This document shows, piece after piece, positions 1 through 34,020 of a stretch of 34,020 nt of DNA. Each line of letters opens with the position of its first letter. Positions within the stretch are counted from its first letter, which is position 1. The DNA is from Candidatus Hydrogenedentota bacterium (GTDB lineage Bacteria; Hydrogenedentota; Hydrogenedentia; Hydrogenedentales; JAEUWI01): the NCBI GenBank assembly GCA_034669905.1, contig JAXMOL010000070.1:1-34020 (forward strand), read 5' to 3'. The position numbers were made by a program, and so were the translations under genes. The notes beneath the pieces were generated by a model, which was not told the origin of the DNA, did not search any database, and saw only the letters and a list, made by a program, of their open reading frames with translations.

Positions 1-1117
1 GCTCCAGGAGGCTCGGCATCGTCGCCAACTGCCCGGAAGTCATACCGCGCACCTGCCCGCCGTCACGGGGTAGAAAGTAGAATTTACCCTGGCTGTGCCC
101 AAGCACGCGGAACGGCCACGGCGCATCGGCTCCCCTGCCTGCCGGTCGCGGTGTGCTGGCTGGCGGTGCCTGCGGTGCGGCAGGCCGGGCCTGCTCGGCA
201 TACGGCGCGTCCCTACCGGATGTCCAGCCGCTGTTAAACGTCGCACGGCTCTCCTGCTCTGTTAGCCCGGCATCCATCGCAGCGGCAACTAACACCTCAC
301 GCGCCTCGTGCTCCGGCACGGCAGGACGCCCGCCGAGATGGTACGCCTTGGTGTTCAGTGTCGCATTGCGGCTCCCCTGCGGCGCGTTGCGGATGTCCGC
401 CGCAGCGCCAGCGAGGGCGGTAGCAACGTAACCACGGCCAGCCGGTAGCGGTGTGCTGGCTGGCTGTGCTGTGGGTGCTGGCTGCTCTACCGGTGTGAGT
501 AGCTTGAGTACCACCCATGTGGGTATCTCGGCTATCTCCGCATCCGGGTCAAGGATTTCGTAATGCGCTCCCGTGCTACGGTGCACCGATGGCGGGTAGA
601 CGACTTGCCCGCCCGTATAGCGGATGTCTACGCGGTCAGCCACTATACCGACTTTATTCGCCTTCGGTATCTCGACGCCATCCGGCACGTGATAGTACAT
701 GTGCAAGCCGCCGCCGCCCGACTGAACGGTGAAGGTGTCCGTGAGGCCGTCGGGTATATCGCCGTCGATGTCTACCACCATCAGCCGCCCAGCGCGCTCG
801 CCGGTAATCAGGCCGATATTATAGCCCTGCGCAACGGCCTCATATGCTTCTGCCTCAGTCAAGCCCGGTTTAGTAGGCCAGCCGGTGCCGATTGGCCGCT
901 TGCCTGCGTTGTCGTCGGTGCCTTCGGGCTTGGAGAGCTTGACGAGCGGCCAGCCACGGCGGAATGCTAGGGTTATTGGGTCTATTGACAATTCCCCGGC
1001 TGGGGTGTTAGACTTGAGGTGAACAGGAGGGAAGTCTAACTTTCCGGCCCCTTCAGACGCGCCAACGTTTGGAAGGGGTTTTTTCATGTCCGGGGACACG
1101 CTATGTAATTGCTGCAT
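1..1117 (-). CDS. Bifunctional DNA primase/polymerase (Prim-Pol) with PriCT-like domain; runs off the left edge, probably a primase-helicase
   Basis: Absent from the ORF track (no stop in window). Manual minus-strand translation is open from ATG 1117 (alternative ATG 1087) to position 1. It shows RGWPLV..GKRP..GW, NIGLITG..LMVVDID, TVQSGGGGLHMYY, VDIRYTGGQVVYPPSVH, then GSRNATLN...ESRATFNSG and PFRVLGHSQGKFYFLP. Confidence 0.88.
   Translation of the reverse strand, partial: MQQLHSVSPDMKKPLPNVGASEGAGKLDFPPVHLKSNTPAGELSIDPITLAFRRGWPLVKLSKPEGTDDNAGKRPIGTGWPTKPGLTEAEAYEAVAQGYNIGLITGERAGRLMVVDIDGDIPDGLTDTFTVQSGGGGLHMYYHVPDGVEIPKANKVGIVADRVDIRYTGGQVVYPPSVHRSTGAHYEILDPDAEIAEIPTWVVLKLLTPVEQPAPTAQPASTPLPAGRGYVATALAGAAADIRNAPQGSRNATLNTKAYHLGGRPAVPEHEAREVLVAAAMDAGLTEQESRATFNSGWTSGRDAPYAEQARPAAPQAPPASTPRPAGRGADAPWPFRVLGHSQGKFYFLPRDGGQVRGMTSGQLATMPSLLE
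985..1014 (+). promoter_or_regulatory. Sigma70-type promoter antisense to the primase gene
   Basis: TTGACA (985-990), 18-bp spacer ending in TGt, then TAGACT (1009-1014). The -35, TGn and -10 hexamer match the tRNA-Gly promoter in this window. Confidence 0.6.
1021..1084 (+). ncRNA. Predicted ~65-nt cis-antisense (countertranscript) RNA
   Basis: Lies between the promoter at 985-1014 and a terminator. It has a small hairpin GGGAAG-TCTAA-CTTTCC (1029-1045) followed by the terminator hairpin. Confidence 0.5.
1048..1084 (+). terminator. Intrinsic terminator of the antisense RNA
   Basis: CCCCTTC-AGACG-cgccaa-CGTTT-g-GAAGGGG followed by T6 (1079-1084). Confidence 0.65.
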
Positions 1118-1120
1118 AGT

Positions 1121-1324
1121 TTAGGCAATCTCCATTTTCTGGGCCTGTACAAGGCGGTTGAGGTCTTCGATGTCATACCGGACGATACGTCCGAGCTTGA
1201 CGAATGGGACGGCGGGGAGTCCGCCGGGAACGGGGCCATAACTGCGCTGTTTGCGTAGCGTAGCCATTTGCACTCCCAAGTACTGCGCTGCCTGCTCTTC
1301 ATTCAATAGTCTGTTCGTGTTCAT
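1121..1324 (-). CDS. AlpA/excisionase-family helix-turn-helix protein
   Basis: 67 aa with LLNEEQAAQYLGV..TLRK.R..G...PFVKLGRIVRY, typical of the MerR-like Xis/AlpA HTH. Sits between integrase and primase. Confidence 0.8.
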   Translation of the reverse strand: MNTNRLLNEEQAAQYLGVQMATLRKQRSYGPVPGGLPAVPFVKLGRIVRYDIEDLNRLVQAQKMEIA

Positions 1325-1523
1325 GTGTGTGCCTTTCTGGCGTGGTTGCGGGTACCTTTGAAGTACCCCTGCGATGGATTAGTATCTCATGGAGTCCGGG
1401 GGCCTGCGATATATCGCAGAACTAATTTTCTGCCCGTTGTCCTTCTCTTGAGCCGCATTATAACACGGTAGGAAAGTGGATGGACGTACCACCGCAATAG
1501 GTGGATTTTAGGGCCTGCGCTGG

Positions 1524-1661
1524 ACACAATATATTGTGCTTTTGCCACTTTATACCTCGAAATATCCAACATAAAGCATCAAAAAAATACACATTTTTAT
1601 GTTGACACAAGATAATGTGTGTTTTTACACGTGAGGTAGGCTTTTACACTATATGTTGTGT
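1524..1661. promoter_or_regulatory. Four operator-like palindromes, consensus ACACA-N6(AT-rich)-TGTGT
   Basis: Cores CACAATATATTGTG (1525-1538), CACATTTTTATGTT (1590-1603), CACAAGATAATGTG (1606-1619) and CACTATATGTTGTG (1647-1660), in the AT-rich int-alpA spacer. Confidence 0.55.
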
Positions 1662-1666
1662 TTACC

Positions 1667-2893
1667 CTATTCTAGCCCCTTGATAGCGCTCTGAAAGCGG
1701 GTCGGGTCGGCATGTACATAGCGCATCGTCGTTGTAATGCTGCTATGTCCGCACAGGGATTTTACCGTCGCGATGTCTACGCCGTTCTTCACCAATCGGC
1801 TCGCGTATGAATGGCGCAAGTCGTGGAAGCGTAGCCCGGTAATCTTCGCCTCTGTCAGTGCGTCGTACCATCCTGATTTGATATCGACGAATCGCCCGCC
1901 GTCGTACTTGGTGAAGATAAAGCCCGACTTAGATCCCGTCTGCGCTTGCCAGTCGGTCAGGGCTTGCCGTGTCCGTGGTGTAAGGGGTAGCTCCCGGCTC
2001 TGCTTATTCTTCGCGCCCTTGCCTCTAACGACGATGACGTTATTCGTCCAGTCTACGTCCGCCCAGGTGGCCTGTAGAATCTCCCGCCGCCGCATTCCGG
2101 TACCGAGGGCAATCAGGATGATAGGCTCTATATGGCTCAGGAAGCGTGGGGGGTAGGGGAATGGGTGCTCTCGCTCTTCGTTCGCCGCGTCAATCTGCTT
2201 TATCATCTTATCTCGACGCGCCTTAAACATGGCGAATAGCTGCTTTTCCTCATCGTCCGTTATGGTGCGGATTGACTGATTGGCGTCTTCTTTCGCCAGC
2301 TTATAACCGAGTAACGGATTCACAGGGATTAGCTTCCAGCCTACCGCCTTCGATAGCGCCGCCCTGAGGGTTGCGAAGTCTCGATTAATCGTGGCATCTG
2401 AGGGAAGCCCGCGGGCACCGGGTAGCTTCCTATTCCGTCGCCATTCCCGGTGCTTGTCGAATAGCTCCTCGTTAAGCTCAGATAGTTTCGTTTTCAGTAG
2501 TGGCTGGAATCCGTAACGGATACGCTGTAACACGCTCTTATGGGATGATAGATTGCTCTCCGCAAAGGGTGCATACCATTCGTCTATGAATGCCGCAAGG
2601 GTCAGGACTTGACGCGCCTGCTTCTTTTCCTGCGCCGGGTCTCCACCTAGGGTAGTTTCTGCTGAATACTTCTTGGCCTTCTCTCTGGCACGCGTAACGC
2701 TCGCCTCTGGATACCGTCCTAACTTCATCCGTCGCCTAGCACCACTGTCCGTGCGATACTCGAAATAGAAGGTACGTAGCCCGGTAGGCTGGATTCTGCA
2801 CAGGAAGCCCGATACCTTTGTATCGCGTAATTCTATGGCCGTGTCGCCCGGCTCGGTCTCATCAAGTAGATCTTCCGTGATTAGTACACCCAT
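1667..2893 (-). CDS. int: Phage-type tyrosine integrase with N-terminal arm-binding domain
   Basis: 408 aa. N-terminal LRDTKVSGFLCRI..TG.RTFYFEYR...RMKLGRYP; catalytic residues in GMRRREI, AKNK, FHDLRHSYAS and LCGHSSITTTMRY. Adjacent to a tRNA fragment. Confidence 0.95.
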   Translation of the reverse strand: MGVLITEDLLDETEPGDTAIELRDTKVSGFLCRIQPTGLRTFYFEYRTDSGARRRMKLGRYPEASVTRAREKAKKYSAETTLGGDPAQEKKQARQVLTLAAFIDEWYAPFAESNLSSHKSVLQRIRYGFQPLLKTKLSELNEELFDKHREWRRNRKLPGARGLPSDATINRDFATLRAALSKAVGWKLIPVNPLLGYKLAKEDANQSIRTITDDEEKQLFAMFKARRDKMIKQIDAANEEREHPFPYPPRFLSHIEPIILIALGTGMRRREILQATWADVDWTNNVIVVRGKGAKNKQSRELPLTPRTRQALTDWQAQTGSKSGFIFTKYDGGRFVDIKSGWYDALTEAKITGLRFHDLRHSYASRLVKNGVDIATVKSLCGHSSITTTMRYVHADPTRFQSAIKGLE

Positions 2894-3034
2894 GATAGCC
2901 TCCGTAACTTAAGGGCAAATTAAGGACAGGGCCAGTATATATCAAGGGTATTTCAGAATACAAGAGGTGGCTGTAAGTGCTTTATTTGTAATGGTTAAAG
3001 ATGTCTAAGCCATTTCGGTAAATACGCCTTGCCA

Positions 3035-3093
3035 CGGATTCAAAATCCGGCGCTGGTAACAGCGTGGGGGTTCAAGTCCCCCCTCCGGCACCA
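3035..3093 (+). pseudogene. 3' half of tRNA-Leu(CAA): att-site duplication left by integration
   Basis: CGGA-TTCAAAA-TCCG anticodon arm (CAA at 3041-3043), long variable arm, GGGGG-TTCAAGT-CCCCC T arm and CTCCGGC-A-CCA end. The upstream sequence lacks the GCCGGAG 5' acceptor strand and a D arm. Confidence 0.85.
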
Positions 3094-3105
3094 TGTAATA
3101 CCGCC

Positions 3106-3149
3106 CGCCCCGCAAGCTTGCTCCGTTCAGGTTTGCGGGGCGTTTTTTT
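3106..3149 (+). terminator. Intrinsic terminator (probably the native tRNA-Leu terminator)
   Basis: CGCCCCGCAAGC...GTTTGCGGGGCG followed by T7. Confidence 0.8.
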
Positions 3150-3230
3150 ATGCCGCCAGAGTGGCGCAGCCCATTCCGGAAAGTGTCGTTCGTTTGAACC
3201 GGCCATGCGCCCTTGATACACTCACTTTCC

Positions 3231-4448
3231 ATGAGTAGTAACGATCCGGCTGTAGATGTGTTTTCTTCTGCTGCGTCCCTACCCCTCGCGGGGCCCGATG
3301 CGGTTTGGAGTCGGCGTGCCTTCCTGGGGCAGGTGGGTGTGGCCACGGGGCTTGCCTTGGGGACGACGTTCCCCGCCATCGCCCAGGCTGCCGAATCGCC
3401 CACGGAAGCCATCGAACGCATCGTGGCAGCGCGTCAGATTATCAATGTCCATGAGCACGTCCAGGGGGAGGCCAACACCGAGACCCTCCTGCGTGAAATG
3501 GATGCCCTGGGCATTGGGCGCACCATCCTCGTGGGCAGTCCGTGGTTTACCTTGTCACTCTATGAGCAGGCGGGCTTTACCCGACACGACGAGAACAATG
3601 CTGCCATCGTGGCCATGGCCCGTGCCCATCCGGGTCGTTTTGAAGCCTGGCCCACGGTGAACCCCCTGGAGGCGAACAAGGTCGAGAAGTTGAAGCCCCT
3701 GGTTGCGCAGGGTGCCACGGGGGTGAAGCTCTACCTGGGGCATGGGTACACGGCTTCTCGGCGGAACACCTATATTTTTCACCCCATGGCCATGGATGAT
3801 GCCCGGATGATGGAGGTCTACGAGTATTTGTCGGAGGCCCATCTGCCCGTCTGCTTTCATGTGAATCCCGCCAAGCCGGGCTTTATGGATGAGTTTGTCA
3901 CGGTGCTGCGGCGCTTTCCCGACCTCAAGGTGAACACGCCCCATTACATGCTTTCTTCCATGGTGCACTCTCGCCTCAATGAAATGCTGCGTACTTTTCC
4001 CAACCTGGTGGTCGATATCAGTTTCGGCCACGATGACTACCTGCGGACGGGGCTCCAACGTATTTCTTCCAGTACGGGCGCGTTTCAACGGCTCTTTACG
4101 GAATTTCCCGAGCGCTTTCTTTTTGGCACCGATTATGTCGTCACCAGCCTGCGGCCCCATGATCATGAATGGTATGCCATTCGTACCCAGGCCTATCTGG
4201 ATATGTTGAGCCGAACCTCTTACACCACCCCCTTACTACCGGGGCGAACCCTGAATGGGCTGGCCCTCTCGCCCCATCAACTGGAGTGTTTGCTTTACCG
4301 CAATTACACGTCGTTTCAAGCGCTTCGCCCCAGCGGGACGGTTATTACGCGGGAGGTGGAGTGGGGGAGATTGCGGGTTCCCTCGGTAGATCGTGCGCCC
4401 GGGCAGGCCCTCGACCCACCCGTCCGTCGTGGTCGGCGCCGGGGATGA
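3231..4448 (+). CDS. Tat-exported amidohydrolase-family (Amidohydro_2-like) protein
   Basis: SRRAFL twin-arginine motif plus hydrophobic stretch; INVHEH metal motif, GVKLY, VCFH and FLFGTD. Start placed at ATG 3231. Confidence 0.8.
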   Translation: MSSNDPAVDVFSSAASLPLAGPDAVWSRRAFLGQVGVATGLALGTTFPAIAQAAESPTEAIERIVAARQIINVHEHVQGEANTETLLREMDALGIGRTILVGSPWFTLSLYEQAGFTRHDENNAAIVAMARAHPGRFEAWPTVNPLEANKVEKLKPLVAQGATGVKLYLGHGYTASRRNTYIFHPMAMDDARMMEVYEYLSEAHLPVCFHVNPAKPGFMDEFVTVLRRFPDLKVNTPHYMLSSMVHSRLNEMLRTFPNLVVDISFGHDDYLRTGLQRISSSTGAFQRLFTEFPERFLFGTDYVVTSLRPHDHEWYAIRTQAYLDMLSRTSYTTPLLPGRTLNGLALSPHQLECLLYRNYTSFQALRPSGTVITREVEWGRLRVPSVDRAPGQALDPPVRRGRRRG

Positions 4449-4548
4449 GGGGGTACCGCGTTGCGGGGCCGGTCTGCGGTGTGAAATAATTCTTCTTCGG
4501 GGATAGTCAACCCCGACCCGGTCAAGAACACAACAGGGAGGCACGCAC

Positions 4549-4896
4549 ATGAGTCAGGAATTGGATAAAGACACGCGGATGTGGGCCATGTTTTGCCATT
4601 TGGCCGGCCTGGCAGGTTATATGATACCGCTGGGAAGCGTGGTGGGCCCCTTGATTGTGTGGCAGGTGAAGCGGGAAGAGTCTCCCTTTATCGACGAACA
4701 CGGCCGGGAGGCCATGAATTTTCAGCTCAGCTATCTACTGTATTTTGTGATCTGTATTCTCCTGGTCTTTTTTGCGGTGGGAATACTCCTGATATTCCCG
4801 CTGGTGATTGCCCATTTCGTGTTTATGATCGTTGCCGGAATTAAGGCCAACGATGGTAAAGCATACCGCATCCCCTTTATTATCCGGTTTTTCTAA
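4549..4896 (+). CDS. DUF4870-family membrane protein
   Basis: WAMFCHL..GPLIVW..K...FIDEHGREAMNFQ...AGIKANDG..YR.P; GGGAGG RBS. Confidence 0.85.
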   Translation: MSQELDKDTRMWAMFCHLAGLAGYMIPLGSVVGPLIVWQVKREESPFIDEHGREAMNFQLSYLLYFVICILLVFFAVGILLIFPLVIAHFVFMIVAGIKANDGKAYRIPFIIRFF

Positions 4897-4929
4897 GGGA
4901 TTGCGGATTCGCCTCGATAGACTTTTGCT

Positions 4930-4975
4930 CCGATTGGACTCGATAACCATCGAATCCGTCGGTTTTTGTTTTTTT
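4930..4975 (+). terminator. Probable intrinsic terminator
   Basis: Imperfect hairpin CCGATTGGACTCGAT-AACC-ATCGAATCCGTCGG followed by T runs. Confidence 0.5.
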
Positions 4976-5032
4976 GTTGGGCGTCAGGCCCAAGAAATCC
5001 TTTCCAACGGGTAGTATACCGTGTCTTTGGAG

Positions 5033-5641
5033 ATGTCTGAATTGCGTTATATTGTCGTAATTATCGGTTTATGTGTGTTGGGCGGGGTTTTTCCAGGGTG
5101 TGTATCCACTGGTTCCCAGCGGGACGATGATGGGGTGGTCATCTTCGACCCCGTACCACCCCAGTCTGTTCAGACCCAGTCGCTTCGCGATGTTCGTTTC
5201 CGTCGGTTCTCTAATGAAGAAGGGCACGTTCAGTCGGAATGGGTCAAAGAACCCTCCATATGGCCCGTGAATCACCCCGAGCGACAGGTTATTTCCCGCT
5301 TCGGGCCTCGGGGGCGTTCCCGCAAAATGCACCGGGGTATTGATATAAAGGCACCGCGGGGGGCTATCGTGGTGGCAACCGCCGATGGCACGGTTGCCAA
5401 GGCGGGCCGCAGCAGTGGCTATGGCAACTACATTGAGCTGGACCATGGTGATGGGGTTTCGTCGGCCTATGGCCACTTTGAGGAGTTGTGGGTCAGCGAA
5501 GGGGAGGTTGTGCGCCAGGGAACGCCTATCGGAAGCGTGGGGGCGACGGGCAATGCTTCTACACCCCACGTCCATTATGAAGTGCGGATTGACGAGCAGG
5601 CCTATGACCCCTGGTTGTTTCTTCCCGCGATTACCGAATAG
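5033..5641 (+). CDS. M23-family metallopeptidase, probable lipoprotein
   Basis: WPV..ISRFG.R...HRGID..A..G..V.ATADG.V...GYGNYI.LDH...YGH and STPHVHYEVR (HxxxD, HxH); N-terminal hydrophobic stretch with PGC. Confidence 0.85.
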   Translation: MSELRYIVVIIGLCVLGGVFPGCVSTGSQRDDDGVVIFDPVPPQSVQTQSLRDVRFRRFSNEEGHVQSEWVKEPSIWPVNHPERQVISRFGPRGRSRKMHRGIDIKAPRGAIVVATADGTVAKAGRSSGYGNYIELDHGDGVSSAYGHFEELWVSEGEVVRQGTPIGSVGATGNASTPHVHYEVRIDEQAYDPWLFLPAITE

Positions 5642-5762
5642 GGCGGGGTGGGCTGAACTGTACCACCTTGATGTGATTTCTAGCGACGTGGTCCCATGGG
5701 GTAGTTCTTCGGAGCACCGAAATTCTCACGACGGCACGAAATCATTCAAGGAGTAATCGCAT

Positions 5763-7394
5763 ATGCACGGCGGCAAGCTGGTAGGAAAAACTCTTAAGGC
5801 GGCGGGGGTGGAATGCGTATTTACCCTCAGTGGTGGTCATATCATGCCGATTTATGATGGTTGCACCGATGAGGGTATTGCTATTATCGACGTGCGCCAC
5901 GAGCAGTCGGCCGCCCATGCCGCCGATGCGTGGTCCCGGGTGCGTCCTGGCAGCATTGGCGTGGCCCTGGTAACCGCCGGGCCGGGTGTAACCGATGCCG
6001 TGACGGGCGTCGCCAATGCGTGGCGGGCCAATTCGCCCATGCTGCTTATTGGTGGCCAGGGGCCCTTTGCCAACCGCGGCAAGGGTTCCCTCCAGGAAAT
6101 GAACCACGTGGCCCTCATGAAGCCCATCACCAAATGGGCCGACTCGTGCTATGAGACCGAACGGATCCCCGAATACCTGGAGCTGGCCATGCGCCATGCG
6201 GTGTCGGGCATACCCGGGCCCGCCTTTCTTGAGTTGCCCATGGATATCCTCATGAGCGAGGCCCGTTGGGAGGTGCCGATTCCAAATATCCAGACCCGGC
6301 CCCCGTCCATTTCGCCGGCCCCTGAGCCTGTGGCGGCCGCGTTGGACGTCCTGGAGGCTGCGGAGCGTCCCATGATGATGGTGGGTACGAGCGTCAAGTG
6401 GTCTCAGGCCCAGGATGCCCTGCACCGCTTTCTGGAGAAAACCCATATTCCGGCCTATGCCAATGGCATGGGCCGCGGCATGTTGCCCCGAGACTCTGAA
6501 CTGCTTTTTAACCGGACCCGTCGCCAGGCCATGGAGGCGTGCGATGTCATTGTGCTTGCCGGAGCGGTACTCGATTTTCGTCTGGGCTTCGGGCAATCGA
6601 TTCCCAAAGAGGCGAAGATCATTCAGCTTGAGATGGATAACACGCTCATCGGGCAGAACCGCTCCACCGACGTGGCCCTGGTGGGTAATCTCGCCTGCAC
6701 CCTGGATGCCATGACGGCCGCCCTGGACGTCCGGGAGAAGCCCATCGACTTTGCAGACTACGCCAAGACCCTGCGGGTGGTGGAAGACGAGAAAGCGGCT
6801 GCTGTGGCCGCGAGCGCATCGAATGATCAGGTGCCCATCCACGCCGATCGCCTCTGTCGGGAGATTGCCGACTTTGTGAATGACGACATGATTATCGTGG
6901 GGGATGGGGGAGACATTGTGGCCAAGACCGCCAAGGTGCTGCCCGTCCCCAAGAACGGATTCTGGATGGATCCAGGGCCCCTGGGAACCCTCGGTGTGGG
7001 CATGCCCTTTGCCCTGGCAGCCCAGCATGCCCACCCGGACAAACGGGTACTCATTGTCTATGGCGATGGCAGTTTCGGACTCAACGGCTTCGAGTATGAC
7101 ACGGCGATTCGCTTCAATTTACCCATCGTGGGCATCGTCGGAAATGACGCGGCCTGGGGTCAGATGATGCGTCCCCAATTGGCCTTTTATCCGGACAAGC
7201 CGGCGGTGGCGACCCAGCTCAATTACACCCGCTACGACAAGATTGTGGAGGCCATGGGCGGGCACGGGGAATACGTCACCGAGCCGGACCAGATACGCCC
7301 TGCGCTGGAGCGCGCCTTTGCCTCGGGCAAGGCGGCCTGCATCAATGTGGAGATAGAGCGTGACCTGGCCTTTGGCGGGGGTATTTACGTCTAG
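5763..7394 (+). CDS. Thiamine-diphosphate enzyme of the acetolactate synthase / 2-hydroxyacyl-CoA lyase-like family
   Basis: FTLSGGH, DVRHEQ.A.HAADA, TAGPG and DPGPLGTLGVG; GDGSFG..(x)..ND ThDP-binding motif; AAGGAG RBS. Confidence 0.85.
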   Translation: MHGGKLVGKTLKAAGVECVFTLSGGHIMPIYDGCTDEGIAIIDVRHEQSAAHAADAWSRVRPGSIGVALVTAGPGVTDAVTGVANAWRANSPMLLIGGQGPFANRGKGSLQEMNHVALMKPITKWADSCYETERIPEYLELAMRHAVSGIPGPAFLELPMDILMSEARWEVPIPNIQTRPPSISPAPEPVAAALDVLEAAERPMMMVGTSVKWSQAQDALHRFLEKTHIPAYANGMGRGMLPRDSELLFNRTRRQAMEACDVIVLAGAVLDFRLGFGQSIPKEAKIIQLEMDNTLIGQNRSTDVALVGNLACTLDAMTAALDVREKPIDFADYAKTLRVVEDEKAAAVAASASNDQVPIHADRLCREIADFVNDDMIIVGDGGDIVAKTAKVLPVPKNGFWMDPGPLGTLGVGMPFALAAQHAHPDKRVLIVYGDGSFGLNGFEYDTAIRFNLPIVGIVGNDAAWGQMMRPQLAFYPDKPAVATQLNYTRYDKIVEAMGGHGEYVTEPDQIRPALERAFASGKAACINVEIERDLAFGGGIYV

Positions 7395-7597
7395 GTCCCC
7401 TGGCCGTGGCAGTTTTTTTTGGGTGTTCAGAATTGAAACGGTAGCGCCTTGAGAAAGAACTGCGGGGTTCCCTGGTGACAGGAATGAGCCGTTGGAGTTT
7501 TTGGGCATCTGGTGTCCGAGGGTTCCGCGTGGTGGACACGGGGCCCGCGAGGTGGCGACGGGAGCGGGACCAAGGTGCAATATGGTGGGGTTAATTC

Positions 7598-7625
7598 GAC
7601 ACCGGCGTGATATATTATCAGACGT
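7598..7625 (-). other. Degenerate dif-like half site (XerC arm plus centre)
   Basis: ATATATTATCAGACG (7610-7624) is identical to 8491-8505. The other arm is unrelated. Confidence 0.45.
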
Positions 7626-7982
7626 TGACTGCCTTCTGATGGACGGGGGGAAGGGCGGGAAGGGTGTGCGTGACGGGGTTTCTCATTGCCCGTGCTTTGT
7701 CGGCAGTCCTGGTAAACAAGTTCCGAGCTCGGCATGGCAACGAGAAGTCGCTCGGTCCGCCTGGTTGCCGTCACCGGGCTTCCTTCACCTTGGACTCTGG
7801 AGGGCCTGGTCTCAGGGCCTGTCTTCGAGCGGTGGCAAAGTGGCCCTGAGGGATCCTGTTATTGGTTGGTCGGGCCAGGTGACCGTACGGTAGGGTGGGT
7901 TGAGCTTTTCCTGGCGCGGGGTGTCGACCGGGGAATCCGGGTGGCGTATTCGACCAGGTTTTCCAGGTCGCCCTACAAACGC

Positions 7983-8011
7983 TTGACAGCGTTCGGACAA
8001 GGTGCTAGACT
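7983..8011 (+). promoter_or_regulatory. Sigma70 promoter of tRNA-Gly
   Basis: TTGACA (7983-7988), 17-bp spacer with TGc, TAGACT (8006-8011), just upstream of the tRNA. Confidence 0.75.
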
Positions 8012-8028
8012 GGGCCTACCTTAAGTGA

Positions 8029-8104
8029 GCGGGACTAACTCAGTTGGTAGAGTGCCAGCTTCCCAAGCTGGATGTCGCGGGTTCGAACCCCGTGTCCCGC
8101 TCCA
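8029..8104 (+). tRNA. tRNA-Gly(CCC)
   Basis: 76 nt. GCGGGAC/GTCCCGC acceptor stem, D loop AGTTGGTA, CCAGC-TTCCCAA-GCTGG anticodon arm, GGTTCGAACC T loop and encoded CCA. Confidence 0.97.
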
Positions 8105-8364
8105 TTTTATTTTTCCCTCCTTCTAAGGTTTCTTTTTCTCCCTGATGCTAACCGGGGAGACTTGCGCTCCTGGCTACCTTGCCAGGGCACCTGCCGCGCA
8201 CAGCCCTTTCTCGACGCCTATCATGGCGATCTCGCATGCCAGAGTGATTTGTTTTTAAACAGGTGTGTCCGACTACTGAAAATCTGTCCGGGCACAAAAC
8301 CTTTATAGTGATTGTGAGTTGCATATATTGCTGCAAGGCAGTGGCTTATGGTGTGGCAGCTAAT

Positions 8365-8391
8365 ACAAAACATAAGGTATATATAGGACAG
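8365..8391 (-). other. Degenerate dif-like site
   Basis: Plus strand ACAAAACATAA-GGTATA-TATAGGACAG versus ATAGAACATAA-TATATA-TTATCAGACGC at 8479; same orientation. Confidence 0.35.
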
Positions 8392-8478
8392 ACAGGAGGA
8401 GGTGTTTGGTGTGGAGCCATAGGTTCTGGCTGTGACTTTGTAGGTGTTTTAAATTGATACCATATAAGCCCTGTCCAT

Positions 8479-8506
8479 ATAGAACATAATATATATTATC
8501 AGACGC
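8479..8506 (-). other. dif-like XerCD recombination site (28 bp)
   Basis: Minus strand GCGTCTGATAA-TATATA-TTATGTTCTAT has the 11-6-11 layout and ATAA-N6-TTATGTT core of E. coli dif (GGTGCGCATAA-TGTATA-TTATGTTAAAT). Confidence 0.7.
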
Positions 8507-9484
8507 TGCGGGGGTGTGTGGATTGCGGTAAATATCCCCGTTTGTGGGGTTGTCCTATGGCTTCATGAGGGTTCGGCGCTTAGGATGGGTTCTGGGCGTT
8601 TCACCATTCTTACGGACGTCACAAGTGCGCCCCCGGTGTGTGTCGTATTTCTTCCAAGGCTGCCAATGGTACTGCGCCAGGCGCATGCTTGTGGAGACCT
8701 CGGGACGGTGGTTGCGCTACGGGTGGCTGGCTTCCGTCCGGTGGTGGTCTTTCTGAATACTCCACATTTGAGGCTCCTAGCAGAATCCTTCCGCCATGTT
8801 GGATCAGGGGTGTGACCGAAATGGCCCGTGACGGGTAGTTGGTCCGGGGTGTAGTTCGCTTTCAAGAGGGGTACGGACCCGGTCATGGTCGCCTGGACTC
8901 CGGACGGCTTGGGGGGCAATCGGGCTGGTAGCCTTGGGCGTACGCCGGTCGTTTCGTCCATGCGTTTTAATTGGGGTCCCAAGACATGGGGGACCTCCTC
9001 CCCACCATCCATGGTTAGGGATACCTTCTGCTGCATGTCATTTTAGGTTATGGCTAAAAGTCTCGATGGTTCATCTTGCGCAGGTCTTCCGTGGGTCGTG
9101 TCGATAGTCCCAGGCAGTTGGCGCGGGTGTGGTCCTGATCGCCACAGACAGAGTTCACGCTTTTCGGGTGATGGACGGAGCAGCGCTGTTTCGAAACGAA
9201 ACGAATCTTACGGTGGCTCGGTGGTATCCTGGACAGCGGCGGACACTTTTCGACTGATTGGTTGGCCGGACGCCGGTCTTCGCCTTGGTCCGTCAGGCGG
9301 GTCTTGCCTTGGGAGCGCCGCGTATTCTTATCCTATGGCGGTTTTTTCTTGGTGTCCAAGGGGGCCTGTTCCGGTGGCTTTTGGGGTACGTAGCGACACG
9401 TTTCTACCGGTCAAATTTGAGGGACCCGAGGAGGGCAACGTGGGGTCCAATCAGGGGGGGATTGCCCGTCAGTTGGGGGTGGCC

Positions 9485-10375
9485 TCAGGGGTCTTCGTTG
9501 GGGGTGTGTTGGGGCTTCCGCTGGGCGGCCACCATGGCTTCCAGGGCAGCCCATCCCTGGCGTTGTTCCGGGGTCAGGGTGGCCTCTCCCCCAGTCTCTA
9601 ACCGGTGGTCCACGGCCCGAAGCCAGCGCCGGGTTTTCCGTGGCAGGGCCAGCTTTTCGTTCACCACCAAGCCGGTGACCCGCTGCTGCTGATGGGGTCG
9701 CAGGAGGCGGAGTTTCTTCTTCTGATGGACCTTGTAACCGCCCGCTTCGTAGACGATATCTTTCGTGAGGTGGATGACGGCGGCGTGGTCTTCCCGACGG
9801 TCTCCGGCGAAGGAAAAGGTCATGTCATCGGCATAGCGGGTGTAGACGCCGTGGCACGTGGTCGCCAATCCGGCGAGGCGGGCATCCATCCTGTAATTCA
9901 CCAGATTGCTGAGGATGGGGCTCGTGGGTGCGCCCTGGGGCAAGCCCCCTTCATGGGTGCAAAGTCGGGTCAGGAGTGCCGCGCTATCCCGGTTCCAGCC
10001 GATTTTTCGGAAGTACTTCGTGATGCGTTTGGCCCGGGTGTTGGGGAAAAAATCGCGGATATCCATGCGGACGACCACGGCCTTACCCACATGGACGGCC
10101 GCATTGCTGGCAATGGAGTAGCCGGGACGGAAGCCGGTGACACTGGGGTGAACGGGCAGGCGCTTGAGAAGTCGGCGGTGTAGTTGGCGCTGGATGGCCT
10201 TGAGGTCGTCGTTGGGTGCGGTAATGATACGCGTGCCGCCTGATCGTTTGCTAATCTCGAAGTCTTGGTACGTGCAGGGGGTGCTTTCCAGTACAGACAG
10301 CGACAAACCCACGCGTTCCGCCAGCTCTTCCGGCGTGCGTCCGGCGTTTCCGGTTATCCAGGACCAAAAGGCCAT
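9485..10375 (-). CDS. Retron-type reverse transcriptase (296 aa)
   Basis: KRSGGTRII.AP...LKAIQR, GF.PG.SI.SNAAVH (region X NAxxH), MDIRDFF, LPQGAPTSPILSN, YTRYADD and QRVTGLVVN (region Y VTG). Start at ATG 10375 with GGGAG RBS. The longer ORF-track start runs through the ncRNA. Confidence 0.92.
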   Translation of the reverse strand: MAFWSWITGNAGRTPEELAERVGLSLSVLESTPCTYQDFEISKRSGGTRIITAPNDDLKAIQRQLHRRLLKRLPVHPSVTGFRPGYSIASNAAVHVGKAVVVRMDIRDFFPNTRAKRITKYFRKIGWNRDSAALLTRLCTHEGGLPQGAPTSPILSNLVNYRMDARLAGLATTCHGVYTRYADDMTFSFAGDRREDHAAVIHLTKDIVYEAGGYKVHQKKKLRLLRPHQQQRVTGLVVNEKLALPRKTRRWLRAVDHRLETGGEATLTPEQRQGWAALEAMVAAQRKPQHTPNEDP

Positions 10376-10393
10376 TGTCGGGCTCCCTGCTGT

Positions 10394-10422
10394 AAAAACG
10401 GCGCCGACCTTCGCCGACGCCG
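10394..10422 (-). terminator. Terminator/attenuator-like hairpin between retron ncRNA and RT gene
   Basis: Minus strand CGGCGTCGGC-GAAG-GTCGGCGCCG (10 bp, two G-U pairs) followed by T5. Confidence 0.55.
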
Positions 10423-10423
10423 G

Positions 10424-10533
10424 ACCTGTCTTGCTAGTCGTGCGACGACTGCACCGACTCTCGCGTTGGGCATTGCTACCCGGTTGACGAAACATCAACC
10501 CATGCTCTGCATTGGAGCACCACCAAGACAAGT
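10424..10533 (-). ncRNA. Retron msr-msd non-coding RNA (~110 nt)
   Basis: Terminal inverted repeats ACTTGTCTTG (10533-10524) and CAAGACAGGT (10433-10424). Unpaired G10523 lies opposite G10434 (candidate branching G). Three msr hairpins (10520-10502, 10500-10482, 10481-10468 with GCAA loop) and an msd hairpin at 10450-10436. All non-Watson-Crick stem pairs are G-U only on the minus strand. Confidence 0.8.
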
Positions 10534-10539
10534 AAGGGC

Positions 10540-10568
10540 AGTATACGACGGAGGAAACGACGCGTCAA
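10540..10568 (-). promoter_or_regulatory. Sigma70 promoter of the retron
   Basis: TTGACG (10568-10563), 17 bp, TATACT (10545-10540). The predicted +1 A10533 is the first base of the ncRNA inverted repeat. Confidence 0.8.
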
Positions 10569-10747
10569 GGCGGTTTGTGGGGCTGGTGAGGTCGGATTTC
10601 CGGGACGGTATCGCGCCGCAGGGCTCGGTCTTAGCGGGAGAACGTGTCGGGACCACCCCGAACGCGCCATATCTTCCCTACCACCACAACGCGCGTTCCT
10701 GTCCCGACGGTAGAAGGCTGGGATGGCTCCCGTATCCGGCGCAAACT

Positions 10748-10996
10748 ATTGAATGGCGTGGATTTGTAGCTGGCGGAGAGTCTTGCCCCAAACACTGTCC
10801 CGCAGTAGCGGAACGGTATGCATTGCTACGGGGGACCGTAGCAACGAGCCAAACTACCCTATGGAGGCGGCGCCCCCCTTCTCAGAACCCACCGGGACAT
10901 GCAGCCGCGTTGGAGTGTGCCTTGGTGTAGTCGGTCGTAGTGGAATGCTCTTCGTGGCCTTTGTGCTGCGTGGGGCCCGTGCGGCAGAACGTCCCT
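10748..10996. repeat. ~249-bp direct repeat, copy 1 (contains a REP-like hairpin)
   Basis: Matches 11151-11398 with about 11 substitutions and 1 indel by manual alignment. Confidence 0.93.
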
Positions 10997-11014
10997 CTCA
11001 ACCAGTCCCCCCCG

Positions 11015-11113
11015 CTCGTTCCCAAGCTCTGCTTGGGAATGCAGTCTCCGTATCTCCATGGCAGGCCGTCCCTTTATATTAGGCTTGTGACGACGGTCCT
11101 CCGTCGTCACCCA
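11015..11113 (+). repeat. Two REP-like palindromes between the long repeats
   Basis: CTCG-TTCCCAAGC-TCT-GCTTGGGAA-TGCA (11015-11043) and CTTG-TGACGACGG-TCCT-CCGTCGTCA-CCCA (11084-11113). Confidence 0.7.
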
Positions 11114-11150
11114 TGCCTTGCCGCTCCGGCGGCAATCCGCCCTGGCGGAA

Positions 11151-11398
11151 ATTGAATAGTGTGGATTTGAAGCTGGCGGAGAGTCTTGCCCCAAACACTG
11201 TCCCGCAGTAGCGGAACGGTATGCATTGCTACGGGGGACCGTAGCAACGAGCCGAACTACCCTATGGAGGCGGCGCCCCCTTCTCAGAGCCCACCGGGAC
11301 ATGCAGCCGCGCTGGGGTGTGCCTTGGTGTAGTCGGTCGTAGTGGATTGCTCTACGTGGCCTTCATGCTGCGTGGGGCCCGTGCGGCAGAACGTCCCT
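11151..11398. repeat. ~248-bp direct repeat, copy 2
   Basis: See copy 1; offset 403/402 bp. Confidence 0.93.
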
Positions 11399-11418
11399 TC
11401 GCGCTCGCGCTCTCTCCC

Positions 11419-12723
11419 CTACTTCTCCCCCAGTCCCTTGATGTGGCTGATGACGCCTTCGGTAAAATCGGCTTCGGCCTGGTCGGTCATGACGGTTACG
11501 TTGGGCTCGTAGCCCCCCTCGGCGAAGGCGGCTTTGGTGGGCAGGTAGAGCAGGGAGCCGTTGGTGAGGCCAAAGTAGAGGGTGTTTTTGAAGGGCGAAG
11601 CGGCGCGGACGTTGAGGGCGATTTCGCTGAAGAGTTCGAGCGGTGCGGCCCAGATGACCGTGTCCTCGTTGATGGTGAGGCTGTAGGTCGACACGCGCAC
11701 CTGGTTCACCCCATCGACCACCGTGCTGTATTCGGAGAGGGTGTCCACCCAGCCGAGGCCTTCTTTGCGGGGTGTTTCGATAACGGCCTTACCTGTGGCG
11801 AGGGACACGTCGGCCGTGGTCTCGGTGATGGATTCGTTCAGGGCGAGGATGGGGTCGCCGAGGGTCTTCTCAAAACTCTTGATGCGGGGGTCGGTGATGT
11901 CGTTGCCCACCGTCGGAAAGGGGGCCACGTTGCCTTCGGCACCATTGACGAAAAGCACGGGCGTGCCCAGCTTCGCTTCCACATAGGCCGAAGCCCAGCC
12001 CGGCGCGTCGCCGCTGATCTGGGTATTGCCTCCGTGGAGGCAGGTGCCGTGGATGGCGTAGTTGGCGATGAGGCCAATGGGGGTGCCATCGGGACGTTCC
12101 AGGCGAATGAGCCCGAGTTGTTTGTCGGCGGGGCCATCGGGGTTCTCACCTAGGACAATGCGGCCATCGCGCAATTCCCGGCGGTTGATGTTGGCGTGGG
12201 CCTCGCCGATACCGATGCCCAGACGCGCGGGTTCCAGTTTGGATTGGGCTTCTTTGACACCCTCCACGAGGACGTCGGCCACCCAGGCCCAGTAGTCCGT
12301 ATCATGTTTGATGGAGAAGCGATCGCCCAGGGTGCTGCCGAAGAGGGTGCTGAGATCCTGGGGTCCCACATGGGGTGCGGAATGGGTGTGGGTAGTGGAC
12401 CACCAGATTTGCTCGGGTTTAATACCCGTCTCGGCTTCGAGGGTCTTGCAGAAGTCGTCGTAATACTTCAGCGAGATGGTGCAGATATCAGATGCAACAA
12501 GGTAGAAGGTGCTTTGGCCGTCATCGATTGCGGCGATACGGTGGTAGAGTTTATCGTGAACACCGGTCGATTGTCGGGGTGCATACCCGTGGAGCCACTG
12601 GGGCGTTTCGGGCGTGATGTCCACTTTGACACTGGCCGCACGCAATTCGGCGTGGGCAGGACCCGAAAGGATGAGCGTGGCAGCGAAGGCGACAAAAAGA
12701 ATAGCGGGAACACAAATTCGCAT
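11419..12723 (-). CDS. Secreted neutral/alkaline ceramidase N-terminal-domain-like hydrolase
   Basis: Signal peptide MRICVPAILF..AHA; KVDITP...L.GY..R.STGVHD.L, THTHSAP, NYAIHGT, ISGDAPG, GAEGNV and EGGYE. Start at ATG 12723; the ORF-track extension runs through a REP pair. Confidence 0.8.
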   Translation of the reverse strand: MRICVPAILFVAFAATLILSGPAHAELRAASVKVDITPETPQWLHGYAPRQSTGVHDKLYHRIAAIDDGQSTFYLVASDICTISLKYYDDFCKTLEAETGIKPEQIWWSTTHTHSAPHVGPQDLSTLFGSTLGDRFSIKHDTDYWAWVADVLVEGVKEAQSKLEPARLGIGIGEAHANINRRELRDGRIVLGENPDGPADKQLGLIRLERPDGTPIGLIANYAIHGTCLHGGNTQISGDAPGWASAYVEAKLGTPVLFVNGAEGNVAPFPTVGNDITDPRIKSFEKTLGDPILALNESITETTADVSLATGKAVIETPRKEGLGWVDTLSEYSTVVDGVNQVRVSTYSLTINEDTVIWAAPLELFSEIALNVRAASPFKNTLYFGLTNGSLLYLPTKAAFAEGGYEPNVTVMTDQAEADFTEGVISHIKGLGEK

Positions 12724-12765
12724 GGGGAACTCCACGTGTTGGATTCTGCTAACCCACCGGTCAAT

Positions 12766-12845
12766 TCCCCTCCCGGGAGGGGTCAGGGGTGGGTTTGCGA
12801 CGCTTCTCGTGACTCGACCCACCCCCAGCCCCTCCGAGGAGGGGA
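12766..12845. repeat. Inverted REP doublet (REPIN-like)
   Basis: TCCCCTCCCGGGAGGGGTCAGGGGTGGGT (12766-12794) faces ACCCACCCCCAGCCCCTCCGAGGAGGGGA (12817-12845). Each unit has its own CCCCTCC..GGAGGGG hairpin. Confidence 0.75.
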
Positions 12846-12970
12846 GTACTGTAGGATATCGGTCGAGAATCGCGTATTGGATTTAACCATACAACTGGGT
12901 GAATCAGAGTCGTAGTATACGTTTCATAGTGCCCGAATGTCCCATAGCACGCAGTGTGCCCAAGGCCCCC

Positions 12971-13900
12971 CTACCCCATCTTCATATCGCCGATGAGGTC
13001 GGTGATATTCGCGACGCCGTGACGTTCACAATAATCGTTCAGACCCTCGACAACTTTGATAGCCGCGTCGGGCTGGCGGAAGGAGCAGGAGCCCACGGAG
13101 ACGCCCGTCGCGCCGGCAAGAATAAACTGCATGGCGTCACTCGCGCTTCCGATGCCACCCATACCAATGATGGGAATCTTCAGGACCTTGGCGCAATCCC
13201 ACACCATCTTCAGCGCGACGGGACGAATGGCGGGGCCGCTCAGTCCGCCCACGATGTTGCTGAGGATGGGCTTACGGGTTTCGGGATTGATGCCGATACC
13301 CAGCAGGGTGTTGATGAGGGCGATGCCATCGGCGCCGGCTTCCTCGGCGGCCAGGGCGGGCTCTGCAATGTCGATGATATTGGGCGACAGCTTAATGAAA
13401 ACCGGCAACTTGGTGGCCGCTTTGATCGCTTGGGTGTAGAGTTGGACCTGTTCCGGAATCTGGGCCACCAGGGTGCAGCCCCGCGCCGTGCGGGCATCGT
13501 GGACGTTGGGGCACGAGAGGTTGGCTTCGATGGCATCGGCGGCGTCGGCTTCATCGAGGCGCCGTGCGAGCTCCGCGTAATCTTCGGGGCTCTTCCCGTA
13601 GATATTTCCAATGACGGTGCACTTCTTCTCGCGGAGAAAGGGGGCCTTCTCCCGGAGATAGGCTTCGATGCCGACGTTTTGCAGTCCGATGGCATTGAGC
13701 ATACCGGCCGGGGTTTCCACCAGGCGAGGGGGCTTGTTACCCGCGCGGGGTTCGAGCGAAAGGCTCTTGGTGGTAACCGCGCCGAGTTTCGAAATGTCGA
13801 AATAGCGATCATACTCTTGCCCGTAGGCGAAGGTGCCCGATCCGACGGTGACCGGGTTTTTCATTTTGAGACCACCGAGATTTATTTCAAGATTTGCCAT
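12971..13900 (-). CDS. pyrD: Dihydroorotate dehydrogenase (family 1B) catalytic subunit
   Basis: KNPV..SGTF, GN.PPRL.ETPAGMLNAIGLQN.G, NLSCPNV, KLSPN, INTL and GGLSGPAIRPVAL. Confidence 0.95.
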   Translation of the reverse strand: MANLEINLGGLKMKNPVTVGSGTFAYGQEYDRYFDISKLGAVTTKSLSLEPRAGNKPPRLVETPAGMLNAIGLQNVGIEAYLREKAPFLREKKCTVIGNIYGKSPEDYAELARRLDEADAADAIEANLSCPNVHDARTARGCTLVAQIPEQVQLYTQAIKAATKLPVFIKLSPNIIDIAEPALAAEEAGADGIALINTLLGIGINPETRKPILSNIVGGLSGPAIRPVALKMVWDCAKVLKIPIIGMGGIGSASDAMQFILAGATGVSVGSCSFRQPDAAIKVVEGLNDYCERHGVANITDLIGDMKMG

Positions 13901-14011
13901 GACGCTTGGGTGTTTCCAACAGGGTTATGTAAGGGGGGCAATGGGCCACCCGTTTTCTGAATTACGAAGACCTGGGTGCTGTAATAGAGCAGTTGTTCAG
14001 GTGTTGTGTGG

Positions 14012-14803
14012 TTAGTAGGTGCTCCAGTTAATGAGGGTGCTATCGAAGACGGGGCCGTCGTAACAAACACGGACCATCCGCTCTGCTTCGATTTCGACAT
14101 TGGCCTCCACGACACAGCCGAGACAGACACCATCGCCACAGGCCATTTCCGCTTCCAGGGAGGCCAGGCAGGAAATACCCAGGTCCTGGCACACGTCATG
14201 GGTGGCGCGCATCATGGGCATGGGGCCACAGCAGTAGGCCCGTGATTTCGGCCCGGGCTTGAGTTGTCGCAGCACTTCTGAAGCGAAGGCCTTGGTGCCG
14301 GCAGAGCCGTCGTCGGTGGCCAGGTGCACCTTACAGCCCATCTGGTGAAACTCTTCCTCGCAAAGGAGCATGGATTCGTTGCGGCCTGCGATGATGATCT
14401 CGGGCTTTACGCCGAGTTCTTCGATAATGGCCTCCGCCAGTGCGGGAAAGGGTGCGATGCCGATGCCCCCCGCCACGAGGATGTGTCGTTCGATACTACT
14501 ATCCAGCGGGAAGGGCTTTCCGAGGGGGCCCTGCACGCTCATAGTCTGCCCGGGAGAGAGCTTCGACATGAGTCGGGTGCCTTCCCCTTCCACCTTATAG
14601 AGGATGGAAATACTGTCTTTGAAAATGCGCTCGAAACACATGGGACGTCGCAGGAAGGGATACAAACCTTCCTGCACTTCCAACATGCAGAACTGGCCGG
14701 CCGTGGCCTCTCGCGCGATTTCGGGTGCGTGGAGCACCAAGCGGTAGTGGTCGGGCGCCACTTCCATATGGGCCTGAATTTCACAGGTCGAAACCTGGGG
14801 CAT
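14012..14803 (-). CDS. pyrK: Dihydroorotate dehydrogenase electron-transfer subunit
   Basis: LRRP, GPLG, AGGIGIAP, CGP.PMM and EMACG.GVCLGC..RVC.DGPVF; next to pyrD. Confidence 0.92.
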   Translation of the reverse strand: MPQVSTCEIQAHMEVAPDHYRLVLHAPEIAREATAGQFCMLEVQEGLYPFLRRPMCFERIFKDSISILYKVEGEGTRLMSKLSPGQTMSVQGPLGKPFPLDSSIERHILVAGGIGIAPFPALAEAIIEELGVKPEIIIAGRNESMLLCEEEFHQMGCKVHLATDDGSAGTKAFASEVLRQLKPGPKSRAYCCGPMPMMRATHDVCQDLGISCLASLEAEMACGDGVCLGCVVEANVEIEAERMVRVCYDGPVFDSTLINWSTY

Positions 14804-14805
14804 GA

Positions 14806-15888
14806 TTACCTCCGATCGTCTACAATAAGCTGGTTGCGCAGCAGGCTGAGGCTGACACGGACCCGTTCGGCGAGCACTTCGCCGACGCCATCTACATCAA
14901 CCAACTCATCCTTCGGTGCCCGGATAACCATTTGTAAGGTTCCAAAACGCTGCACGAGGTTTTCGATGATTTGGTTGGAAAGGCGGTGGGTGCTGGTGAG
15001 CACGCGGTAACCGCGGGGACTGAGATAGGTGTCGATGCTTCGCAGCTTGGGACCATAGCCGAGGGCCTGGCTGATACTGCCGAGGCTCAAGAGTTCTTTT
15101 TGTGAGATGTCGCTGATTTTCTCGGCGGCATGAGTATAACTGAAATTACTTTTCTCGCGGTAGTAGTCTTTGACGGTAAGTTGCGCCTCTTTCACCGGCA
15201 ACAGTAATTCCTGCATCTGCAGACCAATAAGACGGCCCTCGGTACCGAGTTCCAGAATATAGGGCTCAATTTCTTTGGCGATACGCAAGACCATTTCGGT
15301 TCGCTGAACGGCCTTGCATACATCGAAGATGGTCACGACATCCTGAAACTCACGGACGGTCAATTCGGTCATGGCCTGGTTGAGCACGGCCATGTATTTT
15401 TCGAGGGTCTGCACCGCCTGCACCGCCTTATTTACCAGGGTGGGTATGGTATCCAGCATGTGCCGCTTGTCGTGGGCATAGAGGGTCACACTGGAGCGGC
15501 GGGACGAGACGGCAATCACCATGCAGTTGGCCTGATCGGCCAGGCGTTGTGCGGTTCGGTGGCGGGTGCCGGTTTCGTCACTGTGCAATTTGGCGTTGGG
15601 TTTGAGGAAGCGGTTCGCCGCATGGATGCGCGTCCCGTCTTCGTTCAGAATGATGGCCCCATCCATCTTGGACAGTTCGTAAAGGATCTGTGGCGTGACC
15701 ACTTCATCCAGCATGACCCCACCTTCCGAGAGGGTCAGCAGCCGCTTGGGATTGCCAAAGCAAAGGAGTGCGCCGGTGCCACTTTGGATAATGGCGGAGA
15801 TCGCATTCCGGATGATTGTGCCCGGCGCCATCATCAGCAGGGCTTCGCGGAAGGCCTCTTCACTGGTTTTTTTCTTTTTTCTGGCCAC
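14806..15888 (-). CDS. disA: DNA integrity scanning diadenylate cyclase DisA
   Basis: APGT..R, ELSKMDGAIIL (DGA), ETGTRHRTA (RHR), ELGTEGRLI, SPRGYR and C-terminal HhH VDGVG; directly downstream of radA. Confidence 0.93.
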   Translation of the reverse strand: MARKKKKTSEEAFREALLMMAPGTIIRNAISAIIQSGTGALLCFGNPKRLLTLSEGGVMLDEVVTPQILYELSKMDGAIILNEDGTRIHAANRFLKPNAKLHSDETGTRHRTAQRLADQANCMVIAVSSRRSSVTLYAHDKRHMLDTIPTLVNKAVQAVQTLEKYMAVLNQAMTELTVREFQDVVTIFDVCKAVQRTEMVLRIAKEIEPYILELGTEGRLIGLQMQELLLPVKEAQLTVKDYYREKSNFSYTHAAEKISDISQKELLSLGSISQALGYGPKLRSIDTYLSPRGYRVLTSTHRLSNQIIENLVQRFGTLQMVIRAPKDELVDVDGVGEVLAERVRVSLSLLRNQLIVDDRR

Positions 15889-15893
15889 GTCTG

Positions 15894-17255
15894 TTACGCC
15901 TCCATTGCCATTTCGAGTGAGGCTTCCAGCTCACTCGCCGGGAGCAGGGTAACTCCCGATGCGGTTATATTCCTAGCACATCCACGGGGCAAAATACACC
16001 GGTCAAATCCAAACTTGGCCGCTTCGGCCAGGCGCTGCTGCGCCATGTCCACCGCCCGCACCTCGCCCGCCAGGCCGACTTCGCCAAAGGCCACCAGCTT
16101 TTCCGGTAACGGCACATTGCGGAAACTCGAAACCAACGCCAGGGCGACGGCCAGATCGGTGGCGGGCTCATCCAGCTTTACGCCGCCCGCCACATTCACG
16201 AAAACATCCCGGTCCGAAAAGTGGAGTCCCGCACGCTTTTCGAGTACGGCCAGAATCAGGCTGATACGATTGGGGTTGACGCCCGTCACCGTCCGCCGTG
16301 GCGAGCCCGCGTGGCTGTCCCCCACCAGCGCCTGAACCTCCACCAGAAGGGGGCGTGTGCCTTCCACACTGGGAATGACAATGGAACCACTGACCCCCTC
16401 AGGACGTTCATTCAGAAAGAGCGCACTGGGATTGGGGACCGGGTGCAGTCCCGTGTCCCGCATTTCGAAAACGCCAATCTCGTTGGTGGAGCCAAAGCGG
16501 TTCTTGACGCCCCGAAGTATGCGCAGGGACTGACGCCCTTCGCCCTCAAAATAGAGTACCGTATCCACCAGGTGTTCCAGCAGGCGCGGCCCGGCGATGG
16601 TGCCGTCTTTGGTCACGTGGCCCACCAGCATGATGGGGACATTTCGTCCCTTGGCAAGCCGAAGAAACTCGTTGGCACACTCCCGGACCTGGCTGATACT
16701 GCCGGGAACGCCGCTTAGTTGGCTGCTGTAGACCGATTGGATCGAGTCGACGACCACGAAGTCGTACTTTCCGGTCTGAATTTCTTTGCTGATATTTCCG
16801 ACCGATGTCTCGGTGTAGATATACAGGCGCTCGTGGATGGCGCTCAGGCGATCGGCCCGAAGGCGCGCCTGGCTGAAGGATTCTTCACCGGACACGTACA
16901 ACACGGAACCGGTCTGGGCCGCCAAATATTGGGAGAGCTGCAACATGAGCGTGGATTTTCCGATGCCGGGGTCGCCGCCTACCAGCGTGAGCGAGCCGGG
17001 CACGATACCTCCGCCCAGGACCCGGTCGCACTCGGACATGCCAGAGGGAATCCGTGTGGGGGGCGGTTGGGTGCCGTCCGTAACGGGAATAGGTTTGCTC
17101 GCGGCCACAATGCTGGGGCGCTTGTGGCTACCTTCGTCGACAATCTGCTCTTCCGTCAAGGTGTTCCACTCGGCACATTCGGGACACTTGCCCATCCATT
17201 TCGCCGCGATGTTGCCGCAGGACTGACAGACAAACTGGGTGCGGGGTTTGCTCAT
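15894..17255 (-). CDS. radA: DNA repair protein RadA/Sms
   Basis: CQSC..KWMGKCPEC zinc finger, GDPGIGKST, YVSGEES, VDSIQ, KNRFG and Lon-like C-terminus. Confidence 0.97.
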   Translation of the reverse strand: MSKPRTQFVCQSCGNIAAKWMGKCPECAEWNTLTEEQIVDEGSHKRPSIVAASKPIPVTDGTQPPPTRIPSGMSECDRVLGGGIVPGSLTLVGGDPGIGKSTLMLQLSQYLAAQTGSVLYVSGEESFSQARLRADRLSAIHERLYIYTETSVGNISKEIQTGKYDFVVVDSIQSVYSSQLSGVPGSISQVRECANEFLRLAKGRNVPIMLVGHVTKDGTIAGPRLLEHLVDTVLYFEGEGRQSLRILRGVKNRFGSTNEIGVFEMRDTGLHPVPNPSALFLNERPEGVSGSIVIPSVEGTRPLLVEVQALVGDSHAGSPRRTVTGVNPNRISLILAVLEKRAGLHFSDRDVFVNVAGGVKLDEPATDLAVALALVSSFRNVPLPEKLVAFGEVGLAGEVRAVDMAQQRLAEAAKFGFDRCILPRGCARNITASGVTLLPASELEASLEMAMEA

Positions 17256-18064
17256 TACTCCCCTCCCACGGTCGCGGTGTCGCTGGCTACGGGGGTGGTC
17301 ACAGCGAGGAGGCCCACATATTCGAGCCCAATGGGCGTGCGCTCCAGTTCGGGGGCATAGAGTCCCGAGAGGGAGCCATCGAGATAGAGGGCATTGGCGC
17401 AGCCAAGTTTTTCTTTGAAGAAAGATGCGAAGGTGTGAAAGTTTACGGGGAGATCGGAGATGACGATTGCTACCCGCGTGGCACTGGCTACACCAATCCC
17501 ATTGCGAAAATGGATGCTTGTTGATTCCTCATTAAACTTCGGATGCAGGGCGTTGTCGATGACCAGTAAGGGACCCGATTGGACAGCGAGTTCGGCGCTG
17601 GGCGATGTGGCGGCATAGTCCTCCGTCGTGCGGATATGGGCACCACTACTGTCGACATAGAAGACCCCATTGGGCTTGAGGGCGAAATTGCTTTTTCCGC
17701 CGGGGTGGGGATTCAGCGAACGGAGTTCGTTGCCCTGCGCCACGTGAAGCCCCAGGGGGGTGCGGTCTTCCGCGTAGATTCCCGAGTTGGTGGCCACGAC
17801 AAGCGTCTTGCCCTGGGTCGCCAACCACTCCTCCAGCCGCGCAAAATTCTGAAAGGGCTTCCCCTCGGGGTCCTTCCAGAACAGTTCCAGGGTGGCGATT
17901 TCCAGATCGACCCAGGCGACCGTAAAGGGGGTGTTCCGATACGTTTCGGATTGGAACGTTACGCCATGGGGCCTGGCCGGAGTGGCTCCGATGGAGAGAC
18001 ACCACACCACTGCTCCAAGCAGGAAGGAGCCGCAAAGACGATGTCGCGTTTGAGCCACGGGCAT
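17255..18064 (-). CDS. YigE/DUF2233 phosphodiester glycosidase-family exported protein
   Basis: L.LFWKD..G.PF, ATNSGIY...PLGL, NFALKPNGVFY, QSGPLLV, RNGIGV and NALYLDGSLS; signal-like N-terminus. Start uncertain (ATG 18064 or TTG 18079). Confidence 0.8.
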   Translation of the reverse strand: MPVAQTRHRLCGSFLLGAVVWCLSIGATPARPHGVTFQSETYRNTPFTVAWVDLEIATLELFWKDPEGKPFQNFARLEEWLATQGKTLVVATNSGIYAEDRTPLGLHVAQGNELRSLNPHPGGKSNFALKPNGVFYVDSSGAHIRTTEDYAATSPSAELAVQSGPLLVIDNALHPKFNEESTSIHFRNGIGVASATRVAIVISDLPVNFHTFASFFKEKLGCANALYLDGSLSGLYAPELERTPIGLEYVGLLAVTTPVASDTATVGGE

Positions 18065-18386
18065 AAGGGGTATTTCCAAGACGATCCATTGTGTACGAAA
18101 GCGCGGTAAGTCCTTTACCGCCTATGTGATAAGCATAACACACCGACCATGTATGGAGCAATGAAAACCGCACTTTTCACCCCGATATGCATGAAGCAGG
18201 TGCAATATAGGGCCGGGGATTGATAGAATTTCCCTCGCTGTCGCCCTCAAGAGGTGTCCGGCTATCTGCAAAATGGCTTGCTTGCGACACCGTGGGCTGC
18301 CCCCATACCTCCCGTACGAGAGAAGTTGACCACTGCGCTTCCCAGGCCCCGGGCCTCGGATTCTTGCTGAACAGGATATTGCTTTC

Positions 18387-19640
18387 ATGGAATCTCTTCG
18401 CTTTTTGACCGCTGACGAAACCCGCCAAATTGCCGCCGAGCACGGTACGCCGGTGTATGTGTACGATGAAGCGACGCTTCGCCAACGGGCTTCCGAGGTC
18501 CTGGCGTTCCCCAACGCGTTCGGCCTGACGGCCCGCTATGCCATGAAAGCCCTCCCTACCGCGGCGGTGGTGCAGGTGCTTACGGATACCGGACTGCACA
18601 TTGACGCCAGCAGCGGATTCGAGGCCGAGCGGGCTCTTCGCGCGGGTGTGGCCCCCGAAAAAATTCAGATCACGGCCCAGGAGCTCCCGCTATTTCTCCG
18701 GGAACTCGTTGCACAGGGAGTGCTCTTTAATGCCTGTTCTATGAACCAGCTTCGGGCCTATGGCGAACTCTTTCCCGGAAGCGAAGTATCCGTGCGCATT
18801 AACCCCGGACTGGGATCGGGTCACAGTAACCGCACCAACGTGGGCGGTCCCTCCTCGAGCTTTGGTATCTGGCATGGCCACCTGGACGAAGTGAAGGCTA
18901 TCGCTTCCGAGCACAAGCTCACCATCAGTGGTATGCACACCCACATCGGCTCCGGCTCGGACCCCGACACGTGGGCCCGTTGTGCGGGCTTGTCGTTGGC
19001 GATTGTCGAGCGCCTGCCGGACGTGACACGCCTGAGTCTGGGCGGTGGATTCAAGGTAGGCCGTATGGCCGATGAGATTTCCGCCGACATGGAGAAAATC
19101 GGCGCACGGGTGAAGGCCGATTTCGAAGCCTTCGCCAGGCAGCATGGCCGGGAACTTCATTTAGAAGTCGAGCCGGGCACCTTCCTCGTGGCCAATGCCG
19201 GGGCACTCGTGACGTCGATTAAAGACATCGTAGACACGGGCGACGAGGGCTACACCTTTCTGAAGATCGATGGCGGAATGACGGAAATTGTGCGGCCGAG
19301 CATGTATGGTGCCCAGCACCCCATGGTGGTGGTTCCCCAGGCCGACGAAGAGCGGGGACATGGCACGTACCTGGTTACGGGACACTGCTGTGAAAGTGGC
19401 GATATCCTTACGCCGGAGCCGGGTAATCCGGAAGGTCTCGCGCCCCGTGAGCTCTGCGAGGCCCACGTGGGTGACTATCTGGTGATCGATGGCGCCGGTG
19501 CCTACTGCGCGAGCATGGCGTCGAAAAACTACAACGCCTTTCCCGAATGTGCCGAATTGTTGCGGCAAGTGGACGGCACGGTACGGGTGATTCGCAAGCG
19601 CCAGACCCTGGAGCAGATTCTGCAAAACGAGGTCGTATGA
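18387..19640 (+). CDS. lysA: Diaminopimelate decarboxylase
   Basis: GTPVYVYDE, YAMKA (PLP lysine), HTHIGSG, LGGGF, EPG, CESGD and AGAYCASMAS.NYN. Confidence 0.92.
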   Translation: MESLRFLTADETRQIAAEHGTPVYVYDEATLRQRASEVLAFPNAFGLTARYAMKALPTAAVVQVLTDTGLHIDASSGFEAERALRAGVAPEKIQITAQELPLFLRELVAQGVLFNACSMNQLRAYGELFPGSEVSVRINPGLGSGHSNRTNVGGPSSSFGIWHGHLDEVKAIASEHKLTISGMHTHIGSGSDPDTWARCAGLSLAIVERLPDVTRLSLGGGFKVGRMADEISADMEKIGARVKADFEAFARQHGRELHLEVEPGTFLVANAGALVTSIKDIVDTGDEGYTFLKIDGGMTEIVRPSMYGAQHPMVVVPQADEERGHGTYLVTGHCCESGDILTPEPGNPEGLAPRELCEAHVGDYLVIDGAGAYCASMASKNYNAFPECAELLRQVDGTVRVIRKRQTLEQILQNEVV

Positions 19641-19769
19641 GCGTCGCCACGTATGCCATGATGGCCCGTGTCTGACCTGTTCAGGCGTGTCCCTTGAAGC
19701 GCTGCATGTCGTTGCCCTAGACTCCATAGGTCGGTCCGCACTTTCTTGAGTTACTTTTGGAGTCACTTC

Positions 19770-20567
19770 ATGTGGTTACGCACTACGTGCAACCTGGCCT
19801 TTAATGCGTCCGTCCCTACCCCATTTCTCTTTATGCTACGTCCCCGCAGTGGTCGCCAACAATGGCTTGCCCGGGAATCGTATGTGTTGGAGCCGAGCGT
19901 AGATGCCTTCGAGTGTACGGACTCTTTCGGCAATCTTTGCCAGCGGCTCGTCATGCCACCGGGGCCTTTCTCGATCCATACCAGTGCCGACGTTGAGGTG
20001 GCGGACGAGGCCGCCACGGCCCCCGGTGCGCCGTTCATTGAAGTGCAGGAGCTTCCAGATGTGGTCCTGCCCTTTCTGCTGCCGAGTCGTTATTGTGAGT
20101 GCGACCGTTTTTCCCAGATGGCACCATCCATCACCGCCGGCGCGACGCTGGGCTATGACCAGTGTGCGGCCATTGTCCAATACATCCGCGATACCATTAC
20201 CTATCAGCCGGGAAGTGGGCAGGAAATCATTAGCGCCTGCGAAGTGAATGAACGTACCCACGCTGTCTGCCGGGACATGGCCCATCTGGGCATCGCCCTG
20301 TGCCGTGCCTTGTCCATTCCCGCGCGCATGACGGTGGGCTATCTCGAGACCTTGGAGCCCATGGATCTTCACGCCTGGTTTGAGGCCTACGTGGGTGGGC
20401 GATGGTATACCTTCGACCCGACGCAGTCGGACCTGCGCGGCGGCCGGGTCATCATTGCCTATGGCCGCGATGCCGCCGACGTGGCGCTCTTTACCCAGTT
20501 TGGGGATCCGGTGGATATCCAACAGATGGAAGTCCGCGTGGAGCGCCTGGCCGGCCCACCTGGCTGA
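19770..20567 (+). CDS. Transglutaminase-like family protein
   Basis: [54 protein letters not shown] and [15 protein letters not shown] before ATG 19770. Confidence 0.88.
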
Positions 20568-20573
20568 ATTCCC

Positions 20574-21365
20574 TTACACCGGCCCCTTCTCGAACTGGCT
20601 GGCCCGGGCGTCTCGTGCGGTCTGGCGCGCTTCCAGCCAGGGGAATCGTCTTCCTTCGTTACCGGGTTGGGGTGGCGTGCCAAACATCATGATGTAGGCG
20701 CGGCGTGGTTGGTCGGTCTTGTTTTCACCCGCGTAGTGAAGGGTTCGGGCAAGGTGAAAGGTGGCTCCGCCAGCGGGCAGCGGACACGCAACAGCCTGCG
20801 ACGCATCTACCGGCTCATCCACTTCCAGCCCATGGACGCGGGGATCATGGTTGATGGGATGGTGGGCCACGACGTCTCCGCGGTGGCTGCCGGGAATGAA
20901 ATGCATACATCCATTTTCCATCGTCGCATCCTGCAGGGGAATCCACACGCTCAGCGCGTTGTAGCAAAGCTCCGGATTCCAATAGGACTCATCCTGATGC
21001 CAGGGCGTGGCGGCCCCCATCCCCGCAGGCTTGAGAATGGCGTGATTGCCCTGGGCTTCGGTCTCGGAGCCGAGGAGCTGGGTAGCGATTCGCAGCGCGG
21101 TCCGAACACAGTCCAATTCTGCAAAGGCCGGAGCATATTGAGACGGATTGAGGATTTGCTGCAGCACCGCCGGTGCCCCTTCCTCATCGGCGCCTGCCAG
21201 GTCGAAGTGGTCGCCGGCATCCCGCCCTGCCTTTGCCTCAAAGAGGCCGTCATAAAGCTCGCGCATGCGCTCGACTTCCGTGGGCTCCACCAGGGAATCG
21301 AGGGCCAGGTAGCCGTTCTCGTGGAAAGAAGTGATTTGGTCCGTATTTAATGGAGTGATCGGCAT
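20574..21365 (-). CDS. Phytanoyl-CoA dioxygenase (PhyH) family Fe(II)/2OG dioxygenase
   Basis: FHENGY, KP..GAATPWHQD, WIPL.DAT.ENGCM.FIPGSH and FH..TLH...N..PRRA; AGGAG RBS before ATG 21365. Confidence 0.88.
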   Translation of the reverse strand: MPITPLNTDQITSFHENGYLALDSLVEPTEVERMRELYDGLFEAKAGRDAGDHFDLAGADEEGAPAVLQQILNPSQYAPAFAELDCVRTALRIATQLLGSETEAQGNHAILKPAGMGAATPWHQDESYWNPELCYNALSVWIPLQDATMENGCMHFIPGSHRGDVVAHHPINHDPRVHGLEVDEPVDASQAVACPLPAGGATFHLARTLHYAGENKTDQPRRAYIMMFGTPPQPGNEGRRFPWLEARQTARDARASQFEKGPV

Positions 21366-21662
21366 GACGTCTCCTGTAACACTTGAGTACTCCTGAAGGG
21401 CCAACAAACCAACTAACTGTAGCATGCCGAACCTGTAAGGGCTCAAGGCCAGAGATATCGTGGCGGTAGAGCAGGTGCGATGAAAGGTCCCTCTGGAATG
21501 CTGATTCGGTGGTGTTCTGGATCAGGTGTCCCATCTTGATTAATTGACGCCGCCGTGCTAGGTTCAGGGAGAGCAGTAGTATTTCGTTGACGCAAACCCG
21601 GTCGAAGCTTGGGATGGCGGTACGAGGTGTCCATTCCCCGGCGGACCCGAAGGAGAAGCGGA

Positions 21663-22289
21663 ATGTCGAATACGGAGAAGCCCGCCAGCGCCTTGTCGCG
21701 ACGCGGTTTTATGAAGGGTGTGGGCGCCGGTGGTGTGGTCACTGGACTCGTGGGTGGAGCGACCGCAGCGCCCGCGGAAGCCGCAGCGGACTCCCCCACC
21801 CTGATGGGGCCGGGCGAAGTTTCGGTCACCCTGCGGGTGAATGGTGAAGATAGAACGGTGTCGGTGGATACCCGTAGTACACTGCTGGATGCCCTCCGAA
21901 ACCGCCTGGATGTGACCAGTCCCAAGAAAGTCTGTGATCGTGGAACCTGCGGTGCCTGCACCCTGCTGGTAGATGGCGTTCCCATCTATGGCTGTTCCAT
22001 GTTGGCCCTGGAGGCGGAAGGCCGTTCCATCGAAACGGTCGAGAGTCTGGGGACACCCGAGCAGATGTCGGCGGTTCAGGCGGCCTTTGTGAAGCATGAT
22101 GCCCAGCAATGTGGTTTTTGCACGCCCGGTATGATCGTGGCCTGCACGGCCCTGCTTCAGCGCAACCCCTCCCCCACACGCGATGAAGTGCGCGACGGGC
22201 TGGGCGGCAATCTCTGTCGCTGTGGTACCTATGCGGGAATCATCGACGCGGTTCTGGAAGCATCCAAGACCCTGAAAGGGGGTGTCTGA
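21663..22289 (+). CDS. Tat-signal 2Fe-2S subunit of a xanthine oxidase-family Mo-hydroxylase (PaoA/YagT-like)
   Basis: SRRGFMK twin arginine; CDRGTCGACT..C and QCGFCTPG..GNLCRC; AAGGAG RBS. Confidence 0.9.
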   Translation: MSNTEKPASALSRRGFMKGVGAGGVVTGLVGGATAAPAEAAADSPTLMGPGEVSVTLRVNGEDRTVSVDTRSTLLDALRNRLDVTSPKKVCDRGTCGACTLLVDGVPIYGCSMLALEAEGRSIETVESLGTPEQMSAVQAAFVKHDAQQCGFCTPGMIVACTALLQRNPSPTRDEVRDGLGGNLCRCGTYAGIIDAVLEASKTLKGGV

Positions 22290-24424
22290 TGGCGAAACCC
22301 CAATGGCCCAGCGCCGAGAAACGACGTCTGATTGGCAAACGTATTGATCGCCTCGATGGCCCCATTAAGTCGACGGGCGTTGCAAAGTACGCCTATGACC
22401 AGCATTTTGACGGCCTGCTTTACGCGAAGATATTTTACTCCCCCTACCCTTCCGCCACGATAAATGCCGTGAATATGGAGGCAGCCAAAGCCCTCCCTGG
22501 CGTGGAGACGGTGTGGGTGGATGAAAGCTTGATTGGCAAAGAAGTTCGCTATGTGGGACAGGTGGTGGCCGCCGTCGCCGCAGTATCCGAAGAGATCGCC
22601 AATGAGGCCCTCCGTCTGATTACCCTGGACGCGACGCCCCAAGAAGCGCAGATCGACGACACGGACCCCAGCAAGGCCGAAGAGAAAAAATCGGAACGGG
22701 AAGAGGGCGACTTTGAGGCCACCATGGCGGCGGCCGAGGTGAAGAGCACGGGCCGCTACAGTATTCCGGTTATCACCCACTGCTGTCTGGAATCCCACGG
22801 GCAAACCGCCAAGATGGAAGGGGACCATCTCTATATCTGGCCCAGTACCCAGGCGGTCTCCCTTTATGCAAATGGTCTCGACGAAGCCGTCGGCGTTCCC
22901 CAGGCCAACATCCATGTGGATTGCCAGGTCATGGGCGGTGGCTTCGGCTCCAAGTTCAGTCATGATAAATGGGGTGTCATCGGCTCGCTACTTGCCAAAG
23001 AAACGGGGAAGCCGGTGAAGCTCATGTTGGAGCGGGATCAGGAACTTATGGTCGCGGGCAACCGCCCTTCAGCCCACGGCGAAGTCACGGTCGGTGTGAA
23101 CAAGTCCGGCAAGCTCCAGGCCATGGAGGCAACCCTCTGGGGTACGGGTGGCTCGGGCGGATATCGTCCCCCTCCTGTGCCTTATGTCTTTACCAAGATA
23201 CCCGCTACCCGCCTGACCGGCATGCGTATCAAAACGAACCGTGGCGGACAGCGGGCCTGGCGTGGGCCGGGCCATCCGCAAGGGTGCTTTTTGACCATGG
23301 CGGCGGTAGAAGATGCGGCGGCCGCCATTGGGATGGATGCTCTGGAGTTTTTTAAGACCAACCTGGAACTTACCGAGCGCGCGGAGCTTTACGCGAAACA
23401 ACTCGATATCGCCGCCGACCTGATTGGCTACAAGACCAAGGCCCACCTCCGCGGTGATAAGACGGACGGTCCCTTGAAGCGCGGTATCGGTATTGGTATC
23501 CACACCTGGGGCGGCCTCGGCCATCCGTCGAACTGCGATATCTCGGTCCATCCCGATGGTTCGGTGGTACTCAAAATGGGTACGCAGGACCTTGGAGTGG
23601 GAACCCGTACCGTAGTCGGTATTGTGGCGGCGGAGACTTTTGGCTTGCCCCTCGAAGCCATTGACGTGAATATTGGTAGCAACGCCTACCCGTCTTCGAA
23701 TGCGTCGGGTGGCAGTACGACCGTGGGCGGCATCTCTGCGGCTACCCGGCTGGCTTCCACCGATGCACTCAACAAACTCATTGACGTGGTGGCCCCCCGG
23801 CTGGATGTCGACGTCGACGATCTGGAAGCCGTGGATGGCAAGCTTCAGTCCATCAGTGATCCCACCAAATCGATACCCTGGAAAGACGCCTGCAAATTAC
23901 TGGGTGCCAAATCGGTCTTGGGTCGCGGCGAGAATATCCGCGGTGAAAGCCAGGAGATGGGACTCATCGACCAGGGGGTGGGCGGCGTACAAATGGCCGA
24001 CGTCACCGTGGATATAGAAACGGGCGTCGTGACCCTCAATGAGATGGCGGCCGTGCAGGATTGCGGGTTGATTATCGACCTCAAGACCGCGGAGAGTCAG
24101 GTATATGGTGGGTTGATTATGGGGATTACCTATGCCCTGTATGAGGAGTGTATTTATGATAATCGCAGCGGACGTATGCTGAATGCGGATATGGAATTCT
24201 ATCGCCTCGCGGGACTCAAAGACGTGGGACAGCTGAAGGTACACATGATGACCGGGCCGGGCTTCGATGAGCGTGGGGTCATTGGTCTCGGTGAGCCGCC
24301 GGTCATTTCACCGGGGGCCGCCATTTCCAACGCCGTGGCCAATGCCTGCGGCGTACGTGTTCCTGAACTGCCCCTCACACCCGACAAGGTGGTGGCCGCC
24401 CTGCAAGCCGGAGGAATCGTCTGA
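22289..24424 (+). CDS. Molybdopterin-binding subunit of a xanthine dehydrogenase-family enzyme (PaoC/YagR-like)
   Basis: IGKRIDRLDG..K.TG.AKY, MGGGFGSK, AWRGPG.PQ, QDLG.G, SGGS.T, QV.GG..MG and GLGEPP. Confidence 0.92.
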   Translation: MAKPQWPSAEKRRLIGKRIDRLDGPIKSTGVAKYAYDQHFDGLLYAKIFYSPYPSATINAVNMEAAKALPGVETVWVDESLIGKEVRYVGQVVAAVAAVSEEIANEALRLITLDATPQEAQIDDTDPSKAEEKKSEREEGDFEATMAAAEVKSTGRYSIPVITHCCLESHGQTAKMEGDHLYIWPSTQAVSLYANGLDEAVGVPQANIHVDCQVMGGGFGSKFSHDKWGVIGSLLAKETGKPVKLMLERDQELMVAGNRPSAHGEVTVGVNKSGKLQAMEATLWGTGGSGGYRPPPVPYVFTKIPATRLTGMRIKTNRGGQRAWRGPGHPQGCFLTMAAVEDAAAAIGMDALEFFKTNLELTERAELYAKQLDIAADLIGYKTKAHLRGDKTDGPLKRGIGIGIHTWGGLGHPSNCDISVHPDGSVVLKMGTQDLGVGTRTVVGIVAAETFGLPLEAIDVNIGSNAYPSSNASGGSTTVGGISAATRLASTDALNKLIDVVAPRLDVDVDDLEAVDGKLQSISDPTKSIPWKDACKLLGAKSVLGRGENIRGESQEMGLIDQGVGGVQMADVTVDIETGVVTLNEMAAVQDCGLIIDLKTAESQVYGGLIMGITYALYEECIYDNRSGRMLNADMEFYRLAGLKDVGQLKVHMMTGPGFDERGVIGLGEPPVISPGAAISNAVANACGVRVPELPLTPDKVVAALQAGGIV

Positions 24425-25413
24425 TGAAACCCTATGAATATGCACGGCCCAAAGAACTGGATGAGGCCCTCGCCCTGTTGTCGGACACGTGGGGAGAGAC
24501 CGAAATCCTCGCCGGGGGGACGGACCTCATCACCTGCATGAAGCAGCATGTGACGGAACCTTCGCGGTTGGTAAGCCTTCGGGATATTGAGGCGCTCCGT
24601 GGCATTACGGTAGACGATGAAAGCGTTTCTATCGGGGCCATGACGACCCTGGCGGAGTTGGCGGCCCACGCTGAAGTGCGGGCCCTCTACCCCGCCCTCG
24701 TCACAGCTGTCGAAGGTATCGGTGCGGCCCAGATGGTCAATACCGGTACGGTGGGCGGTGATTGCTGTCAGCGCCCCCGCTGTTGGTATTTCCGCACCGA
24801 GAATGGACTTCTTGCCCAAGCCAATGGGGAAAGTCTTGTGCCGGACGGGGACAACCGCTACCATGCGATTTTTGGAAACGAGGCCGCAGCCCACTTTGTA
24901 AGTCCCTCCAGTCTGGGACCGGCCCTTATCGCGCTGGGTGCGGAAATGTTCATCACCGGACCTGGTGGCGCGACGCGAACCGTACCTGCGGGTGAATTCT
25001 TTAAGCGACCCGAGACGGAAGACGAACGGGAAACGGTATTGGCTCCCAACGAAATTCTGGTGGCCATACGGGTCCTCAAGTTGGGACTCAAGAACGCGAC
25101 CTATGAGGTCCGCCATCGCGCAGGGCTGGATTGGCCCTATGCGACGGCGTCGGTGGCCTTCGCCTATGACGGCGAAAAGGTCTCGGCGGCCCGGGTCGTG
25201 TTGGGGCATGTGGCCCCCACGCCATGGCCCGTCTCTGACGCGGCATCCAAACTGGAAGGCAGCACCCTGACCGAGAAGAGCGCGGCGGCCTGTGGCGAGG
25301 CGGCCATTGCCGGCGCAACACCGCTCAGCAGAAACGGCTATAAACTTCAGTTGGCACGGACCGCCGTGAAACGTGCCTTACTCGCTGCCGTCGGCAGCAC
25401 GAAGGAGGCCTGA
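24424..25413 (+). CDS. FAD-binding subunit of Mo-hydroxylase (PaoB/YagS-like)
   Basis: LAGGTDL, IGAMTTL, N.GTVGG..CQRPRCWYFR and VLGHVAPTPW..ATPLSRNGYK. Confidence 0.9.
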   Translation: MKPYEYARPKELDEALALLSDTWGETEILAGGTDLITCMKQHVTEPSRLVSLRDIEALRGITVDDESVSIGAMTTLAELAAHAEVRALYPALVTAVEGIGAAQMVNTGTVGGDCCQRPRCWYFRTENGLLAQANGESLVPDGDNRYHAIFGNEAAAHFVSPSSLGPALIALGAEMFITGPGGATRTVPAGEFFKRPETEDERETVLAPNEILVAIRVLKLGLKNATYEVRHRAGLDWPYATASVAFAYDGEKVSAARVVLGHVAPTPWPVSDAASKLEGSTLTEKSAAACGEAAIAGATPLSRNGYKLQLARTAVKRALLAAVGSTKEA

Positions 25414-25415
25414 AG

Positions 25416-25619
25416 ATGGACAAGGAATCCCTTACGAAACCCTTCCCCTGTCAGTGCTTACGGAGCAAAGAAATGTACCATCAGGACGACGGACACGCGG
25501 AAGACCTCTATACCAGCGACGCTTTCTGGTGCACCAAAACCCTGGAAAACTTTGGTCCCGATGGCGAGGCGGCGGACAGCTTGGAATGCGGACCCGGACG
25601 TAAGTGTTATAAAGGGTAA
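25416..25619 (+). CDS. Small cysteine-rich hypothetical protein (67 aa)
   Basis: Strong AAGGAGG RBS, 2 bp after the FAD subunit stop; 5 Cys (CQC..FWC..GPDG..C...R.CY). Confidence 0.7.
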   Translation: MDKESLTKPFPCQCLRSKEMYHQDDGHAEDLYTSDAFWCTKTLENFGPDGEAADSLECGPGRKCYKG

Positions 25620-25777
25620 CGGATTTTGGTGTATATGACATCAATAGCGCCTAAAAGGGCATAACGGACGAAAACGACCAAAAAGGACAGCCCAACAAGG
25701 GCCGTGCCCCGTGTCGAACGGGGATGACGAATGTCTTTATTGCTCAGAGCCTGGTCACAATACTAAGGAGCTTTATC

Positions 25778-26446
25778 ATGAAGTTGTTACGACACACGTT
25801 GCTTGCTGCCACCCTGATGGTCGGCGGGGCAGCTGTTGCCACGCCTACGGTCTCCGGTGATTATCTTGAGCTACGCACCTGTGACGTTATGGTGGGACAG
25901 TGCTTTGCCAATGGCGATATTGGTTTGCGTGGAAAAGAGGCTGTATTGGTCTGGTCCGTCAACGAAGGGAGCTTCGACGGTGTCGCACTGGACGGGCTGC
26001 ATGTCATGGCCCTGGTCCGCGCCCAGGATACCCTCGGTGATCTGAAGTACAACGCCGCGAAATCGCCCGAGAGCGTTATTGTGACCGATGAGAAAGCGAC
26101 CGACGCGCAGCGTGGGGCCCTTATTGCTATGGCGAAAAATCTCGGGGGCGCCTTGCTCTCCGATGTGGTGGCCACAAAATCCCGTGCGATGAACATTGAC
26201 TTCAGCACGCGTGACGACGGCGTCGCCACCGCCCGTGTCGGCGATGTCTTCGAAGTCTCCGCCCGCCCCTTCTTTAAAGATGACGGATGCTGTGGTCATG
26301 AAAGTCCTTACTATCCTCCCCTGACCACAATCCAGGACGCGGAACCGGCCGTCGCTGAGTTGGCGGAAATTACGGACGACACGTTGAAGTGCACGTGGCA
26401 GTCGGTGGATTCGCCGAATATGTTTCTGGGAAAATTTCAGGGGTAA
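25778..26446 (+). CDS. Secreted DUF1326-like putative metal-binding protein
   Basis: AAGGAG RBS, signal peptide, GDYLE.RTCDV..GQCFAN, W.V..G.FDGV.LDGL, DE.A...QR.AL and CGHE..YYPPL. Confidence 0.7.
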   Translation: MKLLRHTLLAATLMVGGAAVATPTVSGDYLELRTCDVMVGQCFANGDIGLRGKEAVLVWSVNEGSFDGVALDGLHVMALVRAQDTLGDLKYNAAKSPESVIVTDEKATDAQRGALIAMAKNLGGALLSDVVATKSRAMNIDFSTRDDGVATARVGDVFEVSARPFFKDDGCCGHESPYYPPLTTIQDAEPAVAELAEITDDTLKCTWQSVDSPNMFLGKFQG

Positions 26447-26467
26447 CGGAACGGCCTACTTGTTCTG

Positions 26468-26507
26468 GCGGGATGTTACACAAGATGCGTAACGTCCCGC
26501 TTTTTTT
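26468..26507 (+). terminator. Intrinsic terminator
   Basis: GCGGGATGTTAC...GTAACGTCCCGC followed by T7. Confidence 0.8.
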
Positions 26508-26545
26508 AATGCCTGCGGGCCGCATGAACGGGATAGACTCAGCCC

Positions 26546-27637
26546 ATGGAAGTTTATCAACACGCCATCACCCACATTGACAACGCCCACCCGGCGGCCT
26601 TAGGGGTTGTGCTCCATACCCGGGGCTCTACCCCCCAGAAAGCCGGTGCCAAAGCCCTGTTCAAACAGGGTGGTCAGGTCATTGGCACACTTGGCGGAGG
26701 TTGTCTGGAGGCAGAGGCGCAGCATCGCGCGCTTCTGGCGCTGGATGAAGACCTCGCACGTTCTTTTACGGTTAATCTGGATGAGGTAGACGGCTGGGAT
26801 GATGGGCTGGTCTGCGGCGGCCGTGCGACCATTCTCACCGCTCCCCTGCGGCCGGGCAATCGGAGTGCTTATGCCGCGGCGGTAGCGGCGTGGGAGTCCG
26901 GCAGTCGGGGCGCTTTGCTTACGGTCGTGGCTCACCCGGGCTATCCTGCTGGAACGGCCATCTGGCTTCCTGAGGGCGCGGTTCCGCCTGCGGGACTATC
27001 CCTGGCCGACCTGTCCGAGGCGGAGCGACGGGAAAAGGCCTTGTTGGTGCCGGCCTTACCCGATGTAGATGCGGCCGAGGTCGCCTTCTTTGTCGAACCC
27101 GTGTCCCCTCCCCCCCGTCTTGTGATTGTGGGCGCGGGCCATATTGGTAAGGCCCTGACCCATTTTGCTTCCCGCGTCGGGTTTGCCGTGACCGTGCTGG
27201 ATGACCGCCCTGCCTTTGCCAATGCGGATAATCTACCCGATGCGACGTGCGTTGTGTGTGGCGCTATTGAAGAGGAATTGTCGGTTTTTTCATTTGCTCC
27301 CCGGGATTTCGTTGTTATCGTGACCCGTGGTCACCGTCATGACAGTGTGGCGCTCGCGGCGTGTATTCCCCATGAACTGGCCTATCTGGGGCTTATCGGA
27401 AGTAAGCGCAAGGGGATTCTGTTGCGTGAGCGTTTGCTGACGGAGGGGCGGGCTACCGAATCGCAGGTCGCCCGGGTAGTGACGCCCATGGGCCTGGATT
27501 TGGGGGGCGCCACCGTGGAGGAAATCGCCTTGAGCATCGCGGCCCAGCTGGTTGCCGTACGGCGCCACGGGAGACTGGACGCACCGCCCTTGAAACATGA
27601 TCACATGGTGCCCTTTGCACGGGTAGACACACCATGA
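26546..27637 (+). CDS. xdhC: XdhC/CoxF-family Moco chaperone
   Basis: GSTPQKAGAK, GTLGGGCLE, GLVCGG, GAGHIG, DDR..FAN, VTRGH.HD, YLGLIGSKRK and P.GLDLG..T.EEIALSI.AQ. Confidence 0.9.
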   Translation: MEVYQHAITHIDNAHPAALGVVLHTRGSTPQKAGAKALFKQGGQVIGTLGGGCLEAEAQHRALLALDEDLARSFTVNLDEVDGWDDGLVCGGRATILTAPLRPGNRSAYAAAVAAWESGSRGALLTVVAHPGYPAGTAIWLPEGAVPPAGLSLADLSEAERREKALLVPALPDVDAAEVAFFVEPVSPPPRLVIVGAGHIGKALTHFASRVGFAVTVLDDRPAFANADNLPDATCVVCGAIEEELSVFSFAPRDFVVIVTRGHRHDSVALAACIPHELAYLGLIGSKRKGILLRERLLTEGRATESQVARVVTPMGLDLGGATVEEIALSIAAQLVAVRRHGRLDAPPLKHDHMVPFARVDTP

Positions 27638-28242
27638 TTTCGGCCATCGTGCTGGCGGCGGGCGAATCACGGCGCATGGGGCGTCAAAAGGTGCTCCTGC
27701 CCTTTGGAGATTCCACCGTGCTGGAGGAAATTGTGACGGCCATCGAGCAGAGTAAGGTCGGTAGGGGCGTTGTCGTGACGGGCCACCAACCCGAAGCGGT
27801 TGCGAGTCTGCTGGTCGGGCGCCGCCTTGATGCGATCCACAATACAGCATATGCGCAGGGTATGTTGGGTTCTATTCGTGCGGGCATGCGGGCACTGCCA
27901 GACGATACACGGGGCGTGATGCTCTTCCTCGGCGATCAGCCCCAGGTGAGCGTGCCCCTGATCGACCATCTTTGTGGCACCTTCCAGCCCGGGTGTGGTC
28001 AGTTGTGTGTGCCGACCTATAATGGCCGTCGCGGGCATCCCCTCCTCTTCGACCGAAGCTATGAAGACGAAATTCTGAATGACTTCGATGAGGTGGGGCT
28101 GCGCGGTTTGCTTCAGCGCCATGAGGCAAAGGTCTGTCCCATTCCGTGGGACGATGAGACGGTATTGACTGACCTGGACACACCAGAAGACTATGTGCGC
28201 GCATTGCGGACTTGTCCCCCACGGTCTTCCGCGCGCGACTAG
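27634..28242 (+). CDS. mocA: Molybdenum cofactor cytidylyltransferase
   Basis: IVLAAGESRRMG..K.LL, GML.SI..G, LGDQP, G.RGHPLLF and DLDTPEDY; next to xdhC. Confidence 0.88.
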   Translation: MISAIVLAAGESRRMGRQKVLLPFGDSTVLEEIVTAIEQSKVGRGVVVTGHQPEAVASLLVGRRLDAIHNTAYAQGMLGSIRAGMRALPDDTRGVMLFLGDQPQVSVPLIDHLCGTFQPGCGQLCVPTYNGRRGHPLLFDRSYEDEILNDFDEVGLRGLLQRHEAKVCPIPWDDETVLTDLDTPEDYVRALRTCPPRSSARD

Positions 28243-28895
28243 CTTGAGGGGGGGGGGGCTTCTTCGGAAGGCGTGGCATTCCCCTCACCTTCCGCAGGAG
28301 ATTTGGCTTCCTGCTTCGCGACAAAGGCTTCCAACACGCCACTGCGGGTCCGATGGCCTACCAACTGGCCCGATACGCCATCGACGATCTTAATGTCGAT
28401 GACACCTTTCTTGCGCCGGTAGTAGTAGATCCAGAGGGGATACAGAATGGCTTCGCGGGCCACGATCTGATCGGGAATCGGCTTTCCCCCGCTGCGGCTG
28501 CGCTGGCGCATGATCGTGTGCAGCAGGTTTTCCCGGGCCGTCACTTCGCAGGCGTCTATCGTCAACTTGGGGGAAAACTCTTCTCCGGAGGGAGGCGCCC
28601 CGGTGGTCAGGAACTCGTCCAGTTGGAAAATGGCGAAGGCCCCGGACCACGCTTCGACGGTCACAACGATCGTGCCTGGTCCCTTCCGGGAATTGACCCC
28701 GATGGTGTACAGGTAGTAGGGAAACCAGATGCGCTCAACATAGGGAAAAACGCGTCCCCCCGGTTTGTCCGGAGAGACGCGTTGATCGTAGAACTTTCCC
28801 CGCAGCTTCCGAAAGGCCATCCGCCACCCTTTTTCACAAATAGGGGCAACCGAGGTTTCGGGAACGCGACAGGCCACGTGACGAGGTTCAGACAT
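28239..28895 (-). CDS. Hypothetical protein
   Basis: 218 aa, protein-like composition, GAGG RBS, co-oriented with the upstream transporter genes. No motif recognised. Confidence 0.65.
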   Translation of the reverse strand: MSEPRHVACRVPETSVAPICEKGWRMAFRKLRGKFYDQRVSPDKPGGRVFPYVERIWFPYYLYTIGVNSRKGPGTIVVTVEAWSGAFAIFQLDEFLTTGAPPSGEEFSPKLTIDACEVTARENLLHTIMRQRSRSGGKPIPDQIVAREAILYPLWIYYYRRKKGVIDIKIVDGVSGQLVGHRTRSGVLEAFVAKQEAKSPAEGEGNATPSEEAPPPSS

Positions 28896-28930
28896 GGTGA
28901 GAGAAAACCTCTTCCGTTGGCCGGGGGTTG

Positions 28931-29155
28931 TTAATTCAGTCGGCGCAGCGTGTGTTGCCCTTTAAGCCAGAATCCGATACCGAATCCCAACAGGACAAAT
29001 CCGCTGAGGAGACAAACGGCACCGTGCACAAAGCTGTCGGCCCAGAAGGTCCCGATAATTACCGGAACCGCCAGAATGCCCATGAACAAGCCGAGCACTT
29101 TCTGCGTCTCGCCGTCCCGCTGTGTATGAAGGTGTTCATCGTGTTCTTCACTCAT
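28931..29155 (-). CDS. Small membrane protein (2 TM)
   Basis: 74 aa, two hydrophobic segments, AAGGA RBS. Confidence 0.65.
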   Translation of the reverse strand: MSEEHDEHLHTQRDGETQKVLGLFMGILAVPVIIGTFWADSFVHGAVCLLSGFVLLGFGIGFWLKGQHTLRRLN

Positions 29156-29201
29156 ACCTGATTCCTTGTATCACAACCGATGCGGTTGGGGCTTGTGTAC
29201 C

Positions 29202-29471
29202 CTAGCTGGCCCAGACCCAATAGATAAACATGTGGGGCAGCATGGAGATCAATGTCCAGAGACGGAGGTCATAGAGGATGCCTTCTTTGGGGCGGTCCAG
29301 ATTGACGTATTCCTTCTTCAGGATGAACATGACCCAGCAGATGGTGACGGCAAAGAGGCCCACGGCGAAGAACTTATAGGTTGCCGGACCAAAGGGCGCC
29401 AGAACGCGATCAATGGGGTGAAAGATGGCACTCAAGGGGCCACTGAAGGTGCTGCTTATCCATTCTCTCAT
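29202..29471 (-). CDS. Small membrane protein (2 TM)
   Basis: 89 aa; its start overlaps the symporter stop (ATGA); two hydrophobic segments. Confidence 0.7.
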   Translation of the reverse strand: MREWISSTFSGPLSAIFHPIDRVLAPFGPATYKFFAVGLFAVTICWVMFILKKEYVNLDRPKEGILYDLRLWTLISMLPHMFIYWVWAS

Positions 29472-31045
29472 TCTTCAGACCTTTCTTGAAGTACACGCTG
29501 CATCTTGCCGTCCTGCATGACCTGACCAAAGACCAGTCCACGAAGCTTTTCTTCAGGCTCGGCCGGAGTCAGATAGCTGACGATGACGGTGACCGCCAGG
29601 GAGAACACGAAGGACCACCAGGCGATGAAGAGGAACGGGGCTTCGGAGACGAATACGCCGTCTACCCGATCCAGGATCGTGGTGAAGCATACGCCGAGAA
29701 TCAATCCGGCCATGGCGCCCCACTGGTTCGCACGCTTCCAGAGGATACCGAGCAGAAGAATGGCGAACACGGGACCCTGGAAGGTCGACATGGCACCTTG
29801 GACAAAGTTATACATGCCCTTCTGCCCCTCCAGTTCCTTCGCAAATACGGCGGCGATGGTGATGAAGAGCACGGTACAAATCCTACCTAGCAGGAGGATA
29901 GTGTGTTCTTTGGGCTTCTTCTTCTTGATGAGTTCGTAGGTCCGGCCATACAAGTCCGTCGTCCAGATAGTCGTCGCCGAGTTCAGCGTGGAGTCCACAC
30001 TGGACATAAGGGCGGCGAAGAGGGCGGCGAACATCAGGCCCTTGAGCCCGGGCGGTAGAATCTCGCGAATCATGGCGGGGACCGCCTGATCGCCGTTTTC
30101 CATGGGGGGCAGCACCGCGATAGCGGCGAGACCCGGCACGATGACCAGCGCGGGGATAAAGACCTTCAGGAAACCAGCGAAGAGCATACCGCCCTTGGCG
30201 TCCCATTCGGTCCGGGCACCCAGCGTACGCTGCACGACCGCCTGGTTACCGGCCATGTAGCCGGTGGCCATTACGATACCGAGACCAAATACGATACCGG
30301 TCCAGGGATACGGCGTGGGCGAATCGTGGGGCAAGAGCAGTTTGAAGTGATCCTGCATCCCCTCTTTCGCAAGGATGGTCTCCTTCATGGCGCTCCAGCC
30401 ACCGGCCTCGTAGAGGCTCAGGAAGAGCAGGGCACCACCACCGACGAACATGACTACCAGCTGCACCACGTCGGTCATCACCACGGCGGAAAGACCACCG
30501 AAATAGGTGTAGATACCGGCGCAGATAGCGATGCCATAGACGTAGGTCTGGGGCGGCACATCATACGGGAGGATGGTGGTCAGCATAACGGCGGTAAGCC
30601 AGAGCATGACGGCCAACATCAGGAGCAGAAACAGGCCCCAAATGGCGGCGTGAATCAGCTGCACCACGGCGTTATACCGTTTCCCCAGGAATTCCGGGAT
30701 GGTAAACACGCCGGCGCGCCAATAGTAGGGAATGAAAATGAAGGCGGCAAAGGCCATGGCCGGCATAGAGCCGATCCAGTCGAAGTTGGCCGCTGCAATA
30801 CCATAGGTATAGCCTGCACCGGAGGTCGCGATGAAATCGGTGGCACCGATATCACTCACCACGACCGACATGCCGATGGCCCAGAAGGGCAAGGCCTTAC
30901 CGGCCACAAAGAAGTCTCCGGCAGACTTTACGTACTTGCCGAAGTAGGTGCCGAGCGCCAGGGTTCCCAACATATAGATACCGATGATGGCGATATCAAT
31001 TGCGTGGAGCCCGCTTCCGGCCGTTTGGATAAGTTGATCTTCCAT
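29468..31045 (-). CDS. Sodium:solute symporter (SSS/SLC5) family transporter
   Basis: DFFVAGK.LP.WAIGMS, TIPEFL.KRY, YT..GGL.AVV.TD.VQ, NQ..VQR.L.A and AALMSS.DS.LNS. Confidence 0.93.
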   Translation of the reverse strand: MEDQLIQTAGSGLHAIDIAIIGIYMLGTLALGTYFGKYVKSAGDFFVAGKALPFWAIGMSVVVSDIGATDFIATSGAGYTYGIAAANFDWIGSMPAMAFAAFIFIPYYWRAGVFTIPEFLGKRYNAVVQLIHAAIWGLFLLLMLAVMLWLTAVMLTTILPYDVPPQTYVYGIAICAGIYTYFGGLSAVVMTDVVQLVVMFVGGGALLFLSLYEAGGWSAMKETILAKEGMQDHFKLLLPHDSPTPYPWTGIVFGLGIVMATGYMAGNQAVVQRTLGARTEWDAKGGMLFAGFLKVFIPALVIVPGLAAIAVLPPMENGDQAVPAMIREILPPGLKGLMFAALFAALMSSVDSTLNSATTIWTTDLYGRTYELIKKKKPKEHTILLLGRICTVLFITIAAVFAKELEGQKGMYNFVQGAMSTFQGPVFAILLLGILWKRANQWGAMAGLILGVCFTTILDRVDGVFVSEAPFLFIAWWSFVFSLAVTVIVSYLTPAEPEEKLRGLVFGQVMQDGKMQRVLQERSEE

Positions 31046-31257
31046 ACACCAAGTTCCCGGTTGATGATGCCATTTGGAGGGATTACGCCAATCCCATAGG
31101 GACCGCCACTATGCCATATTGTGTTAGGAAATCGCAAGCAAGGTCTCGAATAACCATTAAAGCTGGTGGGACGCCATGGCCACTCCGAAAAGGAGACCGA
31201 ATATCGGGCGCGTTGCGGAGGAATGATTCTAAAATAGTAAAGGTGGGAAAGGACACC

Positions 31258-31285
31258 GGCACAGGAACCGGGGGGCTCCTGTGCC
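31258..31285 (-). terminator. GC-rich hairpin after the DinB pair (possible terminator)
   Basis: Minus strand GGCACAGGAGCC-CCCC-GGTTCCTGTGCC, but no clear U tract. Confidence 0.35.
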
Positions 31286-31315
31286 AAGGTAGACGGCTGG
31301 GCTACTAATGAAAGG

Positions 31316-31819
31316 TCAATCCAATTTGGCTATCATGCCGATTTGACCGCGATGGTAGGAATCATGCTGAATCATAATAGATAGGGTGGTGCCAATGCTG
31401 GAAAAGAATCCCCGCATCTCTTCCGCCAGATTGCCCGGCAACGGCTCTTTGAGGACGCTGTCCTCCAGGTTGCGGATGCCGGCCAATGCCTTTTCAAATA
31501 CCTCGTTGTAAAGGGCGATGGTCTCGTCCCAGCTGGGATACTCGTCGGGATTGGTCGTTGGGGTCTTCCCCCCCACGAAGTCGGGCGCGAAGAGGATGGA
31601 CTGTTCGCGGGTCAAGACCGACGGCTGCTCGAGGGTGTAGACCAACACAAGTGTATTCACCGTGTTGGCCAGATGGCCGACAAGCCACAGGGGCGTTGCC
31701 TTGCCTTCTTGCAGTTGCTTGAGGCGGTGGGATTCGGGGACGCTCTCGGCGATTTGCAGGGTGTGTTGCTGGGCACCTTCCAGCAGGTCGGCAAGTAAAG
31801 TAACACGAACATTACTCAT
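31316..31819 (-). CDS. DinB/YfiT-family protein
   Basis: WLVGHLA and HDSYHRGQI His triad; paralog of the adjacent gene. Confidence 0.85.
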   Translation of the reverse strand: MSNVRVTLLADLLEGAQQHTLQIAESVPESHRLKQLQEGKATPLWLVGHLANTVNTLVLVYTLEQPSVLTREQSILFAPDFVGGKTPTTNPDEYPSWDETIALYNEVFEKALAGIRNLEDSVLKEPLPGNLAEEMRGFFSSIGTTLSIMIQHDSYHRGQIGMIAKLD

Positions 31820-31843
31820 GGGGATTCTCCGTGGTTGAAGCGG

Positions 31844-32347
31844 TTAGTCAAGTTTGGCCAGGAGGCCCATCTGGCCCCGGTGGTACGCATCGTGATTGCC
31901 CAGGAGGCGCAGGATGGACAGGATCGTCGGAAATCGCTCCCGATAGGCGTCGGGCATATCTCCAGGCAGGGGCTTGTCCAGGTCATCGTCGGATAGTTGC
32001 TTGAGCCCGTCAATGGCGCGATCCGTACAGGTTACATAGTTTGCAAGGAGCATGTCCCAATCGGGGTAGTCGTCGGGATTGGTGGTGGGTGCGACACCGC
32101 CGGCGTGCTCCGGGGCGAAGAGTTGGCCCACCTCGGGCTGAAAAACGGGCGCCTCTTGAAGGGTCCATTCGAGAATGAGGCGGTCCACCGTGCGGGCGAG
32201 GTGTCCCAGCAACCACGTGGGAGTTGCCTTGCCGGGGGCCAATTGCTTAAATCGGTGGGATTCGGGCATCGAACCCACCATTTTCACGGTCTCATCGCGG
32301 CTGGCTTTGAAGAGGGCGACGAGGAGTCTGATACGTGTTTGTTCCAT
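31844..32347 (-). CDS. DinB/YfiT-family protein
   Basis: WLLGHLA and HDAYHRGQM His triad. Confidence 0.85.
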   Translation of the reverse strand: MEQTRIRLLVALFKASRDETVKMVGSMPESHRFKQLAPGKATPTWLLGHLARTVDRLILEWTLQEAPVFQPEVGQLFAPEHAGGVAPTTNPDDYPDWDMLLANYVTCTDRAIDGLKQLSDDDLDKPLPGDMPDAYRERFPTILSILRLLGNHDAYHRGQMGLLAKLD

Positions 32348-32501
32348 GGAGTTATCCTTCTATCGGCGTCAGTCTGATACCCGCTTTTCGGGTGTAATAC
32401 CTACAATTGGGCACAGTAATTCCGAGGGGTGGTCGTGTGTCGGATGGTATGGTATGCTGCCTTTTTTCCACTCACACCGTCGTACCCAGGAGCCATAGCC
32501 C

Positions 32502-33908
32502 ATGATGATACCAGATTCTATGCACATTTCTCGCCCGATGATTCTGACTGCATTGCTCCTTCTTCCCGCTGCTGCGACGTGGTCGGAAAGTTGGAAGGCC
32601 GGGGTCGCGACCATTTCCATTACGCCGGAAGTGCCTATCCCGCTGGTGGGTTATGGGGGGCGCGACAAGCCCTTTGAGGCCGTGGACATTGATATATATG
32701 CCAAGGCCCTGGCCCTCGAAGATTCCAGCGGCAACCGGGGGGTTATCGTGACCACCGACCTCGTGGGTGTTCAGGCGGTCTTTTTTGATGAAGCCTGTCG
32801 ACGTATCACAGAAGAAACGGGACTTAGCCGTGGGCAGATTCTGCTGAATGCTTCCCACAACCACACGGGGCCCCTGCTGAGTCTGAATCCCGATCCCGAG
32901 GGCAACCTCGCTTATGCGGCCTTTCGTGACAAGGAAGCGGAAGAAAACGTGGTGGCCTACACCCGCCAGTTGCAGGATAAGACGGTGCAGGTCGTCAAGG
33001 ATGCGCTCGCGGCCCTCTCCCCCGCTACCCTGGCCTGGGGGGCGGACCGGGTGGAGTTTGTCATGAACCGACGCTCTGAGCCAGAAGACGGCGTGATTTG
33101 GATGCGTCCCAATCCCAACGGGCAAACCGATAAGCGGGTCCCCGTGTTGCGCGTCTCGGCCCCCGATGGCGCCGTCCGCGCGGTGATGATGGGGTGCGCG
33201 TGCCACAACACGGGCCTGACCGCCGATCACAATATCATTACGGGCGACTATGCGGGCTATGCTCAGGAATACCTGGAGGAGAAATTGCCCGGGGCTTCCG
33301 TGTTGTTTATGAGCGGCTGTGGTGCCGATGCCAATCCCGAACCCCGCACCGATGTGCCCGGGGTGCGGAAGCTGGGCCGCGATCTGGGTGACGCGGTCTT
33401 ACGGGCCCTGGCGGCCGAACTGCGACCTGTTGATGGTCCCCTGACCTGCACCTTCGAGATGATAGATCTGCCCCACATGAAACTAGACAAAGAAGGGCTG
33501 GCCCCCTACGCCGCGCGGCGCACCACCGAAAGCCTCATGGCGAAGCACATGATTGCGGTGCTGGAGCAGGGAAAGACCTTGCCGACTCATTACCGTGCGC
33601 CCCTCGCCGTCTGGGGACTGGGAGACGATCTGACGTTGGTGGGTCTCCCCAGCGAAGTGGTGGCGGACTACGCATTGCAGTTATATGCGGCCCGGCCTGA
33701 ATCGCCCCTGTGGGTGGCGGCTTATTGCAATGATTTCTTCGGCTACATTCCCAATGCCCGCATCGTGCGCGAGGGCGGCCACGAGTTTATTGGCGTCACG
33801 ACCTATCTCTGGGGTAAAGACCTCACGACCCGGGTGGGCTTCTTCTCAGAAGATGTGGAGCGGGTGTTAATGGACGCCACGTTGCGGCTGGTCGACAGCG
33901 TGGAATAG
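32502..33908 (+). CDS. Secreted neutral/alkaline ceramidase N-terminal-domain-like hydrolase
   Basis: Signal peptide, WKAGVA...ITP..P..L.GY..R, AKALALED, NASHNHTGP, ACHNT, GDYAGYAQ, GCGADANP and YCND.FGYIP; AGGAG RBS. Confidence 0.82.
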   Translation: MMIPDSMHISRPMILTALLLLPAAATWSESWKAGVATISITPEVPIPLVGYGGRDKPFEAVDIDIYAKALALEDSSGNRGVIVTTDLVGVQAVFFDEACRRITEETGLSRGQILLNASHNHTGPLLSLNPDPEGNLAYAAFRDKEAEENVVAYTRQLQDKTVQVVKDALAALSPATLAWGADRVEFVMNRRSEPEDGVIWMRPNPNGQTDKRVPVLRVSAPDGAVRAVMMGCACHNTGLTADHNIITGDYAGYAQEYLEEKLPGASVLFMSGCGADANPEPRTDVPGVRKLGRDLGDAVLRALAAELRPVDGPLTCTFEMIDLPHMKLDKEGLAPYAARRTTESLMAKHMIAVLEQGKTLPTHYRAPLAVWGLGDDLTLVGLPSEVVADYALQLYAARPESPLWVAAYCNDFFGYIPNARIVREGGHEFIGVTTYLWGKDLTTRVGFFSEDVERVLMDATLRLVDSVE

Positions 33909-34020
33909 GTATCTGTTGAGAGGGGGACGGCCCCGACTGTCTTAAGTTCCGCCCCTGTTCGCCGCTAACTGTTCCGCCAAGACGGGGTCCATTCTTCGGC
34001 CAATACATGACGTCGGTGCA

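Follow-up and report, generated by a model that had tools for sequence, protein, structure and literature searches.

Stand-alone retron cassettes, which lack an associated protein, have been described in clades 2 (Ec107-like) and 11, according to the accessible portions of Mestre 2020 (PMC7736814). The locus reported here likewise consists of an RNA and a reverse transcriptase (RT) only. Its family, however, sits on a different RT branch, has a shorter msd and occurs in Planctomycetota, Hydrogenedentota and others, whereas the hosts of Ec107-like and clade 11 retrons are Actinobacteria or Bacillota. Type XIII (clade 10: Mx162, Mx65, Sa163, Ne144) supplies the best HMM match to the RT and resembles the family in having a similar h2 hairpin and an RNA upstream of the RT. 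In contrast to type XIII, the family has no SWIM/ARM accessory, and its RT is mostly about 290-330 aa rather than about 430-620 aa. Type X (clade 7) shares with the window family a short RT and PVC-type hosts, and is listed without an identified ncRNA. Eco6 (Ec48, type IV) is similar in its short msDNA and Eco1 (Ec86, type II-A3) in its 8-bp msr hairpin with a UUU loop, but both carry an effector gene and belong to other clades. Ec48, 48 nt by name, is the shortest classic msDNA known.

The window, meaning the whole stretch of DNA that was analyzed, comprises 34,020 nt from a Candidatus Hydrogenedentota bacterium (GenBank assembly GCA_034669905.1, contig JAXMOL010000070.1). On its minus strand lies a two-component cassette of ~1.1 kb in the order promoter, 110-nt RNA, strong hairpin and 296-aa retron RT. 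On balance, we favor reading this cassette as a retron that stands alone, belongs to an unclassified lineage, is predicted to make ~30 nt of DNA and likely functions without a linked effector.

Promoter, RNA and reverse transcriptase of the cassette

A preliminary description of this DNA had proposed a promoter, a 10-bp terminal inverted repeat with a G opposite a G, three msr hairpins, one msd hairpin and a retron-type RT, and each of these parts was recovered. The sigma70-type promoter TTGACG-17-TATACT (10540-10568, minus strand) has 10/12 matches and is the top of four promoter-like sites within 8000-11500, where shuffles average 1.2 sites. From the 7-nt spacing we infer a transcription start (+1) at 10533. 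A -35 box, TTG[AC][CTA], is present at the equivalent offset in 53/66 family copies, compared with 5.5% of random positions. Among close relatives, DNA similarity starts at this box and stops at the RT stop codon, and the flanking genes differ.

The putative 5' end of the RNA is the first arm of the terminal repeat, a1 (10524-10533), which forms 10 bp with a2 (10424-10433). Double changes are seen in 6/8 counted pairs, and 98.7% of the cells are paired. The unpaired G directly after a1 is invariant in 29 aligned copies. In the window this base is G10523, which by analogy with known retrons is the predicted branching G with the 2'-OH primer, and it faces the opposing G10434 that adjoins a2 (together 10424-10434, minus strand). 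Hairpin h1 (10502-10520) has the 7-nt loop CAAUGCA and double changes in 3/4 counted pairs. Hairpin h2 (10482-10500) has an 8-bp stem and a UUU loop, with 100% of cells paired and three pairs double-changed. Portions of PMC6868368 and PMC11257497 describe an 8-bp stem with a UUU loop as the element bound by region Y of Ec86, and by this resemblance h2 is likely the site at which region Y of the RT would bind. Hairpin h3 (10468-10481) carries a GCAA loop in the window and varies in register within the family. It beats its own shuffles (p≤0.05) in 22/29 copies folded singly and is not significant in the other 7/29; in fixed alignment columns it is only 50.6% paired, and it is missing from the RNAalifold consensus, making it the least conserved helix.

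Between h3 and the opposing G there are 33 nt (10467-10435), in agreement with the spacing first described. Within them lie a conserved purine block, GAGAG (10458-10462), which in 39/48 copies having the block is separated from the opposing G by 26-33 nt, and the msd terminal hairpin AGUCGU-CGC-ACGACU (10436-10450), in which 6/6 pairs show double changes. The UCGCA-type loop of this hairpin is found in 38/50 short copies. Single-sequence MFE favors an alternative msd fold, whereas the covariation backs the terminal hairpin. The stems contain four non-Watson-Crick pairs, and all four are G-U on the minus strand only, as had been claimed. The fold of 10424-10533 on the minus strand has a z-score of -3.6, with 0/200 shuffles as good, and a 121-nt stretch scores -2.65 on the minus strand versus -1.78 on the plus strand. 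Using gathering and E-value thresholds, Rfam returned only tRNA and one chance match, leaving the cassette RNA without a curated family.

The stretch separating the RNA from the RT contains a 10-bp GC hairpin followed by T5 (10394-10422, minus strand), which was absent from the preliminary description. In 63/66 copies, versus 18% of controls, a2 is followed by a hairpin of ≤-20 kcal/mol. T-runs of ≥4 after the hairpin were scored in 15/66 copies against 12% of controls, a count that under-scores (1 for the near-identical L081). A canonical terminator was rejected as a family-wide feature, with the hairpin present and the T-run not enriched by this count; the element in the window may be terminator-like or 3'-protecting. 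In the mechanism that we propose, the promoter likely fires at a1, and the hairpin would likely end or protect most transcripts, with read-through giving the RT mRNA. One metatranscriptome run contains a single 182-nt contig over 10339-10519, which crosses the hairpin into the RT, and none over the RT body. It carries no weight as support because it is a single contig and may be DNA.

The RT itself (9485-10375, minus strand) is 296 aa long, with no fused effector. It opens at ATG 10375 behind the ribosome-binding site GGGAG (10387-10383) and stops at 9485; an in-frame TTG start at 10531 (348 aa) was rejected because the RNA region is open in differing frames in relatives and the ribosome-binding site precedes ATG 10375. 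NAAVH (91-95), YADD (181-184) and VTG (233-235) are all present, and an alignment of 45 proteins shows an intact region X and VTG alongside a near-invariant RYADD. The AlphaFold model has a pLDDT of 90, and its best fold match is the RT of Ec86, the closest solved RT. A dN/dS of 0.13-0.17 against six relatives places the RT under purifying selection. The closest named protein comes from Hydrogenedentota. The host genome has no second RT and no second copy of the retron RNA.

Covariation and distribution of the RNA family

Locus searches yielded 160 loci, of which 43 plus the window form a close set at ≥45% identity, with a few borderline loci assigned by hand. The same RNA lies upstream of the RTs in this set, which spans Planctomycetota, Hydrogenedentota, Armatimonadota, Acidobacteriota, Chloroflexota and others. 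We parsed 66 distinct RNA copies from Planctomycetota, Hydrogenedentota and other phyla. In 29 aligned short copies, 19/29 pairs have double changes and 91.9% of cells are paired, as opposed to 32-50% in slid controls. The covariation count was 142 cells versus 44.7 in shuffles, reached in 0/500 of them, although the shuffle figures overstate significance because the aligned copies are related.

A covariance model of the regions upstream of RT homologues had been suggested as a check, and its outcome favors a conserved, covarying structure. The model, R1, was run on 135 genomes of the host phylum. Matches of 62-107 bits were found in exactly 15/135 genomes, 10 of them in the training set and 5 outside it, and these are the same 15 genomes that have an RT of ≥53% identity. 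A sixteenth, weak match is a decayed promoter-h1-h2 remnant without an RT. R1 also matches 16/17 further family loci, missing one without upstream DNA, and 0/53 other RT loci. It has no match at type XIII loci or at two clade-11 loci, L182 and L183. Outside the host phylum, R1 is positive in 15/151 Planctomycetota and 9/151 Phycisphaerae genomes, search centers included. The Planctomycetota and Phycisphaerae searches gave 24 loci, and 21 were left once two centers and one contig-end fragment had been dropped (one repeats L011). All 21 further matches lie upstream of an unfused RT with ≤29 extra C-terminal residues.

In 50/66 copies, 45-54 nt separate the end of h2 from the opposing G; the remaining 16/66 have a longer msd, with 60-113 nt over this distance. 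The term "minimal type" used at the outset thus fits the 50 short copies but not the 16 long ones. Loci L173 and L004 have the same RNA and RT start, and flanks are common to the pairs L171/L173 and L013/L015. Since flanks are shared in some pairs and different in others, the cassette is both inherited and gained or lost.

Several loci depart from the simple arrangement. L091 has two full retron RNA copies (1085-1204 and 3694-3813) 2.6 kb apart, and in L292/L300 (G274:C52 138233-138514) tandem RNA copies with different msd sequences precede one RT. In such double-RNA loci, one RT may make two msDNAs. A decayed promoter and RNA 5' half without an RT of its own was seen in L165 (529-628) and L204 (G064:C50 17505-17582). 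Promoter capture is suggested at L165, where the remnant lies immediately ahead of an unrelated membrane-type ORF of 209 aa.

Predicted length of the msDNA and a possible contact between loops

The opposing G is not copied in known retrons, and for this reason copying is predicted to begin at A10435. Again by analogy with known retrons, region Y of the RT likely holds h2, and the 2'-OH of G10523 likely serves as the primer. Synthesis would then run from A10435 across the msd hairpin and, as we think fairly probable, halt near GAGAG just past h3. The geometry of the possible stop sites gives 28 nt at GAGAG, 31 nt three bases on, 39 nt at the h3 loop and 47 nt at the base of h2. The predicted msDNA is accordingly about 31 nt, TAGTCGTGCGACGACTGCACCGACTCTCGCG (10435-10465, plus strand), likely within 28-39 nt. 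A product of about 30 nt (28-33 if the RT halts after h3) is most likely, which keeps the length first proposed as the leading value. We favor this length because the structure of h3 is conserved, the purine block follows h3 and stops tend to precede AT-rich RNA; the GAGAG block itself would likely serve as the RNA-DNA hybrid and stop zone. The resemblance of h2 to the stem bound by region Y of Ec86 makes it unlikely that the RT copies h2, which sets the ceiling of 47 nt. A predicted DNA of ≤47 nt, most likely about 30 nt, compares with the 48 nt that the name Ec48 denotes.

The same cassette could instead make an msDNA of 39-47 nt, Ec48-sized and modestly short, if the RT melts h3 and stops ≤9 nt from h2. 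Because h3 is the least conserved helix, and it is also the weakest, the RT may read into it. Moreover, h2 is equivalent to P3 of Eco1, and the portions of Palka 2022 (PMC8989520) that deal with Eco1 place its stop between P3 and P4, within a predicted hairpin that forms unstably, and report that termination is not set by secondary structure. Likewise, the Khan 2024 text, as far as it is accessible, calls termination points unpredictable from sequence. RT-DNA seen on gels spans 40-180 nt according to part of PMC12548924. Set against this longer product, h3 is kept with compensatory changes in 22/29 copies, and the purine block occupies the expected place of the hybrid, on the 3' side of h3 after a linker that is usually rich in pyrimidines. 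Termination in retrons is also typically located just before an AT-rich stretch in the literature extracts that treat it. We consider the 39-47-nt product unlikely, though deserving of serious weight.

Returning to the product of about 30 nt, a further feature concerns the loops. The h1 loop (xxxYGCA) and msd loop (UCGCA) of short copies carry the same-sense GC core, and the DNA loop TGCGA would therefore be complementary to the h1 RNA loop. Of the 50 short copies, 38 have the core in both loops, 10 have it in neither loop and 2 have it in h1 alone; 13/16 long copies lack it in both. A change of G to C in both loops is found in L084 (CAAUCCA/UUCCA) and L306 (AAAACCC/GCCCA). The covarying loops suggest an RNA-DNA kissing contact of 2-4 bp, a link resting on related sequences plus two double changes, and a competing alternative pairing within the msd is also enriched (74 vs 59). 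It may be, though it is less likely than not, that the DNA loop TGCGA docks on the h1 loop CAAUGCA to give a compact RNA-DNA knot. A bolder reading would make the locus an effector-free new retron type whose ~30-nt DNA, the shortest known, kisses its own msr hairpin. The RT-bound knot would then be the active agent, acting as a decoy for, or a sensor of, nucleic-acid-binding proteins from phage or host, and sister lineages would have repeatedly captured C-terminal effector domains. Taken as a whole, we find this reading rather doubtful.

Classification, neighborhood and possible function

Scored with PADLOC models, the window RT reaches 275 bits for RT_XIII (best), 241 for RT_X, 232 for the outgroup and 209 for Ec107-like. 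HMM-typed members score 414-520 bits for type XIII and 394-428 for type X. Of 17 wider-branch representatives, 15 from a larger scanned set plus P0002 and P0010, only two pass an E-value of 1e-82, P0010 for XIII and P0187 for XI. An RT phylogeny, which had been named as a check, puts the family on a branch of its own in both trees (FastTree 0.92; IQ-TREE SH-aLRT 89 for 39 rows); the trees come from our own RT sample rather than the Mestre reference set, with about half of the type XIII loci thinned out. The nearest group in the IQ-TREE quick tree is type X, weakly (SH-aLRT 89, unstarred), and the window RT falls outside the starred type X branch. Close-family RTs have no IHF-VHL gene upstream, unlike type X. 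The window RT ends ~10 aa past the thumb and has no C-terminal protease or TIR fusion of the kind seen in types XI/XII.

The lineage appears to match no defined retron type, and the preliminary suggestion of an undescribed type holds to this extent. The type scheme in the accessible portions of Mestre 2020 has no such type, and the Khan 2024 preprint, in the part covered, has no Planctomycetes or Hydrogenedentes entry. The contig of one family member, L018, is entered in Toro 2026 as low-confidence type III-A5 (1/6 accessions tried). In the covered part of the same work, low-confidence, low-priority Planctomycetota are filed under clade11-B and III-A5, with no RNA described for them. The retron literature searched, in which supplements and subscription papers are only partly covered, yielded no description of the lineage.

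Could the family nevertheless be a reduced type XIII (clade 10) offshoot that has lost SWIM/ARM, or whose SWIM is unlinked, and that persists as a neutral or selfish cassette? The best PADLOC match points in this direction, and joining the family to type XIII is not rejected by the AU test (p=0.36). The h2 hairpin is common to type XIII RNAs, the host has an unlinked SWIM_XIII-like gene, and decayed RNA remnants exist (G064, L165). However, typed XIII RTs score far above the window RT, and the free tree joins SWIM-linked XIII to clade 11 (SH-aLRT 99), apart from the family; RTs of Dietzia and Tsukamurella (clade 11) group with XIII and not with the window family. The h2-type loop also occurs beside type II-A RTs. 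The host SWIM_XIII-like protein scores 90+83 bits versus about 720 for linked SWIM proteins. A dN/dS near 0.15 together with a conserved RNA speaks against neutrality. We regard this reading as a whole as improbable.

The host SWIM-like gene (G000:C1 96180-97286; L163 691-2031) encodes a 446-aa SWIM zinc-finger protein beside groEL, with no RT near. Weak, unlinked SWIM-like genes occur in 3/135 genomes, and a SWIM effector acting in trans was rejected, as only 2/15 retron-bearing genomes have such a gene. Two observations concern the described types themselves. At type X loci L147, L155, L157 and L136, L158, a conserved, structured-looking sequence lies downstream of the RT stop; it does not match R1 at the loci examined and is a candidate for the type X msr-msd. 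Alphaproteobacterial type XIII loci L024, L030 and L097 have two h2-type hairpins several hundred bases apart upstream of the RT, possibly duplicated ncRNAs.

No non-overlapping neighbor family is common to the 44 close loci, a comparison mostly of ORFs above about 70-100 aa, and the DNA of genus relatives is homologous only as far as the RT stop. By contrast, 63 distant loci have the SWIM accessory (SWIM_XIII) in common; a SWIM zinc-finger (cluster 114) gene is linked in 0/44 close loci, which have no ARM accessory either. Among 129 flanking ORFs at 38 loci (longest-ORF picks, some of them shadows), 7 match any PADLOC model and 0 are retron effectors. Near the window cassette, six ORFs that are small or shadows had no Pfam match, and neither did one in L081. 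The retron had initially been called complete; this stands for promoter, RNA and intact RT, but there is no linked effector gene. An amphipathic N-terminal helix was considered as effector and is kept as no more than a lead. An aromatic M[GS][LF][FW]xWL-like N-terminus is present in 49/100 proteins with a median moment of 0.37 versus 0.29 background, which is weak, and the window RT has 0.14. Its N-terminus is thus not amphipathic, which weakens the membrane-effector idea.

Convincing defense neighbors are present at 2/38 loci only (L016 and L084), and searches of viral contigs (best 46%) and plasmids (best 40.5%) turned up no close member, giving little contextual support for a defense role. 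The flanks in the window are of housekeeping type: a neutral-ceramidase-like gene (11419-12822), an acetolactate-synthase-like gene (5763-7394) and dihydroorotate dehydrogenase (12971-13900). The window locus is not a defense island. A tRNA-Gly(CCC) gene (8029-8104) is followed by 1.4 kb of single-copy, partly AT-rich DNA up to the RT stop, and the ORFs tested in this interval have no Pfam match. Mobility through tRNA-Gly integration was rejected: neither a repeat nor an integrase was seen, and the genome has only one copy of 8102-9484. Upstream of the retron, the spacer holds a 250-nt direct repeat, 95% identical (10748-10996 and 11151-11398), whose palindromic core is REP- or MITE-like and has nearly 50 BLAST matches genome-wide.

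Some relatives have a fused domain. Longer RTs of the same branch are fused to IHF, HTH_40, DUF1266, trypsin, CHAT and EAD5, and a TIGR03067 label also occurs (P0127, P0158, P0167, P0179, P0189, P0186, P0203, P0187, P0197, P0213, P0034, P0052 and P0110). P0127 is an IHF-like fusion, and P0187, a distant wider-branch member, is a trypsin fusion. Most fused architectures of the branch lie outside the 13-type scheme. For the stand-alone retron that we favor, the RT-msDNA particle would best be pictured as a sensor or decoy in phage infection or conflict, a role to which we give a little less than an even chance. Its output would be an unlinked partner or the particle itself, and some relatives would use a fused effector-like domain instead. 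That the RT binds the RNA and makes little or no DNA, with the RNA or RNP as the functional product, is very improbable, since RYADD, region X and VTG are maintained and the opposing-G geometry is conserved, even though, in the source portions that report this, RT-DNA was not visible in E. coli for 36/98 predicted retrons and not detectable for some retron groups, and a hairpin between RNA and RT would favor RNA over RT mRNA.

The finding adds a retron lineage with its own RNA family, present in about one in ten sampled genomes (15/151 Planctomycetota, 15/135 in the host phylum). Its predicted DNA of about 30 nt would fall below the lengths commonly given for retrons, and the natural short and long msd variants on one scaffold offer a test of RT termination and of minimum msDNA size. 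The compact RT, with relatives that tolerate a longer msd, is a candidate chassis for single-stranded DNA production. What effector-less retrons do is a general question, and this 1.1-kb, two-component cassette is a directly testable case.
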